Sequence record: PP355091.1 | Strand: one strand, 5' to 3' | Length of the DNA: 64,000 bases | Source of the DNA: Escherichia phage 235Ecol030PP | Shown: piece after piece, positions 1 to 64,000 of the stretch | Numbering within the stretch: the stretch's first letter is position 1 | How the letters are laid out: each line of letters opens with the position of its first letter | Made by a program: the position numbers and the translations under genes | The notes under the pieces: model-generated | Seen by the model: the letters and a program-made list of their open reading frames with translations, nothing else | Database searches by the model: none | What the model was told of the DNA's origin: nothing

Positions 1-1650
1 CATTTGAAGATGCTGACCATATTCTTGCGGGTCATGGTCTTTATGCGAAATTATAAAGACATTAGTGTTTTTCATTGAATTTATAATATTAGCTACACCT
101 TTAATACCTTCGGCATCAAATGACCCATCAAACACTTCATCGAGTATTAATGTACTAATACTAACACCAGATACGATAGAAGCAATATCACGCCAAGTAA
201 ATAAAAGAGCAATATCGATTCGTGCCTTTTCACCTTCACTAAATGAAGCATAACTAAAATCTTCACGACCACGGGATTTAATTGTCTCATTAAATTCTTC
301 ATCTAATGTAAACACATAATCCGCTTCCATTATTTTAAGATAATGGTTAATCTGCTTATTAAATAATGGAATGTACTTTTTAATAATAGCACCTTTAATA
401 CCAGAATCTTTGAGCATATCAGTCAAAATTCCTCGGTGGTATTTTTCCATTACTAAATTAGTTTTTGTCTTAACAATTTTATCAAGTTCTTCTTGAAGCA
501 GTGCTATTTCATCAGCATGGTCAATAAACTCAGAAGATGCTTTTTCTATAGCCGCTTTAACCTTTTTGGCTTTATCTACCGTCGTGATTAGAGATTGCTT
601 TTTATTGCGAATATCATTTGCCAACGACTGCTGGGTTTTAATATTATCTCGGTATTCATCAACAAGAACTTTTAAATTATCACGATGTGTTGAAAGCTGT
701 TCAAACGAATGCGTGCATTCAGAAACTTTATCTTTAATTTTAGAAACAACTTTATCACCGGAACTTAATTGTGACAAACAGGTTGGACATAATCCACCTT
801 CGTGATACATATTAATGACTTTATTATACGAGTCAATTTTTGATTTAATTAAAACTGCTTCTTGACCGATTTTATTAAATGCATCAGTCGGGTCTTCATC
901 TAAAACAATATTAACTAATCTTTCATTAGCTTCTTCTATTTCCGATTTTAGCGTTCTAGCTTCTTTTGCCAAATCATCATACATATTTTGAAGACGAGTA
1001 AGGTTGTCACCCGTTAATTTTTTCTGGCGTTCAACGTTATCATTATATATTTTAATTTGTTGGATAATACTATCTTTTTTAACATCAAGCACTTGGTTTT
1101 GTGAATTTAATTCACGTATTAGTGCTTTATTAAGCTTATCCATTTCAGCTAATGTTCCTACCTCAAGCAGGTCTTCCACAAGCTTTCTTCGCGCAGGGGT
1201 CGACAACCCCATGAAAGGGGTATACCCTGCTGTACCAAGGACAACAATCTGCTTGAAACTGGCATATGACATTCCGATAAGCTGTTCAAATTCTGCTTGG
1301 AAATCTTTACTGCTGGCAGATTCATTAAGACGTGTACCGTTAACGGTGATTTCAAAAACGTTCGGTTTTTGTCCTCTTTTGATATAGTACTTTTTCTCAT
1401 CATATTCCATCCACAGTTCAACTAAAAGTTCTTTCTTATTTGTGCTGTTTATTAATTGACCTTTCTTTACATCACGAAATGGCTTGCCAAAAAGCCCAAA
1501 TGTGATGGCTTCTAGCATAGTAGACTTACCACCGCCATTTCGTCCAGTAATAAGAGTTTTTTGAACCTTATCTAATTGAATGTCAACCCCATTTTGACCA
1601 ACTGACATTATATTTTTATATTTTACTCTATTAAGTTTAAAATTCTTCAC
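1..1650 (-). CDS. 46: Recombination endonuclease subunit gp46 (Rad50/SbcC-like ATPase); 3' end lies beyond window start
   Basis: Minus-strand translation from 1650 gives VKNFKLNRVKYKNIMSVGQNG...LITGRNGGGKST (Walker A), matching recalled T4 gp46 N-terminus; GTG start preceded by AAGGAA and an in-frame TAA; open to window edge. Confidence 0.85.
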   Translation of the reverse strand, partial: MKNFKLNRVKYKNIMSVGQNGVDIQLDKVQKTLITGRNGGGKSTMLEAITFGLFGKPFRDVKKGQLINSTNKKELLVELWMEYDEKKYYIKRGQKPNVFEITVNGTRLNESASSKDFQAEFEQLIGMSYASFKQIVVLGTAGYTPFMGLSTPARRKLVEDLLEVGTLAEMDKLNKALIRELNSQNQVLDVKKDSIIQQIKIYNDNVERQKKLTGDNLTRLQNMYDDLAKEARTLKSEIEEANERLVNIVLDEDPTDAFNKIGQEAVLIKSKIDSYNKVINMYHEGGLCPTCLSQLSSGDKVVSKIKDKVSECTHSFEQLSTHRDNLKVLVDEYRDNIKTQQSLANDIRNKKQSLITTVDKAKKVKAAIEKASSEFIDHADEIALLQEELDKIVKTKTNLVMEKYHRGILTDMLKDSGIKGAIIKKYIPLFNKQINHYLKIMEADYVFTLDEEFNETIKSRGREDFSYASFSEGEKARIDIALLFTWRDIASIVSGVSISTLILDEVFDGSFDAEGIKGVANIINSMKNTNVFIISHKDHDPQEYGQHLQM

Positions 1651-1910
1651 AAAAGATTCCTTTTAATGTATCTTTTAGACCATTCTATCATATCATCATA
1701 ATCTAAAAAGTATTCATCAAATTCAGCCATGCAAACAACACCTTGTGCTGCTTTTGATGTGATATAAATTATTCCAACATATCTAGAATCTTCTTCGGTG
1801 TAATCAATATTTGCTATGAATTCATCGTTAATGTCAAATGTCGAAAACTTCACAGTATGCATCCTTAATACAAGATACAGCCATATCTTGTAATGATTTA
1901 GGTGTGTCAT
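1647..1910 (-). CDS. Hypothetical small protein (46.1-like position); start uncertain, possibly internal Met near 1862
   Basis: 87-aa ORF in track, co-directional between genes 46 and 47; no motif recognised. Confidence 0.4.
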   Translation of the reverse strand: MTHLNHYKIWLYLVLRMHTVKFSTFDINDEFIANIDYTEEDSRYVGIIYITSKAAQGVVCMAEFDEYFLDYDDMIEWSKRYIKRNLL

Positions 1911-2097
1911 TATCTAAAATGTTGAAGTTAAAAGATACGGCCCAATCAGTGCAGACAGTAACCTTTTTAATACAATTATCTTCAACCTCTAGTGGTTCAA
2001 ACCAATATTCAATAATTTCTTTATGCCCAATATCATCTTTTACTTCGCATTCAAAATGCTGACTCATCATAACATTTTTAAATTCATCAAAAGTCAT
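1834..2097 (-). CDS. Hypothetical small protein (46.2-like position)
   Basis: 87-aa ORF, 4-nt overlap with gene 47 stop; no motif recognised. Confidence 0.45.
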   Translation of the reverse strand: MTFDEFKNVMMSQHFECEVKDDIGHKEIIEYWFEPLEVEDNCIKKVTVCTDWAVSFNFNILDNDTPKSLQDMAVSCIKDAYCEVFDI

Positions 2098-3113
2098 TGT
2101 GTTGCCTCTACATATAACTGATTTGCATATTGAATAAGTGCTTCACGGTCAGAATCAGTGATGTCTGGAATTGCATTAATGTATTCTTCCATCAATGTCT
2201 GAAGCGATTGAACTTCAACTTCTTCACTGTCATCTGACTCAACAGAGTTATCAATCTTTGACACAACTCGTAATGAATGCACAACTTTCTCTAGTTCAGA
2301 TTCGAACTTCGTTAGATTTTTGTCTACTTCAGTTACTATAACACGTACTGATAGATTTGTAAAATCTTTATAGTCAATTTTTCCTTTAAATGGATAATGA
2401 ATTCTACGATGCCAGGTAGTGTTGTTTGGAATAAATTCCATTCGTTCTGTTTCTGTATCAAACATCCAGAACCCACGAGGGTCATTCTCGTCACCTGCAG
2501 TTAGTGTCCATGGTGTCCCAATATATCTGACGTTAGCAGCCTCAGAGATAGTATGGAAGTGACCAGACCACACTTCTTTATAAGTCTTAAGGAAATCAGG
2601 TTCAAGACCGTGAGATTTCATTCCTTTATAAAAATAAAATCCATTCAGCTCCCAGTGACCAACACAAAAAGAAGCAGATGAAGTTTTGATGTGCTCAAGA
2701 ATTTCACCAGTATTTTCTTCGCACATCCAAGGAATCAAATCAATCAAACATCCGTCAAAATCTACTGTAGTAGGCTTATCATATACTTTAACATTAGGAT
2801 ATTTAGCCAAAAGCTCAGTAGAAGCATTTGGATGCATTACATTTTTGTAGTGGAGATCGTGATTTCCTACAATAGTATGTAATGTGATTCCAGCACCATC
2901 AAGCATTTGAACTATTTCACGGGCAAACTCCATAGTTTTATGTGTGATTGCTTTTCGCACATCAAAAATATCACCATATTGAATCCATACAGTAATTCCA
3001 TTTTTCTTAGAATATTCTATCGCTTGCTTAATTCCATCAATTTGAATACCGCGAATCCACTCATCATCAGCTTTAACGCCTAAATGCCAATCACCTAAAT
3101 TTAAAATTTTCAT
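2094..3113 (-). CDS. 47: Recombination endonuclease subunit gp47 (Mre11/SbcD-like phosphoesterase)
   Basis: 339 aa; phosphoesterase motifs LGDWHLG, GDIFD, GNHD; position next to gene 46 as in T4. Confidence 0.9.
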   Translation of the reverse strand: MKILNLGDWHLGVKADDEWIRGIQIDGIKQAIEYSKKNGITVWIQYGDIFDVRKAITHKTMEFAREIVQMLDGAGITLHTIVGNHDLHYKNVMHPNASTELLAKYPNVKVYDKPTTVDFDGCLIDLIPWMCEENTGEILEHIKTSSASFCVGHWELNGFYFYKGMKSHGLEPDFLKTYKEVWSGHFHTISEAANVRYIGTPWTLTAGDENDPRGFWMFDTETERMEFIPNNTTWHRRIHYPFKGKIDYKDFTNLSVRVIVTEVDKNLTKFESELEKVVHSLRVVSKIDNSVESDDSEEVEVQSLQTLMEEYINAIPDITDSDREALIQYANQLYVEATQ

Positions 3114-3250
3114 ATATCAAGAACCGTCATTGAAATGCAAAATAAAATTATTGAAATAAATCCATCTGGAGTGCTAAAGAACCCAATCCAACATGCTCTA
3201 GCAAATAGATAGAATGCAAGAAAAAGTATCACATATCCAAGAAATATCAT
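3110..3250 (-). CDS. Small hydrophobic peptide (46 aa), translationally coupled to gene 47
   Basis: ATG at 3250; MIFLGYVILFLAFYLFARACWIGFF...; stop TGA overlaps gene 47 ATG (ATGA); below 60-aa cutoff of ORF track. Confidence 0.35.
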   Translation of the reverse strand: MIFLGYVILFLAFYLFARACWIGFFSTPDGFISIILFCISMTVLDI

Positions 3251-3265
3251 TATATCAAACTCCAT

Positions 3266-3290
3266 ATAAAGCTAAAGGGCCGAAGCCCTT
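3266..3290 (-). terminator. GC stem-loop (GGGC-UUCG-GCCC) directly after a-gt stop; putative intrinsic terminator or RNA-stabilising hairpin
   Basis: aagggccgaagccctt at 3275-3290 followed by U-rich tract on minus-strand RNA. Confidence 0.5.
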
Positions 3291-4492
3291 TATTTTGTAA
3301 TAATGTCAAACTGTTCTTTAAAGCAGAAGCTTGAATCTTGATGCTGATACAAAAATTCATATGCTTTTTCTCGCTCACGGTCATAAAGAGCTCGGTCAGA
3401 TGACAGTTCTTTAATACGCTCGAATGTTGATTCCATATCATTTTCATCAAACCAAATGATACCGCTATCATGTGAGGTCAAAGGAGTATTATCAACACGG
3501 AATTTTAAATTTTCGCCAGTAGATTTCCAAAATACCGGAATTGTTCCACATGCACCAAGCTCGAGATGAGTATATTCTAAAGAACGTTGTAAGTATTTCT
3601 GGTTAAGTTTACTCAACTGATATCCAAAGCCAGATTTACTCATTCGTTCAAGCATTTCACTATTAATATAACAATCTAGGATTTGTGCCGGTTGATTCGG
3701 CGTGAGATTCATTTTATCAATCTCACGATTACCATAATATTCATACGGAATACCTTTTTCCTTAATTGCAATAAAAGCAGGGGAACGTTCAAGACCTTCC
3801 ATTACAGTGGATTTACCAGCAGGTTTTAAGAATTTTTCGTGAAAATCAAACATCTGATAAAAACCTTTCCATGTAGTCGTACGACCAATCCAACGGTTGA
3901 TGTTCATGTTAATTTCAGAAACATCTTTCCAGTAGGTTGATCGAACCTTCGCAATATCCATAGGAGGCTGAAAGTTATATACTGCCGGCGCTTCTTCAAT
4001 ATCATCAAACAAAGAAACTGTTTCAGGATACCATTCTTTCATCAGAACTTTATTAAAATCGCCATTATCAGAATGACTAAAAATAACATCAGCTCGACGA
4101 ACAGTTTCTTCTAATCCCAAATTTCGACGCAAAGAAAGAACAGAATGATCATGCTGATAAACTACAACACGAATAGAAGGTTTAATATTATCTAAAAGTT
4201 TTTTATAGTTATTAATCGTGGCTTCTTGAACGGAAGTAGCAGGAACAGAATTAATAATTAGAATATCACAATCATTTACCAGCTTAAGTGCTTTATCGTA
4301 TTCTTTAGCTAAAATAACTGGAATTGAAAATGATTTGTGGTCATGAGAACTTGTACGAGTAAATGATTTATCTTTAGCATAAACCAAAGTTACTTCATGA
4401 CCATTTTTAATAAACCAATCACGTTGCTCAAGAGAAAATTTAGTTACACCGCAACCTTCAAGACCTCGAGCCAGAAAAATGCATACTTTCAT
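3290..4492 (-). CDS. a-gt: DNA alpha-glucosyltransferase (hydroxymethylcytosine glucosylation)
   Basis: 400 aa, same length and position (between 47 and 55) as T4 a-gt; assignment by recalled similarity and synteny. Confidence 0.85.
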   Translation of the reverse strand: MKVCIFLARGLEGCGVTKFSLEQRDWFIKNGHEVTLVYAKDKSFTRTSSHDHKSFSIPVILAKEYDKALKLVNDCDILIINSVPATSVQEATINNYKKLLDNIKPSIRVVVYQHDHSVLSLRRNLGLEETVRRADVIFSHSDNGDFNKVLMKEWYPETVSLFDDIEEAPAVYNFQPPMDIAKVRSTYWKDVSEINMNINRWIGRTTTWKGFYQMFDFHEKFLKPAGKSTVMEGLERSPAFIAIKEKGIPYEYYGNREIDKMNLTPNQPAQILDCYINSEMLERMSKSGFGYQLSKLNQKYLQRSLEYTHLELGACGTIPVFWKSTGENLKFRVDNTPLTSHDSGIIWFDENDMESTFERIKELSSDRALYDREREKAYEFLYQHQDSSFCFKEQFDIITK

Positions 4493-4520
4493 TTAATATC
4501 CTCATTGTTTTGGTTTATTT

Positions 4521-4564
4521 TACCAAAAAAATTTATAAAGCAATATAGGAGCCGAAGCTCCTAT
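4521..4564 (-). terminator. Stem-loop (AUAGGAGC-UUCG-GCUCCUAU) plus U-tract; putative terminator
   Basis: ataggagccgaagctcctat at 4545-4564 with T-rich run downstream on minus strand. Confidence 0.45.
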
Positions 4565-4734
4565 CCACATAATACGTCATACAGAGGCTCGTTAGAACTT
4601 TTAAATTTTATGCGCTTATATGTTATAGTTCCTTCTGCTTTAGCTTTATCGTGAGCCTCTTTAAAGCGTCTCATCATTTCCTCTTTAGAGGAACGAATTT
4701 TATTATAATCTATTTCAGAAGTCTGGGTGTTCAT
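4561..4734 (-). CDS. Small basic protein (57 aa), hypothetical
   Basis: ATG at 4734, MNTQTSEIDYNKIRSSKEEMMRRFKEAHDKAKAEG...; fills gap between flanking genes; not in ORF track (<60 aa). Confidence 0.35.
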   Translation of the reverse strand: MNTQTSEIDYNKIRSSKEEMMRRFKEAHDKAKAEGTITYKRIKFKSSNEPLYDVLCG

Positions 4735-4737
4735 CTT

Positions 4738-4944
4738 TCATAACTGCCACCATTTTTTGACTTGATAAGAATCAACCCACACTTTCATATTAGGGTCTGC
4801 TCTTACAATAGGAGGATTAACTTCTTTAATTGAACTATCATGGTATTCTTTTTCAGAAATTTTCACACAAAGATGACCATTCAAAGATTCAGTAAATCCT
4901 GCATTAATTTTAAGACGCTTGAATTTTACGTGTGTAAGCATCAA
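4738..4944 (-). CDS. Hypothetical protein
   Basis: 68-aa ORF, co-directional. Confidence 0.4.
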   Translation of the reverse strand: MMLTHVKFKRLKINAGFTESLNGHLCVKISEKEYHDSSIKEVNPPIVRADPNMKVWVDSYQVKKWWQL

Positions 4945-5227
4945 TCATATCCTCAATCTGCGATCTAGTAGTCTTCCAAAGAATACTGATGAGTTCATCG
5001 TTATATGGCTGTTTTAGAATATCCCGACTTTTCTTGATAGCATATTCGTATTGAGCAAAATTATTATTTTCAGCTGCAATCTGAGCGTGCTTATAAAGAC
5101 GATTCAGTTCACGTTTGTTTTTAGACAATAACTTATTTGCTTTTCTTTCTGCTTCAAGACGGTTCTTTTCTTCAATAGAAGAAATAAGCTTTTCCACTTC
5201 ATCATTGATTTCGGGTTTATCAGTCAT
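4910..5227 (-). CDS. Hypothetical protein, predicted coiled-coil
   Basis: 105-aa ORF; charged heptad-rich sequence. Confidence 0.45.
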   Translation of the reverse strand: MTDKPEINDEVEKLISSIEEKNRLEAERKANKLLSKNKRELNRLYKHAQIAAENNNFAQYEYAIKKSRDILKQPYNDELISILWKTTRSQIEDMIDAYTRKIQAS

Positions 5228-5228
5228 A

Positions 5229-5447
5229 TTATTTCTCTAATATAAAATAAAAATCATCATCTGTTAAATGATACCGATAGTTTAATTCTACACCATTAGA
5301 TTTAAAAGCGGTATCATACGGATTTTCTGGATCAATATCAATGTCAAGAGCTAAAACTTCCCTGAGATACATTTTAAGTAAATAGGGAATAGCTTCAACT
5401 TCAGGTATTTCTTCCAAGAATCCGGAGAGGTTAATCGTTAGCCTCAT
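5229..5447 (-). CDS. Hypothetical protein
   Basis: 72-aa ORF immediately downstream of gene 55. Confidence 0.45.
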
Positions 5448-5988
5448 ATAAAAAATCCAAACTAGGAGAATCGTCTACAACACTTTTCTTTTCAGCCCCC
5501 GGTGTTCTATAGGTTGATTCTTCGTAATGCGTCATTTTATCGTAGATGTCTTGAATAAAAGTTTCATCTACTAACGCAACCATATCGTCGTCACGGCTGT
5601 CATAGACATTGTGAACGAAGTAACTATATTTCTTTGCAACTTCCTTACGTTCTTTTTTAATACGTTGGACGAATGCATTAAAACAAGCTTGAGTTATATA
5701 CGCATGTGGGTTTTTATATTTCGTTTCATCAAAATTATGAAGCCCCTTAATAGAAGCTTCTATACCATCTGCAATCATTTCTTGTTTCCAAGACTGGGTG
5801 TATCCTGAAAAGTTGAAACGTTTAGATAAGCCTTCTGCAATAAGCATAATGGCTAATCCGATAGTATCATTCTGACGAACTACTTTATTTGGGTCTTTAT
5901 TATTTGCTAATTCTGTTTTCCAATCAATAATAGCTTGTAAAAGCTCTTTATTGTTTACGTAATTATATTTAGGCTTAGTTTCTGACAT
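5431..5988 (-). CDS. 55: Late-transcription sigma factor gp55
   Basis: [33 protein letters not shown]... matches recalled T4 gp55; start taken at second ATG (5988). Confidence 0.9.
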
Positions 5989-6066
5989 TTTCACCTCTTA
6001 GCTCAATTCATAGATCTATTATATCATAACATTTGAAGATCTATCTTAAAGCATAGAGGATATCAG

Positions 6067-6336
6067 TTATCTAAGTAAGCAGTATGCTTGGAATACTTTC
6101 TCCATCATCTTTTTAAATTCATGAATATCTATATAATGACTAGTTAGATCAGCATGATATAAAAAGTCTAAAAACTTTTCATGTGTGCTAACATATTCGC
6201 TTTCATTTAATTCAGAAACATGGCTTTCCCAATATCCAACACCAGTCTTATTTGGGAAAAATGAAATTTTCATATATTGGTCAACATAGAAAATACCAAA
6301 ATTTTCAATAGCAATAGAAATATTAATAAATTTCAT
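6067..6336 (-). CDS. Hypothetical protein (55.x region)
   Basis: 89-aa ORF. Confidence 0.45.
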   Translation of the reverse strand: MKFINISIAIENFGIFYVDQYMKISFFPNKTGVGYWESHVSELNESEYVSTHEKFLDFLYHADLTSHYIDIHEFKKMMEKVFQAYCLLR

Positions 6337-6548
6337 ACATTCATCAACTTAGCCGCTTCAAGAGCTGCATCTAGTGAATCAAATTGGTCAACGTATTCAA
6401 TCAATTCGCCATAATTAGCGTATAACCACCATTGGCTAAATTCATACTCAAGGATGAATCCATTTCCTTCAATTTGAGTTAAACCAATGCCATTTGTATT
6501 TACTTCGTATCCGGCAAGACGCAAATCATTGATAAGAGATTCATTCAT
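6333..6548 (-). CDS. Hypothetical protein (55.x region)
   Basis: 71-aa ORF, 4-nt overlap with neighbour. Confidence 0.45.
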   Translation of the reverse strand: MNESLINDLRLAGYEVNTNGIGLTQIEGNGFILEYEFSQWWLYANYGELIEYVDQFDSLDAALEAAKLMNV

Positions 6549-6550
6549 AA

Positions 6551-6877
6551 TTATGCCTTAGTAATTTTCAGATCAGCAAATTTTTTCTTGCGTTGATTTT
6601 TCATACGACGAATAGTTTTATCGGAAATTTCATGTTTTTGATAAGCTTTAGATTCTACACCAAAAGCTTTAACATCAAATTCTGACAAGATATATTGAAC
6701 CAACAATTCACGGACAGTATTGCGTCCAATCTTCTGATCATTCTGTTTCATCATCTGATGAAGCTCTTTTTCCCATTTATCCAAAATTTGAGGAGTTACA
6801 ATATCGTCTTTTTCTAGCAAAGAAACTACTTTATCATATGCGTAAGAATTAATGACGTTTTTAATTTGAATAGTCAT
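6551..6877 (-). CDS. Hypothetical protein (55.x region)
   Basis: 108-aa ORF. Confidence 0.45.
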   Translation of the reverse strand: MTIQIKNVINSYAYDKVVSLLEKDDIVTPQILDKWEKELHQMMKQNDQKIGRNTVRELLVQYILSEFDVKAFGVESKAYQKHEISDKTIRRMKNQRKKKFADLKITKA

Positions 6878-6910
6878 ATATTATCCTCAATTACGTTAAA
6901 ATTTTATTAT

Positions 6911-6930
6911 CCAAAAAGGGCCGAAGCCCT
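6911..6930 (-). terminator. Stem-loop AGGGC-UUCG-GCCCU plus U-tract; putative terminator
   Basis: aaaaagggccgaagccct at 6913-6930 immediately after stop of ORF 6930-7130. Confidence 0.5.
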
Positions 6931-7130
6931 TAGCTAAACTTTTTGGCACCCTTCCAGCCTTCATACATCATTGCGGCTGATATTAATATTGCTCCTGAGC
7001 AACTTGAATATTTGTGATTCCAAAACCAGTTCAGAAAAACTTCGTCATCAATACCTTGGGCTATCATATTTTCAAAGAACTGACGACGAGCTTCAGCAAT
7101 TCGCTGCGATAATTTAGATTCAGGATTCAT
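6930..7130 (-). CDS. Hypothetical protein
   Basis: 66-aa ORF. Confidence 0.4.
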   Translation of the reverse strand: MNPESKLSQRIAEARRQFFENMIAQGIDDEVFLNWFWNHKYSSCSGAILISAAMMYEGWKGAKKFS

Positions 7131-7349
7131 TTAAATTTCCCACCAATTGCCATTTTCATCAATAAATTCAATCCAGTCATTTACTGACCACTTAGTTGTA
7201 TCGCCTTTTGGAGTAACATTTAAAGTGTATAATCCTTGTTTAAAAAGCATTCGTTTGATATTCATATTTTCCTCAGCTATAACGATAGCACTCGTTTGAT
7301 TTACGCTTAGCAACTCGTTGAGAAGTATTGTAATCAAAATCATCGTCAA
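7131..7349 (-). CDS. Hypothetical protein
   Basis: 72-aa ORF. Confidence 0.4.
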   Translation of the reverse strand: MTMILITILLNELLSVNQTSAIVIAEENMNIKRMLFKQGLYTLNVTPKGDTTKWSVNDWIEFIDENGNWWEI

Positions 7350-7611
7350 TGTAAACTGATTTTTTCAACTTTCTTACTTCACCGCGTAATTGACGATTTA
7401 GCTCATCTTTAACTTCTGAATCAATGCCTTTCATTCTACGCCATTTATCTGAGCGAAAAATGTTTTCAACCATATCTTTATGACTTACCCCATCAGGAGC
7501 TTTACGCTTTCCGAAATAGTCATAATCACGCACTTTTAAGTCTTTACGACGATACGTTTTACCCATGGAGTTTAATTTCCTTAGCAACTGAACTAAATAC
7601 AGCACGGTCAC
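7273..7611 (-). CDS. Hypothetical basic protein; start probably internal (near 7566)
   Basis: 112-aa ORF, Lys/Arg-rich; overlaps upstream ORF so true start uncertain. Confidence 0.4.
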   Translation of the reverse strand: MTVLYLVQLLRKLNSMGKTYRRKDLKVRDYDYFGKRKAPDGVSHKDMVENIFRSDKWRRMKGIDSEVKDELNRQLRGEVRKLKKSVYIDDDFDYNTSQRVAKRKSNECYRYS

Positions 7612-7741
7612 AAATCATGTGTTTATGTAACTTAAGTATAAGATAATAAACATCATAACCATTTACGTAAGTAACGCGAACAGCATTACCATTAATAAGA
7701 TAATACTGTCCCTTTTTAATTTCTTTATCAACCACAACCAT
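7559..7741 (-). CDS. Hypothetical protein
   Basis: 60-aa ORF directly downstream of an early promoter. Confidence 0.4.
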   Translation of the reverse strand: MVVVDKEIKKGQYYLINGNAVRVTYVNGYDVYYLILKLHKHMICDRAVFSSVAKEIKLHG

Positions 7742-7771
7742 ATCAAATCCTCAAAGGCAATTCATATGTTA

Positions 7772-7801
7772 ATAATACCACGGTTTGAACTTGTTGTAAA
7801 C
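7772..7801 (-). promoter_or_regulatory. T4-type early promoter (-35 GTTTACA, 17-nt spacer, -10 TATTAT)
   Basis: Minus strand: ...CACAAAGTTGTTTACA-17nt-TATTAT; -35 at 7795-7801, -10 at 7772-7777. Confidence 0.6.
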
Positions 7802-7871
7802 AACTTTGTGAAAATTATTTTAGGGAATGATAAGAAGGGAACGATAGCTTAGAATGGTAATATACAGAATG

Positions 7872-7896
7872 TAAGAAAGAAAGGCCCAGAGGGCCC
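7872..7896 (-). terminator. GC stem-loop plus U-tract after nrdH stop; putative terminator
   Basis: ggcccagagggcc at 7883-7895, U-rich downstream on minus-strand RNA. Confidence 0.45.
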
Positions 7897-7899
7897 ATC

Positions 7900-8223
7900 T
7901 TAGTCTTCTATGATATCTCTATCATATCCAAGTGAAATGAGAGTTTCTTTGAAGTGTTTAATGTTCTTTTGTCTAGAACCATTGATGAAAATGACTGGAT
8001 AACGAATGTTAAGAGATGTGAATCCAGCACGTTTAGCAAGAGATACAATCAGTGGACGATCATACTCAATCTTACCGTTATTTGTAAGAACTTTATAGAA
8101 AGTAAAAGGAGCATTGAGCTCCTTTAGAAGTTTTGTAACTGATTGACATCCAGGACAACGACCTACTTCTTCGGGGATGCCATAGATTTCAATCTTATTC
8201 TTTAAGTTCGAGTTTTGTTCCAC
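7900..8223 (-). CDS. nrdH: Glutaredoxin-like redoxin NrdH (CPGC active site); start uncertain (GTG at 8223 assumed)
   Basis: KIEIYGIPEEVGRCPGCQSVTKLL... thioredoxin-fold signature; located beside nrdG; no in-frame ATG before the CPGC motif. Confidence 0.65.
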   Translation of the reverse strand: MEQNSNLKNKIEIYGIPEEVGRCPGCQSVTKLLKELNAPFTFYKVLTNNGKIEYDRPLIVSLAKRAGFTSLNIRYPVIFINGSRQKNIKHFKETLISLGYDRDIIED

Positions 8224-8506
8224 GAGAAATAATTCCTTGATAAGCCCAGTATGGCGGGTTAACAGAATCCTCACCAGAGTTTTCTTCAGGAAAATAAACC
8301 TGGATAACAAATCCAGATGCATCAAAGGTAAAATAAACCGTAGGCAGTTCACCTAACAATTCGGCACGAGCATTAATTTCTTCGAGATCTCGTTCACGTC
8401 CAGCCCAAAAACTAGGATTTAGACTACATTCGTAAAAATAATAGTCATTACCGAACATATCAAAACCATTCCAACTCTCTACTACATACCGCTCAAAACT
8501 AATCAT
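8195..8506 (-). CDS. Hypothetical protein
   Basis: 103-aa ORF. Confidence 0.45.
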   Translation of the reverse strand: MISFERYVVESWNGFDMFGNDYYFYECSLNPSFWAGRERDLEEINARAELLGELPTVYFTFDASGFVIQVYFPEENSGEDSVNPPYWAYQGIISRGTKLELKE

Positions 8507-8508
8507 AA

Positions 8509-8724
8509 TTAAGCCTTTTTATCAAGAACAGCATTCAGCTTGTTAGTAATTTTATCCAGACGCTCATTAAACTCACTAGAAGATAAACCCTTTTCTGGAG
8601 AAATCAAACTAATCACGAAAAATATAGCAATAAAAGGAATAAGGAAAATAGCTCCAACTGCCATAAACAGAAAGAATGTTACAGTTGTAAGAAAATCAGC
8701 TAAACCTTTACGAAATTTATACAT
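8509..8724 (-). CDS. Small membrane protein, hypothetical
   Basis: 71 aa with hydrophobic core FFLFMAVGAIFLIPFIAIFFVISLI. Confidence 0.45.
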   Translation of the reverse strand: MYKFRKGLADFLTTVTFFLFMAVGAIFLIPFIAIFFVISLISPEKGLSSSEFNERLDKITNKLNAVLDKKA

Positions 8725-8839
8725 ATTTTACCCTTAATTAATTAACCAAGCATTGATAAGCACTAAACTATACTGCGAATAAAATTCTGGACCAAAATGA
8801 AAAATCATATCATTTATAGTATCCATAATATAATTCAAT

Positions 8840-9310
8840 TTAATCATGTTTCCACACCCCATCGGTATTTGACCAAAGTCGCTGATTATCTGATCCTCGC
8901 CACAGCTTTTTAGTCGGAAGATTTTTCTCATACTTCCCATCAATAATAACATCAACATATTTAAGCATTTCTAGTTGTTTAATATCTTCAAACTTATATC
9001 CTGTCCACAACCAAATGCTTTTATTTGGATAAAGATTTTTTACTGTTTGAACAATGCAATGAATAACATCTCGATTATCAGGATAGAGAGGGTCACCTCC
9101 GGTTATAGTCAATCCTTCTATATAATCATTATTCAAACATTCAATTAATTGTTCTAGTGTTTCACCAGTGAATGGAATACCATTTCTAGCATTCCATGTT
9201 GATTTATTATAACACCCTTCGCATTTATGCAAACAACCTGTAACGAAAAGAACTGTCCTGCATCCAGGGCCATTCACAAAGCAGCACGGGTATATTCTGT
9301 CATAATTCAT
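8840..9310 (-). CDS. nrdG: Anaerobic ribonucleotide reductase activating protein NrdG (radical SAM)
   Basis: 156 aa; MNYDRIYPCCFVNGPGCRTVLFVTGCLHKCEGC (Cys cluster) and GGDPLY motif; adjacent to nrdD. Confidence 0.9.
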   Translation of the reverse strand: MNYDRIYPCCFVNGPGCRTVLFVTGCLHKCEGCYNKSTWNARNGIPFTGETLEQLIECLNNDYIEGLTITGGDPLYPDNRDVIHCIVQTVKNLYPNKSIWLWTGYKFEDIKQLEMLKYVDVIIDGKYEKNLPTKKLWRGSDNQRLWSNTDGVWKHD

Positions 9311-10139
9311 TTATATATTTCCAATTATAGCCTTCAACACTTTTACGTTCGCCATTTAAACATTTTAAAATATTTCCTTTGCTAGAAATATTAAAATATT
9401 TTGCTGCGTCTGGTATATAATTAAATGTTTTTAAAAGAACACCATCTTTATATGCGCCAAATAAATTAAGAGTATATTTTTCTCGAAGACGTTGATGTTT
9501 CCTTTTCATAACCTCAGGATTTGCATACGCCAACCTCAATGAATTTCTATGTTTTTCTTTTACTTCAGGTTTTTGCATTGCTAACTTAGTTAGCCTGGAA
9601 ATTTTATTTCTAACTTCGTCAGTTTTCATTGCATTTGACAAATTTAATAAAGTTTTATTTCTAACTTCAGGTTTTTGCATTGCTAACTTAGTTAGTTCTC
9701 TATGTCTTTTTCTAAAATCGTCATCCTTCCATATATTTTTCGATAATTTTGACATAGAGCGGTGAAATAATTCCTTTTCACCGGAATACAATTTAAGAAT
9801 TTCATCCAATTCATCTGTATTAAATCTATCGGTATTCGAGTTTATCATTCTATGAAAGGCATAACACATTTTACTATTACTTGTTTTAGCTAAATAGTAA
9901 TGAGCTAACGCGTGGTCATAATATGACAAATTAACAATATTCCATTTATCTGTTTTATATTCAGGAAATATAGATTTGGGAAGCACGTGATGTGCTTCCG
10001 TTTTTCCTTTTATTTTAGGATTATTATAATTTTTTGTTATCAAATCAACATATGACAATAGTAAATCATTATTTTCTTCAAATATTAAAGATAATTTATC
10101 ATTCACAAAATCGCAAGGATAAAATCTATCATAATTCAT
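9300..10139 (-). CDS. mobD: Free-standing HNH-family homing endonuclease (mobD-like) between nrdD and nrdG
   Basis: 279 aa; HNH core EAHHVLPKSIFPEYKTDKWNIVNLSYYDHALAHY; repeated KLAMQKPEV modules; start overlaps nrdD stop (ATGA), stop overlaps nrdG start; gene symbol by position only. Confidence 0.7.
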   Translation of the reverse strand: MNYDRFYPCDFVNDKLSLIFEENNDLLLSYVDLITKNYNNPKIKGKTEAHHVLPKSIFPEYKTDKWNIVNLSYYDHALAHYYLAKTSNSKMCYAFHRMINSNTDRFNTDELDEILKLYSGEKELFHRSMSKLSKNIWKDDDFRKRHRELTKLAMQKPEVRNKTLLNLSNAMKTDEVRNKISRLTKLAMQKPEVKEKHRNSLRLAYANPEVMKRKHQRLREKYTLNLFGAYKDGVLLKTFNYIPDAAKYFNISSKGNILKCLNGERKSVEGYNWKYINEL

Positions 10140-11415
10140 TGGTGTTTAACCCTATGCATGATTTCTTTATTTTTACCGAGATTAAATCCGCGTTCGTTCG
10201 GGTTTCCAAGATATCCGCATGTTCTTCTTATGGTGTTCATCTTTTTAGGATCAGTTTCTCCACAAATAGAACAAACAAATCCGTTTTCAGTAGGAGTCAT
10301 TTCATGGGTACTTCCACATGTAAAACATTTATCTACTGGCATATTAACACCAAAATAATCTAAATGCTGTGCAGCATAATCCCATACGGCCTCAAGACCT
10401 TTTAGGTTATTTTTCATATCAGGAAGTTCAACATAAGAAATGTGACCACCTGTCGCAATGAAATGATATGGGGCTTCGCGAGAAATCTTTTCAAACGGAG
10501 TAATATTTTCTTCTACTGAAACATGGAAACTGTTAGTGTACCAGCCTTTATCAGTAACATCTTTTACACTTCCATATTTTTCTGTATCAAGTTTACAGAA
10601 GCGATAACAAAGGTTTTCAGCAGGAGTCGAATACAAACTAAAAGCAAACCCAGTTCTTTCAGTCCACTGTTTAAGACGAGCATTCATTTTAGTTAAAATT
10701 TCTTGTCCAATATCACGACCGACAAGAATATTCAATTCATGAATACCAATGTATCCTAAAGACACTGAACTTCTGCCATTTTTAAATAACTCAATTATAT
10801 CGTCATCAGGTTTAAGACGAACCCCGAATGCACCTTCTTGGTAAAGAATAGGAGCAACAGTCGCTTTAACTCCTTTTAAGGAACTAATTCTACACATCAA
10901 TGCTTCAAAACATAAATCCATTCGTTCATTGAACAATTCAACAAATTTCTGTTCATTGAACTGTGTTCCAATATAAGAATCTAACGCAATACGAGGAAGA
11001 TTCAATGTTACAACGCCAAGATTATTACGTCCATCAAGAATTTCATTACCAGTCGAATCTTTCCATACGCTCAAGAAACTACGGCAACCCATTGGAGAAA
11101 CAGGAATAGATGAACCGGTGATAGCTTTATTGTTCTTAGCTGAAATAATATCAGGATACATTCTTTTGCTTGCACACTTTAGAGCAAGCTGCTTAATATC
11201 ATAGTTCGGATCGTCTTTGTAAAGATTAACGCCTTCTTCGACGAACATAACAAGCTTAGGGAAAATAGGAGTTATCCCATCACGACCAAGACCTTTAATA
11301 CGATTTTTCAGAATTGCTTTCTGAATCATTCGTTCAGTCCAGTCAGTTCCCGTACCAAATGTAATTGTTACAAAAGGAGTCTGTCCGTTTGAACTGAAAA
11401 GTGTATTTACTTCAT
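10136..11415 (-). CDS. nrdD: Anaerobic ribonucleotide reductase NrdD, exon 2 (3' splice site position approximate)
   Basis: Large ORF with class III RNR C-terminal region including glycyl-radical region; exon boundary inferred from expected ~605-aa length and a G at 11416; not experimentally defined. Confidence 0.75.
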
Positions 11416-12460
11416 CATTATATTCAGCATGAGTCGCAAATTCATGCTCGTTTATATGAAACAACAAAATTTGGATAGTCCATAGATATGCAACGTTCTT
11501 TTATAGTGCTAGGATGAAAATTTAGCGCTTTAGCTGCTTCTATATAAGACGTATACTTAATACCGTCAACAACCACATATTCAGGAACTTTATGAATAGT
11601 AGTCTTAATACTCAAAACAAGAGGATGAGTTTCGACTTCACTTTCAGTGCAATTTAAATATTCCGCTGCTTTTTTAAAACTTCTAAAAGTTTTATTTTTA
11701 AGCTTTATCGATACTTGTTTTTTACTTTTTCGACTATTGATATTATTTTGCACATGTTCCTTAGATCTTCCGTTTTTAGCATAATATTCAGCTACAGAAG
11801 ATTTTATATTGTTTTTATGAGATTCGGATAACACTTTACCCTTATGAGCATCTCTTAATTTTTGAATATGTTCTTCAGTATCCGGATGCTTATAAAACTT
11901 TTTACCGCCTATGGATTTATTTAAACATTTTTTGCTATAAAAATATTTACGTATGACCTCTTCTTCATGTTTTAATGCATCTTTATAACTATCAAATGTT
12001 TTTAAAATTATCCATTTAGTAGGTGTATCAGTTTTTAAGCGTTCATTTATATACTTAGATGACGTTGTGTAAGTTTTCCAGTTTGTGGGCTTGTTTTTAA
12101 TTGTTCTAAATTTTTTATAACCGATATAAATGTCGCCATTAGAAAACTTAACTAAGTATGTAAATGCGTCTTTATCTTTTATTTTAGTACAACGTCTTTT
12201 TATCCATTTCATTGTTTCACCTCGTATTCATAAGATAATCTTATTTATACAAGATGACTGCTGCATGTCGCCATGCAGATTAGACTATATCTTCATCTTT
12301 CGATGCCGGCCGTTTCGAATAGCATTAGCTTCTATTCTACACCGCTACATTCATCACGGTTAGTCGTTAGGCATTTAGTTCAAAAGAACATTTAGCACGG
12401 GATTGTCTACTAGAGAGGTTCCCCGTTTAGACCGGTTTTACATGAGCCTGAATTAAATTA
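11416..12460 (-). mobile_element. Group I self-splicing intron in nrdD (sunY-type) carrying I-TevII ORF; boundaries approximate (about +/-10 nt)
   Basis: nrdD reading frame interrupted by about 1 kb; contains GIY-YIG endonuclease ORF; putative P1 pairing (exon ...AUGAGU with intron GCUCAU) near 12461. Confidence 0.7.
11442..12212 (-). CDS. I-TevII: Intron-encoded homing endonuclease I-TevII
   Basis: 256 aa; MKWIKRRCTKIKDKDAFTYLVKFSNGDIYIGYKK... (GIY-YIG-type N-terminus); lies inside nrdD intron as in T4. Confidence 0.85.
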   Translation of the reverse strand: MKWIKRRCTKIKDKDAFTYLVKFSNGDIYIGYKKFRTIKNKPTNWKTYTTSSKYINERLKTDTPTKWIILKTFDSYKDALKHEEEVIRKYFYSKKCLNKSIGGKKFYKHPDTEEHIQKLRDAHKGKVLSESHKNNIKSSVAEYYAKNGRSKEHVQNNINSRKSKKQVSIKLKNKTFRSFKKAAEYLNCTESEVETHPLVLSIKTTIHKVPEYVVVDGIKYTSYIEAAKALNFHPSTIKERCISMDYPNFVVSYKRA

Positions 12461-12998
12461 ACTCATACGCCTGAAACGCGTCATAGACATCTTTTTCTGT
12501 TTTAGATTGAGCATAATTCAACGCATCAGCGATTTGCCATTTTTCTGCATCCTCAATATGTTTTGCATAGGTGCGTTTAACATAAGGAGAAAGTACTTTA
12601 TCTACATTCGCAAAAGTCGTTCCGCCATATTGATGGGAAGCAACCTGTGCAGTAATTTGTGCCATAATTGCAGTAGCAACGCCAATTGATTTAGGAGTTT
12701 CAATCTGTGCATTACCGAGCTTAAATCCGTTCTCAAGCATTCCTTTTAAATCTACTAAACAGCAATTAGTAAATGGAAGAGCAGGGGAATAATCAATATC
12801 GTGCACGTGAATAATTCCGCTTTCATGCGCTTTCATAATAAAAGACGGGACCATATTTTTGGCAATGTGTTTAGACACAATACCAGCCATAAGGTCCCGT
12901 TGAGTTGGAAAAACACGAGAATCTTTATTAGCATTCTCGTTTAAAAGGTCTTTATTAGTTTTATGAATCAATCCTTCAATTTCTTTTTCAATTGTCAT
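12461..12998 (-). CDS. nrdD: Anaerobic ribonucleotide reductase NrdD, exon 1 (5' splice site approximate)
   Basis: MTIEKEIEGLIHKTNKDLLNENANKDSRVFPTQRDLMAGIVSKH...; 4-nt overlap with gene 49 stop. Confidence 0.8.
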
Positions 12999-13468
12999 TT
13001 TAAACTCTTTCTAAGCTGCTTCTTAAATGAAGCTATTAACTGTGTTTTGGTGTCAGATTCATTATATTCAAATCCTCTTTGAAGCATCTCGGCCATCATT
13101 TCCTCTTTTCCTAAACGAGAAAATTCCTTTGATTTATCTCCAACAAAGTTAGGGTGAATATTATTTTGGGTGTAATCGGATTTTAAATAAGTAAGTAAAT
13201 TTTCTAACCATTCAAGATAATCAACACCTTGTCCCTTTAAGCCAGAACGATTAAATTTATGCTTCATTTGACCTTCTGCGGCATTGCAGAGATTACAAAG
13301 CAATCCACGCACCTTTCCTGCTTTTGGTCCATTTAATTCATGGTCATGGTCGAGGTGATTAGCTTGAACATCAGGATTTAGTTCTCGTTGGCAAATTAAG
13401 CATTTACCGTTTTGTGCATTATAAAATTTCTGTTTTTCTTCTTTATATAATTTGCCAGTCAATAACAT
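12995..13468 (-). CDS. 49: Endonuclease VII (Holliday junction resolvase) gp49
   Basis: 157 aa; MLLTGKLYKEEKQKFYNAQNGKCLICQRELNPDVQANHLDHDHELNGPKAGKVRGLLCNLCN matches recalled T4 endo VII. Confidence 0.9.
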   Translation of the reverse strand: MLLTGKLYKEEKQKFYNAQNGKCLICQRELNPDVQANHLDHDHELNGPKAGKVRGLLCNLCNAAEGQMKHKFNRSGLKGQGVDYLEWLENLLTYLKSDYTQNNIHPNFVGDKSKEFSRLGKEEMMAEMLQRGFEYNESDTKTQLIASFKKQLRKSLK

Positions 13469-13507
13469 AATAAAACCCTTACCTTAAATAGATAAGGGTA
13501 TTTATTA

Positions 13508-13556
13508 TTTTCAAGTATTGTAAAACATTCGATGCAATCGTTTATACTGTCGAATC
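13508..13556. repeat. Direct repeat copy 1 (49 bp; partner at 13721-13769)
   Basis: ttttcaagtattgtaaaacattcgatgcaatcgtttatactgtcgaatc versus copy 2 with about 4 mismatches; covers the last 14 codons and stop of two different ORFs. Confidence 0.8.
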
Positions 13557-13687
13557 ATCTTTTTAGTAGGACGAGAATAGGTTCCTACGCAAGTGGTCAT
13601 ATGAGGGTCCGTAGAATGTCCTTTAATAAAAAGTTTCCAAACCTTACCGCCATTTAACTTTTCAGTATAAACCAATTCGGTTTTCAT
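13511..13687 (-). CDS. Small ORF (58 aa) sharing its C-terminal 14 residues with the next gene via a direct repeat
   Basis: MKTELVYTEKLNGGKVWKLFIKGHSTDPHMTTCVGTYSRPTKKMIRQYKRLHRMFYNT; AAGG 8 nt upstream of ATG; not in ORF track. Confidence 0.35.
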   Translation of the reverse strand: MKTELVYTEKLNGGKVWKLFIKGHSTDPHMTTCVGTYSRPTKKMIRQYKRLHRMFYNT

Positions 13688-13720
13688 TAAAATGCCTTGT
13701 CAGAAAAAGAATTTTGAGTT

Positions 13721-13769
13721 TTTTCAAGTATTGTAAAACATTTGATGCAATCGCTTATATTGCCGAATC
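13721..13769. repeat. Direct repeat copy 2 (49 bp; partner at 13508-13556)
   Basis: ttttcaagtattgtaaaacatttgatgcaatcgcttatattgccgaatc. Confidence 0.8.
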
Positions 13770-14227
13770 TTTTGGTCAGAAAAAGAAATTTGATTTTCAA
13801 GCCATTCAATGTATTCTGCGGCAGCTTGCATCAGGTTACCTTCATAGCCATCGTTATTTTCTTGTGCAGCTAATTTAGCTAATGCGTATGAAATACGTTC
13901 ACCTTGAAAATCGGCTTTAGGCTTCTGAACAACTTGATTAGTTTGCTCTACAACTTCTTCAATTTCGCCATTTTCTACTGATTCAGTATTCCACAAACAC
14001 CAATACGTAATTGGCTTATCGTAGATGTTAATAATCTTTCCATCAGAAAGTTCAATTTCAATAATTCCAGTATCAGGTTCTATATCATCTTCACATTCTT
14101 TTGCAAGTTCACGAACTTTAAAGACAGTACCTGCACTAAGTTCCGGCCAGTAATTACATAGCCCTGTATCAGCACGATTAATTCTAAACCACTTATCTAC
14201 TGTAATCATGTCCCATCTCCATATCAA
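13724..14227 (-). CDS. Hypothetical protein (occupies the T4 pin position; identity not established)
   Basis: 167-aa ORF; C-terminus IRQYKRLHQMFYNT duplicated in the small ORF downstream. Confidence 0.5.
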   Translation of the reverse strand: MIWRWDMITVDKWFRINRADTGLCNYWPELSAGTVFKVRELAKECEDDIEPDTGIIEIELSDGKIINIYDKPITYWCLWNTESVENGEIEEVVEQTNQVVQKPKADFQGERISYALAKLAAQENNDGYEGNLMQAAAEYIEWLENQISFSDQKIRQYKRLHQMFYNT

Positions 14228-14331
14228 TTAAGTCATTTATCATTGGTTCATTATACACCGTTTCTTCATCAGTGTAAACCGGTTCTTCCGGCTCTGGCTC
14301 TACAGTTTCCCATCTAGCCGCCCACCAAGGT

Positions 14332-14541
14332 TTAACCCCGAAGCTTATTAAGTTCTTCATAATCAATCCAGGATTCTAATCCTGATGGCAAATCAGATTC
14401 AATTTCCCAAAGAAGCTCTTCAATTTTCTGAAGACGATCTAGTTCTTCGGCTGGAATAGTAACCATTGATGGAGTTCTTGATACACTAATATCGTAAATC
14501 ATATTTACCCCAGTTTGACCATACAATCGCCGTATTTCCAC
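14332..14541 (-). CDS. Hypothetical protein
   Basis: 69-aa ORF. Confidence 0.4.
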   Translation of the reverse strand: MEIRRLYGQTGVNMIYDISVSRTPSMVTIPAEELDRLQKIEELLWEIESDLPSGLESWIDYEELNKLRG

Positions 14542-14720
14542 TTAGAAATAGACTTTTCACCGTTAGAATAATAAACTTCGAGTTTAGCACGATTATTTTT
14601 AATTTGAATAACCTTGGCTGTCATCAAAGTTCCATACCCGTAATAAACTGCAACTTCATCACCTACATATACCGCGCTTCCGCGGTAATCATGGATATAA
14701 TCAGTTCCTTCGAGAATCAT
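14505..14720 (-). CDS. Hypothetical protein
   Basis: 71-aa ORF, 4-nt overlap with nrdC stop. Confidence 0.45.
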   Translation of the reverse strand: MILEGTDYIHDYRGSAVYVGDEVAVYYGYGTLMTAKVIQIKNNRAKLEVYYSNGEKSISKWKYGDCMVKLG

Positions 14721-14980
14721 TTAAAGTATTCCCGCAATTGGTCAAATCCACCAATATGACTTCCATCAGGAGCAAATACCTGAGGCATCGTCAATCCGAT
14801 TTGAGTATCACGACCTAGTTTAGTCAGAAGCTCAGCAATTTTCTCATCATCAAAAACACCTTTTTCCGGCATAATGTTGATAAATTCAAACGGCTGTTTC
14901 TTCACAGTCAAAAGACGTTTTGCATTATCACAATACACACATTTATGAATGTTGCTATCATAACCATATACTTTAAACAT
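14717..14980 (-). CDS. nrdC: Thioredoxin/glutaredoxin NrdC
   Basis: 87 aa; MFKVYGYDSNIHKCVYCDNAKRLL (CVYC active site); matches recalled T4 NrdC. Confidence 0.9.
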   Translation of the reverse strand: MFKVYGYDSNIHKCVYCDNAKRLLTVKKQPFEFINIMPEKGVFDDEKIAELLTKLGRDTQIGLTMPQVFAPDGSHIGGFDQLREYFK

Positions 14981-14981
14981 A

Positions 14982-15365
14982 TTATTCCTTAATTCCTAGT
15001 ACTTGTTTAAAAGTCTCGTCGTAATCAAGACTTTGGCCCGTTTGTTCTTTATGTTTGTATATAATATCACTTACTTCTGATAGCATATTTTTATATGAAC
15101 GAGTTAAAGCAGATTTAAGCACGCTGTATCTATCAGGAAATTTACCATGTTCATTATAATAAGCTATTGCTAATTCACGGACTGCCTTTTCAGCAGTCTC
15201 CATATATTCTTTACGCTTGGTCATTTTCTTCTCGGTCAAATCGGTGTTTACAATGGCGACATTTATAACGAAGATTACTAGTCTGCCAATGGACCAATTG
15301 CACCTGTTCAGTTCCACATTCAGGGCAATTAGGAACGTTTTTAGAAGCACGTTCGCGACGTTCAA
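14982..15365 (-). CDS. Hypothetical protein; start probably internal (MTKRKEY near 15224)
   Basis: ORF overlaps upstream zinc-ribbon ORF by about 150 nt in its 5' part. Confidence 0.4.
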
Positions 15366-15525
15366 CCATGACCATTACAGAATCCCAATTAACAGGAGGG
15401 CTATAATCATCACAACCATGAATCTTTCCACGCATTTCCAGATCGTCTTCTTCACCAGCCATAATAATTTTAATTAGACTGGAATTACTAGAAGCTGCAA
15501 TATCTTCTAATAGACGCTTTTTCAT
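15211..15525 (-). CDS. Zinc-ribbon protein, hypothetical
   Basis: 104 aa; CPECGTEQ...CRHCKH two CxxC pairs. Confidence 0.5.
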
Positions 15526-16449
15526 TTCAATACCTCAATAGCATTACGTAAACCATTTGCTTTGGCGGTTAAAGCCTTAAGAACTTTAGTATGCTCTTCA
15601 ATTTGTTTTTCAACTTCAATCAAACGGGCACTGAGATATTCACGTTCTTCGCTCAAGTTATCAACCTTTTCTACTTTAGGTTCTTTTACAACTGGCTTAT
15701 ACGTATTAGGGTTCTTCAGTTTAATTAGAATGCGTGAACTGTATAACATTGAACCATTATCTTCGGTTTCATCATACATTTCCACTACGTCCATGATTTT
15801 TAACATCATGCGGAGTTTATAAGACAACGAACGAATAGTTTTGTTGTGCTTATTAATTTCTTTAGCTGTCATGGTGCCGAGATTACGTGAGTAATAATAA
15901 GGAACCTGGATATTAATTAATACTGATGAACCACCTGGCTTGTGTGTTACTTCATCAGCAATAACCCAGTCCTTAACATGAACTGTATTTGTACGGTCAT
16001 CGCCTGCGGTAAATAGTTTACGAGCATGCTTAAAAAGCATATTCACTTGGTCATTGAATTGACAAGCAAATTTATCAGCAAATTTAGTTTCAGGAATGGT
16101 AGATAACCAATCAGCCAAATGGGTCTTTTTAACATCGTTAACAATAGTAAATTCAACCAAATCGGTTATAGATGTCTCAGATTTAATGAAGCTCGGCTTC
16201 ATAAAATTTTTAATGTTATCGCGAGCTACAGTAGAAGATAACATACGAGAACGTTTAAACCATTCAAGCAAATTGCCCAACGAATGAGAATAAGCGTTTT
16301 GAGTATCTTTACAGATATGATTTTCCTGGCCAACATATTGAAGGAAATCACGAAGAATATTATTAATTACTGCTCTGTGTCCGATCTGATAATTGCGGTG
16401 TTTAGTAATAAGACTGTCAAAATAATCAATATAATGTTTACGAGTCATA
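15522..16449 (-). CDS. Hypothetical protein with C-terminal coiled coil (start taken at MTRKHYIDYF)
   Basis: ORF 15522-16499; C-terminal about 45 aa heptad-like ([42 protein letters not shown]). Confidence 0.5.
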
Positions 16450-16505
16450 TTAATCTCCTCAGTAGAAAGTAAGAACATTATACCACATCCTTGTGGCAAA
16501 GTAAA

Positions 16506-17525
16506 CTAGTTCAGTGCATTTAGTGCATTGTTCAGTTTAGAACGTTGCTTTGTCAGATTTTGAACCCTTGACTGAGCTTGTTCTAACGCCTTTTCAGCTT
16601 CTAACACTTCATTGGTCGCTTTAACGAGTTCATCATCTACTGCCTTAAGAGACTTCTCAATCGCATCCGCGTGCCATTTTTCAACAGGTTTAAGACTCGG
16701 ATTTTCAATAGGAAGAAAATTCACTTTATTGAATTTCCATGCATCTTTATTACTTGAACTATACATCCAAAATTTAGGATCGTTTGATGAGTAATTAGAT
16801 AAATTTAAGTTATCTTGCACTTCTTGCTTTTTCTCTTGCGGGACTTCGTCCTTTCTCAAAAAATCGTATTTAAATGAAACGATCATATCAAGTTCATATG
16901 TTGTTGTATGTTCCCAATTTCGTTCAAAACGAGGTAAAATCTTAGATTGAACAGCAGCAACAACATCCATATACTTAAATGCTTCTGTCAACTGTGATTT
17001 AAGGCATTCACAAATTGAAAGAGAATTTTTAGTATTAGGCTTAAAGCTAATTCGTGCAGTTCTATTATTTTCTTTTAACGGTCTTACTTCCATCCGAAGA
17101 GTATAACCATCAAATTTCAGATTCTTTAAGTTAATATCAGAACCTTTTAATCGACTAGCCGTCGACAAAATTTGCTTTAATTGTTTACGGAACAGAGCAA
17201 TAAATCTCCATTCAAGACGATAATGATTTGGATTAAAAAATCCTGTTGATAAATCGACCTTACTTTGACCAACGCCTTGAACAAATAGAGGATTTTTATA
17301 ATCAATAGTTTTACAGAAATCGGTGAGCTGCTCACGAGCAGTCATTTGAGTAATATACCCTGCTTTACTAAAATTACGCACCCATTCACTGCTATTCATA
17401 TACTTAAAGTGAATGGAACTATTAACTCTATCAGGGTCTAAATTATTTTGGCACAAAAATGTCATAACATTACGAGTATAGCTGGCATTACGAACCATAT
17501 CTTCAATTTGAGAACGAGTTTTCAT
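16506..17525 (-). CDS. Hypothetical protein with C-terminal coiled coil
   Basis: 339 aa; C-terminus VDDELVKATNEVLEAEKALEQAQSRVQNLTKQRSKLNNALNALN. Confidence 0.5.
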   Translation of the reverse strand: MKTRSQIEDMVRNASYTRNVMTFLCQNNLDPDRVNSSIHFKYMNSSEWVRNFSKAGYITQMTAREQLTDFCKTIDYKNPLFVQGVGQSKVDLSTGFFNPNHYRLEWRFIALFRKQLKQILSTASRLKGSDINLKNLKFDGYTLRMEVRPLKENNRTARISFKPNTKNSLSICECLKSQLTEAFKYMDVVAAVQSKILPRFERNWEHTTTYELDMIVSFKYDFLRKDEVPQEKKQEVQDNLNLSNYSSNDPKFWMYSSSNKDAWKFNKVNFLPIENPSLKPVEKWHADAIEKSLKAVDDELVKATNEVLEAEKALEQAQSRVQNLTKQRSKLNNALNALN

Positions 17526-17533
17526 GGTGTTCC

Positions 17534-18442
17534 TTAAGATTTAAGTAAATCAACAATTTTAATTAATTTTTCACGTTCAGATTTAGCTTTACTACTCAAT
17601 CCAGATAGTCTGAAAATTTCATCATCATATTGCTGAATAGAAATATTTAGCTCTTCAATCTGCTTATTAAAATAAGCAATTTGTTCAGAATGTTTTTCAT
17701 TACTGCGAACTGGTACAGGTTTTGTAGGTAATTTAGATGAACTGGATTCATCCGGGCGATAAATTAAAATACAATTTGAACCAATCGGACATTTAGCACC
17801 AGACACATATTCTAATGTTCCGGCTTCTTTTAAAACTTCAAAAGCTAAACAGAGATGATGCCCCATATTAACATAATCTGTAGAGCGAGCTCTGATGTAA
17901 TAATCATCTCCACGAGTACTAAATTTAAAGCATTTAAGGTCTTCTGTATTATTAGTTTTAAAAATCATTTGTTTATCTAGACCTTTAGCTAATCGAGCGC
18001 CTAATGCTAATAATCGTCGTTGATTTTCCCACAAATCCGCAATCATTTGGTCAAATGATAATTTCGGCATTAGTCGACCATAAAGGTCGTATCCTTTATT
18101 ATAATTGCGAAGGATTTCACTCGCGTTAATGCGAGACAACGCTCCAATTTTATTAAGGGCTTTCATGATGCGATTAGATAAACCCATTCCAGACCCGTTT
18201 GTTCGTTGTAAATGTTTATCTAATCCAAACCCAATATCAACTTTAAATTTATCTAAAATTTCAGCATGAACATCTCTGTCAATAACATTCAAATCCAAAG
18301 TTGGGTTAAATCTATGAAAAAATTTATCTGGCTCTCCACGACGAAGTACAGTCCATTCATTCAATTTTTTATTAACTAAAGATTTAATTACTGCATTGAC
18401 ATTATTAATTACTACTGACATATTTTCCTCACTCAATTTCAA
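17534..18442 (-). CDS. Hypothetical protein with C-terminal coiled coil
   Basis: 302 aa; C-terminus IAYFNKQIEELNISIQQYDDEIFRLSGLSSKAKSEREKLIKIVDLLKS. Confidence 0.5.
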   Translation of the reverse strand: MKLSEENMSVVINNVNAVIKSLVNKKLNEWTVLRRGEPDKFFHRFNPTLDLNVIDRDVHAEILDKFKVDIGFGLDKHLQRTNGSGMGLSNRIMKALNKIGALSRINASEILRNYNKGYDLYGRLMPKLSFDQMIADLWENQRRLLALGARLAKGLDKQMIFKTNNTEDLKCFKFSTRGDDYYIRARSTDYVNMGHHLCLAFEVLKEAGTLEYVSGAKCPIGSNCILIYRPDESSSSKLPTKPVPVRSNEKHSEQIAYFNKQIEELNISIQQYDDEIFRLSGLSSKAKSEREKLIKIVDLLKS

Positions 18443-18836
18443 TTTTACTAAATATACAGAATAAGATGGAACAGACTATATAAGCACCACACACAGATTG
18501 AACTAATACCATTCCAAAGAACCAAACAATATTATCAAACAATGTCTGTTTTACGTCGAAAGGACGTAAACTTACAGTAATATTATCGTCTTTTTCTATT
18601 GAAGAATACATCTCTGGGGAAATATATTCACTAAATCTATAACCGTCTTTGAGTTCATATACGGCAATAAACGATAAACTAGACCCCTTTCCTTGAGTTC
18701 CTGTAAGGGTATTAACTACAGTAACATCATAATCTTTATAATGCATATAATCATTAATTGCGTAATAACCATATGCAACTACTACACATAAACAACATAT
18801 CAATAAATTCAATCTTTTAATTATCAACTGTTTCAT
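18429..18836 (-). CDS. Membrane protein, hypothetical
   Basis: 135 aa; N-terminal and C-terminal hydrophobic segments. Confidence 0.45.
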   Translation of the reverse strand: MKQLIIKRLNLLICCLCVVVAYGYYAINDYMHYKDYDVTVVNTLTGTQGKGSSLSFIAVYELKDGYRFSEYISPEMYSSIEKDDNITVSLRPFDVKQTLFDNIVWFFGMVLVQSVCGAYIVCSILFCIFSKIEIE

Positions 18837-18891
18837 AATAATCTCAATTAAAAGGGCTTAGAACCATTATACCATCCTTGGTATAAAGCGG

Positions 18892-19419
18892 TTATGCGAG
18901 TACCGTCTTTAACCGTTCTTCAAACTTCCGAAGAGTATTTTGGCGTTCAGCTCTTTGCTTTTTGTAAGTTTCAATACGCTCTGAAATGAGAGTGTATCGT
19001 TCATTTACTGATTCTTTCATAAAATCAGGAATTTCACGAGAAGCTTTAATCTCGTCAAATTTATCAATAACAGCTTGCTCTTCAGCAATTAAGTTATCAT
19101 ACATCAAAATATCTTTCTTGATGAACTCAATATCTTCTTGAGTTACACGAGATAATTTAGATGCTTTATCCTTTTTGTACTGTTCGTTAGTATCACGAGA
19201 CCAGTGTAATGTACGATTTTTATTCGTATTCTTGTAAATTTCTACAATACCAATCTCATCAATAATAACGATCCAATTCCAACGGGATTTGTAAATTTGT
19301 CCTCCATCAACCGTGATTTCACCTCCGATTGAGATGTCATTAAAGAACTTGCTTTGTGCTTCAGATTTAAATTTACCATCGTTGTAATTTACCAGGTTGA
19401 AAATATCTTTAGCGTTCAT
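18892..19419 (-). CDS. Hypothetical protein with C-terminal coiled coil (start at MNAKDIF)
   Basis: Track ORF 18892-19479 includes promoter; GGAGGAACACAAA precedes ATG at 19419. Confidence 0.5.
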   Translation of the reverse strand: MNAKDIFNLVNYNDGKFKSEAQSKFFNDISIGGEITVDGGQIYKSRWNWIVIIDEIGIVEIYKNTNKNRTLHWSRDTNEQYKKDKASKLSRVTQEDIEFIKKDILMYDNLIAEEQAVIDKFDEIKASREIPDFMKESVNERYTLISERIETYKKQRAERQNTLRKFEERLKTVLA

Positions 19420-19447
19420 TTTGTGTTCCTCCGTAGTTGATAGTTGT

Positions 19448-19477
19448 ATAGTACCACAGAGGAACGGTCTTGTAAAC
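19448..19477 (-). promoter_or_regulatory. T4-type early promoter
   Basis: -35 GTTTACA (19471-19477), 17-nt spacer, -10 TACTAT (19448-19453), followed by conserved ACAACTATCAACTA. Confidence 0.6.
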
Positions 19478-19479
19478 AA

Positions 19480-19794
19480 CTAAAAGAAACTTCTTTCACA
19501 ATTTTTTCCACTGAACCACGCACTCACTGCTTTCTTAGTCTCAGGAGCAGTGTTATCCATAAACCATTCAAAGGCAGCCTTTTTATGATTCTGGAGGGCT
19601 TCTCGGGCTTTAATCTGCTCACGGTCTATTAACACTAACATATGAGCCTTTCTTGTCACCAGGGGCTTCTTATGATTTTTTGAATACTCCCAATCATTTG
19701 TCCATCGCATCGTTGTTGCGAACTGAAATACTGCTTCTTTAATTTTAGTTTCGTAAATTTCACGAGCCTTTGAGTATAACATCATTACCTCCAT
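19480..19794 (-). CDS. Hypothetical protein
   Basis: 104-aa ORF. Confidence 0.45.
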   Translation of the reverse strand: MEVMMLYSKAREIYETKIKEAVFQFATTMRWTNDWEYSKNHKKPLVTRKAHMLVLIDREQIKAREALQNHKKAAFEWFMDNTAPETKKAVSAWFSGKNCERSFF

Positions 19795-19884
19795 TTACCA
19801 GTTTAATTCTAGTCATCTTTTTGATGGCAGTCCATATAATCTATTTCTGAACTGCCTTTTTGTCTTAGAAGGCCTCTTATGAAT

Positions 19885-20871
19885 TTATTTCAGAAGAGTA
19901 ACCTCAGCGATTTCTTGCCAACCGTTTTTGTCGGTCATAATAAAGTCAGCAAGATAAAGAGCAGTACGCAGTGAAACATTGCGTAAACGATTAACATTAA
20001 CTTTCATCCATGATAATGCTTTATAAGTTTCTTCATCAGAAAGACCGCGCTTTTGCATCATGTCGGTTGAAAGAATAACATCTTCAACCCTGACCATAAT
20101 TTCTTCATTAGTGTGAACACCCAAATCTAAATAAACTGAGCGGGACACTAATGCTTGTAAATGTGGAGCAAGTTTAGTACCACGGTCTAATTCGCGGTCA
20201 ATGTCAACGTTTGTGATAAAAACAATCGTTCCTTTAAATTCAAACTCACGCTCAATGCCTTTTTCTTCTAAGTAAGAAGATGCAGTGCTCCAGCAGACTT
20301 TACGGGTCTCTCCAGTGTCCAGAGCAGCTTTCAGAAGATTAAGAATGTCCATATCAGAGAAAACATCCACATCATCAATCAAAAGGACAGAATTCTCTTC
20401 ACGATTATTCCAAAGCTGTTCATAAAGACCGATACCAGAGATTTTACCATTAATGCTTTTATACTCAATGTATCCAATATCATTTGCTTTATTTAAAGCT
20501 TTATCTAAAGAATACGTTTTACCAATACCTGCTGCTCCCGAGATAATTAATGAACGAATGTTTCCGTTAATAATACCATTCGTCATCATTCCCATAACAT
20601 TAAATCTTTTATTAATGCGGGTTTTCATATCTTCATATGATTCTTTAACTTCTTCAACTTTTACACCATCATATGAAATGTCTGATTTGTAAACCCAAAC
20701 ACCGCGACGTTTACCGTCAATTTCAACAAAAACTTTACCATCTCCTTGTGCATCTACCGGAGCATTATCTGGGAACCATTCGCCTAAGAGCTCAAAAGTT
20801 CCAGAGATTTCTTTACCGAAGTAGATACCCTTATTGATAGTTACAGTTTTCATTTTATTCTCCAATTTCAC
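19885..20871 (-). CDS. P-loop ATPase (AAA-like), function unknown
   Basis: 328 aa; Walker A GAAGIGKT, Walker B LLIDDVD. Confidence 0.6.
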   Translation of the reverse strand: MKLENKMKTVTINKGIYFGKEISGTFELLGEWFPDNAPVDAQGDGKVFVEIDGKRRGVWVYKSDISYDGVKVEEVKESYEDMKTRINKRFNVMGMMTNGIINGNIRSLIISGAAGIGKTYSLDKALNKANDIGYIEYKSINGKISGIGLYEQLWNNREENSVLLIDDVDVFSDMDILNLLKAALDTGETRKVCWSTASSYLEEKGIEREFEFKGTIVFITNVDIDRELDRGTKLAPHLQALVSRSVYLDLGVHTNEEIMVRVEDVILSTDMMQKRGLSDEETYKALSWMKVNVNRLRNVSLRTALYLADFIMTDKNGWQEIAEVTLLK

Positions 20872-20889
20872 ATTTGTTTTGATAGGGTA

Positions 20890-20919
20890 ATAGTATCACA
20901 CTACTACCCTTCTGTAAAC
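20890..20919 (-). promoter_or_regulatory. T4-type early promoter
   Basis: -35 GTTTACA (20913-20919), 17-nt spacer, -10 TACTAT (20890-20895). Confidence 0.6.
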
Positions 20920-20922
20920 AAT

Positions 20923-21186
20923 TTATTTTAACATTCGCCAAATTTTTACTGCTTCGCGACGAGATACTTCTACAGCTCCAAGTTCTACAGCTTTTTGGCG
21001 TCGCCGAGCGTGTAAGTCATAATGTTTAATGCGTTTATCTTGAAACCAAGAACGTTTCATTCCTATTGCTTCTGCCATTTCATGAAGCTCTTCAATATCT
21101 CCATCAGTGAACATATGACAATTTTTAGTTGGATGACCGCGAAGTTTCCATCCATGATTCATTAAAACATCTACGTAAACTGTCAT
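20923..21186 (-). CDS. Hypothetical protein
   Basis: 87-aa ORF. Confidence 0.45.
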   Translation of the reverse strand: MTVYVDVLMNHGWKLRGHPTKNCHMFTDGDIEELHEMAEAIGMKRSWFQDKRIKHYDLHARRRQKAVELGAVEVSRREAVKIWRMLK

Positions 21187-21332
21187 TGATTCTTCTCCAA
21201 ATAAGTTTCGATAATTTTCTGGGCGAGATAAACCGCGTTATCTTCAGTTGCGTCTTCTAAGAAACTTTCAAAACACTCTGAAATTTCTTCTGTGTCAATC
21301 AATTTTTTTACTTCAATTGGTGTAATTTTCAT
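21183..21332 (-). CDS. Small acidic protein (49 aa; start at MKITPIEV)
   Basis: Track ORF 21183-21503 runs through promoter and terminator; first ATG downstream of promoter taken. Confidence 0.4.
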   Translation of the reverse strand: MKITPIEVKKLIDTEEISECFESFLEDATEDNAVYLAQKIIETYLEKNQ

Positions 21333-21369
21333 TTTGTTTTTCCGTTTAAGTGTTTGTTTTGATAGTTGT

Positions 21370-21399
21370 ATAGTACCATAAAGCTTTATGCTTGTAAAC
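21370..21399 (-). promoter_or_regulatory. T4-type early promoter
   Basis: -35 GTTTACA (21393-21399), 17-nt spacer, -10 TACTAT (21370-21375). Confidence 0.6.
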
Positions 21400-21423
21400 C
21401 ACTTTGTGAAAAAATTTTTGAAA

Positions 21424-21448
21424 TAAAAAAGGGAGCCCGAAGGCTCCC
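21424..21448 (-). terminator. Intrinsic terminator (GGGAGCC-UUCG-GGCUCCC plus U6)
   Basis: gggagcccgaaggctccc at 21431-21448 with plus-strand A-run 21425-21430 (U-run on minus RNA), directly after stop of ORF 21451-22464. Confidence 0.7.
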
Positions 21449-21450
21449 TA

Positions 21451-22464
21451 TCATTTATAATAACTTCGGTGGTTTTCAAGATAGACCTTCTCAAGGAAGT
21501 CATCCCAAAAACTCATGTCTACTGTTTTAGGCATACCGTTCTTAGAAGCTTCAGTAGATGCTGCTTCTACTTGATCGACCACATCTTCCAAAAACTCTTG
21601 AACTGTTTTAAATGGATGTTTACCCAACTTCACGTCGAGAATAAATGGAGCATCTTGAAGTGGATAGACTAAGTCACCAGTTTTGTAAATTTCCAATAGT
21701 TGGAGTCCACCACGGCAAGCATGACTCAGAGCTTTCCAGTCAATGCCTTCATTGGCTTCGGCCTTACGAGCACGTTCACCGTATTCAGCATCTAATTTGT
21801 TCAGTGACTGCTTAAGCTCAATAAGAGAAAGCGTTGTCTGATATTTACGACCCAACACAGTGTAGAACATTTGTGGGCCTGTTTTCTCATGATTATGGAA
21901 CACCCATTCACAGAACTCGTTTTCAGGGAGTCTGTGTTTGATATCTTCTACCTTAGTACGACGAAGTCTATCAGGGATTCCTTCTTGATAATCAACCCAC
22001 TGATCGGGGATTTGATTAACTACTTTCAATACATCACGCAATGCGGCCAAACGAGAGCCCTTAACACCATATTTAGAAGCTTGCTTGCGAACATATCCTA
22101 AATAGGATTTCATGTTAGTTGTATAAAACCGTGAACGATTGTCTTGAATAAACTTCCATACATCAGGCAAATCAGATTTAACTACCAGTTCAGGTGGAGT
22201 ATGGAGCATATCCAATGCCACAGTTTCACCATCTGCTGCTAATTTAAAGAAATATTTAAGACTGTATAGTTCATGGTCAATATCATCTTTAGTGTTTTTA
22301 GATGATGTGTTGTTAGTGTTTTTACTCATATGCTCTTTAACATTTCCGATAAGAATATCGCGAGCAGGAGGAACAAAGATTTCTTTAAAATCTACATCAG
22401 ATTCTGGAGTAGAAGTTCCATAAAGATGACTACCAAAATAACTTTTCATTACTGTTTTCATCAT
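21451..22464 (-). CDS. Putative nucleotidyltransferase-fold protein (Pol-beta superfamily-like), function unknown
   Basis: 337 aa; N-terminal GSHLYGTSTPESDVDF resembles minimal NTase G[SG]...D.D motif; assignment tentative. Confidence 0.45.
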   Translation of the reverse strand: MMKTVMKSYFGSHLYGTSTPESDVDFKEIFVPPARDILIGNVKEHMSKNTNNTSSKNTKDDIDHELYSLKYFFKLAADGETVALDMLHTPPELVVKSDLPDVWKFIQDNRSRFYTTNMKSYLGYVRKQASKYGVKGSRLAALRDVLKVVNQIPDQWVDYQEGIPDRLRRTKVEDIKHRLPENEFCEWVFHNHEKTGPQMFYTVLGRKYQTTLSLIELKQSLNKLDAEYGERARKAEANEGIDWKALSHACRGGLQLLEIYKTGDLVYPLQDAPFILDVKLGKHPFKTVQEFLEDVVDQVEAASTEASKNGMPKTVDMSFWDDFLEKVYLENHRSYYK

Positions 22465-22946
22465 TCAGCCTTATATTCAATAACAGGACATACTTTAGCT
22501 TTACGAGCTTTTAAAAATTCAACGATAATCGATTTCTTGGGTTGAATAGGCTCAAGTCCATTTTTGATTCGTTCTTCGTTTTGTACAATGAGCTCAATTT
22601 CTTTATTGAGCTTTCGGTCGTTATATTTGTCTAACAACCAGGAAGGACCAATTACCGCCCCAACAGCAATAAGAACCATAACCGATAATGCTAAAATGCC
22701 TATACCAATTGAAGCCGGAACTAATGTCCATAGACTACTAAAGACAAAGAATTTAATTAAAATTTCTTGGCCAATTATTGCGGCACCTGCTAAAGTTGCA
22801 AATCCAACAATTGAAACAGCTAATACCGGGAGAAACGTTTTCCAAAAATAAGCACATAACGTTTTTGGACGATTCCATGTGCTATTAAATGCCGAGTAAA
22901 TTTTATAGTGCCAAGAGTTTTCATTAATAATCATAATTATAATCAT
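22461..22946 (-). CDS. Membrane protein, hypothetical
   Basis: 161 aa; multiple hydrophobic segments. Confidence 0.5.
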   Translation of the reverse strand: MIIIMIINENSWHYKIYSAFNSTWNRPKTLCAYFWKTFLPVLAVSIVGFATLAGAAIIGQEILIKFFVFSSLWTLVPASIGIGILALSVMVLIAVGAVIGPSWLLDKYNDRKLNKEIELIVQNEERIKNGLEPIQPKKSIIVEFLKARKAKVCPVIEYKAE

Positions 22947-23464
22947 CCTTTCATTGAAGGTGTAACAGTTGTTAAATACTTAATCATAGCTTCAGCTTCT
23001 GATTTTGATAATGAAATTTCTCCATTGTTTTGACGAATAGAAATAAAATCCGGATGACGGTCACCACCAGCTTTTAAAACACACATATAAGTATCAGTTT
23101 CGCCTTCAATATTTGAAATGATTGAAGCAGTTCCACATGAATGCGGTTTTTGATAAATCAATACAGCTTTTCTTCCACCGTTTGACTGTTCATAGGCTTT
23201 TAATACATCAAGCAAATCAGTTCTTTTATCAATAGCTAAGATGTTATTTTCATCTTCAATATTAAATCCTTCGGATACTTCATAAAGAGTTACCCATAAA
23301 TCACCGATGTCAATAACAGCATTTACTTTTCCACGGCTTTCAAGAGTATGACAAATTTTCTTGATTTCATCATAACTCATTTTAATAATATCATCTCCTT
23401 GAATAAGGAAGATGTCATTTTTAAATTCAACGCGAATTAAACCACTTCCACTTGAAATAAACAT
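22943..23464 (-). CDS. Hypothetical protein, paralog of adjacent gene
   Basis: 173 aa; shares GFNIE...IRQ...A.A.K.YL..V.P.M with ORF 23471-24034. Confidence 0.5.
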   Translation of the reverse strand: MFISSGSGLIRVEFKNDIFLIQGDDIIKMSYDEIKKICHTLESRGKVNAVIDIGDLWVTLYEVSEGFNIEDENNILAIDKRTDLLDVLKAYEQSNGGRKAVLIYQKPHSCGTASIISNIEGETDTYMCVLKAGGDRHPDFISIRQNNGEISLSKSEAEAMIKYLTTVTPSMKG

Positions 23465-23470
23465 ATTTCC

Positions 23471-24034
23471 TCACTTTGAAATCATAGTTGGAATGACAGA
23501 ATCAAGATAAGTCTTTAGTGCAATAGCTTCGTCTTTGGTAAATGTGACAATATGTGCTCGAGAATCATCAATTTGACGAATAGTTAAGACATCTCCTTCT
23601 TCATAGCATTTTGATACATTTAAAACAGTTTCATCATTCTGATCGCACTGATCGCAAGCGTTAGTAATAATAGCATTGCAATTTTTAAGCCATTTTAAAC
23701 TGTGTTTTCTTTCATTAGAATAATAAAAATATTTAATGTAAGTTATAAAATTATCCCAATTATTAATTGATAAGCATATTGACTCGCTTTCAATGTTAAA
23801 TCCTGGGCATAAAGAATAGAAATGAATTTTATGCTCATCATTAATGCTTACAATTTTATCAGTGTAAGGTTTTTCAATTTGGGTTAAATGAATAATTTCG
23901 CTAGGCGTAAAATATAGCATATCGTCTTCTTGCGTCAAACGATACATATTATTTACTTTTTCTATAGCCAATTCACCAAAAAGTGAACTAACTTCTAATA
24001 CTAATCGTTTCATATTAATCCTTTTTATTGGCAC
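23471..24034 (-). CDS. Hypothetical protein, paralog of adjacent gene
   Basis: 187 aa; see paralog 22943-23464. Confidence 0.5.
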   Translation of the reverse strand: MPIKRINMKRLVLEVSSLFGELAIEKVNNMYRLTQEDDMLYFTPSEIIHLTQIEKPYTDKIVSINDEHKIHFYSLCPGFNIESESICLSINNWDNFITYIKYFYYSNERKHSLKWLKNCNAIITNACDQCDQNDETVLNVSKCYEEGDVLTIRQIDDSRAHIVTFTKDEAIALKTYLDSVIPTMISK

Positions 24035-24293
24035 GAATTTGTTCTAAAATTTTAGAATATTCCTTTGTATCAGATTTACGTACAATTGATACACTATAAG
24101 GCATACTATCGGTGTCTTTTATAAAGCGTTCCAAATGACACTCTAACAAAATTTCTGGATTATAAATCGTGTACATCAAATTACCTGTTGCTCCACGATA
24201 TTGGCAGATTTCTACTGATTGAACACCATTCCATAATTTTGTTAAAACTAAATCACCTACTTCTAATTTAGGAAAGCCCATGTTATTCACCAA
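24015..24293 (-). CDS. Hypothetical protein
   Basis: 92-aa ORF. Confidence 0.45.
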   Translation of the reverse strand: MVNNMGFPKLEVGDLVLTKLWNGVQSVEICQYRGATGNLMYTIYNPEILLECHLERFIKDTDSMPYSVSIVRKSDTKEYSKILEQIRANKKD

Positions 24294-24468
24294 TTAAAGT
24301 TTCAATATAAGAATCAAGATTTACTTTAGCTTCTTCCATAAGAGTTTTGTATTTAATCTTGTTAGCATGTCCGGAGAAAGCTGATTCATCAATAATTGTT
24401 GATGTATGAACAGCTTTACTATACGTCTCAATTAATTCTCTTAATTTAAAAGCCTGCTCACTTGTCAT
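24283..24468 (-). CDS. Small helical protein, hypothetical
   Basis: 61-aa ORF. Confidence 0.4.
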   Translation of the reverse strand: MTSEQAFKLRELIETYSKAVHTSTIIDESAFSGHANKIKYKTLMEEAKVNLDSYIETLIGE

Positions 24469-24600
24469 TACATACTCCTTTGAATAATATCAATAATGTT
24501 GTTCACCAGATTATAAGTAAACATTGGGTAATTATATTGAATCATCACATACACAACAAACAAAACTTTCATTCTCTTCTCCTTGGCAGTTGACAAGATT

Positions 24601-24630
24601 ACTATACCATAACCTTGCCAACTTGTAAAC
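24601..24630 (-). promoter_or_regulatory. T4-type early promoter
   Basis: -35 GTTTACA (24624-24630), 17-nt spacer, -10 TATAGT (24601-24606). Confidence 0.55.
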
Positions 24631-24795
24631 CGTTAAATGTTGTTTTCAATAAAATTTTGAAGCTTTGTGTGAGCATCAACCATGATTTTCATTTCTTCTT
24701 TTGCGAAAGCTGTACCTCTTTCCCGAGCAGAATACTCATAGTCAGAAACTGCATTAGCATATTCTTCAATTAGCTTCATTAAAAACATCTGCTTT

Positions 24796-24990
24796 TCAGT
24801 TTTCATTATTCCACCTAATCATTTCAAGATATTGAACTAACTTAGCTTTAGATTTATCCAAATCCTTTTTAGCTGCTTCTATACCGTCGTATGAATATCC
24901 TTCACAATGCTCAACTGCTAATTGATATGAATCTATTTCAATATCACGTGCTAATTTAATGATTTTTTCAAACTGTTCGCGTGTTAGCAT
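24796..24990 (-). CDS. Small helical protein, hypothetical
   Basis: 64-aa ORF. Confidence 0.4.
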   Translation of the reverse strand: MLTREQFEKIIKLARDIEIDSYQLAVEHCEGYSYDGIEAAKKDLDKSKAKLVQYLEMIRWNNEN

Positions 24991-24992
24991 AC

Positions 24993-25175
24993 TTAAACTC
25001 TCGTATTATGATCGATAATTTCATCAAGAAACATATCTAACGCTTCTACAGCATTATCAACTTTAGCTTCAAGTTCTTCAATACCTGATAAGGCAAAGTT
25101 AATGCGTTCCTCATCTGCTTTACGAATTAAAGATACCAATTCCTTAATTTTATCCGCTTGTTCGATACTAATCAT
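24993..25175 (-). CDS. Small helical protein, hypothetical (start at internal Met)
   Basis: Track ORF 24993-25211; start trimmed to avoid overlap. Confidence 0.4.
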   Translation of the reverse strand: MISIEQADKIKELVSLIRKADEERINFALSGIEELEAKVDNAVEALDMFLDEIIDHNTRV

Positions 25176-25360
25176 TATTCCACCACATATGAAAGAGAGA
25201 ATATTGCACACGCCATGTGAGTTGCAACTTCATCACACATATTATAACGTTTCTTAAGAAGTTCTACAAGTTCTTCACTAGTAACTTCATCCATGTCGAC
25301 GAAAAAATCACCATTAATGATGACGTAGATATTTCCTTCTTGATTGAGTGCTTCAATTTT
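25175..25360 (-). CDS. Small protein, hypothetical (start at [10 protein letters not shown])
   Basis: Track ORF 25175-25408 includes promoter; GAGGAGAACATC precedes ATG. Confidence 0.4.
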
Positions 25361-25391
25361 CATGATGTTCTCCTCTTTATCCGATAGTTGT

Positions 25392-25421
25392 ATAGTACCA
25401 CAGCTCAAACGGAAAGTAAAC
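25392..25421 (-). promoter_or_regulatory. T4-type early promoter
   Basis: -35 GTTTACT (25415-25421), 17-nt spacer, -10 TACTAT (25392-25397). Confidence 0.55.
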
Positions 25422-25430
25422 CGGTAAAAT

Positions 25431-25453
25431 GAAAAAAGTCTCCCGAAGGAGAC
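25431..25453 (-). terminator. Intrinsic terminator (GUCUCC-UUCG-GGAGAC plus U6)
   Basis: gtctcccgaaggagac at 25438-25453 with A-run 25432-25437 on plus strand. Confidence 0.65.
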
Positions 25454-25458
25454 TAATG

Positions 25459-25845
25459 TTATTCGAGGGAAAGAAGATACTTACTCTGGTAAAACATTCC
25501 AGTAATATCATCTATCGTGCTTTGGATGGCTGGAGGCATTTCTTTATAAATGCTGTTAGATTGGTCTAGTATGCGATCAATCATTTTAATTGTGTCGGTA
25601 GGAAGTTTACTGGCATCTGGAATTGAAGGTGTGTATTTTCTACCAGAATACCCCAAATATTGCTCACCAAATTTATCAATCAAATCTGGCAACTCGGAGA
25701 AAATAAAATCGTATGCTTTGTGTCTAGCATAACTTTTAGTTTCAAAATGTGCAGAATGAAAATAAGCTTGTGCAGCCATTAATAAACCTAAGTATTCATC
25801 TGCCTTTGAAGGTTTTCCACTTTGTGAAAAGTCACTGAATTTCAT
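25459..25845 (-). CDS. Hypothetical protein
   Basis: 128-aa ORF, 4-nt overlap with rI stop. Confidence 0.5.
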
Positions 25846-26135
25846 TCAGTCTCCAATTTAATGTTCATAATTCTAGCGTATGATTGTGCCATCTCCGCGC
25901 CTCGCTCTATACATTCAAAATCAGAAGAGCACGGGTCATTTTTATAGGTCGTTCTCATAAAACTATAGAATTGTTCAGACGATTCTACGCTTTTATTTTC
26001 AAAAAGCATATAAACATGCCTAATACCAGATTCCATAAATTTATCAAAATGAGGATCAACATTCGCTTCAATCGATGGAGATAAAACAAATGACAATCCT
26101 AGCATGGCAAATAGTGCCGTTGCTTTTAAGGCCAT
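25842..26135 (-). CDS. rI: Lysis inhibition regulator RI (periplasmic, signal-anchor)
   Basis: 97 aa; MALKATALFAMLGLSFVLSPSIEANVDPHF... matches recalled T4 RI; adjacent to tk. Confidence 0.85.
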   Translation of the reverse strand: MALKATALFAMLGLSFVLSPSIEANVDPHFDKFMESGIRHVYMLFENKSVESSEQFYSFMRTTYKNDPCSSDFECIERGAEMAQSYARIMNIKLETE

Positions 26136-26147
26136 AAAGGCCTCCTA

Positions 26148-26360
26148 TCATTTTTGTCCTGTATTTACTTTATGCCGATGCACGGCCTTAACTTTATCAA
26201 GGTATTTTTCAAAATTTCGCAATCTAGTATAGTCTGCCGGAGATTGGTTGAGTGATACTTCTCGACGCAAAGCTGAAATGATATTTCCAACTTCCCTACG
26301 AATTTCATCTAATTGAAGCACAGTAAGATTGCGAAGTTGCTTTTCAGTTAATTGTAGCAT
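26148..26360 (-). CDS. Hypothetical protein
   Basis: 70-aa ORF between rI and tk. Confidence 0.45.
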
Positions 26361-26402
26361 ATATACCCCTTTAGTTAGATAAACCTATTTATAACTTTTG
26401 CA

Positions 26403-26984
26403 CTAACCGAGCTTTTTAGTTAATTCATTCCAATGTTTTCTACACAAAGAAACATAAATTTCATCACCAATACAGATTTGATTACCTTCTTTAACTGGTG
26501 TTCCATCTTCCATTAATCGAGCTGTCATAATCGCTTTTTTACCGCAATGACAAACTGCCTTTAGTTCAATAAGTTTATCTGCAATCGCTAAAAGTTCTTT
26601 AGAACCTTCAAATAATTTTCCAGCGAAATCAGTCCTTAATCCATAAGCCATAACAGGAACATTATATGTATCAACAATTCGACTTAATTGATGCACTTGT
26701 TCAGTTTTTAAAAATTGGGCTTCATCTACAAATACACAATGAATATCTTTTTGTGCTTCAGCCCATTTATAGAACTCGAAAATATCCATATCATCTGTAA
26801 TAATATTCGCTTCCTGCTTAATTCCAATGCGAGAAACGACTTCACAGACAGAATCGCGAGTATCAATAGCAGGCTTAAGAACTAATACACTCATTCCACG
26901 TTCTTTATAATTATGTGCAGCAGTCAAAAGAGAAGCAGATTTTCCAGCATTCATTGCTGCATAAGTAAAAATTAAACTCGCCAT
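26403..26984 (-). CDS. tk: Thymidine kinase
   Basis: 193 aa; P-loop NAGKSASLL and C-terminal zinc motif CHCGKKA...CRKH typical of TK. Confidence 0.9.
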   Translation of the reverse strand: MASLIFTYAAMNAGKSASLLTAAHNYKERGMSVLVLKPAIDTRDSVCEVVSRIGIKQEANIITDDMDIFEFYKWAEAQKDIHCVFVDEAQFLKTEQVHQLSRIVDTYNVPVMAYGLRTDFAGKLFEGSKELLAIADKLIELKAVCHCGKKAIMTARLMEDGTPVKEGNQICIGDEIYVSLCRKHWNELTKKLG

Positions 26985-26985
26985 T

Positions 26986-27174
26986 TTAGTCCTTAGTTAA
27001 ATTTTCTAAATATGTTTCTAAATCATTTTCAGCTTTATCGATAGATTTTACTAATTCGTAATATGTTTCGGCATCTCCATATTCAGAAGATATTTCAAAA
27101 GACAAATCCTTTTCTAAACTAATAATTTCACCAACTAAAAATAATATTTCGTTCTTTTGTTCGCGAGTAATCAT
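26986..27174 (-). CDS. Small acidic helical protein, hypothetical
   Basis: 62 aa; similar to neighbour 27171-27356. Confidence 0.4.
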   Translation of the reverse strand: MITREQKNEILFLVGEIISLEKDLSFEISSEYGDAETYYELVKSIDKAENDLETYLENLTKD

Positions 27175-27356
27175 AAGGAATTTATATAATCAATGAGTTC
27201 TTGTTCTTTATTATCAAATTCTTTGGAAAGTTCTTCATATTCATTTGCGCTAAAAGGACCGCATTCATTACAAACTTTTTCCAATTCACTATTTTTATCC
27301 ATAATTTCGTGGATAAGAGAAAAGAGTTTGTCTTTTTGTTCTTTGCTTAGGCTCAT
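27171..27356 (-). CDS. Small acidic helical protein, hypothetical
   Basis: 61 aa; shares EQK..L..L..EI pattern with neighbour. Confidence 0.4.
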   Translation of the reverse strand: MSLSKEQKDKLFSLIHEIMDKNSELEKVCNECGPFSANEYEELSKEFDNKEQELIDYINSL

Positions 27357-27361
27357 ATATT

Positions 27362-27526
27362 AATTTCCAGAAGTTTTAAAATAATTCGCTTTTGCTTAAA
27401 TATTTCCACAGTTAAATGATCAGTATCTTTTTGACCAATTCCAATGGCAAAACCTTTATTAACAGCGAGTTCAATTAAATTATCAAGTTCACGTAACACT
27501 TCATATTGTAACTCAGAACTATTCAT
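27362..27526 (-). CDS. Small ORF (54 aa), hypothetical
   Basis: MNSSELQYEVLRELDNLIELAVNKGFAIGIGQ...; ATG overlaps stop of upstream gene (ATGA); not in track. Confidence 0.3.
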
Positions 27527-27735
27527 TTTGGTTTACCTTCTTTAACGAAATCAGGATAAGGATAAAATCCTGAATAAAATCCTTCACCTTTATGATTGAT
27601 GCATCCTTTATTAGAACAATAGCACCAATAATCGAAATCACAAGCCATTTCATCGTTGCATAAAGCAAAAACAACCGGCCACTTACACTTTTCACAGTGG
27701 GCATTTTTAAGAATACTAGTTTGGCTCATAACCAT
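27523..27735 (-). CDS. Cys-rich small protein (possible metal-binding), hypothetical
   Basis: 70 aa with 9 Cys (CEKCKW...CDFDYWCYCSNKGC). Confidence 0.45.
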   Translation of the reverse strand: MVMSQTSILKNAHCEKCKWPVVFALCNDEMACDFDYWCYCSNKGCINHKGEGFYSGFYPYPDFVKEGKPK

Positions 27736-27953
27736 GTCACCTTTAAGCAGTATTCTTCTACATGTTGTTTACGACCTTTCTTATCAATAAAGGTATATTC
27801 AACGAATGTTCCAATGTAGTCTTTATCTACATCATGTGGACTATTAATTGGACATTTAGTACGGCAAATGCGTTCCCATTGACGAATAATTACTGCTTTG
27901 TTTTTAGGATCAAACGGATGTGGATAATGTATATTCATAATAATGGTTCCCAA
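27726..27953 (-). CDS. Hypothetical protein
   Basis: 75-aa ORF. Confidence 0.45.
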   Translation of the reverse strand: MGTIIMNIHYPHPFDPKNKAVIIRQWERICRTKCPINSPHDVDKDYIGTFVEYTFIDKKGRKQHVEEYCLKVTWL

Positions 27954-28402
27954 TCAACAATCACAATTTCTAATTTAGAGGAATATGCATCTAAAATCCC
28001 CTCAATAATATCCCAGTTCCCTTTACCTATGCCTGCACCAATCCTAGGCATATAGATTGTAGGTTTAATTAGTTTATTTTCACCAAACTCATTTAATTCT
28101 AACATACAATTCATTAAAGCGGAATACTCAAAATTTGGCCCTGGCTGAAATTGAGTATAAAGGTTGAAGCAATACGCTTTATGAGTCCTAAAGTATTTTT
28201 CATAAACTGAGTAAGAACCGAGTTTAGTTACATCACCCCATTCAGTCTGTAATTTATCAGCTTCCAAAATTTTAGGGAAAGCTTTGGTTAATTGACCCGC
28301 TACGCCTGAACCCATAGTATGAAAACAATTGCATCCATGCGCAATATTTTTACCTTCAGCGAAAAGGGCGACAATATCGCCCTTGATATATTTTACAATC
28401 AT
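27935..28402 (-). CDS. Macrodomain protein, TARG1/DarG-like (putative ADP-ribosyl hydrolase)
   Basis: 155 aa; GDIVALFAEGKNIAHGCNCFHTMGSGVAGQL and YMPRIGAGIGKGNW resemble TARG1-type macrodomain motifs; from recalled motifs, not a search. Confidence 0.5.
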   Translation of the reverse strand: MIVKYIKGDIVALFAEGKNIAHGCNCFHTMGSGVAGQLTKAFPKILEADKLQTEWGDVTKLGSYSVYEKYFRTHKAYCFNLYTQFQPGPNFEYSALMNCMLELNEFGENKLIKPTIYMPRIGAGIGKGNWDIIEGILDAYSSKLEIVIVDWEPLL

Positions 28403-28746
28403 CTAGTACTCAATCCTCGATTATAAGAATCTACCAAACGGTCAACCATTGAATGACAAGCGGCTTTATCTTTCTCCTCCGCAACTGAACATTCTAAAGT
28501 ATTCCACTTTTTAGCATATCGTTTTAACAATGTATAGTTTTTGTATCTGCTTGATTTATCCCTTTCTCCGTCTTTATATGCATATATTAATTTCTGTGCA
28601 AATTCAGCTTGGCATGCTTTATTTTTCCCACAATAATCTGCCGCAGTGCGGTTTACATATTCTCTAATTTCAGTATATGATGTATCTGCTGACGCAGAAG
28701 CAGAAAATGAAATTAATCCTATACATAAAACTAAAATTTTAGTCAT
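28399..28746 (-). CDS. Secreted or lipoprotein-like protein, hypothetical
   Basis: 115 aa; N-terminal signal peptide MTKILVLCIGLISFSASASA. Confidence 0.5.
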   Translation of the reverse strand: MTKILVLCIGLISFSASASADTSYTEIREYVNRTAADYCGKNKACQAEFAQKLIYAYKDGERDKSSRYKNYTLLKRYAKKWNTLECSVAEEKDKAACHSMVDRLVDSYNRGLSTR

Positions 28747-29284
28747 TTACTATTTCCAAAAGTTTATTATTTTTAAGGTAATTAGCCTTTTCTAGGACTT
28801 CAGAAGCATATTTAGAACCAGCTTTAACATTCCATCCCGAATTATAAGAGGATATTGCTTTTCTTATATCGCCCTTATGTATATTTAACCAATAAGAAAG
28901 TTCAATGTACGCCCAGGAAGCTGAATTGGATCGTTTATTCAACATTCTTTTTATTTCAGCATCGGTCATATTATAACCAAGTTCCTTAACTCTTGCTCGC
29001 ATAGTAGGCAAATAATTTTGGAACATTCCGTAGGCGTGATGCTTTGGTTTAGATTTTAAATTAACTCCGCCAGAGCTTTCTTGCCATAAAATGGCTGCCA
29101 TTATATGACCTAATCCGCTCTTGTGGATATTTTTGTGTGTTTTATATTTTCCATCCTTAGAAAATTGTTCCCCGAATTGATACGCGTAACGCATGTTATC
29201 GAGTTGGACATTACTGAAAGTATGCTCGGAGCTATGTGCCATCATTGAAATGGCCAATAGACCAGCGAGTAGTGCTTTTCTCAT
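28739..29284 (-). CDS. Periplasmic lytic transglycosylase-like protein (SLT domain)
   Basis: 181 aa; signal peptide MRKALLAGLLAISMMAHS; SLT motifs WQESSGG, AYGMFQ, YNSGWN. Confidence 0.55.
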   Translation of the reverse strand: MRKALLAGLLAISMMAHSSEHTFSNVQLDNMRYAYQFGEQFSKDGKYKTHKNIHKSGLGHIMAAILWQESSGGVNLKSKPKHHAYGMFQNYLPTMRARVKELGYNMTDAEIKRMLNKRSNSASWAYIELSYWLNIHKGDIRKAISSYNSGWNVKAGSKYASEVLEKANYLKNNKLLEIVND

Positions 29285-29291
29285 GCTTACC

Positions 29292-29753
29292 TCATTGAGT
29301 TTTAATTACTGCTTTAGAAGCCTTTCCTGGTAAACGACGACTGTTGATAATTGCCATCCTACATTGAAGTGACGGGTCTTTGAATTTCGCATTAGGTTTA
29401 CAAACTGTAAATCCAAGCCAAAGATTTCCATCTGTGATTTCTAAACGTCCAGGACGATATTCAACCCCATCAATAAAATCCTCGTCAATGTCAGGACGCG
29501 GAGGCATACTCAGGAATTCATTAACTTCTAAAACATGGTCTTTTATTTTATGGAATAATTCAAAAACATATGTCTCATCAATCTCCCGTTGAATTGCGCG
29601 ATCAAGAAGATGCTGAGAATATTTTAGATGAAACGATGAGACCCCTGCTGCTTTTGATGCCTCACGAATCTCATTGTTAATTTGACGAAACTCCGACTCA
29701 AAGTGACGACGAAGCTTATTTCGACGGATAAAAACTTCTGTATTGATAGTCAT
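29292..29753 (-). CDS. regB: Sequence-specific endoribonuclease RegB
   Basis: 153 aa, same length as T4 RegB; preceded by early promoter; assignment by recalled similarity and synteny. Confidence 0.8.
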   Translation of the reverse strand: MTINTEVFIRRNKLRRHFESEFRQINNEIREASKAAGVSSFHLKYSQHLLDRAIQREIDETYVFELFHKIKDHVLEVNEFLSMPPRPDIDEDFIDGVEYRPGRLEITDGNLWLGFTVCKPNAKFKDPSLQCRMAIINSRRLPGKASKAVIKTQ

Positions 29754-29781
29754 GTTATTCTCCTCTTAACTGATAGAAAAA

Positions 29782-29811
29782 TTATACCACAGTCAAGAGG
29801 AAAAGTAAACA
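29782..29811 (-). promoter_or_regulatory. T4-type early promoter upstream of regB
   Basis: -35 GTTTACT (29805-29811), 17-nt spacer, -10 TATAAT (29782-29787). Confidence 0.6.
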
Positions 29812-29812
29812 G

Positions 29813-30091
29813 TTATTCTTTAAATCTAATCAATTTATTCATAGACTTTGAAACTTCGGCACGAACCTCATGTAGATTTTTGAGCTGTTCAAGACGCTGC
29901 GTATAGTAAGCAATTTCATCTTCTTCGAGACAGTCCTGCGAATCTTCTTTAAGATAACGTGCATAGTCCTGGAAAGCGTTACGGACTACTTCCTGGAAGT
30001 CATCAAGACTTTGAATTTTCTTAGGAGCAACAGATACACGACGAGGGGCAGTATAATACTCATAACCAAACCCTGCGCTTAATTGAGCCAT
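29813..30091 (-). CDS. Hypothetical protein (vs.x region)
   Basis: Track ORF 29813-30133; start set at [13 protein letters not shown] (ATGA overlap with upstream stop). Confidence 0.45.
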
Positions 30092-30357
30092 TAGTATTTT
30101 TCCTCTGGTTGGAACACTGCACGACAAGCCCACATACTGGCTTCTTTGAGTTTCGTTTTAGCAATAGTTAACTGATCGAGGCTTTCAGCATAATTCTTCG
30201 CGAATTCACAGTCTTCACAATTATCTAGTGCTTCCCAGAATTCATCGTATAAAGCGTCAAAGATAAGTCCTAAACGAACTTCAGCGTCTTTGATAGCATT
30301 CACTTTACCGATTTTCTCTTCAGTATGTGGCTTATAACCCTTAATATCTTCAATCAT
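30091..30357 (-). CDS. Hypothetical protein (vs.x region; candidate for the Acb2/Vs.4 position)
   Basis: Track ORF 30091-30393; start trimmed; no motif recognised. Confidence 0.4.
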
Positions 30358-30571
30358 ATTTGACTTCCTCACCAGTACATAAATCATATTCAACTAAACG
30401 AATGGGTTCATGAATGCCATATCCCTGAACAGAAATTTCTGTCGTAGGATAAATTCCATCAATATCACCCATATTCCACGCTTCATTAAATTGCTGTTCG
30501 CCTGAATTACTAAACCACTCGGCGAAAGCATTTAGCACATCTTCAGAACCTTCAATAATTATCTTTGCCAT
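30350..30571 (-). CDS. Hypothetical protein (vs.x region)
   Basis: 73-aa ORF. Confidence 0.45.
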   Translation of the reverse strand: MAKIIIEGSEDVLNAFAEWFSNSGEQQFNEAWNMGDIDGIYPTTEISVQGYGIHEPIRLVEYDLCTGEEVKYD

Positions 30572-30933
30572 TACAAACTTTCGGTGAAGGTACGAGCGAT
30601 AACGTCGCGCTGCTGTTCCGGAGTCAGAGAGTTAAAGCGAACTGCATAACCGGATACACGGATGGTCAGCTGCGGATATTTTTCCGGATGCTTAACTGCA
30701 TCTTCCAGAGTTTCACGACGCAGAACGTTAACGTTCAGGTGTTGACCACCTTCAATTTTAACTGTAGGCTGTTGCTCAATTTCAATTTCACGGGCATGCA
30801 AACCATAGAAAATTTCTGGGTCTACAAAAGAGTCCTCTTTAAAGGTTTTAGAAACGATAATTCGTGCTTGAATACCATCTTCAAAATAAATAGTACCTTT
30901 GTGTGTGCCTTCAAGAATTTGATATGCTTTCAT
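30571..30933 (-). CDS. Autonomous glycyl-radical cofactor (GrcA/YfiD-like)
   Basis: 120 aa; C-terminal [25 protein letters not shown] contains the glycyl-radical signature RVSGY. Confidence 0.8.
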
Positions 30934-30940
30934 ATAAACC

Positions 30941-31270
30941 TCAATTAGAAAATAAATTTATCCAAGATTGTTCTTTAATTAAAAATGGCTCAGAATCATA
31001 TGCCATTAAACTCTGTGTGATTAGTCCTTTAAAAGGCCCATCAATAAATTCCATGGTAAAATATGGAATTTTATTCATTAGCCGTGCATTAGGAGCCGTG
31101 CACAAAACTCTGCATCCTTTGAATACGCCTTTTTGTAATTTGTATTGCTTAGGATAAAATTCGCTCAAAATGTTATTTTTTGCCAAAATTTCAAAATGAT
31201 TCACCAATTTATTTTTAATAGTTTTTGGTGAAAAATAAAGATATTCGAAAAGCTGAGTGTCTGTCATCAT
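30941..31270 (-). CDS. Hypothetical protein (start at MMTDTQ, overlapping upstream stop)
   Basis: Track ORF 30941-31321; ATGA overlap with stop of 31267-31806. Confidence 0.4.
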
Positions 31271-31806
31271 TGCATTCCGATTACGAAAAACTGTGGACGA
31301 GTAATACCACCAATGCAACATTTAATATTACAGCAGCAGTGTACAGTGTCAATATGGACACTATAAATCTTATCCATATCAGGAGATTTGACAGGCTCAT
31401 CAATTATATATAAAATTCGCGAAAGCTTTAAACCTCTGAACTTGCTTCCTTTATTACCGATAAAACTGCGCACAGAATCAGTAAATAAACGAAAACGTAT
31501 ATCATCATTAGAATAACGCGAAAATTCCTTTTTAATGTTATTTGCAGAAATTTTAGCGTAAGCTGAAGTATTAGAAAGAACAATAACTGTTCCGCCATCA
31601 TACAACCAATTAGCAGCAAAGTTAGTCACAGCAATTGATTTACCGGATTGACGCCCACCATCTAGTCGAAGTGTGCAATACTGTTTAAGTAAGTCTTCAA
31701 ATGGCGGGATATATTCGTTTTTACAAATTTCTTCTACTCTAGCATCAGAATGGTGTGTAAAAGCATTCATCAGGGATAGATAAGGACCAGTTAAAAATGT
31801 TCTCAT
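31267..31806 (-). CDS. P-loop NTPase with Cys-rich C-terminal tail, hypothetical
   Basis: 179 aa; Walker A GGRQSGKS, Walker B ILYIIDEP; C-terminus HCCCNIKCCIGG. Confidence 0.45.
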   Translation of the reverse strand: MRTFLTGPYLSLMNAFTHHSDARVEEICKNEYIPPFEDLLKQYCTLRLDGGRQSGKSIAVTNFAANWLYDGGTVIVLSNTSAYAKISANNIKKEFSRYSNDDIRFRLFTDSVRSFIGNKGSKFRGLKLSRILYIIDEPVKSPDMDKIYSVHIDTVHCCCNIKCCIGGITRPQFFVIGMQ

Positions 31807-31971
31807 TTCTTCTCTCTAAATTTGGGCCATTCCGTGGCGCATGAATTGTCCATTTCTGTATTTACCCATTACCGCACTTGGGCTCGACCTTATTACAGGT
31901 TGGCGGGAATCCCTCACAGAATCATGAGGTCCAGCTTGTTCCCATTTTATTTGAATGTAAATAGATCTGAG

Positions 31972-32550
31972 TTAGGAATTACGGGCTGCATTAGCAACGG
32001 CGTAAGCGTACTGGACATTAGCGTCTTTAAACGTACCTTTAGAGGTATCTATTTCTGCCTTAAAGCCGCCTTTAGCCATAGCATCGGCAAATTCTTTACG
32101 GAAAGCCATTGCATCAAGACCTTTCCATGATGATTTATGCTTGGCAAATTCAAGACCAGCGTAGTTGACAGCCTTAGCTAATTTATTATCAATAACCCAT
32201 TTACCGGCTTTAGGCACAAACTTCGGGCCTTTTTGTTTAGAGAACAGTTTTAAATTCCAGCGACGAAGGTCACTGTCGGCTTTAACAAAAGCTGCGTCTA
32301 AGTTACTAGCAACAACATCTTCAATATGAGCAAATTTAAGTCCGTCAACTTCAATATTTAGATCGTTACGCCAGCGAAGTCCTTCCCAAGCGAAGGCTTT
32401 AAAGTCGGAAGCCTTTGTAGCTAAGTACCGTTCAATAGGAGCTGTTTTAGGGTCAAAGCCGTTTCCCGATCGGTAGGTCCACTCATCTTTATTAATGCCT
32501 TTGGCCTTTACTATAGAAGCTTCGGCAATAAATTCTTGATAGGTTTTCAT
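31972..32550 (-). CDS. ipIII: Internal protein III-like head protein (capsid targeting sequence MKTYQEFIAEA)
   Basis: 192 aa; N-terminal MKTYQEFIAEA is the classic T4 internal-protein targeting/cleavage leader; early promoter upstream. Confidence 0.75.
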   Translation of the reverse strand: MKTYQEFIAEASIVKAKGINKDEWTYRSGNGFDPKTAPIERYLATKASDFKAFAWEGLRWRNDLNIEVDGLKFAHIEDVVASNLDAAFVKADSDLRRWNLKLFSKQKGPKFVPKAGKWVIDNKLAKAVNYAGLEFAKHKSSWKGLDAMAFRKEFADAMAKGGFKAEIDTSKGTFKDANVQYAYAVANAARNS

Positions 32551-32578
32551 GTGTTTCCTTGTTTGTTTTGATAGAGTA

Positions 32579-32608
32579 ATTATACCATATTAATACTTAA
32601 GCGTAAAC
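32579..32608 (-). promoter_or_regulatory. T4-type early promoter upstream of ipIII
   Basis: -35 GTTTACG (32602-32608), 17-nt spacer, -10 TATAAT (32579-32584). Confidence 0.55.
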
Positions 32609-32611
32609 CGT

Positions 32612-32872
32612 TTAAGCTTTACCGCCAGAAATAATTCCGAAGTTGTTAAAATCATATCCAATATCGTCAACATCTACTTTAGGACTTGCTACAACATAAG
32701 CAATTTCACTACATTTTGCACAGGTGTTGATTTCTTTACCATCGCCACCTAAGAAAGAATACCCATTACGTTTTAATGAGCCAAAGTCTTCCGCATCATC
32801 AATGAAAGCTTTAACTTTAAATTTAGAACCTTTGGCATCTGCTTCAACGATAAATTCTTGATACATTTTCAT
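32612..32872 (-). CDS. Internal-protein-like gene (IPII position), CTS leader MKMYQEFIVEA
   Basis: 86 aa; leader matches IP consensus; rest unrelated to ipIII. Confidence 0.6.
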   Translation of the reverse strand: MKMYQEFIVEADAKGSKFKVKAFIDDAEDFGSLKRNGYSFLGGDGKEINTCAKCSEIAYVVASPKVDVDDIGYDFNNFGIISGGKA

Positions 32873-32878
32873 TTTTCC

Positions 32879-32982
32879 TTAGTAAATTGATTTACCAAAG
32901 TATTTGTACCAAGTCGGACGTTGATCAATTTTTTCATCTAAGCGTGCTTGATTTATCGCAATGGACGCTTCGGACGGGTCAT
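32879..32982 (-). pseudogene. denV: denV (endonuclease V, pyrimidine-dimer glycosylase) remnant: start codon plus C-terminal about 34 codons, out of frame
   Basis: Promoter, GGAGGAAATT and ATG ACC CGT (MTR) intact, stop after 9 codons; shifted frame encodes [32 protein letters not shown] matching recalled T4 DenV C-terminus. Confidence 0.7.
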
Positions 32983-33009
32983 AATTTCCTCCAAGTAGTT
33001 GATGAATGT

Positions 33010-33039
33010 ATAGTATCAAAACCCTTGGAGGAAGTAAAC
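33010..33039 (-). promoter_or_regulatory. T4-type early promoter (denV promoter)
   Basis: -35 GTTTACT (33033-33039), 17-nt spacer, -10 TACTAT (33010-33015). Confidence 0.55.
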
Positions 33040-33041
33040 AA

Positions 33042-34282
<1,241 letters not shown>

Positions 34283-34301
<19 letters not shown>

Positions 34302-34786
34302 TCAGTGATAAAGTTATTTAAATTTTGAGTATATTTCTTTTCATCAAAAATCTTTTGTTGTCTGCGTAAACGCCATGGCATTTCAATGAACACACACCAT
34401 ATTCCTGATAATATTGCTGTTGTCAAAATATTAACAAGTATGATTAAAAGAATCCAATCTCCCGTTCTGCCTACTGGACTTTCTCCAAAGAAGCAAAATA
34501 CAAATGATGTCACAGGAAGACTAATAATATACCACAGAATCATAATCTTATCTGTGAACCAATCAGCGTTCGTTAACTTAGCACGACCGTTTTGAATACA
34601 TACGAACTTATCATCTGTTATAATAGATGGCTTAGCTGCTTGATATCCCATTCTAAACTCCCTAATCAACAAATTTTTCATATCTTCGGAACAACCATTC
34701 CAGTCAACTCTATCAACTGGAATGCCATCATCCCCATCATCTAAATCATACCAGCGAGTTTTTAAAATCATCTGATTTTCCTGCAA
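34283..34786 (-). CDS. Membrane protein, member of a tandem paralog family
   Basis: 167 aa; TM segments; C-terminus NFITECRKLK. Confidence 0.5.
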
Positions 34787-35130
34787 TCACTCACAAACTC
34801 TTTCATTGCTTCATTTTCAATATAAGAAATGTAGCTATTATATTCCTTTAATTGTATTTTGTAATCTTTTTTTCTTTGCCAATTTATTTTAAAATTATCA
34901 TAATGAAAATATAACATGGTACCAAAGAATGAAAATAATGAAATAATTTTAGTATAGTGAAGTTCACTCCAAACTTCTATTATATTTACTGTGCCGTCAA
35001 TGTTTAAAATAAGACAGTCAATTAACAATCCAAAAAGACTACCCGCAAGAGCTGCAGCCAACGCCACAGCAAAAATTAAAAATGACTCAGGAAGCGAATA
35101 TTTGGCTTTATTTAGTTTTGGCTTTTGCAT
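34768..35130 (-). CDS. Membrane protein, member of a tandem paralog family
   Basis: 120 aa; C-terminus KEFVSDCRKIR. Confidence 0.5.
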   Translation of the reverse strand: MQKPKLNKAKYSLPESFLIFAVALAAALAGSLFGLLIDCLILNIDGTVNIIEVWSELHYTKIISLFSFFGTMLYFHYDNFKINWQRKKDYKIQLKEYNSYISYIENEAMKEFVSDCRKIR

Positions 35131-35525
35131 CGTGATTCCTTAACAAATTTCATAATTTCATTAAATTCATACTCAGCAAGTTTAAGCTGGTGTTCCTTTT
35201 TAATCTTTTTACACTGAGCTTTCCAATCGTGTACACGTTTACGATAATGTCTTCCTTGATACCAGTATCCTACCCAATTTACGGGTACTAATAAAAGTGG
35301 AACTACCAATGGAAGAATTAGCATTAACACAAGTATTTCGCCAGAATCAATATCAGTCATAACATCTAAAACACCTCCAATAATCAATAGAATTACAAAT
35401 GATATAAGTATAACAGGACCTATTAATACATCAGTAGAAATTATCTGGTGCTTTGATTCATACTTCAAAGGTTTACTTGGAAGGTATAGTGATGGTTTTG
35501 ACATATTCTCTACATTCCTTAACAA
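35112..35525 (-). CDS. Membrane protein, member of a tandem paralog family (TTG start in track; ATG at codon 8 more likely)
   Basis: 137 aa; C-terminus IMKFVKESRCKSQN. Confidence 0.5.
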   Translation of the reverse strand: MLRNVENMSKPSLYLPSKPLKYESKHQIISTDVLIGPVILISFVILLIIGGVLDVMTDIDSGEILVLMLILPLVVPLLLVPVNWVGYWYQGRHYRKRVHDWKAQCKKIKKEHQLKLAEYEFNEIMKFVKESRCKSQN

Positions 35526-36083
35526 ATTTTTCTAATAATAAATCGCTTTCAAAATTGGGATTTTCCACGAATTTATCAAAAAGATCATCAACAATAGTTA
35601 AGATATTCTTTTTACTAAGAATACGCTTATTTTCATGCTTCGTTTCAGAATCAACTATAAGAGTAAAGAAATATTTCTTGCCCTGAAATTTTACAGTAGT
35701 ATCAATATAGAATAAATTTGACTTTTGTAAATTACGTTTAAACCATGCGTCGCTTAAACTATAAACGCCAAGATAATCATAATCGTCGTTTAAATAACAG
35801 ACCGTCCATTCAGGAGAAACAAAATCAGTAAATTCAACGTCAAAATCGCATATGTTAATAAATGAATTGATTCAATACTGTTAATAAGTATTCCAGGACG
35901 TATTAAAGACTTTTTACCTCTAGAAAATCTTCCAGAAAGACTTTCATCAGTTTCATATGAAGAACCCCAATAATAATTACGTCCTTCTGCCATACGTTTA
36001 AGAGCATTTAATAATTGGTCTGGAACATCAACCTGTCTTTGAAACTCTTCAAACATTGAATTGAAATCACTTTGCATTTTCAT
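35473..36083 (-). pseudogene. Frameshifted gene: 5' ORF (35790-36083) continues in the +1 frame to 35473; C-terminus KFVKECREYVK resembles the downstream paralog family
   Basis: 97-aa track ORF ends in implausible tail; adjacent frame open for about 118 codons without any ATG/GTG/TTG start; frame change lies between 35790 and 35878. Confidence 0.45.
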
Positions 36084-36124
36084 TCCTATTTACTCCAAGT
36101 AATAGGGGCCGAAGCCCCTTATCA

Positions 36125-36718
36125 TTATTTCAGAGAATTAATGTATTCCTGAACATCGGCAGAGGTAGTTTCAACCCCAGAAATATTACCGTTAAAGGTT
36201 TCAACTCGAGCAAGAGTATCTTCAATATCAACCTTAGTCAGTGCTGCAATTTCAACTACATCATCAGCAGTACTAATTCCAAGGGCATTCGCGGCGCGAG
36301 TTTCACGGATATATTCCAATTTAACTGCAAGTTCTTGGCGAGCATCATCCAATTCAACTACTTTCTTAGCGATTTCAATTCGCATTTCAGCATAACCATC
36401 AGCTTTAGTAGTCAACTGCTCAGCTGTTCGACGATATAGTAAACCGAGTTTAGCATGCATTGTTACATCTTGACCTTCGGAAAGAAGCTTGCGAATTTCA
36501 CGCTCTTTTGATTCGGCTTGCTTATTCTTTTCGACAATAAGTTCACGAATACGCTTTTCTTCATTAATAGATTTAACGGAAGCAGTTTTTAGATCTTTAA
36601 TCTTATCAAGTAGTTTTGCTGCCGCAGCAGTATACTGTTCTTCAACAGATAGATTTTTAGCCATAGCAGAACCAAGTTTAGTGCGAATAAACTCAACAAT
36701 TTTCTTCAGTGTGTTCAT
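36125..36718 (-). CDS. Coiled-coil protein, hypothetical (PspA-like architecture, unverified)
   Basis: 197 aa; long charged heptad regions. Confidence 0.5.
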
Positions 36719-36774
36719 AGTATTTCCTTAGGTTGGTATAATTAGATAATATCACGTTTTAATAGATTGTAAAC

Positions 36775-37110
36775 TTATTCTTCGTCTAGCTCGTCGATAA
36801 AGACGTTGATGGCCTCGATAACGGCATCATTGATAGCCAATAAAATAAAATCATCGTCAGTACCTTTAGAAGATTCTAAAGCATTGATATATGCTTGGTT
36901 GGCGAGTTCCCAAGCCTTTTTAAAATAAGGAGCTTCATCATCAGGACAAATATCCCGCACGCCTTCAAAGATACGTTTGGCATAATCTAACACCCATTGT
37001 ACAGGCATGTTTTGAGAACGTTCGTTAAACTCTTTAAAGTCCTTAGATTCAAAAAGCTCTTCAGGATAATTATTTCTATTACAAAAAGCTTTACTAAAGT
37101 TACGTTTCAT
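36775..37110 (-). CDS. Hypothetical protein
   Basis: 111-aa ORF. Confidence 0.5.
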   Translation of the reverse strand: MKRNFSKAFCNRNNYPEELFESKDFKEFNERSQNMPVQWVLDYAKRIFEGVRDICPDDEAPYFKKAWELANQAYINALESSKGTDDDFILLAINDAVIEAINVFIDELDEE

Positions 37111-37166
37111 AATGTTTTCCTCATTTGTATAGGCTCATAATATCTCAATCATGAGCCTATGTAAAC

Positions 37167-37442
37167 TTATTTCATATTATTGAAATATTCTTCTGCGATT
37201 TCGTCGTTATCATGGTAAACTTTAGAAGACAGTTTAACATAACTTTCAGCAGTGAACATGTTAATCACAACCTTTACAGTATACCACTGACCATCTTCAT
37301 TACCCATTACTGCGTAAGTTTCAAACATCGGATGATCAGGACCGATAACTTTAATATCATTCACTGTACGACCAAAATCTTCTGAAACACATTTCATAAA
37401 GAAGTTGAACAGTTCGCCGTAATTATCCATTTCATTCTCCAA
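37167..37442 (-). CDS. Hypothetical protein
   Basis: 91-aa ORF downstream of early promoter. Confidence 0.5.
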   Translation of the reverse strand: MENEMDNYGELFNFFMKCVSEDFGRTVNDIKVIGPDHPMFETYAVMGNEDGQWYTVKVVINMFTAESYVKLSSKVYHDNDEIAEEYFNNMK

Positions 37443-37473
37443 GTTGTTTTCTGTATCAGTAGTTGATAGTTGT

Positions 37474-37503
37474 ATAGTACCATAGAAGAACAGGGATGTA
37501 AAC
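37474..37503 (-). promoter_or_regulatory. T4-type early promoter
   Basis: -35 GTTTACA (37497-37503), 17-nt spacer, -10 TACTAT (37474-37479). Confidence 0.6.
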
Positions 37504-37633
37504 AGTTTTGTGAAAAATTTTTTAAAAAGTTTTGGGGAATTCTAGGGCAAGGAGGGGAAATTAAAGGATAGGATAATATATTATAAAGGGTAGAAACTAA
37601 ATGATGCCTAGAGAGGCCTGGAAAGGCCTAGAT

Positions 37634-37663
37634 ACCAAAAAGCCCCAACCTTTTGGTCGGGAC
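37634..37663 (-). terminator. Intrinsic terminator (GUCCCGACC-AAAA-GGUUGGGGC plus U5)
   Basis: Hairpin from plus 37642-37663 with U-run from 37634-37641; 9 nt after stop at 37672. Confidence 0.65.
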
Positions 37664-37671
37664 TAAGAATA

Positions 37672-38144
37672 TTATTTGATTTGTTTAGCAGACCAAATGC
37701 GGTCTTTAATAATTTTTTGGATGTCTTCAACATACTCAAGAGAATGAGCATGTGGGTTATCTTTAAAGCTATGAGCACGAGCTAGCTTTTGGCCTTCAGT
37801 TTTGATTACTAAAAGCTCTTTAAGGATAGCTTCATATTTGGAGATAATTCCTTTAACGATATTTTTTCTTGTGCGACTTTAGGATCTGCTTTAGGAGCAG
37901 GTTTACCCGAAGCCTTTGCAAAAGCAGCGCCAGTAGCAACTAAACTTTTCCAGGCCATACTAACTGCATTTCCCGTAAATCCTTCCGCTTTCATGTCGCG
38001 TGCGAACTGGAATCGTGATTCATCAGAAGCATCTTTGTAAGAATATTTACCCGCTGCAATGGCTGCTTTTGCGACAGCTTGAATTTCGGTGCTAGATGCT
38101 TCATTTAACACCGCTTCATTTAAAAATTGAGTATATGATTTCAT
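37672..38144 (-). CDS. Internal-protein-like gene (CTS leader MKSYTQFLNEA), interrupted by a frameshift at an A6 run (37862-37867)
   Basis: Track ORF 37809-38144 (111 aa); one extra A in the A6 run joins it to a 65-codon ORF ending at 37672; late promoter immediately upstream. Confidence 0.5.
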
Positions 38145-38184
38145 CTTATTTCCTGTTTTAATTCGTGGTTTTAATATACTACTA

Positions 38185-38192
38185 TATTTATA
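38185..38192 (-). promoter_or_regulatory. T4 late promoter (TATAAATA) upstream of IP-like gene
   Basis: Minus-strand TATAAATA at 38185-38192, about 40 nt upstream of ATG at 38144. Confidence 0.5.
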
Positions 38193-38221
38193 CCAAAAAG
38201 CCCCAACCTTTCGGTCGGGGC
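38193..38221 (-). terminator. Intrinsic terminator (GCCCCGACC-GAAA-GGUUGGGGC plus U5)
   Basis: Near-identical to hairpin at 37634-37663; closes the stable-RNA region. Confidence 0.65.
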
Positions 38222-38529
38222 TAAGCCTTGCGGCAACCTTGTCGGGGTTCCACCTGCTAAGGCAAGTGTTTGTACGAAACGCCGGGATTCGAACCCGGTT
38301 ATTAAGCAGTTGACGCTACTCAATATTTTTAAAAGGCCATATCTCGACCATATCCGAACGTTCCGTCAAAAACGCTACTCGGTTTACGGCAAAGATATTT
38401 CCTCGAATCGATAATTCGGTGCGCCGTTTCTGCTGTGATAGTAAAGAGCCAGAACACAGTAAAACTGTGGGAGGAAACTATACTCCAGGGAACATCAGTC
38501 CGACGACTTACCGGTAGCGACCCGGTTTC
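38222..38529 (-). ncRNA. Putative phage stable RNA region (T4 RNA C / RNA D-like, tRNA-like elements); boundaries approximate
   Basis: No ORF; contains tRNA-like T-arm CCGGG-UUCGAAU-CCCGG at 38281-38298; follows tRNA-Arg locus and ends at terminator, as for T4 species 1/2 RNAs. Confidence 0.4.
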
Positions 38530-38880
38530 TTAGTATTCTTTTAAAGCATCAACCTGTTCACGACGTTTACGCCATAAATCAATTACTTCATACGCAGATT
38601 CAGCATTTCGAATTGGACGGCATTTATATAAAGACTTGTGATTTTGATATTGTGTAGATAACGGAATTTTATCTAAAAGGTCTTTACGTTCAAAATATTC
38701 GTAACCATCTAAACCAAATGAACGATTTTTGAGAAATTGCCAATGACCATATTCGTTTTCGACATAAACATAATCTGCATGCTGATAAAGCAAATTAATT
38801 ACACGTTCAGAAATAACAGTATCATTATGATTAAAATAGAATGTTAAATCATGAACTACTAAATAAACATTACCTTTCAT
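38530..38880 (-). CDS. Hypothetical protein
   Basis: 116-aa ORF directly downstream of tRNA-Arg. Confidence 0.45.
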   Translation of the reverse strand: MKGNVYLVVHDLTFYFNHNDTVISERVINLLYQHADYVYVENEYGHWQFLKNRSFGLDGYEYFERKDLLDKIPLSTQYQNHKSLYKCRPIRNAESAYEVIDLWRKRREQVDALKEY

Positions 38881-38898
38881 ATTTTCCTCACTTATAAT

Positions 38899-38974
38899 TG
38901 GTCGAGGCAGTAGGGATCGAACCTACGACCCAGGACTTAGAAGGTCCTTGCTCTTCCTTCTGAGCTATGCCCCG
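38899..38974 (-). tRNA. tRNA-Arg (anticodon TCT), CCA encoded
   Basis: Manual fold: acceptor CGGGGCA/TGCCTCG, anticodon stem AGGAC/GTCCT, loop CUUCUAA, T-arm GTAGG-TTCGATC-CCTAC; 76 nt. Confidence 0.85.
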
Positions 38975-38977
38975 TAA

Positions 38978-39643
38978 TTAAAATTTCATTTTTCGACCTT
39001 TAAACCATCCTTCTGGAATTGGGTCAGTTTTCTTAATACGTTTAGAAACTTTTTCATCTAATGAATGAATCCACATCATACCAAATTGGGAATTCTTTTC
39101 GCCCTGTTGATGTTTATTTCTGGCGTGAGATTCTTTCATTTTATTAATAGTTTCAGGAGTATGATGCTTATTTAAAAATCTGCTATTATTTAAAAATTTT
39201 TCCCTGTATTCAGGAGTTGACCACAAGCGTTTAAATACATTTGAACCATGTTTACGATATTTTTCTTGAAGTAAAATATCATTTTTAAAACGTGACTTAA
39301 ACGATTTAGCTCCTTTTAAGCTAGCATCTTTCTTCTGGTTTAGCATCCCAGGAATATTTACATGATCCCATCCACCTTCACCACCAAGTTTTAAATTATA
39401 CACATCTGGTCTATTTAAAAACTCTTCTGTGACAATATTTTTCTCGGCTTCAAGCATAGATTCTTTATCGTCAAAGAACTCTAATATTTCTTTAGAAAAA
39501 TTTTCTATACCATACTTATCTTGGGCTCTTTTTAATAATTTACCAGAACCCATATATCCATCATCTAAATTTTCGGTAGAATGAGCGCCTATATAGATTT
39601 TATTATTAATTTTATTTGTTATTTTATAAATGTAATGGAACAT
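38978..39643 (-). CDS. segB: GIY-YIG homing endonuclease SegB within tRNA cluster
   Basis: 221 aa; MFHYIYKITNKINNKIYIGAHS (GIY-YIG) N-terminus; located between tRNA-Arg and main tRNA cluster as in T4. Confidence 0.85.
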   Translation of the reverse strand: MFHYIYKITNKINNKIYIGAHSTENLDDGYMGSGKLLKRAQDKYGIENFSKEILEFFDDKESMLEAEKNIVTEEFLNRPDVYNLKLGGEGGWDHVNIPGMLNQKKDASLKGAKSFKSRFKNDILLQEKYRKHGSNVFKRLWSTPEYREKFLNNSRFLNKHHTPETINKMKESHARNKHQQGEKNSQFGMMWIHSLDEKVSKRIKKTDPIPEGWFKGRKMKF

Positions 39644-39684
39644 AAATATCTCCTATTTCTAAGAGTATTTATGTTCTCAAAATA

Positions 39685-39756
39685 TGGCCCTGGGTGGAAT
39701 TGAACCACCATCTGGCGATTATGAGTCGCTTGCTTGAACCTTCCAGCTACAGGGCC
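39685..39756 (-). tRNA. tRNA-Ile (anticodon CAT; Met-type anticodon, assigned Ile by T4 precedent), CCA not encoded
   Basis: Acceptor GGCCCTG/CAGGGCC, anticodon loop CUCAUAA, T-arm GGTGG-TTCAATT-CCACC; 72 nt. Confidence 0.8.
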
Positions 39757-39762
39757 TTGATA

Positions 39763-39835
39763 TGCTGATTGACGGAATCGAACCGCCGACGTCCTCATTA
39801 CAAGTGAGGTGCTCTACCTACTGAGCTAAATCAGC
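39763..39835 (-). tRNA. tRNA-Thr (anticodon TGT), CCA not encoded
   Basis: Acceptor GCTGATT/AATCAGC, anticodon stem CCTCA/TGAGG loop CUUGUAA; 73 nt. Confidence 0.85.
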
Positions 39836-39842
39836 GAAATTA

Positions 39843-39929
39843 CGGAGGCGATAGGATTTGAACCTATGAGTCGCCGGAGCGACTGCCGGTTTTCAAGACC
39901 GGTGCATTAAACCACTCTGCCACGCCTCC
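39843..39929 (-). tRNA. tRNA-Ser (anticodon TGA), long variable arm, CCA not encoded
   Basis: Acceptor GGAGGCG/CGCCTCC, anticodon stem CCGGT/ACCGG loop CUUGAAA; 87 nt. Confidence 0.85.
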
Positions 39930-39931
39930 AG

Positions 39932-40005
39932 TCTCCGTGGCAGGATTTGAACCTACGACATTCTGCTCCCAAAGCAGACGCTCTACCAAACTGAGCTACA
40001 CGGAG
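39932..40005 (-). tRNA. tRNA-Pro (anticodon TGG), CCA not encoded; separated from tRNA-Ser by 2 nt
   Basis: Acceptor CTCCGTG/CACGGAG, anticodon stem TCTGC/GCAGA loop UUUGGGA; 74 nt. Confidence 0.85.
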
Positions 40006-40017
40006 TAAATTAAATTT

Positions 40018-40089
<72 letters not shown>

Positions 40090-40095
40090 AAACTT

Positions 40096-40182
40096 TGGTA
40101 CGAGAAGTGGGACTCGAACCCACAAGGAAATCATTCCGCAGCATTTTAAGTGCTGTGTCTTTACCAATTTGACCATTCTCGC
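40096..40182 (-). tRNA. tRNA-Leu (anticodon TAA), long variable arm, CCA encoded
   Basis: Acceptor GCGAGAA/TTCTCGT, anticodon stem CAGCA/TGCTG loop CUUAAAA; 87 nt. Confidence 0.85.
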
Positions 40183-40183
40183 G

Positions 40184-40256
40184 CTGGGAATAAAGGACTC
40201 GAACCTTTGCATCCTGGAATCAAAATCCAGTGCCTTACCAACTTGGCTAATTCCCA
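40184..40256 (-). tRNA. tRNA-Gln (anticodon TTG), CCA not encoded; 1 nt from tRNA-Leu
   Basis: Acceptor TGGGAAT/ATTCCCA, anticodon stem CTGGA/TCCAG loop UUUUGAU; 73 nt. Confidence 0.85.
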
Positions 40257-40342
40257 ATTATTAACAAAGGCTCTTTAGCAAGAACCCTTGATGATAGAGG
40301 GTATTAATCAGTGCGGTATGAGTTAATAATAACAAATAATTC

Positions 40343-40858
40343 TTAAAGCAAATTAATCATTTTAACGGTCGGCAAAACAATTTCTTCTTCAATATAAGCG
40401 AATTCGACGCTTTCAACTACACGTAGGAAATCATAGTCATAGTATTCAGAAGCATGGCCAAGAATATCAATGAGTCCTTGGGATACCTCGTCACCACTAA
40501 TAAAGAACAAGTCGAATACACGCTCTTCATCTTCTTCAGATTTATTACCAAGGTCAACTTCAATATCAAAGACCTTTTTAATAAATTCCGGGGTGAGCTG
40601 ATCAGAGAACAGTCCTTCAACCAAGTATTCATAGATAATAGATGAGCAATCACTGAATGGTGTATTACCACAATAATGTTTAGCTTTGGTACTAGAATGA
40701 CGATTCTTAAATTTCTTCAAGAGATATTTAAACTGTTGAAGCTCATGCTCTTCTACGCCAAACAATGTTTTGGTTTTATAGTTGTCACCGTCATTTTCCC
40801 AAGTAGTGACATCAATTACATAGCCCTTAGGAATTGTACTGCCTAAACGAATATTCAT
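40343..40858 (-). CDS. Hypothetical acidic protein (start at internal Met assumed)
   Basis: Track ORF 40343-40894. Confidence 0.45.
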   Translation of the reverse strand: MNIRLGSTIPKGYVIDVTTWENDGDNYKTKTLFGVEEHELQQFKYLLKKFKNRHSSTKAKHYCGNTPFSDCSSIIYEYLVEGLFSDQLTPEFIKKVFDIEVDLGNKSEEDEERVFDLFFISGDEVSQGLIDILGHASEYYDYDFLRVVESVEFAYIEEEIVLPTVKMINLL

Positions 40859-40862
40859 TTGC

Positions 40863-41159
40863 TCACCGTACCATATTAATGTAAGTATATTCAATACAAC
40901 GTAATTTCAAATGATTCTTGAAAATATCATATTCAAGAGGACCTTTTTCTGTTTCAATAAAGAAATCAAAATTTACTGTATTAAATTTACGGTCTTCCTT
41001 CACTAATTTAACTTGAGAAGATGAACGGTCAACATAAACCTTTTCAACTTCAAAACATGTTAAAACGCCATAATCATCAATCAAGGCTTTAGCCGCGTCT
41101 TGATCATATTTATATCCATTTTCAACGGACGATACTTTAGCATAAAGAATCATTATCAA
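40863..41159 (-). CDS. Hypothetical protein
   Basis: 98-aa ORF. Confidence 0.45.
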   Translation of the reverse strand: MIMILYAKVSSVENGYKYDQDAAKALIDDYGVLTCFEVEKVYVDRSSSQVKLVKEDRKFNTVNFDFFIETEKGPLEYDIFKNHLKLRCIEYTYINMVR

Positions 41160-41575
41160 CCTTCATCAACAATAGTATGAGTGTGGGCATTTACAATTTG
41201 CCACCAATCAAAGCGATTAGAACCATACATTGGTTTGTTCTCATTTTCTTTAATGATATCACGGAGTTCATCTTCAGTAGCGGCTTTCGCGATTAAATCA
41301 GCATACCCACCGCGAGGATAATAATTATCACCCGCAAAAAGTAAAAAGTTCGGTTTAATATTATTGAACTCTTCAAGAGTAATAACTTTTCCTGTCGGTT
41401 GAACAATCTCTACATATTTATATCCTAATTTTTGAGCAGCATCTACTGCTTCAAGCAGGGTATCATGAGCCCATCCAATTTGGCAATCTGGCTTTTCAGA
41501 TGGATTAGCCTGATAATCCGCGTACACTTTATACATTCTATTCACCTTTAGAAATTTTATCCATAACGATAGCAA
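41156..41575 (-). CDS. Hypothetical protein
   Basis: 139-aa ORF; start may be internal (MYKVYADYQ). Confidence 0.45.
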   Translation of the reverse strand: MLSLWIKFLKVNRMYKVYADYQANPSEKPDCQIGWAHDTLLEAVDAAQKLGYKYVEIVQPTGKVITLEEFNNIKPNFLLFAGDNYYPRGGYADLIAKAATEDELRDIIKENENKPMYGSNRFDWWQIVNAHTHTIVDEG

Positions 41576-41723
41576 TTAAACCAATTAAAAATGCTACTAC
41601 AAGTGAAAATACATTTTCTGCTGTAGTTAATAATCCGCATATAAATCCAACAAACATTGAAAAACTAAATGCAGAAGCAGAAATTGCAATAGCAACATTT
41701 CGAATTAATTCACAACGTTTCAT
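41538..41723 (-). CDS. Small membrane protein, hypothetical
   Basis: 61 aa; two hydrophobic segments. Confidence 0.4.
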   Translation of the reverse strand: MKRCELIRNVAIAISASAFSFSMFVGFICGLLTTAENVFSLVVAFLIGLIAIVMDKISKGE

Positions 41724-41751
41724 TTTATTCTCCTCAGTAGTTGATAGGGTA

Positions 41752-41781
41752 ATAGTATCACAACTAAAACCCTATGTAAAC
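41752..41781 (-). promoter_or_regulatory. T4-type early promoter
   Basis: -35 GTTTACA (41775-41781), 17-nt spacer, -10 TACTAT (41752-41757). Confidence 0.6.
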
Positions 41782-41799
41782 AACTTTGTGAAAAATTTA

Positions 41800-42084
41800 T
41801 TACAAAAGATTTTTAGCAATAATTTTAAGCTGAGCTACTGAAATATGCTTGGCTTTAAACAAAGCAGTTTCTTCAGCAGGGGAGATAATGATTGTAGCAC
41901 CATCTTTCTTAGCGGACCATCCATCACCCAGGTAAACAGTACCTTTAACTTCTTCGCCATCAACCAGGCTAATCATCGGTTTACCTTCACGTCCTTTGTT
42001 TGCTTTAATAACTTCAGAAGTAAGGGTCGCTTCAGTCAAAGTAGAAGCGTTAGTGGTTGAAGTGAATTCTTGATAAGTTTTCAT
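41800..42084 (-). CDS. ipI: Internal protein I (packaged head protein; anti-restriction in T4)
   Basis: 94 aa; CTS leader MKTYQEF; position upstream of 57B as in T4. Confidence 0.8.
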   Translation of the reverse strand: MKTYQEFTSTTNASTLTEATLTSEVIKANKGREGKPMISLVDGEEVKGTVYLGDGWSAKKDGATIIISPAEETALFKAKHISVAQLKIIAKNLL

Positions 42085-42104
42085 TTTATTTTCCTAATTA
42101 ATTT

Positions 42105-42134
42105 TGATGAGGTAATAGTATCACTACCTCATCA
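42105..42134 (-). promoter_or_regulatory. T4-type early promoter upstream of ipI
   Basis: -35 GTTTACA (42128-42134), 17-nt spacer, -10 TACTAT (42105-42110). Confidence 0.6.
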
Positions 42135-42156
42135 GCATGTAAACAACTTTGTGAAA

Positions 42157-42841
<685 letters not shown>

Positions 42842-42842
<1 letters not shown>

Positions 42843-43567
42843 TATAGTACCTTTAGTGTATTTTTAATTTTAGAAAAAAGTTCTTCAAGAGAACCATCGT
42901 TTGTAATTACTAAATCGCCATCACGAATTGGCAATCCAGCTTCTGTAATATGTGTATCATTGGATTTTTGACCAGGACGAACTACATGAATTACTGTAGC
43001 ACCCATCGCCCTAGCCGCATCCATTTCATGATCTTGACGGGTATCAGGAACGATATAATAATCATAACCTGAGTTAAATTTATCAAGATAATCTAAAGCA
43101 AATAATTTTACCCAGTACATGCGGTCGAAGTTATTAACAATCAAATCCGTACCTAGGGCTTGCATCAGACGACGGACTGACCATTGATCTTCAATATTAT
43201 TTATAACGTCAATAATCTTGTTAAATGCTACGGAATTAACTGATTCTTGTCCTTCGTCATCAAAAACAAACACACCTTTAATTGGGCTTTTACCATTAAG
43301 ATAGCAAAATGCTTGTTCCATAATCGTGATTACTTCTAATTTAGTTAGATTTAAATTAGTCTCACGATCATAGTCAATTCCTTCAAACTCTTTACGAGTT
43401 AAGCAAGGATAGTCGGTATTTGCTGCAAATACTCCCCATGCATAAGCCAATGCATCCTTAATAGGACCAGCAAGTTGGTATTTAACTGCAGAATAATTGC
43501 TCATGATAAAATCAGCAGTAGTATCTTTTCCACTACGCTTTACACCGCTTAAAAAGATTAGTTTCAT
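42842..43567 (-). CDS. 1: Deoxynucleoside monophosphate kinase gp1
   Basis: 241 aa; P-loop GVKRSGKDT; T4 gp1 length and position. Confidence 0.9.
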
Positions 43568-43616
43568 ATGTTTCTCCTCAAATTTAGTTAAGATTATAAC
43601 ACATGAAACTGAAGCA

Positions 43617-44147
43617 TTAAACTTCCGCTATAATTTTTCCATCTTTTTCTACTTGAAAATACGTATAAGGAATCGTTGCTGTACATACTAAAGCCGGGTC
43701 TGAATCTTCTGTGTAGCTAAATTCTACTTCAGATAGGTCAGAAACCCAAGGCTTATAAAAATTTATTGACATCACGATTTCAGTTTTGCTATTATCTAAA
43801 ATGTAAAGCGTAATGTATTCAGGACCTGTTTTTTGGGCAGTATTTTCACCTGTAAGATAGTTGCTAGTTCCTAGCATCCATTCATACATTCCTATCCATG
43901 ACTTAAGTTCTTCATCAACTATAAATCTCACGATGAGTGGATCGTACTCAAATGTAGCACCTGGACGTTGTGCTCGGCCCAGTCCAAACGGCCCAGTCAC
44001 GGTATCAGTAACAGGTATTCTAATTCCTGGAATAGGAACTGACTGAGCATTTAAAGTAAAAGCAGATGTAGTATTACTATGTGGTATTGATACTACAAAG
44101 TTAGTTGTATTTGCTTGGTTAAAAATTTGTTGCAGTGCTTGCGACAT
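43617..44147 (-). CDS. 3: Tail completion / sheath stabiliser gp3
   Basis: Track ORF starts at TTG (44228); ATG at 44147 with GAGGAA 5 nt upstream gives 176 aa as in T4. Confidence 0.85.
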   Translation of the reverse strand: MSQALQQIFNQANTTNFVVSIPHSNTTSAFTLNAQSVPIPGIRIPVTDTVTGPFGLGRAQRPGATFEYDPLIVRFIVDEELKSWIGMYEWMLGTSNYLTGENTAQKTGPEYITLYILDNSKTEIVMSINFYKPWVSDLSEVEFSYTEDSDPALVCTATIPYTYFQVEKDGKIIAEV

Positions 44148-44253
44148 ATATTCCTCATAATGCTTTATAACTGTTGGTGGTATAATGGGTCTAAGTCCCT
44201 TCCATTCAATTCCATTTAGAACAAACAACAGAAAAGAATGGAAGATAATAGAA

Positions 44254-45078
44254 TTAGATATTTGACCAGACTTTGTTTGCAGAGAAACGTTTTCCTTTTG
44301 AAACGAACTGCTGAAGTGGCATTAACACAACGTTCGCCCAGTCTTTCGGGGCGATTTCAACAAGGCTACCCATAATATTACCAGGTATATATGCCTTAAT
44401 CATTTGATCTGCACCCCTAAATCCTTTCACTTGACTCCAATCAATTTTTAATTTCGTTTTATTAGTAATAGTAGGTGTATTTGCATATTGCTTTAAAAGC
44501 TCTTCTAGGAATTGCTGACGAGCTTTAGGTGGAATATAGTGCAAGTTTAATCCGTACATTAAATTATGCTTACCTAAACCGAGGTAAATTATCAAAGGAA
44601 ATTTATCCCAGTAAGGAAGAGTTTCCTTGTGTTTAGCGTCATAAGCAAAAGCATATATTCGTCCCGGCTGCGGGCGAACAACTTTATGTCCTTTTACTTG
44701 CTTAATAGTTTCAGCAAACCACTTTCTGGTTTTATTATTAATTGCTGCGCCTTCATTACGAATTTTATCACGCAATGTTTGCCTGAATGAATTTATCATA
44801 AGCAGTTGTCTTTCTTGCTTATTGAGTTTATTCATTGGTTTTGATTCAAGCTTTTGAATCTTTTCAGCCGTTTTAATTCCTGAAGCATATTTTGACATTG
44901 CCGAAGTAAACGTGGAGTATTTAATTCCTCTTTCTTCAGCAAATTGCTTTCCTGTCATTCCTTTTGCTTTGGCCTTTTTATATTCAAGACCTATCTGAAT
45001 CCATTTCTTTTCGTTTAATGATTGCTTAACCTTTGGAACTTGGGGAGTGCTTTCATTAATTATTTGAAAAATAGCCAT
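44254..45078 (-). CDS. 2: DNA end protector protein gp2
   Basis: 274 aa; synteny 4-2-3-1. Confidence 0.85.
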
Positions 45079-45530
45079 TATGCCCCCTTAAAGCCAAGAG
45101 CTCGTAATCCATCTTCTGTTAGAATTCTAAATTTTATTCCACGCTTTTCAGCTAAAGCTTGCGCTGCTTTCCATTTGTCGGTATTAACAGAATATGTATA
45201 AATTTCATTCATAAATCTTTTCTTCGCTGCGGTTGTTAGATGTGCTGGTTTAACCGGTGGTTGTGTTTCTTTTTTAGGTTTTATTTCAATAAAAAATTCT
45301 TGTCCAGAAGAATCTTTCATCCAAATATCCATGAAGTATCTACGTTTTTTCCCTTCTGCATTACAAAAATAAGGAATTACTGCTGTTTCACTACCCCATG
45401 CAATAATTTCTGGATTTTTATCTAACCATTCAAAAAAGAATTTTTCCCAATTTGATCTATACGTAATTTTTTTAGGGTCACCTCTATACTTTGATATATT
45501 TTTAGGAACCCATTTTCCAGAATATGCCAT
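45078..45530 (-). CDS. 4: Head completion protein gp4
   Basis: 150 aa; late promoter upstream on minus strand. Confidence 0.85.
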
Positions 45531-45541
45531 TGGATTCTCCT

Positions 45542-45549
45542 TATAAATA
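45542..45549 (+). promoter_or_regulatory. T4 late promoter TATAAATA for gene 53
   Basis: Exact TATAAATA about 29 nt upstream of gene 53 ATG. Confidence 0.65.
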
Positions 45550-45556
45550 GATAATA

Positions 45557-45564
45557 TATTTATA
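45557..45564 (-). promoter_or_regulatory. T4 late promoter TATAAATA (minus strand) for gene 4
   Basis: Exact TATAAATA on minus strand about 27 nt upstream of gene 4 ATG; divergent with 45542-45549. Confidence 0.65.
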
Positions 45565-45577
45565 AACAGGAGGGCCC

Positions 45578-46168
45578 ATGCTCTTTACATTTTTTGATCC
45601 GATTGAATATGCGGCCAAAACGGTGAATAAAAACGCGCCGACTATTCCTATGACAGATATTTTTAGAAACTATAAAGACTATTTTAAACGCGCTCTTGCG
45701 GGATACCGCTTACGTACTTATTATATCAAAGGTTCACCACGCCCGGAAGAATTAGCAAATACTATATATGGAAATCCACAGTTGTATTGGGTTTTATTGA
45801 TGTGTAATGATAATTATGACCCGTATTATGGATGGATTACTTCACAAGAAGCAGCTTATCAAGCATCTATACAAAAATACAAAAATGTAGGTGGAGACCA
45901 AATAGTATATCATGTGAATGAGAACGGTGAAAAATTTTATAATTTAATATCATACGATGATAATCCATATGTTTGGTATGATAAAGGTGATAAAGCTAGA
46001 AAATATCCTCAATATGAAGGAGCACTTGCTGCTGTTAATACGTATGAAGATGCTGTTCTTGAAAATGAAAAACTTCGTCAAATAAAAATAATAGCAAAAT
46101 CAGACATTAATTCATTTATGAACGACCTTATACGTATAATGGAGAAATCTTATGGAAATGATAAGTAA
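45578..46168 (+). CDS. 53: Baseplate wedge protein gp53
   Basis: 196 aa; synteny before gene 5. Confidence 0.9.
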   Translation: MLFTFFDPIEYAAKTVNKNAPTIPMTDIFRNYKDYFKRALAGYRLRTYYIKGSPRPEELANTIYGNPQLYWVLLMCNDNYDPYYGWITSQEAAYQASIQKYKNVGGDQIVYHVNENGEKFYNLISYDDNPYVWYDKGDKARKYPQYEGALAAVNTYEDAVLENEKLRQIKIIAKSDINSFMNDLIRIMEKSYGNDK

Positions 46169-47879
46169 TAACCTTAATTGGTTTGTTGGTGTTGTTGAAG
46201 ATAGAATGGACCCATTAAAATTAGGTCGTGTTCGTGTTCGTGTGGTTGGTCTGCATCCACCTCAAAGAGCACAAGGCGATGTAATGGGTATTCCAACTGA
46301 AAAATTACCATGGATGTCAGTTATTCAACCTATAACTTCTGCAGCAATGTCTGGAATTGGAGGTTCTGTTACTGGACCGGTAGAAGGAACTAGAGTTTAT
46401 GGTCATTTTTTAGACAAATGGAAAACTAACGGAATTGTCCTTGGCACGTATGGTGGAATAGTTCGCGAAAAACCGAATAGACTTGAAGGATTTTCTGACC
46501 CAACTGGGCAATATCCTAGACGTTTAGGAAATGATACTAATGTATTAAACCAAGGCGGAGAAGTAGGATATGATTCGTCTTCTAACATTATCCAAGATAG
46601 TAACTTAGACACTGCAATAAATCCCGATGATAGACCACTATCAGAGATTCCAACCGATGATAATCCAAATATGTCAATGGCTGACATGCTTCGCCGTGAT
46701 GAAGGATTAAGACTAAAAGTTTATTGGGATACTGAAGGATATCCGACAATTGGTATTGGTCATCTTATCATGAAGCAGCCAGTTCGTGATATGGCTCAAA
46801 TTAATAAAGTTTTATCAAAACAAGTTGGTCGTGAAATTACTGGAAACCCAGGTTCTATTACGATGGAAGAGGCGACGACTTTATTTGAACGTGATTTGGC
46901 TGATATGCAACGGGACATTAAATCACATTCTAAAGTAGGACCAGTCTGGCAAGCTGTCAACCGTTCTCGTCAAATGGCGTTAGAAAATATGGCATTTCAA
47001 ATGGGTGTTGGCGGTGTAGCTAAATTTAACACAATGTTAACTGCTATGTTAGCCGGAGATTGGGAAAAAGCATATAAAGCCGGTCGTGATTCATTGTGGT
47101 ATCAACAAACAAAAGGCCGTGCATCCCGTGTTACCATGATTATTCTTACGGGGAATTTGGAATCATATGGTGTTGAAGTGAAAACCCCAGCTAGGTCTCT
47201 ATCAGCAATGGCTGCTACTGTAGCTAAATCTTCTGACCCGGCTGACCCTCCTATTCCAAATGACTCGAGAATTTTATTCAAAGAACCAGTTTCTTCATAT
47301 AAAGGTGAATATCCTTATGTGCATACAATGGAAACTGAAAGCGGACATATTCAGGAATTTGATGATACTCCTGGGCAAGAACGATACAGATTAGTTCATC
47401 CGACTGGAACTTATGAAGAAGTATCACCGTCAGGAAGAAGAACAAGAAAAACTGTCGATAATTTGTATGATATAACCAACGCTGATGGTAATTTTTTGGT
47501 AGCCGGTGATAAAAAGACTAACGTCGGTGGATCAGAAATTTATTACAACATGGATAATCGTCTTCACCAAATAGATGGAAGCAATACAATATTTGTACGT
47601 GGCGATGAAACTAAGACAGTTGAAGGCAATGGAACTATCCTAGTTAAAGGTAATGTTACTATTGTAGTTGAAGGTAATGCTGACATTACAGTTAAAGGAG
47701 ATGCTACCACTTTAGTTGAAGGAAATCAAACTAACACAGTAAATGGAAATCTTTCTTGGAAAGTTGCTGGGACAGTTGATTGGGACGTTGGTGGTGATTG
47801 GACAGAAAAAATGGCATCTATGAGTTCTATTTCATCTGGTCAATACACAATTGATGGATCGAGGATTGACATTGGCTAA
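46152..47879 (+). CDS. 5: Baseplate hub / tail lysozyme gp5 (cell-puncturing device)
   Basis: 575 aa; lysozyme domain motif DEGLRLKVYWDTEGYPTIGIGHL; C-terminal VxGxxxxx beta-helix repeats. Confidence 0.95.
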   Translation: MEMISNNLNWFVGVVEDRMDPLKLGRVRVRVVGLHPPQRAQGDVMGIPTEKLPWMSVIQPITSAAMSGIGGSVTGPVEGTRVYGHFLDKWKTNGIVLGTYGGIVREKPNRLEGFSDPTGQYPRRLGNDTNVLNQGGEVGYDSSSNIIQDSNLDTAINPDDRPLSEIPTDDNPNMSMADMLRRDEGLRLKVYWDTEGYPTIGIGHLIMKQPVRDMAQINKVLSKQVGREITGNPGSITMEEATTLFERDLADMQRDIKSHSKVGPVWQAVNRSRQMALENMAFQMGVGGVAKFNTMLTAMLAGDWEKAYKAGRDSLWYQQTKGRASRVTMIILTGNLESYGVEVKTPARSLSAMAATVAKSSDPADPPIPNDSRILFKEPVSSYKGEYPYVHTMETESGHIQEFDDTPGQERYRLVHPTGTYEEVSPSGRRTRKTVDNLYDITNADGNFLVAGDKKTNVGGSEIYYNMDNRLHQIDGSNTIFVRGDETKTVEGNGTILVKGNVTIVVEGNADITVKGDATTLVEGNQTNTVNGNLSWKVAGTVDWDVGGDWTEKMASMSSISSGQYTIDGSRIDIG

Positions 47880-48408
47880 TATACTTCCAATGAGCGCTGA
47901 TTTAGGAGAATCCATGGAAGGTTCTTCTATCGACGTCACCTTTACCGCTCAATTAGAAACAGGTGAAACGTTAGTATCTATAAATATAACTAGTTACGAA
48001 GAAACTCCTGGGGTTTTAGTAGAAGAAAATCGCTTATACGGAACATATGAATCTGTGTTTGGATTTGGAAATGACGCGTTGAAATATCGTTTAGGCGATG
48101 AATTTAAAACTGCTGCTTCATGGGAAGAACTTCCTACTGATTCTGATACTCAGTTGTATTTATGGAAAGCTCCTCAAAACCTCCAGAAGACATTCACTTA
48201 CGAAGTAACATTAATATATGACTACCAAGAACAAAGTGAATCTGGAGGTTCTGGCAGTAATTCTAGGTCATCTTCTGATACTACTGAACCGACAGATCCT
48301 CCTGCTCCAGTAAGAAAAACTCTCGTTAAAAATTATACTAAAACTATAGTTGGAAATTGGAGTCGTTGGGCTAATAAATTAAGAAGCTATGTGTATGAGA
48401 GGTCATAG
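47851..48408 (+). CDS. 5.1: gp5.1-like protein
   Basis: 185 aa ORF immediately after gene 5. Confidence 0.7.
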
Positions 48409-48702
48409 ATGTCAGGATTAAGTTATGATAAATGTGTTACTGCTGGTCATGAAGCATGGCCTCCAACAGTTGTGAATGCTACACAAAGTAAAGTATTCAC
48501 TGGAGGAATTGCTGTTCTCGTAGCAGGTGATCCAATTACAGAACATACAGAAATTAAAAAGCCATATGAAACACATGGCGGAGTGACACAACCCAGAACT
48601 TCTAAGGTATATGTCACTGGAAAGAAAGCTGTTCAAATGGCTGATCCAATATCATGCGGTGATACTGTGGCTCAGGCATCATCTAAAGTATTCATTAAAT
48701 AG
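48409..48702 (+). CDS. 5.4: PAAR-repeat spike tip protein gp5.4
   Basis: 97 aa; position before gene 6. Confidence 0.85.
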
Positions 48703-48710
48703 GATTTAAA

Positions 48711-50693
48711 ATGGCAAATACCCCTGTAAATTATCAATTAACAAGAACAGCAAATGCTATTCCCGAGATATTCGTCGGGGGTACGTTTGCTGAAATAAAA
48801 CAAAACCTCATTGAATGGCTTAATGGCCAAAATGAATTTTTGGATTATGATTTTGAAGGCTCAAGATTAAACGTTCTGTGTGACCTTTTAGCTTATAATA
48901 CATTGTACATTCAACAGTTTGGTAATGCTGCTGTGTATGAAAGCTTTATGCGTACTGCTAACTTACGAAGTTCAGTTGTTCAAGCTGCACAAGATAACGG
49001 ATATTTACCTACTTCAAAATCCGCTGCGCAGACCGAAATTATGTTAACATGCACCGACGCATTGAATAGGAATTACATTACTATTCCTCGCGGAACTCGC
49101 TTTTTAGCATATGCAAAAGATACTTCTGTTAATCCATATAACTTCGTTTCTACCGAAGACGTTATTGCTATTCGTGATAAAAATAACCAATATTTTCCGC
49201 GTTTAAAATTGGCCCAGGGACGTATAGTAAGAACTGAAATCATTTATGATAAATTAACACCTATTATCATTTATGATAAAAATATTGATAGAAACCAGGT
49301 TAAATTATACGTTGATGGAGCAGAATGGATTAACTGGACAAGAAAGTCAATGGTTCATGCTGGTTCTACATCGACAATTTACTACATGCGTGAAACTATT
49401 GATGGAAATACTGAATTCTATTTTGGTGAAGGTGAAATTTCTGTTAATGCTTCTGAAGGAGCTTTGACCGCTAATTATATCGGAGGTCTTAAACCTACTC
49501 AGAACTCTACGATTGTTATTGAGTACATCAGTACTAATGGTGCTGACGCGAACGGAGCAGTCGGATTTTCATACGCAGATACATTAACAAATATAACTGT
49601 CATCAATATTAATGAAAATCCAAACGATGACCCAGATTTTGTTGGGGCAGATGGCGGCGGTGATCCAGAAGATATTGAGCGTATCCGCGAATTGGGTACT
49701 ATTAAACGCGAAACCCAGCAACGCTGCGTAACTGCGACTGACTATGATACATTCGTTTCAGAGAGATTTGGTTCTATTATTCAGGCAGTTCAGACTTTCA
49801 CTGATTCTACTAAACCTGGGTATGCATTTATTGCTGCTAAACCTAAATCAGGTCTGTATTTAACTACTGTACAGCGTGAAGATATTAAAAATTATCTCAA
49901 AGACTATAATTTAGCTCCTATTACGCCATCAATTATTTCTCCTAATTATCTTTTTATTAAGACTAATTTAAAAGTCACATATGCTTTAAATAAACTACAA
50001 GAATCCGAGCAGTGGCTTGAAGGTCAAATAATTGATAAAATTGATCGCTATTATACCGAAGATGTAGAAATTTTTAACTCGTCTTTCGCTAAATCTAAGA
50101 TGTTAACTTATGTAGATGATGCAGATCATTCTGTCATTGGTTCATCAGCGACTATTCAAATGGTTCGTGAAGTACAAAACTTCTATAAAACACCTGAAGC
50201 AGGTATTAAATACAATAATCAAATAAAAGATCGTTCTATGGAATCTAATACGTTTTCATTTAATTCTGGACGAAAGGTTGTAAATCCTGATACTGGTTTA
50301 GAAGAAGATGTATTATATGATGTTCGTATAGTATCAACAGACCGAGATTCTAAAGGAATTGGTAAAGTTATTATTGGTCCATTTGCTTCTGGCGATGTTA
50401 CAGAAAATGAAAACATTCAGCCATATACAGGCAATGATTTTAATAAATTAGCAAATTCTGATGGACGCGACAAATACTATGTTATCGGTGAAATAAATTA
50501 TCCGGCTGACATGATTTATTGGAATATCGCTAAAATTAATTTAACATCTGAAAAATTTGAGGTTCAGACTATTGAATTATATTCTGACCCAACCGATGAT
50601 GTTATCTTTACCCGTGATGGTTCACTGATTGTATTTGAAAATGATTTACGTCCGCAATACTTAACTATCGATTTGGAGCCTATATCACAATGA
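48711..50693 (+). CDS. 6: Baseplate wedge protein gp6
   Basis: 660 aa; synteny. Confidence 0.9.
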   Translation: MANTPVNYQLTRTANAIPEIFVGGTFAEIKQNLIEWLNGQNEFLDYDFEGSRLNVLCDLLAYNTLYIQQFGNAAVYESFMRTANLRSSVVQAAQDNGYLPTSKSAAQTEIMLTCTDALNRNYITIPRGTRFLAYAKDTSVNPYNFVSTEDVIAIRDKNNQYFPRLKLAQGRIVRTEIIYDKLTPIIIYDKNIDRNQVKLYVDGAEWINWTRKSMVHAGSTSTIYYMRETIDGNTEFYFGEGEISVNASEGALTANYIGGLKPTQNSTIVIEYISTNGADANGAVGFSYADTLTNITVININENPNDDPDFVGADGGGDPEDIERIRELGTIKRETQQRCVTATDYDTFVSERFGSIIQAVQTFTDSTKPGYAFIAAKPKSGLYLTTVQREDIKNYLKDYNLAPITPSIISPNYLFIKTNLKVTYALNKLQESEQWLEGQIIDKIDRYYTEDVEIFNSSFAKSKMLTYVDDADHSVIGSSATIQMVREVQNFYKTPEAGIKYNNQIKDRSMESNTFSFNSGRKVVNPDTGLEEDVLYDVRIVSTDRDSKGIGKVIIGPFASGDVTENENIQPYTGNDFNKLANSDGRDKYYVIGEINYPADMIYWNIAKINLTSEKFEVQTIELYSDPTDDVIFTRDGSLIVFENDLRPQYLTIDLEPISQ

Positions 50694-53600
50694 CAGTAAA
50701 AGCACCTTCAGTCACTAGTCTCAGAATTTCCAAGTTATCCGCAAATCAGGTGCAAGTACGCTGGGATGACGTTGGTGCTAATTTCTACTATTTTGTAGAA
50801 ATCGCTGAGACAAAAACGAACTCGGGGGAAAATCTCCCGAGTAATCAATACAGATGGATTAACTTAGGATATACTGCAAATAACAGCTTCTTTTTTGATG
50901 ATGCTGACCCATTGACATCATACATTATCAGAGTAGCTACAGCTGCGCAAGATTTTGAGCAGTCTGATTGGATTTATACCGAAGAGTTTGAAACTTTTGC
51001 TACAAATGCTTATACATTTCAAAACATGATTGAAATGCAATTAGCCAATAAATTCATTCAGGAAAAATTTACTCTTAATAATTCTGATTATGTTAATTTT
51101 AACAATGACACTATAATGGCTGCATTGATGAATGAATCATTTCAATTCAGCCCATCGTATGTTGATGTTTCATCAATAAGTAATTTTATTATTGGTGAAA
51201 ATGAGTATCATGAAATACAAGGTTCCATTCAGCAAGTATGTAAGGATATTAACCGAGTTTATTTGATGGAATCAGAAGGGATTCTATATCTTTTTGAGCG
51301 CTATCAACCCGTAGTTAAAGTATCTAATGATAAAGGACAAACCTGGAAAGCTGTGAAGCTCTTCAATGACCGTGTAGGATATCCTTTATCTAAGACAGTA
51401 TATTACCAATCTGCGAACACAACATACGTTCTAGGATACGACAAGATCTTCTATGGCCGTAAATCAACTGATGTTAGATGGTCAGCTGATGATGTCAGAT
51501 TTAGTTCACAGGATATAACATTTGCTAAACTTGGCGACCAATTACATCTAGGATTTGATGTAGAAATTTTTGCCACTTACGCGACTTTGCCAGCGAATGT
51601 ATACCGCATTGCAGAAGCTATTACTTGCACCGATGATTACATTTACGTTGTCGCCAGAGACAAAGTTAGATACATAAAAACGAGTAATGCACCTATAGAT
51701 TCTGATCCATTATCTCCAACATATTCGGAAAGACTTTTTGAACCTGATACCATGACTATAACCGGAAATCCTAAAGCAGTATGCTATAAAATGGATTCTA
51801 TCGGTGATAAAGTTTTTGCTCTTATTATCGGTGAAGTTGAAACATTAAATGCTAATCCTAGAACATCAAAAATAATTGATTCTGCTGATAAAGGAATATA
51901 TGTTTTAAATCACGACACAAAAACATGGAAAAGAGTTTTTGGCAACACTGAAGAAGAAAGAAGACGTATTCAACCGGGGTATGCGAATATGTCAACTGAT
52001 GGTAAATTAGTTTCTCTATCATCGAGTAATTTTAAATTTTTAAGTGATAATGTTGTTAATGACCCTGAAACTGCAGCAAAATATCAGTTAATCGGTGCTG
52101 TTAAATACGAATTTCCTCGTGAATGGTTAGCTGATAAGCATTATCATATGATGGCATTTATAGCAGATGAAAAGTCTGATTGGGAAACTTTTACTCCTCA
52201 GCCGATGAAATACTACGCAGAACCGTTCTTTAACTGGTCTAAAAAATCTAACACACGTTGTTGGATAAACAACTCCGATAGGGTTGTAGTAGTTTATGCT
52301 GATTTAAAATACACCAAAGTTATAGAAAATATTCCGGAAACATCACCAGATAGATTAGTTCATGAATATTGGGATGATGGTGATTGTACTATAGTAATGC
52401 CAAATGTTAAATTCACGGGATTTAAAAAATATGCGTCTGGGATGCTTTTTTATAAATCTTCTGGTGAAATAATTTCTTACTATGATTTTAACTATCGTGT
52501 GAGAGATACAGTAGAAATTATTTGGAAGCCGACTGGAGTATTTTTAAAAGCATTTTTACAAAACCAAGAGCATGAGACTCCTTGGTCACCAGAAGAAGAG
52601 CATGGATTAGCTGATCCTGATTTAAGACCATTAATTGGCACAATGATGCCTGATTCTTATTTGTTGCAGGATTCGAATTTTGAGGCATTTTGCGAAGCAT
52701 ATATTCAGTATCTTTCTGATGGATATGGAACTCAGTATAACAATTTACGAAATTTAATTCGTAACCAATATCCACGAGAAGAGCATGCGTGGGAATATTT
52801 GTGGTCAGAGATATATAAAAGAAACATTTATTTAAATGCTGATAAACGTGATGCTGTTGCGAGATTCTTTGAATCACGTAGCTATGATTTTTATTCTACT
52901 AAAGGAATTGAAGCATCATACAAGTTTCTTTTTAAAGTTCTTTATAATGAAGAAGTTGAAATTGAAATTGAATCTGGGGCCGGTACTGAATATGACATAA
53001 TCGTTCAATCTGATTCTTTGACTGAAGATTTAGTAGGACAAACGATTTATACGGCAACAGGAAGATGTAATGTTACTTATATAGAAAGAAGTTATTCTAA
53101 TGGTAAATTGCAATGGACCGTAACTATTCATAATCTTTTGGGAAGATTAATTGCTGGTCAAGAAGTTAAAGCAGAAAGACTCCCTAGTTTTGAAGGCGAA
53201 ATTATTCGTGGAGTTAAAGGAAAGGATTTGCTTCAAAACAATATAGACTATATTAATAGAAGTAGATCATACTATGTAATGAAAATTAAATCCAATTTAC
53301 CTTCTTCTCGTTGGAAATCTGACGTTATTCGTTTTGTTCATCCAGTAGGATTTGGATTTATAGCAATCACGCTTTTAACTATGTTTATTAATGTCGGTTT
53401 AACTCTTAAACACACAGAGACAATAATTAATAAATATAAAAACTACAAATGGGATTCTGGATTGCCTACTGAATATGCTGATAGAGTAGCTAAATTAACT
53501 CCAACCGGTGAAATTGAGCATGATTCAGTAACAGGCGAAGCAATTTATGAGCCTGGCCCAATGGCTGGTGTAGAATATCCTCTTCCTGATGACTATAATG

Positions 53601-53788
53601 CTGAAAATAATAATTCAATATTTCAAGGTCAATTGCCGTCTGAACGACGTAAATTAATGAGTCCTTTATTTGATGCATCTGGAACAACATTTGCGCAATT
53701 TAGAGATTTAGTTAATAAACGTCTAAAAGATAATATAGGAAATCCAAGAGACCCTGAAAATCCAACACAGGTTAAAATAGATGAATGA
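50690..53788 (+). CDS. 7: Baseplate wedge protein gp7
   Basis: 1032 aa; synteny. Confidence 0.9.
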   Translation: MTVKAPSVTSLRISKLSANQVQVRWDDVGANFYYFVEIAETKTNSGENLPSNQYRWINLGYTANNSFFFDDADPLTSYIIRVATAAQDFEQSDWIYTEEFETFATNAYTFQNMIEMQLANKFIQEKFTLNNSDYVNFNNDTIMAALMNESFQFSPSYVDVSSISNFIIGENEYHEIQGSIQQVCKDINRVYLMESEGILYLFERYQPVVKVSNDKGQTWKAVKLFNDRVGYPLSKTVYYQSANTTYVLGYDKIFYGRKSTDVRWSADDVRFSSQDITFAKLGDQLHLGFDVEIFATYATLPANVYRIAEAITCTDDYIYVVARDKVRYIKTSNAPIDSDPLSPTYSERLFEPDTMTITGNPKAVCYKMDSIGDKVFALIIGEVETLNANPRTSKIIDSADKGIYVLNHDTKTWKRVFGNTEEERRRIQPGYANMSTDGKLVSLSSSNFKFLSDNVVNDPETAAKYQLIGAVKYEFPREWLADKHYHMMAFIADEKSDWETFTPQPMKYYAEPFFNWSKKSNTRCWINNSDRVVVVYADLKYTKVIENIPETSPDRLVHEYWDDGDCTIVMPNVKFTGFKKYASGMLFYKSSGEIISYYDFNYRVRDTVEIIWKPTGVFLKAFLQNQEHETPWSPEEEHGLADPDLRPLIGTMMPDSYLLQDSNFEAFCEAYIQYLSDGYGTQYNNLRNLIRNQYPREEHAWEYLWSEIYKRNIYLNADKRDAVARFFESRSYDFYSTKGIEASYKFLFKVLYNEEVEIEIESGAGTEYDIIVQSDSLTEDLVGQTIYTATGRCNVTYIERSYSNGKLQWTVTIHNLLGRLIAGQEVKAERLPSFEGEIIRGVKGKDLLQNNIDYINRSRSYYVMKIKSNLPSSRWKSDVIRFVHPVGFGFIAITLLTMFINVGLTLKHTETIINKYKNYKWDSGLPTEYADRVAKLTPTGEIEHDSVTGEAIYEPGPMAGVEYPLPDDYNAENNNSIFQGQLPSERRKLMSPLFDASGTTFAQFRDLVNKRLKDNIGNPRDPENPTQVKIDE

Positions 53789-54785
53789 TTCAAGTGTTAT
53801 CTATCGTGCGATAGTTACTTCAAAATTTAGAACAGAAAAAATGTTGAATTTTTATAATTCAATTGGAAGTGGTCCGGATAAAAACACTATCTTTATCACA
53901 TTTGGAAGATCAGAACCGTGGTCATCAAATGAAAATGAGGTGGGCTTTGCCCCACCTTATCCAACCGATTCTGTATTAGGCGTAACTGACATGTGGACGC
54001 ATATGATGGGAACAGTAAAGGTTCTTCCATCAATGCTTGACGCAGTTATTCCTCGTCGAGATTGGGGAGATACTAGATATCCGGATCCATACACATTTAG
54101 AATTAACGATATTGTAGTGTGTAACTCAGCTCCTTACAACGCTACTGAATCAGGCGCAGGCTGGTTAGTATATCGTTGTTTAGATGTTCCTGATACTGGA
54201 ATGTGTTCAATTGCATCTTTAACTGATAAGGATGAATGCCTTAAATTAGGCGGAAAATGGACACCTTCTGTTAGGTCAATGACTCCTCCTGAAGGTCGAG
54301 GAGATGCTGAAGGAACAATTGAACCTGGGGACGGGTATGTATGGGAATATCTTTTTGAGATTCCACCCGATGTATCTATAAATAGATGCACGAATGAATA
54401 TATTGTGGTTCCTTGGCCTGAGGAATTAAAAGAAGACCCGACTAGATGGGGATATGAAGATAATCTCACTTGGCAACAAGATGATTTTGGATTAATTTAC
54501 CGGGTTAAGGCAAATACTATCCGTTTTAAAGCATATTTAGATTCAGTTTATTTTCCTGATGCTGCATTGCCAGGAAATAAAGGATTTAGACAAATATCAA
54601 TAATCACGAATCCTCTTGAAGCTAAAGCTCATCCAAATGACCCAAACGTTAAAGCTGAAAAGGATTATTATGATCCAGAAGATTTAATGAGGCATTCGGG
54701 CGAAATGATTTATATGGAAAATAGGCCACCTATTATCATGGCAATGGATCAGACAGAAGAAATCAATATTCTGTTTACATTTTAA
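53781..54785 (+). CDS. 8: Baseplate wedge protein gp8
   Basis: 334 aa; synteny. Confidence 0.9.
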   Translation: MNDSSVIYRAIVTSKFRTEKMLNFYNSIGSGPDKNTIFITFGRSEPWSSNENEVGFAPPYPTDSVLGVTDMWTHMMGTVKVLPSMLDAVIPRRDWGDTRYPDPYTFRINDIVVCNSAPYNATESGAGWLVYRCLDVPDTGMCSIASLTDKDECLKLGGKWTPSVRSMTPPEGRGDAEGTIEPGDGYVWEYLFEIPPDVSINRCTNEYIVVPWPEELKEDPTRWGYEDNLTWQQDDFGLIYRVKANTIRFKAYLDSVYFPDAALPGNKGFRQISIITNPLEAKAHPNDPNVKAEKDYYDPEDLMRHSGEMIYMENRPPIIMAMDQTEEINILFTF

Positions 54786-54790
54786 ATTAA

Positions 54791-54813
54791 GGGAGCCCAT
54801 GGGCTCCCTTTTT
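54791..54813 (+). terminator. Intrinsic terminator (GGGAGCC-CAUG-GGCUCCC plus U5) after gene 8
   Basis: gggagcccatgggctccc followed by tttttcttt. Confidence 0.7.
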
Positions 54814-54816
54814 CTT

Positions 54817-54824
54817 TATAAATA
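54817..54824 (+). promoter_or_regulatory. T4 late promoter TATAAATA for gene 9
   Basis: Exact TATAAATA 25 nt upstream of gene 9 ATG. Confidence 0.65.
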
Positions 54825-54848
54825 CTATAAACTCATAAGGAAACCGCT

Positions 54849-55715
54849 ATGTTCATTCAAGAACCAAAGAAATTGATTGATACCGGCGAAATTGGTAACG
54901 CTTCTACTGGTGATATCTTATTCGACGGTGGTAATAAAATTAATAGTGATTTTAACGCAATTTATAATGCGTTTGGCGATCAGCGTAAAATGGCAGTAGC
55001 AAATGGCACTGGAGCAGATGGTCAAATTATCCATGCTACTGGATATTATCAAAAGCACTCTATCGCGGAGTACGCAACTCCAGTGAAAGTTGGCACTAGA
55101 CATGATATTGATACCTCTACTGTAGGTGTTAAAGTTATTATTGAAAGAGGAGAACTTGGCGATTGTGTTGAATTCATTAACTCTAATGGATCAATATCAG
55201 TTACTAATCCTTTAACGATTCAGGCTATTGATTCAATTAAAGGCGTTTCAGGTAATTTAGTAGTAACTAGCCCATATAGTAAAGTAACTTTACGCTGTAT
55301 TTCATCTGATAATTCTACATCGGTTTGGAATTATTCTATTGAAAGTATGTTTGGACAAAAGGAATCACCAGCTGAAGGTACATGGAATATTTCTACATCC
55401 GGATCAGTTGATATTCCACTATTTCATCGCACTGAATACAATATGGCTAAATTGCTAGTTACGTGCCAATCAGTAGATGGAAGAAAAATTAAAACAGCAG
55501 AAATAAATATTCTTGTGGATACTGTTAATTCAGAAGTTATTTCTTCTGAGTATGCTGTCATGAGAGTTGGAAATGAAACAGAAGAAGACGAGATTGCTAA
55601 TATTGCATTTAGTATTAAAACCAACTATGTAACGGCGACTATAAGTTCTTCTACCGTTGGCATGAGAGCAGCAGTTAAAGTTATCGCTACGCAGAAAATC
55701 GGGGTGGCTCAATAA
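54849..55715 (+). CDS. 9: Baseplate wedge protein gp9 (long tail fiber socket)
   Basis: 288 aa; synteny. Confidence 0.9.
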   Translation: MFIQEPKKLIDTGEIGNASTGDILFDGGNKINSDFNAIYNAFGDQRKMAVANGTGADGQIIHATGYYQKHSIAEYATPVKVGTRHDIDTSTVGVKVIIERGELGDCVEFINSNGSISVTNPLTIQAIDSIKGVSGNLVVTSPYSKVTLRCISSDNSTSVWNYSIESMFGQKESPAEGTWNISTSGSVDIPLFHRTEYNMAKLLVTCQSVDGRKIKTAEINILVDTVNSEVISSEYAVMRVGNETEEDEIANIAFSIKTNYVTATISSSTVGMRAAVKVIATQKIGVAQ

Positions 55716-57520
55716 TGAAACAAAATATTAATATCGGTAATGTTGTTGATGATGGTACCGGTGACTACCTGCGTAAAGGTGGTATAAAAATAAATGAAAA
55801 CTTTGATGAACTTTATTATGAACTTGGCGATGGAGATGTTCCATATTCAGCCGGTGCCTGGAAAACTTATAATGCTTCATCTGGTCAAACATTAAAAGCT
55901 AAGTGGGGAAAATCATACGCTATTAATACCTCTTCTGGAAGAGTAACTTTACAACTTCCTAAAGGAACTGTTAATGATTATAATAAAGTAATTAGAGCTA
56001 GGGATGTATTTGCAACATGGAACATTAATCCAGTTACTTTAGTAGCTGCTTCTGGAGATACAATTAAAGGGTCGTCATCATCGGTTGAAATTAATACTCA
56101 ATTTAGTGATTTAGAGCTCGTTTATTGCGCTCCAGGACGTTGGGAGTATGTCAAAAACAAACAAATTGACAAAATTATTAGTTCAGATATTAGTAATGTA
56201 GCACGTAAAGAATTTTTAGTCGAAGTTCAAGGACAAACGGACTTTTTAGATGTTTTCCGCGGAACTAGCTATAATGTTAATAACATCCGAGTAAAACACC
56301 GTGGTAATGAATTATATTACGGCGATGTATTTAGTGAAAACAGTGACTTTGGCTCTCCTGGGGAAAATGAAGGAGAATTGATTCCTCTTGATGGATTTAA
56401 TATTAGGTTAAGACAGCCTTGTAATATTGGTGACACTGTTCAAATTGAAACATTTATGGATGGTATATCACAATGGAGAAGTTCATATACAAGACGCCAA
56501 ATAAAAGTATTAGATTCAAAATTAACGTCAAAAACTTCTTTAGAAGGAAGTATTTACGTTACTGATTTATCAACAATGAAATCAATTCCATTCTCTGCAT
56601 TTGGATTAATTCCTGGAGAACCTATTAATCCTAATTCTCTTGAAGTTCGTTTTAATGGAATTTTACAACAACAAGCTGGAACAGCAGGATATCCTCTGTT
56701 TTTGTGTGAAGGTGCTAACTCAGATACGCAAGCAGGATGTATATCTCTTGGTGGTGAATGGAAAGAATCGAACACAGATTATTCTATAGAATATGAAGAT
56801 GGAAAACCTGTCAGTCTTTTATTTGATAGAAAATTTGAATCAGGTGATATAATCGTTATAACATGGTTTAATAATGATTTAGGAACTCTTTTAGAAAAAG
56901 ATGACATTATTGAATTAACTGATGACCGTTATGTTAGTAAAGGATCATCTACCGAAGTTACTGGTGATGTAGCCTTAACAGATTTTGATAAAATCGGTTG
57001 GCCAAATGTTGAAAAAGTTGATTCTTATACTAGAACGTATAATTCAATATCATCTATTTTCGATAGCATTTATCCTGTAGGTTCAATTTATGAAAATGCT
57101 ATAAATCCAAATAATCCGGTGACTTATATGGGATTTGGTTCATGGAAATTATTTGGTAAAGGACAAGTTTTAGTAGGATGGAATGATGATGTTACGGATC
57201 CAAACTTTGCTTTAAACAATAATGATTTAGATTCTAGCGGAAATCCTTCACATACTGCCGGTGGAACAGTTGGAACAACATCGGTGACACTTGAGAACGC
57301 AAATCTTCCTGCGACTAAAACTGATGAAAAAGTTTTAATTGAAGATGAAAACGGATCAGTTATTATTGGAGGTTGTCAATATGACCCAGACGAAACTGGT
57401 CCTATATATACAAAATATCGTGAAGACTACGCAACAACAAACTCTTCACATACTCCTCCTACTAATATTAGTAATATTCAACCGTCTATTACTGTATACC
57501 GTTGGATAAGGATTGCATAA
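55715..57520 (+). CDS. 10: Baseplate wedge protein gp10
   Basis: 601 aa; synteny. Confidence 0.9.
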
Positions 57521-58179
57521 TGAGTTTACTTAATAATAAAGCGGGAGTTATTTCCCGCTTAGCAGATTTTCTTGGTTTTAGAACTAAGAAAAATGATATT
57601 TCGGTTATGAATAATCAGCCAGTAGGCGCTGTAACAATTTCACAAATAGCAAAAGGTTTTTATGACCCGAATGTAGAATCTGCTATCAATGATGTTAGAA
57701 ATATGGCAGAGCAACCGGTTGGAGCTGTATTAGTTAATATAAGCGGCGTATCTCCTACTGGCGTGCAACAAACCGACTATTGGTCATTTGAAGGAACTGT
57801 TACTGATACTTCAGTCAAATCAGGTGACCCAGTTATTGTTAACATGTTTGGTATTCCAGTTAAAGCTACTAATGGAATGACTTCAATTGAATTTACTAGT
57901 GCCGTTAGAATAGCTCTACAGGAAATGGTTGTAAAATTTATTGCAATTGATTCATTTGAAGACCATCCTACCATAGGAAATAAAATACAAGTTAAGTATT
58001 TAGATAACCAAGAACATATCTTAGAACAATACTCTGATAAAGGAATTACTTTCAAACAGGAAATAATTTCTCCTTCTAAACCTGGGTATGGAACTTGGCA
58101 ATTATTAGGTGCGCAAACTGTTACGCTAGATAGTCACACACAACCTACAGTATTTTATTATTTTGAGAGAGTAGCATGA
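57502..58179 (+). CDS. 11: Baseplate wedge protein gp11
   Basis: 225 aa; synteny. Confidence 0.9.
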
Positions 58180-59726
58180 GTAACAATACATATCAGCACG
58201 TATCAAATGAATCAAAATATGTTAAATTCGATCCTACTGGATCGAATTTTCCTGGCACTGTTACGACAGTACAGTCTGCATTATCAAAAATAAGTAATAT
58301 CGGCGTAAATGGTATTCCTGATGCAACTATGGAAGTTAAAGGAATAGCAATGATTGCGTCAGAGCAAGAGGTTTTAGATGGAACTAATAATTCTAAAATC
58401 GTTACACCAGCTACATTAGCAACAAGATTATTGTATCCAAATGCTACTGAAACTAAATATGGTTTAACGCGTTATTCAACAAATGAAGAAACATTAAAAG
58501 GCTCAGATAATAATTCATCAATAACACCACAAAAACTGAAATACCACACTGACGATGTGTTCAAAAATAGATATTCGTCTGAGTCATCAAACGGGGTTAT
58601 TAAAATATCATCTACACCTGCAGCTTTGGCTGGAGTTGATGATACTACTGCGATGACTCCGCTAAAAACCCAAAAACTTGCAATAAAATTAATTTCGCAA
58701 ATAGCTCCTTCAGAAGACACTGCAACAGAATCGGTGAGAGGAGTAGTTCAATTATCTACTGTTGCACAAATTCGTCAAGGAACTCTCCGCGAAGGATATG
58801 CAATTTCCCCGTATACCTTTATGAATTCTGTTGCAACACATGAATATAAGGGTGTTATACGCCTAGGAACGCAGACTGAAATTAATAATAATTTGGGTGG
58901 TGTTGCAGTAACAGGTGAAACACTAAATGGTCGAGGAGCTACCGGTTCTATGCGTGGAGTAGTTAAATTAACGACGCAAGCCGGTATTGCCCCTGAAGGT
59001 GATAGCTCTGGAGCATTAGCATGGAACGCAGATGTAATTAATACTCGTGGTGGACAAACTATTAATGGTTCTTTAAATTTAGACCATCTTACAGCAAATG
59101 GAATTTGGTCACGCGGTGGAATGTGGAAAAATGGCGATCAACCTGTTGCCACTGAAAGATATGCGTCCGAACGAGTTCCGGTTGGAACTATTATGATGTT
59201 TGCGGGTGATTCAGCACCTCCAGGTTGGATTATGTGTCATGGTGGAACCGTGTCAGGTGACCAATTTCCTGATTATAGAAACGTAGTTGGAACAAGATTT
59301 GGTGGCGATTGGAATAATCCTGGCGTTCCTGATATGCGGGGTCTTTTCGTCAGAGGAGCCGGCACAGGCGGTCATATTTTAAATCAACGTGGACAAGATG
59401 GCTATGGAAAGGATAGACTGGGCGTAGGATGTGACGGAATGCATGTTGGTGGTGTTCAGGCACAACAAATGTCATACCATAAACATGCTGGTGGTTGGGG
59501 TGAATATAACAGAAGTGAAGGCCCATTTGGCGCGTCAGTTTATCAAGGATATCTTGGAACTAGAAAATATTCCGACTGGGATAATGCTTCATACTTCACT
59601 AATGATGGATTTGAATTAGGTGGACCGAGAGATGCTCATGGTACACTTAATCGTGAAGGATTAATTGGTTATGAAACTAGACCATGGAATATATCATTAA
59701 ACTATATTATTAAAGTTCATTACTAA
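58176..59726 (+). CDS. 12: Short tail fiber gp12
   Basis: 516 aa; synteny. Confidence 0.9.
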
Positions 59727-59735
59727 GGATTACAA

Positions 59736-61193
59736 ATGATTGAATTAAAAGAGTTACCTTTTGTTGATAGCGTTCCTGACGAAGGTCAGGAACGTATTTC
59801 ATGGATTAAAAATGGTGAAGAAATATTAGGAGCTAGTACTAAGTATGGAAATGATGGATCAATGAATAGACCAATTGTTTCCGTGTTTAAAAACGTCGAA
59901 GTTCTTGATGAAAATGTGGGAATTCTTAAAACTGCCATTGAAACATCACAGAAAGATATTAAAACAATTCAAGGAGTTTTAGATGTATCAGGAGATATAG
60001 AAGCACTATCGCAGATCAGTGTTAATAAAAATGACATATCGAATTTAAAGACACTTACCAGTGAACACACTGATATATTAACTGGAACTAATAATACAGT
60101 TGACAAAATTATTGCTGATATAGGTCCATTTAATGATGAAGAAAACTCTGTTTATAGAACAATTAGAAATGATTTATTGTGGATTAAACAGGAATTAGGA
60201 CAATATTCTGGCCAAGACATTAACGGTCTTCCTGTTGTTGGTAATGCTAGCACAGGAATGAAACACAGAATAATAACAAATAGTACATTATTATCTTCAC
60301 AGGGCATTCGTTTAAGCGAATTAGAAAATAAATTTACTGAATCTGACGTAGGATCATTAACTGTTGAAGTTGGTAAATTACGTGATGAACTTGGTAATAA
60401 ACCAGTAGATTTTGGGCCAAATATTTATAATAGATTAAACACCATAGATGATAAACAAACTTTAATAATTTCTGATATAGCAGAAATTAAATCTTCTATT
60501 GGATACCCAGAAAATGTTTCTATAATAACAGAAATTAATAATAACAAAAGTAGCATTGAAGCTATTAATAATGAATTAAATCAGAGTGAAGGTGTTAAAC
60601 AGCGCTTAACGGCTATTGAAACTTCTATAGGTTCAGATGATATTCCTTCTAGTATTAAAGGAAAAATTAAAAATCACACAACTTCTATTGAGTCTTTAAA
60701 CGGAATTGTTGGTGAAAACACTTCGTCTGGTTTAAGAGCGAATGTTTCGTGGTTAAATCAAATTGTTGGAACTGACTCCAGCGGAGGACAACCGTCTCCT
60801 TCTGGATCTCTATTAAATAAAGTTTCAGTGCTTGAAGGAGAAGTTTCAGTTTTAAACAATAATGTTCAAAATATACAAGTTGAAATAGGAAATAATAGAA
60901 CAGGAATTAAAGGTCAAGTTATTGAACTTACTTCACTTATAAATGGAAATAATCCTGACGGATCAACTGTTGAAGAACGAGGATTAACTAATTCTATAAA
61001 AACGAATGAAACCAACATTGCGGCAGTCACACATGAAGTAAATACAGCTAAAGACAATATATCCTCTTTACAGAGCAGCGTTCAAGCTCTACAAGAAGCA
61101 GGTTATATTCCTGAAGCTCCAAAAGATGGCCAAGCTTACGTTCGTAAAGACGGCGAATGGGTACTACTTTCTACCTTTTTATCACCAGCATAA
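59736..61193 (+). CDS. wac: Fibritin (whisker) with C-terminal foldon
   Basis: 485 aa; C-terminal [27 protein letters not shown] is the foldon trimerisation motif. Confidence 0.95.
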
Positions 61194-61196
61194 CAT

Positions 61197-61212
61197 GGGG
61201 CCGCAAGGCCCC
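61197..61212 (+). other. Stable GNRA-tetraloop hairpin (GGGGCC-GCAA-GGCCCC) after wac; RNA-stabilising element or weak terminator
   Basis: Perfect 6-bp GC stem; no U-tract directly following. Confidence 0.5.
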
Positions 61213-61224
61213 AAAGGATTTTAA

Positions 61225-62926
<1,702 letters not shown>

Positions 62927-62967
62927 TAAATATTATAAACTAATTAAAGCCCAGATTAGGAGAAATC

Positions 62968-64000
<1,033 letters not shown>

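What the first reader, a model, noticed from the sequence alone, without database searches (positions are those of the whole stretch)
28399..29284. Early-region pair of exported proteins: a signal-peptide protein and a periplasmic SLT-type lytic transglycosylase
ORF 28739-29284 has a signal peptide and the SLT motifs WQESSGG, AYGMFQ and YNSGWN. The adjacent ORF 28399-28746 also has a signal peptide. A periplasmic murein hydrolase expressed from the early strand is distinct from the endolysin and the gp5 tail lysozyme, and might act in superinfection exclusion, lysis timing or envelope remodelling.
Basis: partly seen in the sequence, partly recalled or inferred. Interest (0 to 1): 0.4.

Follow-up and report, generated by a model that had tools for sequence, protein, structure and literature searches.

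The report
T4 vs.1/vs: exported transglycosylase pair
These two adjacent genes are the known phage T4 genes vs.1 and vs: vs.1 encodes a small cell-wall-cutting enzyme exported to the periplasm early in infection, as was already suspected. The gene next to it has been labelled a cytoplasmic "valyl-tRNA synthetase modifier" for decades, yet it too looks like an exported, disulfide-bonded periplasmic protein.

Summary
The window is a T4-like phage, 98.6% identical to T4 over this stretch. ORF 28739-29284 (-) is T4 gene vs.1, with a protein 100% identical to the T4 product. ORF 28399-28746 (-) is T4 gene vs.

Both proteins have Sec-type signal peptides that are kept across their families. Vs also has four invariant cysteines in a four-helix fold. 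Published T4 data show early RNA and detected protein for both. A knock-down screen scored vs.1 "Semi-fit".

The SLT similarity of vs.1 was published in 2003 and 2006 and appears in GenBank records, so the core finding is already known. The physiological role is still untested.

The unexplained point is that Vs, annotated as a binder of cytoplasmic ValRS, has every mark of a periplasmic protein.

The parts
28739..29284 (-). vs.1 coding sequence (181 aa), a Sec-exported single-domain SLT/GH23-type lytic transglycosylase candidate
29231..29284 (-). Vs.1 predicted signal peptide (aa 1-18, MRKALLAGLLAISMMAHS; cleavage after AHS or MMA is inferred)
   Evidence: Sequence. A hydrophobic N-terminus is kept in 74/77 clusters and 117/130 distant representatives. 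This segment has low pLDDT in the model.
28823..29104 (-). SLT domain match (aa 61-154)
   Evidence: Pfam PF01464, E=1.4e-5, 25.1 bits against a cut-off of 21.3.
29078..29080 (-). Codon GAA for Glu69, the predicted catalytic acid/base (motif I, E-S)
   Evidence: Invariant in alignment A1 and in 131/131 representatives. Aligned to Slt70 Glu478 (precursor residue 505) and MltE Glu64, and to the ES of EtgA and g-type lysozyme.
29018..29029 (-). Motif II, G86-M-F-Q89 (variant of the family-1 GLMQ motif)
   Evidence: Read from the sequence. G86, F88 and Q89 are invariant among T4-like homologues.
28835..28846 (-). Motif III, Y147-N-S-G150 (family-1 AYNxG motif)
   Evidence: Y147 is kept in 129/131 and G150 in 130/131 representatives. 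Aligned to the YNAG of EtgA and the YNTG of g-type lysozyme.
28399..28746 (-). vs coding sequence (115 aa), annotated 'valyl-tRNA synthetase modifier'; predicted Sec-exported four-helix protein
   Evidence: ORF. T4 gene vs. PHROG 1256. AF2 pLDDT 83 with helices 22-39, 43-63, 70-86 and 91-112.
28687..28746 (-). Vs predicted signal peptide (aa 1-20, MTKILVLCIGLISFSASASA | D)
   Evidence: Sequence. All aligned homologues have small residues at -3 and -1 (AXA-type site) after the hydrophobic core. 36/39 clusters are signal-like.
28456..28632 (-). Span holding the four invariant Cys codons of mature Vs: C39 (28630-28632), C45 (28612-28614), C86 (28489-28491), C97 (28456-28458), placed at the two helix-hairpin turns
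   Evidence: Invariant in alignment A2 and present in essentially all 39 clusters. Disulfide bonding is inferred.
28739..28746 (-). 8-nt overlap of the vs.1 stop with the vs start (AAATGACTAA), suggesting translational coupling
   Evidence: Coordinates; sequence. Coupling is inferred.
29292..29753 (-). Context: regB, immediately upstream in the same transcription direction. The regB-vs.1 link is conserved across Straboviridae.
   Evidence: Pfam REGB_T4, E=1.4e-68. Synteny.
27935..28402 (-). Context: tk.4 (macro-domain protein), immediately downstream, with an ATGA overlap with vs
   Evidence: Pfam Macro, E=2.8e-6; coordinates.
29781..29809 (-). Promoter-like site upstream of regB (TTTACT-17-TATAAT with an extended TG). 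It is a candidate early promoter for regB-vs.1-vs-tk.4.
   Evidence: Consensus scan only. The scan found no more sites than shuffled sequence gives, so this is not evidence of function.

Best explanation
The locus is the T4-type gene pair vs.1 and vs. Both sit inside the tightly packed early-transcribed run regB-vs.1-vs-tk.4.

Vs.1 (shown unless marked): it is made as a 20.7-kDa precursor and predicted to be exported by Sec, leaving a soluble periplasmic protein of about 18.8 kDa. Export and cleavage are inferred from sequence. The mature protein is a single GH23/SLT lysozyme-like domain carrying the four family-1 lytic-transglycosylase motifs. The inferred mechanism is that of the family. Glu69 acts as the single acid/base, cleaves the MurNAc-beta-1,4-GlcNAc bond of murein, and the MurNAc C6-OH attacks to give a 1,6-anhydroMurNAc end. 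In size, export signal and sequence it is most like the small 'specialised' transglycosylases that open local gaps in the sacculus, such as EtgA.

Vs: it is co-transcribed and probably translationally coupled. It is predicted to be exported as well, giving an 11.1-kDa basic four-helix protein held by two disulfides.

Physiological role (inference, low confidence): limited, local murein remodelling in the infected cell that modestly improves phage fitness. It is more likely tied to envelope, superinfection or lysis-inhibition biology than to terminal lysis. Vs may act as a periplasmic partner or modulator.
For: Identity:
- The stretch is 98.6% identical to T4 in DNA, and T4 annotates vs.1, vs, regB and tk.4 there.
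- The Vs.1 protein is 100% identical to the T4 product.

Enzyme family:
- Pfam SLT match above cut-off.
- E69, S70, G86/F88/Q89 and Y147/N148/G150 are invariant among 28 T4-like homologues.
- Across 131 representatives at 50% clustering, E69 is kept in 131/131, S/T70 in 131/131, Y147 in 129, G150 in 130 and Y159 in 130.
- 32 of 49 distant members hit Pfam SLT on their own.
- hhalign places E69 on Slt70 Glu478 and MltE Glu64.
- A profile of distant members hits EtgA at E=1.3e-5 and g-type lysozyme at 0.015, with the ES and YNxG motifs in register.

Export:
- Signal-like N-termini are conserved in both families while their sequence drifts.
- Such N-termini are rare in the window, 5 of 144 ORFs.
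- The four Cys of Vs are invariant and sit at helix-hairpin turns.
- Full-length His-tagged Vs expressed in the E. coli cytoplasm was insoluble (PMC8076793).

Expression: T4 vs and vs.1 are classed 'early-RNA, middle-protein', and both proteins were detected (PMC9697503 supplement).

Fitness: T4 vs.1 scored Semi-fit (0.81, p=0.099) in CRISPRi-ART, while vs, regB and tk.4 were Not fit (PMC11879866 supplement).

Breadth: homologues occur in 2045 phage records spanning Straboviridae, Ackermannviridae and Felixounavirus.
Against: - No enzymatic, localisation or mutant data exist for this protein in the literature I could search.
- Single-sequence and A1-profile searches of PDB sequences were not significant. 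The hhalign E-values were weak (0.15-0.29). The Foldseek E-values were only about 1e-2.
- GH23 also contains true hydrolases (g-type lysozyme) and chitinases. Lytic-transglycosylase chemistry rather than hydrolysis is inferred, not shown.
- The Semi-fit call is by definition not statistically significant. The Felixounavirus-type homologue in phage SUSP1 was below threshold (1.02 against 1.2).
- Vs is absent from most phages that have Vs.1 (795 against 2045 records), so Vs.1 does not need Vs.
- The classical literature assigns Vs a cytoplasmic partner, ValRS.
Confidence: 0.75

Rival explanations
1. Vs.1 is an auxiliary or back-up lysis enzyme, or a lysis-timing factor. It would pre-weaken the sacculus from the periplasm so that final lysis by holin T, endolysin E and the spanins is faster.
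For: It is a murein-cleaving enzyme candidate already located in the periplasm. In Felixounavirus the homologue sits next to rIIA/rIIB and about 1.2 kb from the spanin genes. The holin gene t is also Semi-fit in the same screen.
Against: It is expressed early. An unrestrained periplasmic lysin made early would be harmful. In the same screen, knock-down of endolysin e (-0.83) and of the spanins (about -0.2) gives no positive score, so vs.1 does not behave like the terminal-lysis genes. From established T4 genetics (my own knowledge), e mutants fail to lyse, so Vs.1 cannot replace E.
Confidence: 0.15
2. Vs.1 acts in superinfection biology, either exclusion or the lysis-inhibition signal. It would modify murein or periplasmic content so that secondary phages are handled differently, alongside Imm, Sp and RI.
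For: Its periplasmic location and early timing match those of Sp and RI. In the MOI-10 CRISPRi-ART screen the envelope and superinfection genes give positive scores of similar size to vs.1. imm is Fit. rI scores 0.62 with three guides above 2. rIII scores 0.64.
Against: The evidence is purely correlative and sub-significant. No mechanism links a lytic transglycosylase to exclusion. T4 in fact blocks the incoming gp5 lysozyme through Sp (my own knowledge), which is the opposite logic. Homologues exist in phage families whose exclusion systems are uncharacterised.
Confidence: 0.12
3. Vs.1 is not an enzyme. It would be a lysozyme-fold murein-binding or regulatory protein that has lost catalysis.
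For: Its similarity to characterised lytic transglycosylases is weak. Motif II is GMFQ rather than GLMQ.
Against: The catalytic Glu-Ser pair is invariant in 131/131 representatives, and motifs II to IV are kept. That pattern is what purifying selection on an active site would leave.
Confidence: 0.05
4. Vs is, as annotated, the cytoplasmic tau factor that binds host valyl-tRNA synthetase. Its hydrophobic N-terminus would be non-functional, inefficient, or serve dual localisation, and the four Cys would not form disulfides.
For: This is the standing annotation. Mature Vs would be 11.1 kDa with pI 9.0. That is close to the roughly 10-kDa factor I recall from the 1970s biochemistry, which I could not retrieve.
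Against: Signal peptides with AXA-type cleavage sites are kept in 36/39 family clusters, and the four Cys are invariant. There is no in-frame internal start codon near residue 20 that could give a cytoplasmic isoform (sequence). The Cys spacings C-x5-C and C-x10-C, lying in helices, are not a zinc-knuckle pattern. A size near the mature form implies signal-peptidase processing, which happens only after export.
Confidence: 0.3
5. The Vs.1 N-terminus is a signal-anchor-release (SAR) domain, as in P1 Lyz or phage 21 R. The enzyme would stay membrane-tethered and inactive until the membrane is depolarised.
For: It is a phage muralytic enzyme with an N-terminal hydrophobic segment that contains Gly, Ala and Ser.
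Against: The hydrophobic core is only about 13 residues (ALLAGLLAISMMA) and is followed by a small-residue cleavage site. In homologues the segment varies in length and sequence the way cleavable signal peptides do. The gene is early, not part of a late pinholin cassette.
Confidence: 0.05

Closest known systems
Phage T4 gene vs.1 (NP_049725; ORF 61.4; PHROG 600)
   Same: The protein is 100% identical and lies in the same regB-vs.1-vs-tk.4 context. The SLT similarity was noted in the T4 genome review and in Nolan et al. 2006 (PMC1524935). Several GenBank records annotate it as 'lytic transglycosylase' or 'SLT domain-containing'.
   Different: Nothing differs; it is the same gene in a close T4 relative. 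The function is still uncharacterised: 'purely unknown function' in PMC11879866.
Specialised secretion-system lytic transglycosylases (EtgA of the EPEC type III secretion system; IagB/IpgF/VirB1-type)
   Different: Vs.1 is encoded in a phage early region, not in a secretion-system operon. No homologue was found in 72,556 plasmid records or in the bacterial genome scan. At the position of EtgA's second acidic residue (the D60N site of PDB entry 4xp8), T4-type Vs.1 has Ala84. No known trans-envelope machine partner exists.
E. coli family-1 lytic transglycosylases (Slt70, MltE/EmtA, MltC, MltD, MltF)
   Different: Identity is only about 13-21%. Vs.1 has no lipoprotein anchor, superhelical domain or LysM module. 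Motif II reads GMFQ.
T4 endolysin E and the gp5 tail lysozyme (T4-lysozyme type)
   Same: They are murein-cleaving enzymes of the same phage, and both are present in this window.
   Different: They belong to a different family and use different chemistry (hydrolase). E is cytoplasmic until the holin fires, and gp5 is part of the virion. Vs.1 is Sec-exported and made early.
T4 Vs / tau factor, 'valyl-tRNA synthetase modifier' (NP_049724; PHROG 1256; Pfam PF26829 in precomputed tables)
   Same: The window's 115-aa ORF is this gene. It is 100% identical to RB14 Vs and 97% identical to the main Vs protein cluster (P0078).
   Different: The predicted biology does not fit the name: a conserved cleavable signal peptide and four invariant Cys against a cytoplasmic ValRS partner.
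Small periplasmic phage or host proteins that control muralytic enzymes (T4 Spackle, Ivy, MliC/PliC, PliG, T6SS immunity proteins such as Tsi3)

Membership tests
SLT domain / family-1 lytic transglycosylases (Pfam PF01464, GH23) | Match to the family HMM above the curated gathering score | tested here: met
   25.1 bits against a cut-off of 21.3, E=1.4e-5, aa 61-154. 32 of 49 distant family members also match.
SLT domain / family-1 lytic transglycosylases (Pfam PF01464, GH23) | Motif I: catalytic Glu followed by Ser, at the end of a helix | tested here: met
   E69-S70. E69 is kept in 131/131 and S/T70 in 131/131 representatives. It aligns to Slt70 E478, MltE E64 and the ES of EtgA.
SLT domain / family-1 lytic transglycosylases (Pfam PF01464, GH23) | Motifs II (GLMQ), III (AYNxG) and IV (conserved Tyr downstream) | tested here: met
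   G86-M-F-Q89 (a variant), S146-Y-N-S-G150 and Y159. All are conserved and in register with EtgA and g-type lysozyme.
SLT domain / family-1 lytic transglycosylases (Pfam PF01464, GH23) | Lysozyme-like GH23 fold | tested here: met
SLT domain / family-1 lytic transglycosylases (Pfam PF01464, GH23) | Reaction: non-hydrolytic cleavage giving 1,6-anhydroMurNAc products | not testable with these tools
   This needs purified protein, sacculi and HPLC-MS. GH23 also contains hydrolases and chitinases.
Specialised secretion-system lytic transglycosylases (EtgA/IagB/IpgF/VirB1 type) | Small single-domain enzyme with a Sec signal peptide, with sequence relatedness | tested here: met
Specialised secretion-system lytic transglycosylases (EtgA/IagB/IpgF/VirB1 type) | Encoded with, and dedicated to, a trans-envelope secretion, pilus or flagellar apparatus | tested here: not met
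   The neighbours are regB, vs, tk.4 and tk in a phage early region. No plasmid or bacterial-genome homologues were found.
Sec/SPase I-exported proteins (both Vs.1 and Vs) | Positively charged n-region, uncharged hydrophobic h-region of about 10-15 residues, small residues at -3 and -1 | tested here: met
   Seen by inspection and a simple rule. Conserved across the families. SignalP was not available. Actual cleavage and localisation are not testable here.
SAR endolysins (P1 Lyz, phage 21 R) | N-terminal signal-anchor-release domain of roughly 18-20 weakly hydrophobic residues without a cleavage site, in a late lysis cassette with a pinholin | tested here: not met
   The h-region is about 13 residues and is followed by AHS|S. 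The gene is early. Its neighbours are not lysis genes.
T4 Vs (valyl-tRNA synthetase modifier) family, PHROG 1256 / PF26829 | Sequence membership | tested here: met
   PHROG 1256, E=8e-39. 97-100% identity to T4-type Vs proteins.
T4 Vs (valyl-tRNA synthetase modifier) family, PHROG 1256 / PF26829 | Cytoplasmic location, as needed to bind ValRS in vivo | tested here: not met
   A conserved cleavable signal peptide in 36/39 clusters, four invariant Cys, and no internal start codon. This is a prediction only.
T4 Vs (valyl-tRNA synthetase modifier) family, PHROG 1256 / PF26829 | Physical binding to, and stabilisation of, host ValRS | not testable with these tools
   The classical biochemistry and the basis for assigning vs to ORF 60.9 could not be retrieved. 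In the 1986 sequence record this ORF is unnamed.
Periplasmic inhibitors of muralytic enzymes (Spackle, Ivy, MliC, PliG, Tsi3) | Sequence or fold similarity of Vs to a known inhibitor family | tested here: not met

The most novel reading that the evidence does not exclude
The protein carried in hundreds of phage genomes as the 'valyl-tRNA synthetase modifier' (T4 Vs) is really a Sec-exported, disulfide-bonded periplasmic protein. It would work in the envelope, plausibly as a partner or regulator of the Vs.1 transglycosylase encoded immediately upstream. The classical ValRS association would then reflect one of three things: mixing of compartments after cell breakage, a minor mislocalised pool, or a mis-assignment of the genetic vs locus to ORF 60.9. 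Together the pair would form an early periplasmic murein-remodelling module that affects infection fitness.
Probability: 0.25. Interest if true: 0.7.

Novelty: already known. Interest (0 to 1): 0.38.

Why it matters
T4 is the reference phage, yet about a third of its genes have no known function. vs.1 is one of five genes of "purely unknown function" that scored as fitness-relevant in the first genome-wide knock-down screen (PMC11879866).

Reading it as an early, exported lytic transglycosylase gives that screen hit a concrete hypothesis that can be tested with a single E69Q point mutant. The family is large. It occurs in 2045 phage records across Straboviridae, Ackermannviridae and Felixounavirus. 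It has about 420 clusters at 50% identity. It is often mislabelled "RegB endoribonuclease".

Separately, the conflict between the name of Vs and its predicted export bears on a 50-year-old textbook item and on the annotation of about 800 genomes.

None of this changes the fact that the core observation, an SLT domain in vs.1, is already in the literature.

Tried and rejected
Searches that gave little or nothing:
- Single-sequence searches of PDB sequences gave only chance hits for both proteins.
- The profile of close homologues (A1) gave only a weak g-type lysozyme hit against PDB sequences. A profile of distant members (A4) was needed to reach EtgA.
- hhalign against single Slt70 and MltE sequences aligned the catalytic Glu correctly but without significance.
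- The fold search for Vs gave only generic helical bundles. The afdb50 library was unavailable.
- tblastn of Vs.1 against plasmids found nothing. The bacterial-genome scan with A1 found nothing. A4 was too diverse to be used for that scan.
- NCBIfam had no model for either protein.

Literature:
- The T4 genome review and the 1975 Marchin paper are not held, so I could not learn how vs was assigned to ORF 60.9.
- Several text searches for "vs.1" returned mostly clinical "vs. 1" noise.

Ideas rejected:
- Lipoprotein. There is no lipobox; the only N-terminal Cys of Vs, C8, is not conserved and is preceded by Leu.
- SAR endolysin. The hydrophobic core is too short and a cleavage site follows it.
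- A zinc site formed by the four Cys of Vs. The spacing is atypical, the Cys lie in helices, and a signal peptide is present.
- An internal start giving a cytoplasmic Vs. No in-frame ATG, GTG or TTG lies near residue 20.

One artefact: representative hit P0131 (2679 aa, 18 matched stretches) is a repetitive, unrelated protein, so it is a false positive.
Full report
**What is there.** ORF listing shows two minus-strand ORFs exactly at the reported coordinates: 28739-29284 (181 aa) and 28399-28746 (115 aa). They lie in a dense run of minus-strand genes. The two ORFs overlap by 8 nt. The second overlaps the next gene by an ATGA.

The region is 98.6% identical to phage T4 and 99.3% identical to the T4 relative ADUt. 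In T4 the two ORFs are vs.1 (NP_049725) and vs (NP_049724, "valyl tRNA synthetase modifier"). They are flanked by regB upstream and tk.4 downstream. Pfam confirms RegB and a macro domain for these neighbours. The window's Vs.1 protein is 100% identical to the T4 product (H26). Its Vs is 100% identical to the RB14 protein.

**Vs.1 is an SLT/GH23-type enzyme candidate.**
- Pfam SLT matches aa 61-154 at 25.1 bits against a gathering score of 21.3.
- In 28 homologues of 40-98% identity, E69, G86/F88/Q89 and Y147/N148/G150 are invariant.
- An exhaustive profile search of 1.84 billion representative proteins finds 420 relatives, mostly 160-200 aa. One of them, P0131, is a repeat-protein artefact.
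- In 131 full-length members, E69 is kept in 131/131 and S/T70 in 131/131. Y147, G150 and Y159 are kept in at least 129.
- hhalign places E69 on the catalytic Glu of Slt70 (precursor residue 505, mature Glu478) and on MltE Glu64. The match is in register but statistically weak.
- A profile of 49 distant members hits EtgA at E=1.3e-5 and a g-type lysozyme at 0.015, again with ES and YNxG in register. 32 of those 49 hit Pfam SLT individually.
- The AlphaFold model (pLDDT 88) matches only GH23 structures at the top of Foldseek.
- At the position of EtgA's second acidic residue, T4-type Vs.1 has Ala84. That fits a single-Glu lytic transglycosylase better than a lysozyme, but the chemistry is inferred.

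**Both proteins look exported.** Vs.1 begins MRK-ALLAGLLAISMMA-HS|S. Vs begins MTK-ILVLCIGLISFSASASA|D.

A crude rule (charged n-region, uncharged hydrophobic core, small residues at -3 and -1) passes 5 of 144 ATG-ORFs in the window. Those five include these two and the known periplasmic protein RI. The feature is conserved while its sequence drifts, which is the usual signature of a signal peptide. It is kept in 74/77 Vs.1 clusters, in 117/130 distant Vs.1 representatives and in 36/39 Vs clusters. The exceptions among the Vs.1 and Vs clusters are truncated ORFs.

Homologues from Felixounavirus, Ackermannviridae and an Aeromonas phage also start with such a segment.

The Vs family is small: 39 clusters, all from T4-like phages. 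It has four invariant cysteines. In the model (pLDDT 83) these sit at the turns of two helical hairpins in a four-helix protein. That suggests two disulfides.

Mature Vs would be 11.1 kDa with pI 9.0. Mature Vs.1 would be 18.8 kDa with pI 9.7.

**Expression and phenotype from the literature.**
- In T4, vs and vs.1 are "early-RNA, middle-protein", and both proteins were detected (PMC9697503 supplement).
- In the CRISPRi-ART screen, vs.1 scored 0.81 (K-S p=0.099), "Semi-fit". It is named among five Semi-fit genes of "purely unknown function". vs (0.35), regB and tk.4 were Not fit (PMC11879866 supplement). Semi-fit means above the effect threshold but not significant.
- In the same data imm is Fit and t is Semi-fit. 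rI scores 0.62 and rIII 0.64, each with several strongly positive guides. Endolysin e (-0.83) and the spanins (about -0.2) are not positive.
- So vs.1 groups loosely with the envelope and superinfection genes rather than the terminal-lysis genes. This is a hint, not a result.
- The homologue in phage SUSP1 scored 1.02, below that phage's threshold of 1.2.
- Full-length His-tagged Vs expressed in the E. coli cytoplasm was insoluble (PMC8076793). That fits a protein that needs export and oxidation, though it is weak evidence.

**Distribution and context.**
- tblastn finds Vs.1 homologues in 2045 phage records. These cover Straboviridae of many hosts, Ackermannviridae (about 31% identity) and Felixounavirus (about 32%).
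- Vs occurs in 795 records, and every listed hit is a T4-like phage.
- No homologue of Vs.1 was found in plasmids or in the bacterial genome scan.
- The order regB-vs.1-vs-tk.4 holds in Tequatrovirus, Dhakavirus and Marfavirus.
- In an Aeromonas phage the slot between vs.1 and tk.4 holds unrelated ORFs, one with a lipoprotein-like signal. In a Slopekvirus that slot holds several ORFs annotated with signal peptides.
- In Felixounavirus the homologue follows rIIA and rIIB and lies near the spanins.

**Comparison with what is known.** The SLT similarity of vs.1 was reported in the T4 genome review and by Nolan et al. 2006, who suggested "some role in cell lysis" (PMC1524935). GenBank records already call it a lytic transglycosylase or SLT-domain protein. 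One record even notes a "lysozyme-like domain and a signal peptide". The core finding is therefore already known.

What remains open is the function. The best-supported statement is molecular: an exported, single-Glu, family-1-type lytic transglycosylase, closest to the small specialised enzymes such as EtgA. It is not a member of that functional class, because no secretion machine is associated with it.

**The loose end.** Vs is annotated everywhere as a modifier of cytoplasmic ValRS, yet it carries a conserved cleavable signal peptide and invariant cysteines. It has no internal start codon that could give a cytoplasmic isoform.

In the original 1986 sequence record this ORF (60.9) is unnamed. 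I could not retrieve the basis for the later assignment. The mature size of 11.1 kDa is close to the roughly 10-kDa factor I recall from the old biochemistry. If that recollection is right, it implies processing by signal peptidase, and hence export.

I see three possible explanations. The protein is dual-localised. The in-vitro ValRS association arises after cell breakage. Or the ORF assignment is wrong. I cannot decide among them with these tools.

**Verdict.** The finding is ordinary in the sense that it rediscovers an annotated T4 gene. It has moderate residual interest because the enzyme's role is untested despite a fitness signal, and because of the Vs localisation paradox.

Noticed in passing
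window 28399-28746 (-): The gene annotated 'valyl-tRNA synthetase modifier' (vs) has a conserved cleavable signal peptide and four invariant Cys. That is hard to reconcile with binding a cytoplasmic enzyme. The 1986 T4 record leaves this ORF unnamed.
   Followed up: partly
phage records (e.g. H45 NC_070779.1, H61 PV714136.1, H62 MW021757.1, H78 MT074474.1, H81 OL615011.1); UniRef names (P0008, P0038): Many Vs.1 homologues are annotated 'endoribonuclease', 'RegB' or 'RNA endonuclease'. This appears to be label spill-over from the neighbouring regB gene. They are SLT-type proteins.
   Followed up: partly
L009 2489-3040 (Aeromonas phage SW69-9): The deposited vs.1 CDS starts at 2621 and cuts off the signal peptide. 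The full ORF starts at 2489 (MRFLTILILLFTSHVFAG...).
   Followed up: yes
window 27726-27953 (-): An extra ORF of about 70 aa (MNIHYPHPFDPKNK...) lies between tk.3 and tk.4. It is absent from T4, where tk.3 and tk.4 abut, and present in phage ADUt. So the window is a T4 relative, not T4 itself.
   Followed up: partly
window 27935-28402 (-): tk.4 is a macro-domain protein (Pfam E=2.8e-6) whose start overlaps the vs stop codon (ATGA). It is often annotated 'phosphatase'. Its substrate and role, possibly ADP-ribose-related, are unknown.
   Followed up: no
L009 3356-3796; L010 3018-4807: In phages that lack vs, the slot between vs.1 and the macro-domain gene holds other, unrelated small proteins with signal, lipoprotein or transmembrane segments. 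This could be a variable cassette of envelope-targeted early proteins.
   Followed up: partly
L003 345-6259 (Escherichia phage adrianh, Felixounavirus): The Vs.1 homologue lies directly after rIIA and rIIB, before polynucleotide kinase, and about 1.2 kb upstream of the i- and o-spanin genes. The same order appears in phage SUSP1.
   Followed up: partly
window 18429-18836 (-) and 41538-41723 (-): Two further ORFs pass the crude signal-peptide or membrane-anchor rule (MKQLIIKRLNLLICCLCVVVAYG... and MKRCELIRNVAIAISASAFSFS...). Neither was identified.
   Followed up: no
window 26986-27356 (-): tk.1 and tk.2 (62 and 61 aa, acidic) look like paralogues of each other: both have an N-terminal '..EQK..LF.L..EI' stretch and an 'E..Y.EL.K..D..E..L..Y...L' stretch. 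They are also small ORFs within the interval where the genetic vs locus would lie, as I recall the genetic map.
   Followed up: no
protein P0131: A 2679-aa repetitive, Glu/Ser/Gln-rich protein scored E=1.7e-36 against the Vs.1 profile through 18 weak repeat matches. It is a false positive of summed repeat scores.
   Followed up: yes

Follow-up and report, generated by a model that had tools for sequence, protein, structure and literature searches.

Predicted immune-signal sponges Vs.4/Acb2 and Vs.3/TadIV-1 lie beside a third small protein, the acidic Vs.5, in the early-gene string of a T4-like Escherichia phage

Positions 29813 to 30571 of the 64,000-nucleotide stretch of Escherichia phage 235Ecol030PP analyzed here (record PP355091.1, hereafter the window) correspond to vs.5-vs.4-vs.3, a segment of the string of early genes that runs from vs.8 to regB in a T4-like phage (Tequatrovirus). 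We consider it highly probable (roughly 94%) that this segment encodes two decoys for nucleotide immune signals, Vs.4 as Acb2 and Vs.3 as TadIV-1, together with Vs.5, a third and acidic protein. Sequence identity, family membership, key residues, gene order, and purifying selection are demonstrated here; the activities are those published for the identical T4 proteins. The roles of Acb2 and TadIV-1 have already been described for those proteins, and apart from the question of Vs.5, the segment presents no new biology.

The sequence-only reading had recognized three small open reading frames of 73-92 aa in this segment, and these are vs.3, vs.4, and vs.5, each of which has exactly the extent of its annotated T4T counterpart (Table 1). 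All long open reading frames around the segment lie on the minus strand, and a mechanical list of them gives 106 and 100 aa for vs.3 and vs.4, as it extends both to upstream GTG/TTG codons. The translations of all three genes are 100% identical to the T4T proteins. At the nucleotide level, vs.3 does not differ from T4T at all, while vs.4 and vs.5 carry seven and five differences, respectively, and all 12 of these are synonymous, which indicates purifying selection on real proteins. Homologs in phage records number 701 for Vs.3, 1235 for Vs.4, and 988 for Vs.5 (the last by tblastn). From 29200 to 31000, the window is 98.4-98.8% identical in nucleotide sequence to many Tequatrovirus genomes, T4 and T4T among them at 98.6%. 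However, over 24 kb the best-matching record covers only 90% of the sequence at 95% identity, implying that the window derives from a mosaic T4-like phage rather than from T4 itself.

Table 1. Features of the window discussed in the text (coordinates are those of the 64,000-nucleotide stretch)
Feature	Coordinates	Strand	Product or description	Basis or position
regB	29292-29753	-	153 aa; site-specific mRNA endoribonuclease	Downstream neighbor of vs.3; 1 aa unlike T4T RegB
T4T-identical tract	29643-30181		538 nt
Promoter-like site	29781-29809	-	σ70/T4-early type, TTTACT-17-TATAAT with TG	59-nt vs.3-regB spacer; consensus match only
vs.3	29813-30091	-	92 aa from ATG at 30091	T4T annotation placed on window
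vs.4	30091-30357	-	88 aa from ATG	T4T annotation placed on window
vs.5	30350-30571	-	73 aa	T4T annotation placed on window
vs.6	30571-30933	-	120 aa; GrcA/YfiD-like autonomous glycyl-radical cofactor	Upstream neighbor of vs.5
vs.7	30941-31270		109 aa	T4T annotation placed on window
vs.8, ATG-start form	31267-31806		179 aa
vs.8, TAG stop where T4T reads Tyr	31807-31917	-
Internal-protein-like ORF	31972-32550	-	192 aa
Internal-protein-like ORF	32612-32872	-	86 aa
denV-region ORF	32879-33076	-	T4T DenV aligns at 33007-32882
Internal-protein-like ORF	33042-33338	-	98 aa
e	33320-33808		Lysozyme
tRNA cluster	38899-40256	-	Eight tRNA genes

The sequence-only reading had also suggested that one of the three frames might be Acb2 (Vs.4) but could not tell which, and it proposed a comparison with the T4 protein. 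That comparison gives a clear match for the middle frame, which is identified from its sequence as the Vs.4/Acb2 sponge and occupies the position of the annotated T4 vs.4 gene. Among all PDB sequences, it matches the crystallized T4 protein (7UQ2 chain A, "Vs.4") without a mismatch over 87 aligned residues (E 9.9e-57), and it passes the threshold of the Pfam family PF24729 (Acb2_Tad1_hairpin) with 71.4 bits against a cut-off of 27 (E 7.1e-20), spanning profile positions 1-58 of 58. The match to the Acb2 protein of Pseudomonas phage PaMx33 (p26; 8IXZ and 8H2J) is weak although full-length (E ~0.03). The contact residues Y8, K23, and F82 are present, for which tyrosine stacking, a lysine salt bridge, and F82 stacking have been described, as are Y37, A57, L60, D61, T64, and T68; T4 Y8 corresponds to PaMx33 Y11, and the equivalence of K23 with PaMx33 K26 was taken from the Vs.4/PaMx33 sequence alignment. 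The T4 protein and the window frame thus share sequence, 88-aa length, location between vs.5 and vs.3, and ligand-contact residues, and the seven synonymous nucleotides noted above for T4T are the sole difference.

The properties of the T4 protein have been worked out previously. T4 Vs.4, since renamed Acb2, forms a hexamer whose three bound cGAMP molecules can be released unaltered, and as a sponge it raises the activation threshold of CapV. It binds 3',3'-cGAMP with a Kd of ~84 nM, its range of cyclic dinucleotides is the same as that of PaMx33-Acb2, and the mutations Y8A and F82C abolish nucleotide binding. The T4-type protein differs from PaMx33 Acb2 in that it binds cyclic dinucleotides but not cA3; neither cA3 nor cAAG is bound, which has been attributed to Y37, A57, L60, D61, and T64 together with an unkinked helix. 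Acb2 also has a liability, as it sequesters the decoy 2',3'-c-di-AMP and so triggers the Panoptes defense system.

The other two frames are not Acb2. The frame at 29813-30091 is, as judged from its sequence, Vs.3/TadIV-1, a sponge for N7-cADPR that acts against type IV Thoeris. A search of PDB sequences matches it to 9WIW (E 2.6e-37), the apo structure of TadIV-1 from phage UPEC07 (Chen et al., Nat Commun 2026; PMC13243611). Searches of Pfam, NCBIfam, and PHROGs with Vs.3 returned only sub-threshold noise (Tex_N and UvsW_N were among the results for Vs.3 and Vs.5) or phrogs of "unknown function". T4 Vs.3 is both necessary and sufficient for inhibition of type IV Thoeris; it sequesters N7-cADPR (KD ~216 nM) and leaves the molecule undegraded (PMC13243611). 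Among the proteins from Vs.3 through Vs.8, produced one at a time, Vs.3 was the only one to impair this system (PMC13243611). TadIV-1 is a two-helix dimer in which the disordered N-terminal loop forms the binding site, and mutants of the T4 protein have shown R17, R18, and K24 to be important for binding (PMC13243611). Only homologs of ~90 aa are active, whereas those of ~70 aa are not, so that the active form is defined as a long form of more than 80 aa with a flexible N-terminal loop (PMC13243611). The window copy is identical to T4T vs.3 in both nucleotide and protein sequence and is the long, 92-aa form, in which R17, R18, and K24 of the N-terminal loop are all present; the crystallized 101-aa UPEC07 protein differs in an N-terminal loop nine residues longer. 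The presence of the gene need not confer the phenotype: phage T2 remains sensitive to type IV Thoeris although its TadIV-1 is functional, perhaps because too little of the protein is made (PMC13243611).

Two further observations concern vs.3. The molecule in 9WIW is named "Endoribonuclease", and TadIV-1 homologs are labeled "Endoribonuclease (RegB)" in GenBank, for example in slur14 (NC_028448); this label is probably an annotation error carried over from the neighboring regB. In addition, a tract covering the 5' end of regB, the promoter-like site, the whole of vs.3, and the 3' end of vs.4 matches T4T at 100% identity, whereas its flanks differ from T4T at about 1 per 50-60 nt. This pattern suggests that a patch of T4-type sequence spanning the TadIV-1 gene was acquired recently by recombination.

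Taken against these results, it is scarcely credible that the frames are chance open frames or that the Acb2 ortholog is another of the three. Neither Vs.3 nor Vs.5 has any Acb2 match (for Vs.5, in PDB sequence, Pfam, and Foldseek searches), in contrast to the identity of Vs.4 with 7UQ2, and chance frames are ruled out by the identity with T4 proteins, the exclusively synonymous substitutions, the solved structures, and the hundreds of homologs.

The arrangement of the three genes is tight. The vs.4 start falls within the end of vs.5, so that the two overlap by 8 nt (ATGATTGA, 30350-30357), while vs.6 and vs.5 (at 30571) and vs.4 and vs.3 (at 30091) each have one base in common in the sequence TAATG. 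GAGG motifs resembling Shine-Dalgarno sequences precede the vs.4 and vs.3 starts. From the abutting and overlapping stop and start codons, we infer that vs.5, vs.4, and vs.3 are co-transcribed on one transcript and probably translationally coupled. In a scan for promoters and terminators, counts did not exceed those in shuffled sequence, and only the regB-proximal site stood out; a search of the 29813-30571 interval against Rfam found no RNA family.

The three frames had been placed in the interval between regB and denV. This location holds, but the interval is fuller than that description implied, as it also contains vs.6, vs.7, vs.8, and two internal-protein-like frames, and the denV end of it is represented only in part. 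T4T DenV (138 aa) aligns in the window only over residues 96-137, at 74% identity, and the N-terminus of the frame in this region is unrelated to DenV, so that endonuclease V appears, by this alignment, to be present only as a 3' remnant. The vs.6 product matches Pfam Gly_radical (2.5e-18) and scores 154.9 bits against NCBIfam TIGR04365, below the cut-off of 170; it differs from T4T Vs.6 by one residue, with Q54 here and P54 in T4T. In vs.8, a TAG stop replaces a T4T tyrosine codon and splits the 216-aa GTG-start form of T4T into a 33-aa upstream frame and the ATG-start form given in Table 1, as in phage G4498, and this shorter form may be the real gene.

The space between vs.8 and e is filled by three frames of 192, 86, and 98 aa. 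None of the three matches a Pfam family. Two of the N-termini, MKTYQEFIAEA and MKMYQEFIVEA, and that of the third frame when read from an internal Met, resemble the N-terminal capsid-targeting sequence of T4 internal proteins. At this locus, the T4T order is vs.8-denV-ipII, and in T4 ipIII-e comes next. The region looks like a variable internal-protein locus, possibly carrying anti-restriction cargo. Farther along the window lies a cluster of tRNA genes (Arg-TCT, Met/Ile-CAT, Thr, Ser, Pro, Gly, Leu, and Gln), similar to the tRNA region of T4.

To place the segment among its relatives, gene order can be compared across seven regions that bear vs.5, all of them from Straboviridae (T4T and six other genera). 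T4 and the window share the order vs.8-vs.7-vs.6-vs.5-vs.4-vs.3-regB. This order is kept in VR26 (Gaprivervirus) without vs.6 and in PHB12 (Mosigvirus) with a short vs.3 of 71 aa. CBH8 (Winklervirus) has vs.8-vs.7-vs.5-vs.4-regB, and both BovinicusUrsus (Jiaodavirus) and Entb_43 (Karamvirus) have vs.8-vs.7-vs.5-vs.6-vs.4-regB, the former without vs.3 and the latter with an unrelated 76-aa frame in the vs.3 slot. UTK0003 (Gelderlandvirus) retains only vs.8-vs.5-regB. The genes vs.3, vs.4, and vs.6 are therefore variably present, like accessory genes, whereas vs.5 is constant in all seven regions.

Vs.5 itself is identical in sequence to T4 Vs.5, a member of phrog_1986, which PHROGs annotates as "function unknown". 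It is strongly acidic, with a pI of 4.05, 15 D/E against 3 K/R, and a net charge of approximately -12. It has no match in Pfam or NCBIfam, and its sole match among PDB sequences, SurE (E 0.0086), was judged to be due to chance. An AlphaFold2 model built with 11 close homologs was unusable (pLDDT 57), but the addition of distant relatives from an exhaustive profile search, giving 14 sequences, raised the pLDDT to 88.2 and yielded a confident α+β fold with an N-terminal extended segment, a helix at residues 10-33, and β-strands at 44-49 and 58-63. In Foldseek searches with this model, no relative was found in the PDB (best E 1.4, query-normalized TM-score ≤0.36), and BFVD returned only uncharacterized members of the Vs.5 family. 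The exhaustive profile search itself, run against 1.84 billion representatives, gave 16 matches, comprising nine small proteins of phage type, with long FG-GAP_3 repeat proteins making up the remainder. One metagenomic relative of 118 aa (P0019) joins the N-terminal 39 residues of the Vs.5 family to a PG_binding_1 peptidoglycan-binding domain (E 1.5e-8); as a single case, it is probably a chimera.

T4 is known to carry several inhibitors of nucleotide immune signals. Tad1, Tad2, Acb4, sequestin/T4 Y16Q, and lockin follow the same strategy as Vs.3 and Vs.4, each being a small, oligomeric protein that sequesters such signals, and they have no sequence relation to Vs.3 or Vs.5. In Pfam, NCBIfam, PDB, and Foldseek searches, Vs.5 showed no similarity in sequence or fold to Tad1, Tad2, Acb2, Acb4, sequestin, lockin, or TadIV-1. 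A positively charged nucleotide-binding pocket has been reported for many known sponges, although the trait is not universal. The excess of acidic over basic residues in Vs.5 argues against a basic nucleotide pocket, with the qualification that this refers to the sequence of the monomer and that some known sponges do without a strongly positive pocket.

What, then, might Vs.5 do? It is possible, at odds well short of even, that it is a third counter-defense protein with a new fold, which, on account of its acidity, would be a protein-binding inhibitor or a nucleic-acid mimic and not a nucleotide sponge, in which case vs.5-vs.4-vs.3 would form a three-gene anti-defense cassette. The position of vs.5, adjoining or overlapping the genes of two proven sponges, is consistent with such a role, as are its small size, its place in the early-gene string, its restriction to Straboviridae among the regions compared, its marked acidity, and a fold that is confidently predicted and lacks structural relatives beyond its own family. 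However, none of the seven Tevenvirinae regions is without vs.5, even where vs.3, vs.4, or vs.6 is missing, and the gene is more core-like than these patchy neighbors; its constancy where they vary weakens the case for Vs.5 as one more accessory anti-defense gene. Moreover, Vs.5 expressed alone left type IV Thoeris unimpaired (PMC13243611), and a literature search by gene names (vs.3, vs.5, and regB) and UniProt-style names found nothing on Vs.5. The same retention in every lineage compared would suit a housekeeping or accessory factor unrelated to defense, such as one that works with the GrcA-like Vs.6 or modulates some host enzyme, and vs.5 directly adjoins vs.6 in four of the seven lineages (T4, Mosigvirus, Jiaodavirus, and Karamvirus). 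We regard this as unlikely, as domain and fold searches linked Vs.5 to no enzyme partner, and an obligate partnership with Vs.6 is ruled out by the three lineages (VR26, CBH8, and UTK0003) in which vs.5 is present without vs.6.

The long repeat proteins recovered by the exhaustive search raise another idea, namely that Vs.5 corresponds to one β-propeller blade of FG-GAP type and oligomerizes. An hhalign comparison of the Vs.5 family with these repeats aligned 25 columns (WFSNSGEQ.F.E....GD.DG) at 72% probability and a pairwise E of 3.4e-5. Nevertheless, the library E-values arise from the summing of 7-10 repeats, no match to Pfam FG-GAP or FG-GAP_3 appeared even with the E-value limit set to 10, and the aligned segment falls largely within the α-helix confidently predicted by AlphaFold2 rather than in its β-strands, making a propeller blade very improbable. 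Homology of Vs.5 to FG-GAP proteins was accordingly rejected on the predicted helix and the lack of a Pfam FG-GAP match and is left as a similarity of motif: Vs.5 residues 18-53 (window 30412-30520) resemble the FG-GAP_3 repeat core WFENNGSQSFTE...GDFDG of bacterial repeats (P0014 and P0017).

Returning to the reading of the segment as two sponge genes with an acidic companion, a likely sequence of events can be outlined from the identity with the T4 proteins. The Vs.4/Acb2 hexamer would bind 3',3'-cGAMP and related cyclic dinucleotides, so that the CBASS effector would stay inactive. In the Vs.3/TadIV-1 dimer, the flexible N-terminal loop and helix α1 of the partner subunit would trap N7-cADPR, and the caspase-like effector of type IV Thoeris would consequently remain off. 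Vs.5, as a small and very acidic protein, would be made alongside them, from a gene that is probably co-transcribed and translationally coupled with those of Vs.4 and Vs.3.

The annotation of this part of the genome is thereby settled: it encodes two adjacent and proven sponges for immune signals, of which Acb2 counters CBASS and TadIV-1 counters type IV Thoeris. The phage is predicted to be resistant to both of these systems and sensitive to Panoptes, which Acb2 triggers, with the proviso, illustrated by T2, that gene presence does not guarantee phenotype. Given that vs.5 adjoins the sponge genes, is present in every region compared, and encodes a protein with a confidently predicted fold that has no known relative, it would be reasonable to knock the gene out and screen the mutant against a panel of defense systems.

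Follow-up and report, generated by a model that had tools for sequence, protein, structure and literature searches.

The 64-kb window analysed here (64,000 nucleotides of Escherichia phage 235Ecol030PP; record PP355091.1) carries a small gene at 30571..30933 on the minus strand. This interval is filled exactly by an ATG-started open reading frame encoding 120 amino acids, stop codon included. A putative Shine-Dalgarno sequence, GAGG, can be read 5 nt upstream of the ATG (30939..30942, minus strand) and would act as the ribosome binding site. Its stop codon shares bases with the start codon of the following gene (TAATG). A scan of the 28.5-33.5 kb region for promoters and terminators returned 20 sites, no more than chance would give (16.1 +/- 4.2). 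No promoter was assigned.

The surrounding gene order, vs.8-vs.7-vs.6-vs.5-vs.4-vs.3-regB-vs.1-vs, is that of phages RB32 and T4, and both the position and the orientation of our gene match vs.6. At the DNA level, the open reading frame shares 99.2 % identity with RB33, RB32 and HY03, and 97.8 % with T4. The encoded protein shares 118 of 120 residues with T4 Vs.6; Q54 and R73 are replaced in T4 by P54 and H73. The protein also matches PHROG 1209 over its full length, and a match over at least 80 % of the gene is seen in 744 phage records. Judged by order and sequence, 30571..30933 is vs.6 of a Tequatrovirus and the ortholog of T4 Y06I. The T4 genome contains only one matching place for vs.6. 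Therefore, by elimination, the ~14-kDa glycyl-radical protein of T4 named Y06I should be Vs.6. The original prediction had mentioned Y06I as a known T4 homolog; gene order, DNA identity and protein identity indicate an ortholog rather than a mere homolog. Two genes downstream, vs.4 (30091..30393, minus strand) matches the Pfam Acb2/Tad1 hairpin domain (E 1.1e-19), the anti-CBASS cyclic-nucleotide sponge family.

From the letters alone, the gene had been proposed to encode a stand-alone glycyl-radical cofactor resembling GrcA (YfiD), with the radical signature at its C-terminus. The C-terminal sequence quoted in that proposal was found in the open reading frame, and matches in Pfam, NCBIfam and the PDB, all far beyond chance, bear the assignment out. 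Gly_radical (PF01228; E 2.5e-18) is the sole Pfam domain, with residues 60-101 covering the last 42 model positions, and the Pfam search detected no catalytic barrel. The best-scoring family was NCBIfam GrcA (TIGR04365; E 1.2e-45, residues 20-120). Owing to the divergent N-terminal half, its 154.9 bits stay under the equivalog cut-off of 170 bits, which is an annotation threshold rather than a biological criterion. Phage orthologs of vs.6 are nonetheless named GrcA in RefSeq. Searching the PDB identified E. coli GrcA, solved by NMR (6owr; E 9e-42), and pyruvate formate-lyase, PflB (E 5e-26). Residues 58-120 pair with PflB 697-759 and are 78 % identical over these 63 amino acids. The prediction depended on the glycine of the RVSGY motif lining up with the radical glycine of these proteins. 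In both HMMER alignments it does so: Gly95 (GGT codon, 30649..30651, minus strand), the predicted radical site within RVSGYAV, is in register with GrcA Gly102 and PflB Gly734. The C-terminal 60 amino acids are identical to E. coli GrcA at 60 of 60 positions, and correspond to the structured part solved by NMR. This domain is predicted to have the beta strand, radical loop and C-terminal helix expected of a mimic of PflB residues ~693-759.

Pairwise alignment with E. coli grcA shows that vs.6 is a mosaic. The central feature is a tract of 169 consecutive identical bases (gene nt 179-347; 30587..30755, minus strand) that encodes the structured glycyl-radical domain. Upstream, in codons 1-59 and the first base of codon 60 (30756..30933, minus strand), identity to E. 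coli grcA drops abruptly to 48 % for DNA and 28 % for protein (17/60). Downstream, the last 13 coding nucleotides and the stop codon (30571..30586, minus strand) contain four synonymous differences from E. coli grcA; this segment is variable between lineages and overlaps the vs.5 start region. GC content changes across the upstream junction, from about 0.26-0.38 in the 5' half to 0.46-0.52 in the tract. The junction falls at codon 60, equivalent to YfiD codon 67, and so lies a few residues inside the structured domain starting at YfiD 61. The N-terminal half is still homologous to GrcA, with Q5 and the motifs A/V-R-x-x-V-x-K, E-D and R-E-V/I in common. Conservation of the 5' half extends across T4-like, T5-like and jumbo phages. 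Used alone as a protein query, the N-terminal half retrieved just six near-identical fragments. Overall, vs.6 is an old grcA derivative of full length, the 3' half of which looks brand new.

All 5,426 E. coli genomes contain a grcA with 97.8 % identity to gene nt 179-363, and the vs.6 tract was the sole match when the entire 64-kb window was compared with those genomes by megablast. For scale, over the 177-nt segment of grcA containing the tract, E. coli shares 83.6 % identity with Salmonella and 92.7 % with Citrobacter. We rejected pflB and tdcE as donors; their identity is about 82 %, compared with 97.8 % for grcA.

The two halves of vs.6 also differ in their variation between phages. Comparing the window with two Mosigvirus genomes gave a pS of 0.41 for the 5' half and 0.13-0.22 for the 3' half, the latter mostly due to the last 15 nt. 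In the 5' half, pN was 0.05 and pN/pS about 0.11, indicative of purifying selection. Among eleven T-even sequences from E. coli phages, the 5' half is 87-99 % identical to the window and the tract 97.6-100 %. The differences within the tract are singletons scattered around the E. coli sequence. On a larger scale, the 5' half falls at 80-90 % identity to the window in 152 phage records. The 3' half reaches at least 95 % in about 624 phage records and lies at 90-95 % in only 22, so that almost every one of some 650 E. coli-phage records belongs to the upper class. Contamination or an assembly chimera was rejected as a source of the tract, since hundreds of independent phage genomes contain it, T4, RB32 and IMG/VR contigs among them. 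T4 vs.6 shares the 5' junction and the E. coli-type tract with 235Ecol030PP, but its host-identical stretch reaches ~9 nt further toward the stop codon. More generally, the last 16 nt contain mixtures of host-type and phage-type bases that differ by lineage. These mixtures may be conversion tracts with different end points, or point mutations near the vs.5 start.

Klebsiella phages carry an equivalent mosaic with a different host sequence. The phage-type 5' half of three Klebsiella Jiaodavirus genomes (KPV15, Roth77 and Shark_ER15) is related to that of the window. Their tract is 95-98 % identical to K. pneumoniae grcA and about 87 % identical to that of E. coli, has a GC content of 0.57 and encodes the Klebsiella-specific residues L76 and E80. 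We aligned two phages and their two hosts and counted the informative sites of the two main groupings (57 and 20). Within nt 1-178, 55 sites group the two phages together and 2 group each phage with its host. Within nt 179-360, 1 site groups the two phages and 19 group each phage with its host (Fisher p 8e-15 for the switch). Using K. pneumoniae grcA as the query, 134 phage records had at least 90 % identity and, among those listed, only Klebsiella phages were found; E. coli phages are 85-88 % identical to this sequence. The K. pneumoniae grcA sequence was taken from a chromosome filed as a plasmid in PLSDB. Several multi-megabase Enterobacteriaceae chromosomes are filed there in this way, for example a 5.37-Mb K. 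pneumoniae record (CP125156.1, L175).

Other phages gave a different picture. A third case of host tracking was not found with Salmonella grcA as the query, for which no phage reached 90 % identity. The lack of a Salmonella-type tract in phages means that host tracking is not universal. Slopekvirus, Karamvirus, Pseudotevenvirus, Krischvirus, T5-like and jumbo phages have no recent host-like tract; their tracts are only 70-85 % identical to any sampled host. In three IMG/VR contigs of 144-179 kb (L106-L108, positions 1383-1559), the domain protein is 100 % identical to that of E. coli GrcA, while the DNA is only about 83 % identical. Read from these identities, the three contigs are a clean example of purifying selection without recent conversion, in contrast to the tract of the window. 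A further group of IMG/VR contigs, up to about 154 kb in length (L113-L118 and L125, positions 1201-1590), encodes a 130-aa GrcA variant. Its N-terminal half is between the host and phage types (ARCLVAK, EYREVEIQ and an extra insertion after residue 10). This variant may represent a separate or more recent capture of the whole grcA gene.

The direction of transfer can be deduced. Phage-to-host transfer was rejected, since the tract has a host-like GC content (0.50; the phage flanks are at about 0.35) and host grcA, which occupies a conserved chromosomal site, shows the divergence normal between species. Hence, DNA moved from host to phage, and the most likely cause of the mosaic is repeated host-to-phage gene conversion. 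At least two events are required, one from E. coli and one from Klebsiella. T4 recombines efficiently through short homologous segments in the infected cell. In vs.6, the 3' half would be overwritten during infection as it undergoes homologous recombination with the current host's grcA. The conserved radical domain would keep DNA similarity to any enterobacterial grcA sufficient for strand exchange; even unconverted lineages retain identical runs of 20-29 nt. The junction would be fixed at the edge of homology because the 5' half is too diverged for exchange. As the 3' half is overwritten by host grcA, the phage would come to carry an exact copy of the host domain. We tentatively propose concerted evolution, in T4-like phages, of host grcA and the vs.6 half encoding the radical domain, about 170 nt being repeatedly overwritten while the N-terminal half is untouched. 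On this view, E. coli phages have the allele of E. coli and Klebsiella phages that of K. pneumoniae, base for base. This proposal is possible, though short of probable.

A simpler history would involve only two captures, one from E. coli and one from Klebsiella, with the resulting alleles spread by phage-phage recombination and no ongoing conversion by the host. T-even phages recombine readily among themselves, and the 5' junction is common to all E. coli phages examined. Tequatrovirus and Mosigvirus, for instance, could share the tract via phage-phage exchange instead of separate host events. We consider this history unlikely, though it is a credible competitor, and the observations that weigh against it are not decisive. 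In Tequatrovirus and Mosigvirus, the block of low divergence ends exactly where homology to the host ends, and the flanking 5' half is 12-13 % diverged between the two genera. Inside the tract, sequences depart from that of E. coli by dispersed singletons, and the last 16 nt have the lineage-specific mixtures expected if tract ends differ.

It is far harder to sustain a history with one old capture of grcA, very strong purifying selection and no recent or repeated exchange with hosts. The C-terminal domain protein is, it is true, extremely conserved across all phage and host homologs, and L106-L108 encode the E. coli-identical domain at only about 83 % DNA identity. However, selection on protein sequence cannot hold about 45 synonymous sites identical. 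Within the tract, synonymous divergence from E. coli is near zero: the 3' half has only 2-6 synonymous differences, nearly all of them in its final 15 nt. The 5' half, by contrast, has reached a pS of 0.41 between phage genera. In addition, Klebsiella phages have the Klebsiella synonymous variants at 19 of 20 informative sites. We therefore regard a single old capture as very improbable, and repeated host-to-phage conversion remains our preferred account of the mosaic.

The function of vs.6 is best understood from its relatives. YfiD and T4 Y06I are the sole two spare-part proteins validated so far (PMC8683613). Briefly, residues 61-127 of YfiD are structured and duplicate residues 693-759 of pyruvate formate-lyase (PFL), while residues 1-60 are disordered, yet required for binding of cleaved PFL and for efficient radical installation (PMC8683613). 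As summarised in PMC8683613, Wagner et al. 2001 found that Y06I, like YfiD, restores oxygen-cleaved PFL once the activating enzyme PFL-AE installs the radical. With this biochemistry of the T4 ortholog as the basis, Vs.6, in which RVSGYAV is the substrate motif for PFL-AE, is very probably a spare-part glycyl-radical domain for oxygen-damaged PFL of the host. The original prediction had listed host PFL as a potential client; both the Y06I biochemistry (PMC8683613) and the complete identity of the C-terminal 60 amino acids to host GrcA support it.

The proposed sequence of events is as follows. During infection at low oxygen, active PflB would be cleaved by oxygen at the Gly734 radical. Vs.6 would bind the cleaved enzyme, so that residues ~54-120, equivalent to host GrcA 61-127, fill the site of the lost PflB C-terminus. 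The host activase PflA would then put a new radical on Gly95, and the output of acetyl-CoA and formate, hence the energy supply, would be restored. In a habitat with fluctuating oxygen, such as the gut, the infected cell would presumably still need PFL for acetyl-CoA and ATP. Shut-off of host expression by the phage would allow no new host GrcA to be made, for which the phage's own copy would compensate. The divergent N-terminal half may tune the binding of cleaved PFL or the efficiency of activation. As with the recombination mechanism above, the benefit to the phage and the rationale of host shut-off are ones that we infer. The gene is not intact everywhere. In two Klebsiella phages, KPV15 (L087, positions 601-962) and CPRSA (L089, positions 470-834), a frameshift interrupts the vs.6 homolog, and the annotation shows a pair of short open reading frames; the homolog is intact in their close relatives Roth77, Shark_ER15 and PMBT1. 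The frameshifts may reflect a lineage-specific loss, such that vs.6 is dispensable in some lineages, or sequencing error.

A second client had also been suggested, namely the anaerobic ribonucleotide reductase of the phage itself. Here, Vs.6 would repair oxygen-cleaved NrdD, with the phage activase NrdG installing the radical. Both proteins are encoded within the window: NrdG at 8840..9310, and NrdD by two exons (12453..12998 and 10136..11467, minus strand) with another open reading frame between them. NrdD, like Vs.6, matches Pfam Gly_radical, and in three jumbo-phage loci (PHA46, L121 and L119) a grcA-like gene is found beside anaerobic-reductase genes. The sequence comparisons led us to reject this client, which we rate as very unlikely. 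BLASTP of Vs.6 against the NrdD of the window gave no alignment at the radical site (best E 1.7), and no class III reductase chain was retrieved from the PDB at E <= 10. The motif is RRTCGYLGN in NrdD but IRVSGYAVR in Vs.6. Moreover, with 100 % identity to host GrcA and 78 % to PflB, the domain is shaped for PFL. In 235Ecol030PP, vs.6 is also ~17.6 kb from nrdD, a separation that the original prediction had pointed out correctly.

The jumbo-phage loci merit description in their own right. These phages have genomes of about 340-357 kb, and the linkage of a grcA-like gene to anaerobic-reductase genes is absent in 235Ecol030PP. According to the record annotation, the grcA-like gene of Salmonella jumbo phage PHA46 (L094, positions 421-783) is between nrdD and nrdG. 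The same arrangement was read from open reading frame translations for L121 (positions 1195-1557), where the C-terminus of NrdD is itself RRVSGYLG. In L119 (positions about 1190-1557), an nrdG-like open reading frame lies two open reading frames downstream of the grcA-like gene. The linkage may mean that these genes are co-regulated as an anaerobic module, or perhaps that the client differs.

The nrd region of the window has features of its own. The split nrdD resembles that of T4, where the nrdD intron contains a homing endonuclease. The open reading frame between the exons (11442..12212, 256 aa) matches GIY-YIG (SegE-type) and NUMOD1 domains. Between nrdG and nrdD, a 279-aa open reading frame (9300..10139, minus strand) contains an HNH-like motif and gives weak NUMOD-like matches. 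It begins with ~10 residues, MNYDRFYPCDF, that echo the NrdG N-terminus, MNYDRIYPCCF. A mobile endonuclease seems to have inserted here and duplicated the start of the neighbouring gene.

Returning to host PFL as the client, the proposal that Vs.6 is instead a decoy, which titrates PflA or blocks host GrcA or PFL and so redirects metabolism rather than repairing it, is barely plausible: the N-terminal half is far from that of host GrcA (17/60 identical) and the equivalent half of YfiD governs binding and activation, but Y06I is reported to restore PFL activity with PFL-AE, as summarised in PMC8683613, and an exact copy of the catalytic radical domain with an intact RVSGYAV would be an unexpected design for an inhibitor.

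The gene and function of vs.6 are already known; the T4 ortholog has been characterised biochemically and annotation as GrcA is routine in related genomes. Hence, the gene itself adds nothing new and the mosaic matters more. A strictly lytic T-even phage appears to exchange DNA with the host chromosome at a specific gene, and the vs.6 tract would be a natural and measurable marker of host-to-phage recombination. The mosaic suggests that the C-terminal domain must match the host PFL system exactly, and that the N-terminal half has a phage-specific role. The tract may also indicate the host species on which a T4-like phage recently grew. If the half-gene does evolve in concert with host grcA, the phage genome would itself record, through the tract, which host was used recently. 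Such evolution would, in addition, provide a rare documented instance of a virulent phage that has modified DNA and degrades host DNA, yet routinely copies host chromosomal sequence. In the searchable literature, which excludes key older papers, we found no report of host-phage exchange at vs.6 or grcA.

Vs.6 can be compared with several known systems. Outside phages, one is E. coli GrcA (YfiD, 6owr), also a stand-alone glycyl-radical cofactor and homologous over nearly the full length. The N-terminal half of Vs.6 differs in being 7 aa shorter and only 28 % identical, and the genes differ in context: vs.6 is in a block of phage early genes, whereas E. coli grcA is between ung and eamB. PflB 697-759, which is 78 % identical to the Vs.6 domain, is the part of PFL lost on cleavage by oxygen and replaced by the spare part. 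Unlike PflB, Vs.6 has neither the catalytic barrel nor Cys418/Cys419 and so cannot be an enzyme alone. The short GrcA2 and GrcA3 families (NCBIfam NF008341 and NF038360) match the radical domain also found in Vs.6. However, their models comprise 78-80 positions without the N-terminal half, and Vs.6 scores far under their cut-offs. For the exchange itself, a conceptual precedent is cyanophage psbA, in which host-derived patches arise from intragenic recombination between host and phage. As in vs.6, a phage-borne host metabolic gene swaps segments with the host copy and acquires a mosaic history. The gene, host and phage family are different, and the segment exchanged in vs.6 is almost base-perfect, with a fixed junction at a domain boundary.

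What the first reader, a model, noticed from the sequence alone, without database searches (positions are those of the whole stretch)
31267..31806. P-loop NTPase with an unusual Cys-rich C-terminal tail
Walker A (GGRQSGKS) and Walker B (ILYIIDEP) are clear, but the C-terminus HCCCNIKCCIGG is unusual and could be a metal-binding or lipidation site, or the result of a frameshift. Its stop overlaps the start of the next ORF.
Basis: seen in the sequence. Interest (0 to 1): 0.3.

Follow-up and report, generated by a model that had tools for sequence, protein, structure and literature searches.

The report
T4 vs.8 ATPase and RNA leader
The flagged gene is the ordinary, intact copy of phage T4's uncharacterised gene vs.8 (a small terminase-like ATPase), its cysteine run is a fast-changing loop made by triplet-repeat slippage, and the surprising thing is a conserved folded RNA just upstream that T4's annotation reads as protein.

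Summary
The window is a T4-like phage (Tequatrovirus). The ORF at 31267-31806 (minus strand, 179 aa) is the ortholog of T4 vs.8 (98.9% identical; PHROG 1488, E 4e-79). Walker A, Walker B and the ATGA stop/start overlap with vs.7 are all real. The Cys run is not the C-terminus. It sits 12 residues before it, in a low-confidence variable loop, followed by the family-wide strand FFVIGMQ in the same frame, so there is no frameshift. Cys count in this loop ranges from 0 to 6 across orthologs. Among close relatives it changes by point mutation and (CTG)n slippage (T4 HYCC, window HCCC, phage G8 HCCCC). A metal or lipid site is therefore not supported family-wide. A zinc or redox site limited to the T-even clade (conserved H..H.CC) is not excluded. 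The closest relative of the fold and motifs is the ATPase core of the large terminase (hhalign against T4 gp17: 80% probability, E 1.3e-5). Function is unknown.

Following the upstream sequence showed that the 40-aa N-terminal extension annotated in T4 vs.8 is non-coding. It is a roughly 120-nt pseudoknotted RNA (31824-31943), more conserved than the protein. It lies upstream of vs.8 in 39 of 41 loci, also occurs in three unrelated virulent phage groups, and is absent from Rfam 15 and from bacterial genomes.

The parts
31267..31806 (-). vs.8 ortholog CDS (179 aa plus stop): a small stand-alone ASCE P-loop NTPase
   Evidence: ORF list and sequence. It is 98.9% identical to T4 Vs.8 residues 41-219, matches PHROG 1488 with E 4e-79, and has the T4 gene order e / IP genes / vs.8 / vs.7 / vs.6.
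31636..31659 (-). Walker A / P-loop GGRQSGKS (residues 50-57), of the terminase type RQxGK[ST]
   Evidence: D49, G51, R52, Q53, G55 and K56 are invariant in 68 sequences. The motif aligns to T4 gp17 SRQLGKT.
31393..31416 (-). Walker B ILYIIDEP (residues 131-138), preceded by the conserved R124-G125
   Evidence: L132, E137, P138 and G125 are invariant. The stretch aligns to gp17 'VRGNSFAMIYIDE'.
31306..31341 (-). Variable Cys-rich loop HCCCNIKCCIGG (residues 156-167; Cys at 157, 158, 159, 163, 164)
   Evidence: The loop lies between helix 144-158 and the last strand. The 10-residue block 161-170, which covers the second half of the loop, has mean pLDDT 61, the lowest in the model. The loop is hypervariable in sequence and length across the family, with 0-6 Cys.
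31331..31339 (-). (CTG)3 microsatellite that encodes the Cys run
   Evidence: The DNA alignment shows T4 CAC TAC TGC TGT, window CAC TGC TGC TGT, and G8 CAC TGC TGC TGC TGT.
31270..31290 (-). Conserved C-terminal beta-strand FFVIGMQ (residues 173-179), the true C-terminus
   Evidence: G177 and Q179 are invariant, and F173, F174 and V175 are at least 90% conserved. The model has a strand at 172-177.
31267..31270 (-). ATGA stop/start overlap of vs.8 and vs.7 (translational coupling)
   Evidence: Sequence. Among 41 vs.8 loci the junction is ATGA in 26, TAATG in 10 and a 7-nt overlap in 2; in the other 3 no ORF of at least 50 aa was found at the junction.
30941..31270 (-). vs.7 ortholog (109 aa), the conserved downstream partner ORF
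   Evidence: PHROG 2049, E 6e-54; T4 and G8 annotation. The structure model failed (pLDDT 52).
31824..31943 (-). Conserved pseudoknotted RNA element immediately 5' of vs.8. Its parts are stem H0 (31939-31943 with 31905-31909), stem P2 (31901-31903 with 31866-31868), the invariant core (31869-31899), and a T4-type 3' hairpin GCCACGGAAUGGC (31826-31838).
   Evidence: The DNA here is more conserved than the protein. Covariation is seen, and pairing tests. The covariance model scores 101 bits with a single hit in the window. The element is upstream of vs.8 in 39 of 41 loci. There is no Rfam 15 match.
31816..31917 (-). Spurious 33-codon ORF (MRDSRQPVIRSSPSAVMGKYRNGQFMRHGMAQI*). It is the remnant of the 40-aa 'N-terminal extension' annotated in T4 vs.8 and is non-coding.
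   Evidence: In the window it ends in a stop and is out of frame with vs.8. M1 of MRTFLTG is the conserved start in all orthologs. No frame has a consistent ORF across the RNA classes.

Best explanation
The ORF is the intact ortholog of bacteriophage T4 gene vs.8. It encodes a 179-aa single-domain ASCE P-loop NTPase whose nearest recognisable relatives are the N-terminal ATPase cores of large terminase subunits. It shares their Walker A RQxGK[ST], their RG motif followed by a hydrophobic strand and DE, and it ends at the strand that carries the coupling motif in terminases. It lacks the lid and nuclease domains.

Shown: identity with vs.8, motif conservation, fold class, an intact reading frame, and a conserved stop/start overlap with vs.7.

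Inferred: it binds and hydrolyses a nucleotide (K56/S57 for phosphate and Mg, E137 as the catalytic carboxylate, R52, R113 and R124 as candidate arginine fingers or sensors). It probably acts as an oligomer, together with the co-translated Vs.7, as an accessory nucleic-acid-directed ATPase.

The cysteine run is not a terminal tail. It is a lineage-specific, rapidly evolving surface loop between the last helix and the conserved terminal strand. The extra cysteine in this phage arose by a TAC>TGC change that created a perfect (CTG)3 repeat, which has expanded further by slippage in phage G8.

Translation starts at the ATG at 31806. The sequence upstream is not protein but a conserved structured RNA.
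For:: the window is colinear with Tequatrovirus genomes, and the protein is 98.9% identical to T4 Vs.8 residues 41-219.

PHROG 1488 (E 4e-79), with a weaker match to PHROG 2, terminase large subunit (E 1.4e-5).

hhalign of the 68-sequence profile against T4 gp17 gives probability 80% and E 1.3e-5, aligning Walker A, RG and Walker B.

the model has pLDDT 87. Foldseek hits are RecA-like domain 1 of SF1/SF2 helicases and the TerL ATPase domains (7ks4, 4znk, 5hd9), plus many ~150-180-aa uncharacterised proteins of large phages.

the C-terminal strand is conserved in the same frame in all orthologs, while Cys content of the loop ranges from 0 to 6.

in-frame CTG-repeat variation among T4, the window and G8.

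stop/start overlap with the next ORF in 38 of 41 loci.

M1 is conserved, and the upstream frame is broken in the window.
Against: No biochemical or genetic data on Vs.8 were found in the searchable literature.

The terminase relationship is below Pfam's threshold (Terminase_6N 12.7 bits against a cut-off of 22). Foldseek TM-scores are at most 0.5, so 'terminase-derived' is a best guess within the ASCE NTPases.

The CC pair (residues 158-159) and H151 are conserved throughout the T-even clade down to about 60% identity. This could reflect a real, clade-specific function of the loop.

The partner Vs.7 could not be modelled.
Confidence: 0.85

Rival explanations
1. In the T-even clade the loop (H151-x4-H156-C-C-C-x3-C-C here; H-x5/6-H-C-C in relatives) forms a small zinc-binding or redox-sensitive site that regulates or stabilises the ATPase.
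For: The CC pair and H151 are retained in all orthologs of at least about 60% identity, and a third or fourth Cys usually follows 3-4 residues later.
Against: The motif is absent from the rest of the family, which has 0-2 Cys at non-equivalent positions. The ligand count and spacing change among near-identical phages through slippage. The second half of the loop has the lowest model confidence (mean pLDDT 61 for residues 161-170).
Confidence: 0.2
2. The Cys-rich end results from a frameshift or sequencing error, and the true protein continues in another frame.
For: None found. The only irregularity is a 3-nt (in-frame) repeat-length difference between phages.
Against: The downstream 12 residues, including FFVIGMQ and the stop, are conserved in frame in all of 68 aligned and more than 40 locus-derived orthologs. 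The ATGA overlap with vs.7 is conserved.
Confidence: 0.01
3. The cysteines are lipidation (S-acylation or prenylation) sites that anchor the protein to the membrane.
For: Only the local density of cysteines.
Against: The cysteines are not at the C-terminus (no CaaX position) and there is no N-terminal lipobox. They are not conserved. By general knowledge, S-acylation machinery of that kind is not known in E. coli.
Confidence: 0.02
4. Vs.8 is not an enzyme but a terminase-ATPase look-alike. It would act by binding, for example as a decoy or modulator for host factors or defence sensors that recognise the terminase ATPase fold, or as a regulator of the packaging motor.
For: It has a terminase-like motif set but no lid or nuclease domain. 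It lies in a region rich in host-takeover and anti-defence genes (background knowledge). A distant sub-branch has lost the Walker lysine (RRSGHT).
Against: In the vs.8 family proper, the catalytic residues K56 and E137 are invariant, which argues for retained catalysis. There is no direct evidence for any binding partner.
Confidence: 0.1

Closest known systems
Bacteriophage T4 Vs.8 (NP_049732; PHROG 1488), a hypothetical protein
   Same: It is the same gene: 98.9% identity over 179 aa, the same neighbours (vs.7 and vs.6/GrcA downstream), and the same ATGA overlap.
   Different: T4's record starts 40 codons further upstream. That stretch is interrupted in the window and is a conserved RNA, not protein. 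T4 has HYCCNSKCC where the window has HCCCNIKCC. In T4, denV lies upstream of the RNA; in the window an ipIII-type gene does.
N-terminal ATPase core of large terminase subunits (T4 gp17; Pfam Terminase_6N; P74-26 TerL 4ZNK/7KS4; phi29 gp16 5HD9)
   Same: Walker A with R-Q-x-G-K-[ST], an RG motif a few residues before the Walker B strand, hhhhDE, and an ASCE fold.
   Different: It has only about 130 residues of core plus two N-terminal helices. It has no lid subdomain and no nuclease domain. It scores below Pfam's cut-off. The genome carries a separate bona fide terminase (background knowledge; T4 gp17).
RecA-like domain 1 of SF1/SF2 helicases (e.g. RadD, RecD, SLFN11 helicase domain)
   Same: These are the best Foldseek matches by E-value, with the same strand order around the P-loop.
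   Different: There is no second RecA-like domain and no helicase motifs beyond I and II. TM-scores are at most 0.5.
For the upstream RNA: hairpin-loop-to-3'-tail (H-type) pseudoknotted small ribozymes and riboswitches such as pistol or preQ1/SAM-II classes (comparison from memory only)
   Same: The architecture is similar: a stem whose loop pairs with sequence 3' of a highly conserved core of about 30 nt.
   Different: No Rfam 15 family matches at E <= 1, and the core sequence is different. Self-cleavage or ligand binding was not tested.

Membership tests
P-loop NTPase, ASCE division | Walker A GxxxxGK[ST] after a beta-strand | tested here: met
   GGRQSGKS at residues 50-57, following strand 45-48. 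G51, G55 and K56 are invariant.
P-loop NTPase, ASCE division | Walker B hhhhD followed by a catalytic Glu | tested here: met
   ILYIIDE at residues 131-137 on strand 131-137. E137 is invariant.
P-loop NTPase, ASCE division | RecA-like alpha/beta fold | tested here: met
   The AF2 model has pLDDT 87, and Foldseek probability is up to 1.00 for helicase and terminase ATPase domains, although TM-scores are at most 0.5.
P-loop NTPase, ASCE division | Nucleotide hydrolysis | not testable with these tools
   This needs biochemistry.
T4 Vs.8 family (PHROG 1488) | Full-length profile match and synteny (upstream of vs.7 and vs.6) | tested here: met
   E 4.3e-79 over residues 3-179 against profile positions 2-177 of 177; synteny.
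Large terminase subunit (Pfam Terminase_6N / PF03237) | Score above Pfam's gathering threshold | tested here: not met
   12.7 bits against a cut-off of 22, E 0.098. hhalign against gp17 gives only 80% probability.
Large terminase subunit (Pfam Terminase_6N / PF03237) | C-terminal RNase H-like nuclease domain and ATPase lid subdomain | tested here: not met
   The protein ends at residue 179, right after the strand that follows Walker B.
Cys/His metal-binding motif (zinc-finger-like) | Ligand residues conserved in position across the family | tested here: not met
   The loop has 0-6 Cys. Only the T-even clade keeps the CC pair.
Cys/His metal-binding motif (zinc-finger-like) | Bound metal | not testable with these tools
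   This needs metal analysis.
C-terminal lipidation signal (CaaX-type) | Cys at the fourth position from the C-terminus | tested here: not met
   The last Cys is residue 164 of 179.
Any Rfam 15 RNA family (for the upstream element) | Covariance-model match | tested here: not met
   No match at E <= 1 in the window region or in 7 related loci.
Structured non-coding RNA (generic) | Compensatory base changes that maintain helices, and no conserved ORF | tested here: met
   95.3% of cells paired against 83.8% in shuffles, 31 double-change cells against 8.9, 0 of 500 shuffles as high; 10 of 12 pairs show double changes across 39 sequences (this alignment was fitted to the structure). RNAalifold found the long-range pairing independently; no common ORF.

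The most novel reading that the evidence does not exclude
The stretch that T4's reference annotation translates as the first 40 residues of Vs.8 is a previously undescribed, pseudoknotted RNA family of about 90-120 nt with a 31-nt near-invariant core (CCUGUAAnAAGGUCnnGCCnnAGnGCGGUAA).

It is exchanged among strictly virulent enterobacterial phages of at least four unrelated groups: Tevenvirinae, Vequintavirinae, Schitoviridae and ~45-kb phages. It was not found in bacterial genomes.

In T4-like phages it is the fixed 5' leader of the vs.8-vs.7 operon. It may act there as a ligand- or factor-sensing regulator, or as a ribozyme or processing element. Elsewhere it behaves like a free-standing small RNA gene, next to tRNA clusters or with its own terminator.
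Probability: 0.5. Interest if true: 0.75.

Novelty: already known. Interest (0 to 1): 0.35.

Why it matters
For the flagged ORF, the result is mainly a clean-up. It is a known but uncharacterised T4 gene, intact, with a hypervariable Cys loop that should not be over-interpreted. The likely true start is 40 codons downstream of the T4 reference annotation.

Classing Vs.8 as a minimal terminase-type ATPase that is always co-translated with Vs.7 gives a concrete handle for studying one of T4's remaining unknown early-region genes.

The unexpected value lies next door. A deeply conserved, covarying RNA sits in the best-studied phage and has been hidden inside a mis-called coding region. It is shared with unrelated virulent coliphages and is absent from Rfam. 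If confirmed, it is a new phage RNA class whose conserved core implies a specific ligand, protein partner or catalytic activity.

Tried and rejected
- **Literature.** Searches for vs.8, NP_049732, T4p119, PHROG 1488 and for printed core sequences returned nothing relevant. The T4 genome review PMC150520 is not held.
- **Solved-structure sequence search.** A profile search gave only marginal hits (TraD-like coupling protein, E 0.04).
- **NCBIfam and PADLOC.** No meaningful hits.
- **Vs.7 structure.** The prediction failed (pLDDT 52), so no fold search was run.
- **Single-sequence folding of the leader.** Uninformative (z = +0.58).
- **tRNA/tmRNA scan.** Negative.
- **Host-RNA mimicry.** The idea came from shared words such as GUGCGGUAA (RNase P RNA), GCGGUAAU (16S 530 loop) and CAAGCGG. 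It was tested by local alignment against E. coli rnpB, 16S and 23S with shuffles and was not significant (z <= 2.3), so it was rejected.
- **Conserved micro-ORF under the RNA.** Rejected: 9 of the 18 representatives have no in-frame start codon in the one frame that stays open across the core in every class.
- **Promoter reading of the A-rich tract 5' of the RNA.** Considered but unresolved.
- **vs.8-like protein downstream of the RNA.** The gene downstream of the RNA in an rV5-like phage is not vs.8-like.
- **Alignment issues.** MAFFT alignments across RNA classes misplace the 5' stem, so cross-class counts rely on a covariance-model alignment. The search for related loci with the most divergent protein alignment failed.

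Full report
**What the window is and what the ORF is.** The region carries T4 lysozyme e, nudE, internal-protein genes with the MKTYQEFIAEA capsid-targeting leader, and a GrcA-like glycyl-radical protein, all on the minus strand. The 1.1 kb around the finding matches 794 phage records, nearly all Tequatrovirus and relatives, at up to 99% identity. In T4 itself the order is e, ipIII, ipII, denV, vs.8, vs.7, vs.6. In the closest relative, phage G8, and in the window, denV is absent and an ipIII-type gene precedes vs.8. The ORF at 31267-31806 (minus strand) translates to 179 aa. These are 98.9% identical to residues 41-219 of T4 Vs.8 and match PHROG 1488 ('unknown function') end to end at E 4.3e-79.

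**Checking the observation.** Walker A (GGRQSGKS, residues 50-57), Walker B (ILYIIDEP, residues 131-138) and the string HCCCNIKCCIGG (residues 156-167) are present as described. The stop overlaps the next start...GGA ATG CAA TGA with ATG ATG ACA..., an ATGA overlap at 31267-31270. The one error is that the Cys-rich string is not the C-terminus. [12 protein letters not shown] follows it.

**Is the tail conserved, and is there a frameshift?** I collected orthologs with two database searches and aligned 68 full-length members down to 30% identity. Invariant residues include D49, G51, R52, Q53, G55, K56 (P-loop), G125, L132, E137, P138 (Walker B region), Y148, G177 and Q179. The last strand, F-F-V-I-G-M-Q, is conserved in every sequence in the same frame as the Cys run, and again in orthologs taken from independently fetched loci. 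That excludes a frameshift.

The segment between Y148 and P171, by contrast, is the most variable part of the protein in both sequence and length. It contains 0 Cys in Yersinia phage MHG19 and many Klebsiella phages, 1-2 at non-equivalent positions in most genera, and 3-6 only in the T-even clade. Among near-identical phages the run itself differs: T4 HYCCNSKCC, window HCCCNIKCC, G8 HCCCCNIKCC. At the DNA level this is CAC TAC TGC TGT, then CAC TGC TGC TGT, then CAC TGC TGC TGC TGT. A point change made a perfect (CTG)3 repeat, which then gained a unit in G8.

In the AlphaFold model (68-sequence alignment, pLDDT 87, pTM 0.87) the loop begins at the end of helices 144-153/155-158 and runs to strand 172-177. 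The 10-residue block 161-170, which covers its second half, has the lowest confidence in the model (mean pLDDT 61). The simplest reading is a tolerant surface loop. The conserved H151 and CC pair within the T-even clade leave room for a clade-specific metal or redox site, to which I give about 0.2.

**What kind of NTPase is it?**
- Pfam gives only sub-threshold hits: AAA_14 at 15 bits and Terminase_6N at 12.7 bits.
- PHROGs adds the large-terminase family at E 1.4e-5.
- A profile-sequence comparison with T4 gp17 gives 80% probability and E 1.3e-5. It aligns DGGRQSGKS with NLSRQLGKT, and FRG-x5-LYIIDEP with VRG-x4-MIYIDEC. One family member carries a precomputed Terminase_6N hit.
- Foldseek against the PDB returns RecA-like domain 1 of SF1/SF2 helicases and the isolated TerL ATPase domains of P74-26 and phi29, all with TM-scores of at most 0.5.
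- Foldseek against viral models returns many uncharacterised ~150-180-aa proteins of T4-like, Vi1-like and jumbo phages.
- An exhaustive profile search of 1.84 billion representative proteins finds only 72 clusters at E <= 0.001, all small stand-alone proteins. The distant ones keep GRQ[ST]GK[ST]...IIDEP...GxQ. One sub-branch has replaced the Walker lysine (RRSGHT).

Vs.8 is therefore best described as a minimal, stand-alone ASCE ATPase of the terminase lineage. It is not a terminase, because it has no lid or nuclease domain and scores below the family threshold. Catalysis is inferred from the invariant K56 and E137. The substrate and biological role are unknown, and I found no literature on the gene.

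The next ORF overlaps or abuts the vs.8 stop in 38 of 41 independent loci: ATGA in 26, TAATG in 10 and a 7-nt overlap in 2. Co-translation with the Vs.7 family is therefore a conserved feature. Vs.7 could not be modelled.

**The start codon and what lies upstream.** T4's record begins vs.8 40 codons earlier. In the window that stretch ends in a stop and is out of frame. In all orthologs the alignment starts at the MRTF/MK(Y)L methionine, preceded by a purine-rich Shine-Dalgarno-like stretch. Yet the ~130 nt upstream are nearly identical between T4 and the window. Large blocks stay invariant in genera whose Vs.8 proteins are only 37-56% identical (MHG19, Jiaodavirus, Gaprivervirus, Tegunavirus), whatever gene lies further upstream.

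A 31-nt core, CCTGTAANAAGGTCNNGCCNNAGNGCGGTAA, occurs once in the window (31869-31899; none expected by chance). Elsewhere I found it in:
- 31 IMG/VR loci and 24 metagenome loci;
- none of 185,579 bacterial and archaeal species genomes;
- none of 5,426 complete E. coli genomes.

Besides T4-like phages it occurs in three other groups:
- Vequintavirinae, for example EmilHeitz, in an intergenic gap next to the tRNA cluster;
- the N4-like Klebsiella phage KpCHEMY26, in a 1-kb stretch with no annotated gene next to a tRNA cluster;
- ~45-kb phages such as EcoPhCCP1, just after the endolysin gene and followed about 95 nt later by a strong intrinsic terminator.

**Evidence that it is a structured RNA.** Around the invariant core the flanks differ between classes but keep complementarity.
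- **Stem H0:** GGGAA/UUCCC, AAAGG/CCUUU, AAAGC/GCUUU, UGAGUG/CACUCA, UGAAUG/CAUUCA, UGUGUAU/AUACACA, GAGGG/CCCUC, GGGG/CCCC, GGAAC/GUUCC.
- **Stem P2, closing the core:** CCA/UGG, CCCU/AGGG, CUGG/CCAG, CGCG/CGCG.
- **Pairing P3, between the H0 loop and the 3' tail:** CUCCGG/CCGGAG, CCAGC/GCUGG, UGAGG/CCUCA, AAACCG/CGGUUU, CACAC/GUGUG, CGGUU/AGCCG. P3 makes the fold a pseudoknot.

Register-free cognate versus non-cognate tests give:
- H0: 5.5 against 3.7 consecutive pairs;
- P2: 3.6 against 2.8 consecutive pairs;
- P3: -6.9 against -4.2 kcal/mol.

None of 20,000 permutations reached the observed value in any of the three tests. In the window's own T4-type copy, P3 is only CUG/CAG and is not supported on its own.

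RNAalifold, run on 12 non-T4-type Tevenvirinae copies, found the P3 pairing by itself. On that MAFFT alignment the full model has 95.3% of cells paired against 83.8% in shuffles, and 31 double-change cells against 8.9 (0 of 500 shuffles as high). Slid controls give 26-49% paired.

A covariance model built from 9 sequences scores the window copy at 101 bits, finds a single copy in the 64-kb window, and recovers all classes. On its alignment of 39 distinct sequences, 10 of 12 pairs show changes on both sides and 93.1% of cells are paired against 73.6% in shuffles. This alignment is fitted to the structure, so it leans towards it.

No reading frame has a consistent ORF: the only frame open across the core in all classes lacks an in-frame start codon in 9 of 18 representatives. 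Rfam 15 has no match at E <= 1 in the window or in seven related loci.

The fold of the invariant core itself is unresolved. The working model is an ACCU/AGGU hairpin. It is supported by one compensatory GCCU/AGGC in a diverged tandem copy and contradicted by one ACCC variant. An RNAalifold alternative is not excluded.

**Link to vs.8.** In 41 vs.8 loci fetched through the protein alone, the covariance model finds the RNA on the same strand upstream of vs.8 in 39. In most it ends about 45-55 nt before the start codon; in four it lies about 450 nt upstream. Two loci hold tandem copies. In one phage of this kind, fetched separately (L023), the intervening sequence begins with an internal-protein gene. 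In T4-like phages the element is therefore the conserved leader of the vs.8-vs.7 operon, with an extra invariant 3' part (AUGGAC..AUG.GCCA.GGAAUGGCCC) of unknown role. In other phage families it is independent of vs.8; the gene downstream in an rV5-like phage is unrelated. Its function is unknown. I tested and rejected sequence mimicry of RNase P RNA and of 16S and 23S rRNA.

**Verdict.** The flagged feature is real but ordinary. It is the intact ortholog of a known, uncharacterised T4 gene. The 'unusual tail' is a hypervariable, slippage-prone loop, and no frameshift is present. The finding as given rates low interest. The adjacent RNA, which T4's annotation masks as coding sequence, is the part worth following up.

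Noticed in passing
window 31824-31943 (minus strand); core 31869-31899: A pseudoknotted RNA of about 120 nt sits immediately 5' of vs.8 and is more conserved than the protein. It is upstream of vs.8 in 39 of 41 loci and is also present in Vequintavirinae, Schitoviridae and ~45-kb phages. It is absent from Rfam 15, from 185,579 bacterial and archaeal species genomes, and from 5,426 E. coli genomes. T4's annotation translates it as the first 40 aa of Vs.8.
   Followed up: yes
window 31807-31971, compared with T4 (L001 4914-5356): denV (endonuclease V), which lies between ipII and vs.8 in T4, is absent here and in phage G8. An ipIII-type internal-protein gene (31972-32550) directly precedes the RNA and vs.8. 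Internal-protein gene content in this block differs between phages (three IP-like ORFs at 31972-33338).
   Followed up: partly
window 31331-31339 (minus strand): A (CTG)3 coding microsatellite differs in unit number between close relatives: it is interrupted in T4 and has 4 units in G8. This gives 2, 3 or 4 consecutive cysteines.
   Followed up: yes
window 30571-30933 (minus strand): This is the vs.6 ortholog, a 120-aa autonomous glycyl-radical cofactor (GrcA/YfiD-like; Pfam Gly_radical, E 2.5e-18) with the C-terminal RVSGYAVRF motif.
   Followed up: no
L067 (Klebsiella phage KpCHEMY26) 1368-2372; also L014, L018, L024, L026, L029: In N4-like phages the RNA sits in a ~1-kb stretch with no annotated gene and only short ORFs (<70 aa), next to a tRNA cluster. 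In the related class-B contigs (including the KpCHEMY26 contig L026) it is flanked by a repeated ~25-nt motif (AGTGCTCTTTCCGTTGTGACGAAA...). This may mean several small RNAs or phage-specific promoters.
   Followed up: no
L022 5080-5305, L081, L091: Some T4-like phages carry two tandem copies of the RNA upstream of vs.8. The second copy is diverged (CCUGUAAUAAGGCCAGUCCGCGACGGUAA).
   Followed up: partly
Public annotations of vs.8 orthologs: Orthologs are variously labelled 'endoribonuclease RegB', 'terminase large subunit', 'DNA packaging protein' or 'hypothetical protein'. The RegB label looks like an annotation-transfer error from the neighbouring gene.
   Followed up: no
Distant family members P0110, P0117, P0120, P0122, P0129, P0141, P0142: A sub-branch of small Vs.8-like proteins has the Walker A lysine replaced (xRRSGHT) and Walker B reduced to hhhD. 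These are possibly inactive or mechanistically different.
   Followed up: no

Follow-up and report, generated by a model that had tools for sequence, protein, structure and literature searches.

The locus described here raises the question of whether a T4-like phage that has kept the beginning of its denV gene can still make the repair enzyme and, if it cannot, how the gene was lost. The denV gene of T4 encodes endonuclease V, a pyrimidine-dimer DNA glycosylase (PDB 2END/1VAS; Pfam PF03013). The window, by which we mean the whole stretch of 64,000 nucleotides that was analysed, comes from a T4-like (Tevenvirinae) phage, and the genes of its denV region are all located on the minus strand. A first reading of the locus, made from the sequence only, had described a denV gene that was internally deleted, with the promoter-like element, the ribosome binding site (RBS) and the start codon kept and ~34 C-terminal codons left in another frame, and this description was borne out by the sequence itself and by alignment with intact denV. 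The denV locus is an ordinary pseudogene, that is, a known gene lost by a known mechanism, and it very probably originated from an intact allele of the type found in phage G2133 by one 310-bp deletion between 13-bp direct repeats. The features on which the argument depends are the following.

33808..33320, minus strand: lysozyme gene e, from the ORF list
33323..33042, minus strand: 93-aa internal-protein-like gene, between e and the denV stub
33010..33039, minus strand: promoter-like element, with -35 GTTTAC at 33039..33034 and extended -10 TGATACTAT at 33018..33010
32988..32992, minus strand: Shine-Dalgarno sequence GGAGG, separated from the ATG by 5 nt and unchanged in every relative, whether its denV is intact or deleted
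32982..32980, minus strand: start codon ATG, followed by ACC CGT (DenV M1-T2-R3)
32974..32986, minus strand: deletion junction, the single surviving repeat copy AATTATGACCCGT
32953..32982, minus strand: start-frame mini-ORF, made up of ATG ACC CGT, 6 out-of-frame codons and TAA
32879..32983, minus strand: C-terminal denV remnant in the -1 frame, 34 codons (corresponding to residues 104-137) and TAA
32872..32612, minus strand: 86-aa internal-protein-like gene, directly downstream of the denV stub
32550..31972, minus strand: 192-aa ipIII-like gene, after the 86-aa gene
32570..33460, minus strand: mosaic cassette of ~900 bp, with the 3' end of e, the 93-aa gene, the denV stub and the 86-aa gene

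The denV stub and its surroundings

The 30-nt promoter-like element is identical, base for base, to a feature annotated as 'promoter' in phage Lutter (NC_054924), and the same GTTTAC...TGATACTAT layout is also found upstream of T4 denV. On the basis of this identity and of the conservation with T4, the element upstream of the stub is regarded as a putative promoter. It was absent from the list produced by a generic sigma-70 scan because it matches 8 of 12 positions, a score below the threshold of 9 that the tool requires. A one-base length polymorphism is located just upstream of the -35 hexamer (33041, minus strand; TAGTTGTTTAC versus TAG-TGTTTAC), and it segregates among deleted as well as intact alleles.

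The denV start frame halts after 9 codons, and the claim of an intact ATG ACC CGT followed by a stop at this distance was confirmed, the predicted peptide being MTRPKRPLR* (32982..32953). The claim that the C-terminus of DenV is encoded in a different frame was equally correct: the -1 frame at 32983..32879 corresponds to residues 102/104-137 of intact DenV, with E=1.6e-17 in the tblastn comparison. Altogether, the denV sequence left in the window amounts to 104 nt plus the promoter-like element.

A megablast search with window positions 32400..33500 matched 421 phage records, among which BF15 (99.8% identity) and G4498 (99.5%) were the best. The top 8 records align with this region as one piece, and from the ninth record onward the match is in two pieces, with ~309 extra bases annotated as pyrimidine-dimer DNA glycosylase. 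Since the flanks of the stub share 95-100% identity with loci at which an intact denV is annotated, the stub is in the orthologous position. The gene order in the window (e, internal-protein-like gene, denV stub, internal-protein-like gene, ipIII-like gene) differs from that in T4 (e, ipIII, ipII, denV), and the 86-aa gene starts 7 nt past the old denV stop. The window and most deletion carriers have an intact copy of this gene; in two relatives with an intact denV it is disrupted, namely in G2133 (a 177-nt CDS with a 1-nt gap) and in Lutter (two CDSs, of 126 nt and 156 nt). The three consecutive genes around and after the stub (33323..33042, 32872..32612 and 32550..31972, minus strand) have N-termini of the form MKTY(S/Q)EF... 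or MKMYQEF..., which presumably resemble the capsid-targeting leader of T4 internal proteins, and no Pfam match was found for any of the three. The window and BF15 24.4-86.6 kb are collinear (~91-98% identity), apart from several gaps or replaced segments, for instance at about 15.7-16.4 kb (76% identity), 20.9-21.4 kb, 37.7-38.2 kb and 41.8-42.1 kb of the window, and its phage is thus a distinct mosaic that is identical to no record in the phage collection.

The part of DenV that is missing in the stub comprises residues 4-103, the entire Pyr_excise domain (PF03013) included. On the intact DenV of G2133, this Pfam profile scored 50 bits (cut-off 23) over residues 1-87, and residues 1-137 of intact DenV align end to end with the structure of T4 endonuclease V (PDB 2END). 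In DenV catalysis, Glu23 and Arg22/Arg26 work together with the amino terminus of Thr2, which is the nucleophile. The stub keeps only M1-T2-R3 of the N-terminus; Thr2 is not contiguous with Glu23 and Arg22/Arg26, which are deleted, and a continuous ORF of ~137-138 codons is lacking. Because residues 4-103, with these catalytic residues and the whole Pfam domain, are gone, no glycosylase can be made.

It could be argued that something functional is nevertheless translated from the stub, by a -1 frameshift from the ATG frame into the C-terminal one or from the ORF of 46-65 aa that some records annotate as 'endonuclease', since a strong Shine-Dalgarno sequence and the ATG are kept, a 65-aa ORF with a TTG start (33076..32879, minus strand) spans the C-terminal frame, and the RASTtk-annotated records of JM17, FL18 and vB_Eco-B1.1 label a 46-aa CDS as 'endonuclease'. 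However, any product without residues 4-103 would be without the Pyr_excise domain and without catalytic Glu23, and the Pyr_excise profile gave no match to the 34-aa remnant or to the 65-aa ORF at E<=0.01. No slippery heptamer was seen within the 9 codons, and the 'endonuclease' label is a similarity-transfer annotation. Furthermore, the remnant contains two substitutions confined to deleted alleles, 32952 G>A (S114N) and 32925 C>A (A123D), and a further 1-nt deletion at the equivalent of 32935, plus a T>C change, is present in JM10 and FL12; the two amino acid changes and the 1-nt deletion indicate that there is no constraint. A functional stub is therefore very unlikely, and, judging from the changes that have accumulated in them, the denV stubs are drifting. 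When the remnant alone was used in a megablast search of the phage collection, no intact allele matched the exact remnant haplotype of the window, a result that shows only the lack of this exact haplotype in intact alleles, because the search misses most intact alleles, which share no 28-nt exact word with the remnant.

A full-length denV elsewhere in the genome, which the sequence-only reading had named as the finding that would speak against it, was present neither in the 64-kb window nor anywhere in the genome of BF15, its nearest relative. In tblastn searches of the whole 64-kb window with the DenV proteins of T4 and G2133, only the remnant was found and no second denV. The complete BF15 genome was assembled (167,801 bp) and used as a proxy for the rest of the genome, BF15 being 99.8% identical at the denV locus and ~95% identical to the window overall; here too, the remnant was the only denV sequence, and there was no second copy.

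Origin of the 310-bp deletion

Alignment with intact denV, which had been suggested together with the initial description of the locus, mapped the junction precisely. When the window and G4498 were aligned with G2133 and Lutter, in which the locus is intact, there was one gap, of 310 columns. The loss had previously been described as about 100 codons plus a frameshift, and this was right for the size but not for the division into two separate changes: 310 nt correspond to 103 codons plus 1 nt, and a single event therefore explains the deletion as well as the frameshift.

In the intact denV of G2133, the 5' repeat copy, AATTATGACCCGT, extends from nt -3 to 10 and covers the RBS spacer and codons 1-3, and the 3' repeat copy, AATTATGTCCCGT, extends over nt 307-319 (codons 103-107), exactly 310 bp downstream. 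The two copies match at 12 of 13 positions and thus form a near-identical 13-bp direct repeat. In the single copy that survives in the window, the eighth base (A at 32979) is that of the 5' copy, which places the crossover within the last five bases, CCCGT (32978..32974). When the segment between the G2133 repeats was deleted in silico, the product agreed with the window over the interval -231 to +186, counted from the repeat, except at the two remnant substitutions. No other pair of 13-mers with at most 1 mismatch exists in the gene, ~5% of shuffled sequences hold any such pair, and the chance that two arbitrary endpoints share at least 12 of 13 bases is ~1e-6.

In the origin that we propose, the parent would be an intact G2133-type allele in which repeat 1 (AATT ATG ACC CGT) lies across the RBS spacer and the start codon and repeat 2 (AAT TAT GTC CCG T) lies at codons 103-107 in another reading frame. 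Pairing of the repeats by replication slippage or short-homology recombination would remove denV nt 10-319 and, because the two copies are in different frames, the same step would delete the segment and shift the frame. The outcome would be a locus in which the promoter, the Shine-Dalgarno sequence and the ATG are kept and direct only a 9-residue peptide, and in which the C-terminal fossil is untranslatable. Deletions between short direct repeats were classically described for T4 rII deletions. The denV deletion is similar to these in that both endpoints are located in a short, imperfect direct repeat of the parent and one copy is left at the junction, and in that both possible junction products are seen among the carriers. 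Unlike the laboratory-selected T4 rII mutants, however, it is a standing polymorphism in wild isolates of two genera, and, also unlike the rII deletions, one of the repeat copies in denV overlaps the translation start, as a result of which the expression signals survive. The 13-bp repeat pair was looked for in T4 denV and is absent there, and T4 denV is therefore not prone to this deletion. In Lutter-type alleles (ACTCGT), the two copies match at only 11 of 13 positions.

A 96-nt probe across the junction, for which a full-length match in one piece was required, was found in 15 records representing 13 distinct phages (G4498, G8, BF15, Phaginator, F27, JM17, FL18, vB_Eco-B1.1, Shinka, JM10, FL12, FL23 and FL44). 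These carriers occur in both Tequatrovirus and Mosigvirus, with F27, JM17, FL18 and JM10 classified as Mosigvirus, and the sources recorded for them are manure, pig faeces and sewage, from Germany, Poland, the USA and Denmark. In IMG/VR, the junction was found in 1 contig, equal in length to G8, and the intact 3' repeat context in 2, which is too few for a frequency estimate, and a search of metagenome contigs for the junction gave 0 matches.

These records also bear on the possibility that the 310 bp were lost in sequencing or assembly, for instance by collapse at the repeat, and that the gene is really intact. The endpoints of the deletion are indeed located in a short repeat, where assemblers can occasionally mis-join, but sequencing reads are much longer than a 13-bp repeat, and the same junction is present in 13 phages that were isolated and sequenced independently in four countries. 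In addition, the stubs carry substitutions and a 1-nt indel of their own, which is expected of a replicating allele and unlike an artefact. An error of this kind is thus exceedingly improbable, and with the same junction in public records from several laboratories and countries, both chance and artefact are considered to be excluded.

Recurrence, spread and selection

The intact allele of the same type was found in ~156 records, compared with the 15 that have the deletion (roughly 9%). Across all phage records with a DenV match, 1093 of 1118 cover at least 80% of the protein, and ~25 fall below this level. In vB_EcoM_ESCO47 (OM386662.1 29628..29732), the match is restricted to DenV residues 1-35 at 68.6% identity, within a feature named 'endonuclease V N-glysidase', and its sequence suggests that this is possibly another, different truncated denV allele.

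The junctions of the carriers are not all identical. The A-type junction, GGAGGAAATTATGACCCGTCCG, was present in 12 of the carriers checked (the window included), whereas Shinka has a T-type junction, GGAGGAAATTATGTCCCGTCCG, and reads ATGTCCCGT where all other carriers have ATGACCCGT. The two types differ at exactly the one position that separates the repeat copies, and the Shinka junction is as expected if the crossover occurred in AATTATG instead of CCCGT, which would make it the alternative crossover product. The Shinka remnant otherwise shows the intact-type haplotype, and the A-type junction is found on at least 3 upstream haplotypes that also occur with intact alleles. Since both possible junction products exist, the deletion is probably recurrent, and we are inclined, with some reserve, to the view that it arose at least twice independently. 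Alternatively, a single deletion followed by an A>T point mutation in Shinka, together with the high recombination rate of T4, could be responsible for the same pattern. Linked SNPs were considered as proof of a single origin and were rejected, because no site is common to all carriers and absent from all intact alleles.

The deleted allele is part of the ~900-bp cassette, which is 94-100% identical between the window and Mosigvirus F27, JM17 and JM10, while the adjacent upstream sequence is only 46-88% identical. A sharp step in identity between the window and Mosigvirus is located inside gene e at ~33460 and represents the recombination boundary of the cassette. This step implies that the deleted allele rides a mosaic cassette that crossed the genus boundary.

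It might be supposed from this distribution that the loss of denV was selected, in that DenV would be costly or sensed in the dark gut or in sewage and the deleted cassette would have been favoured and would have spread across genera. In the more complete form of this idea, the start-overlapping repeat would be a recurrent deletion hot spot, and positive selection would act on the denV-null cassette, which would pass between Tequatrovirus and Mosigvirus in these dark habitats; if true, a repair gene would be shed repeatedly and adaptively, with the promoter left for the downstream internal-protein gene. The near-identity of the cassette in the two genera against diverged flanks, the share of deleted records within the allele type, the origin of every carrier with a recorded source from manure, pig faeces or sewage, and the independent loss of denV in T2 and T6 are all consistent with such selection. 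However, the cassette is also found with intact alleles, one example being that of Mosigvirus KAW3E185, and these alleles come from the same kinds of habitat, which means that the exchange of the cassette is not specific to the deleted form. Moreover, the great majority of DenV-matching records have retained most of the protein, and the data are accounted for just as well by a mutational hot spot together with selection that is weak in the dark. We therefore consider it doubtful that denV loss was selected, and positive selection of an exchanged denV-null cassette arising from a recurrent hot spot is improbable to the same degree.

Comparison with T4, T2 and T6 and predicted consequences

The stub is homologous to T4 denV and shares with it the promoter architecture, the RBS, the M-T-R start and the C-terminus. 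It differs from the laboratory v- mutants of T4, which are due to point mutation, in that it arose in nature, through an internal deletion of 310 bp. Compared with T4, T2 and T6 are more sensitive to UV, and for T4 v- and T2 the sensitivity is roughly doubled. The initial description of the locus had compared it to phages of the T2/T6 type, and complete genomes of T2 (AP018813) and T6 (AP018814) were assembled for the denV search. A tblastn comparison of DenV with these complete genomes gave only noise (E>4) and no denV sequence. When T2 was compared with T4, the homology was found to break in ipIII and to resume at T4 64938, one base beyond the stop codon of denV, a pattern that points to replacement of the ipIII-ipII-denV cassette. 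In T6, the segment corresponding to T4 66484..62798 (~3.7 kb; ipIII, ipII, denV and vs.8 to vs.3) is absent. In the T6 locus (5490-6507 within AP018814 55000-72000), lysozyme gene e abuts regB.

In T2 and T6, then, no denV-derived sequence is left and the block was lost or replaced, whereas the window keeps the putative promoter, the RBS, the start codon and 34 C-terminal codons. The analogy with T2 and T6 is thus valid for the class of phenotype only; it does not extend to structure, as T2 and T6 have no denV stub at all and underwent larger, different rearrangements. Taken together, at least three structural routes have led to the loss of denV in natural T-even phages, namely those of T2, of T6 and of the deletion described here.

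The phage of the window would be without dimer-specific base-excision repair, and its UV sensitivity is expected to be close to that of T4 v- or T2. Equivalents of uvsX, uvsW and uvsY, which belong to recombinational repair, are annotated in its relative BF15. Expression of the 9-codon ORF should still be driven by the putative promoter and the RBS that are kept, and transcripts should run on into the 86-aa gene. Some wild T4-like phages, among them candidates isolated for phage therapy or biocontrol, are predicted to be UV-sensitive like T2 or T4 v-, which bears on UV-based handling, on environmental persistence and on the use of such phages as surrogates in UV disinfection. These results provide a molecular explanation and a testable prediction, and they leave the understanding of DenV and of deletion mechanisms unchanged.

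In the literature that was searched, no description of this deleted denV allele was found, and the isolation paper of the G-series phages (Korf et al. 2019, Viruses 11:454; PMC6563267) names neither denV nor these phages. None of the public records checked labels the stub as a pseudogene. In these records, the stub is either unannotated, annotated as a 46-aa 'endonuclease' (JM17, FL18 and vB_Eco-B1.1) or given as a hypothetical protein.
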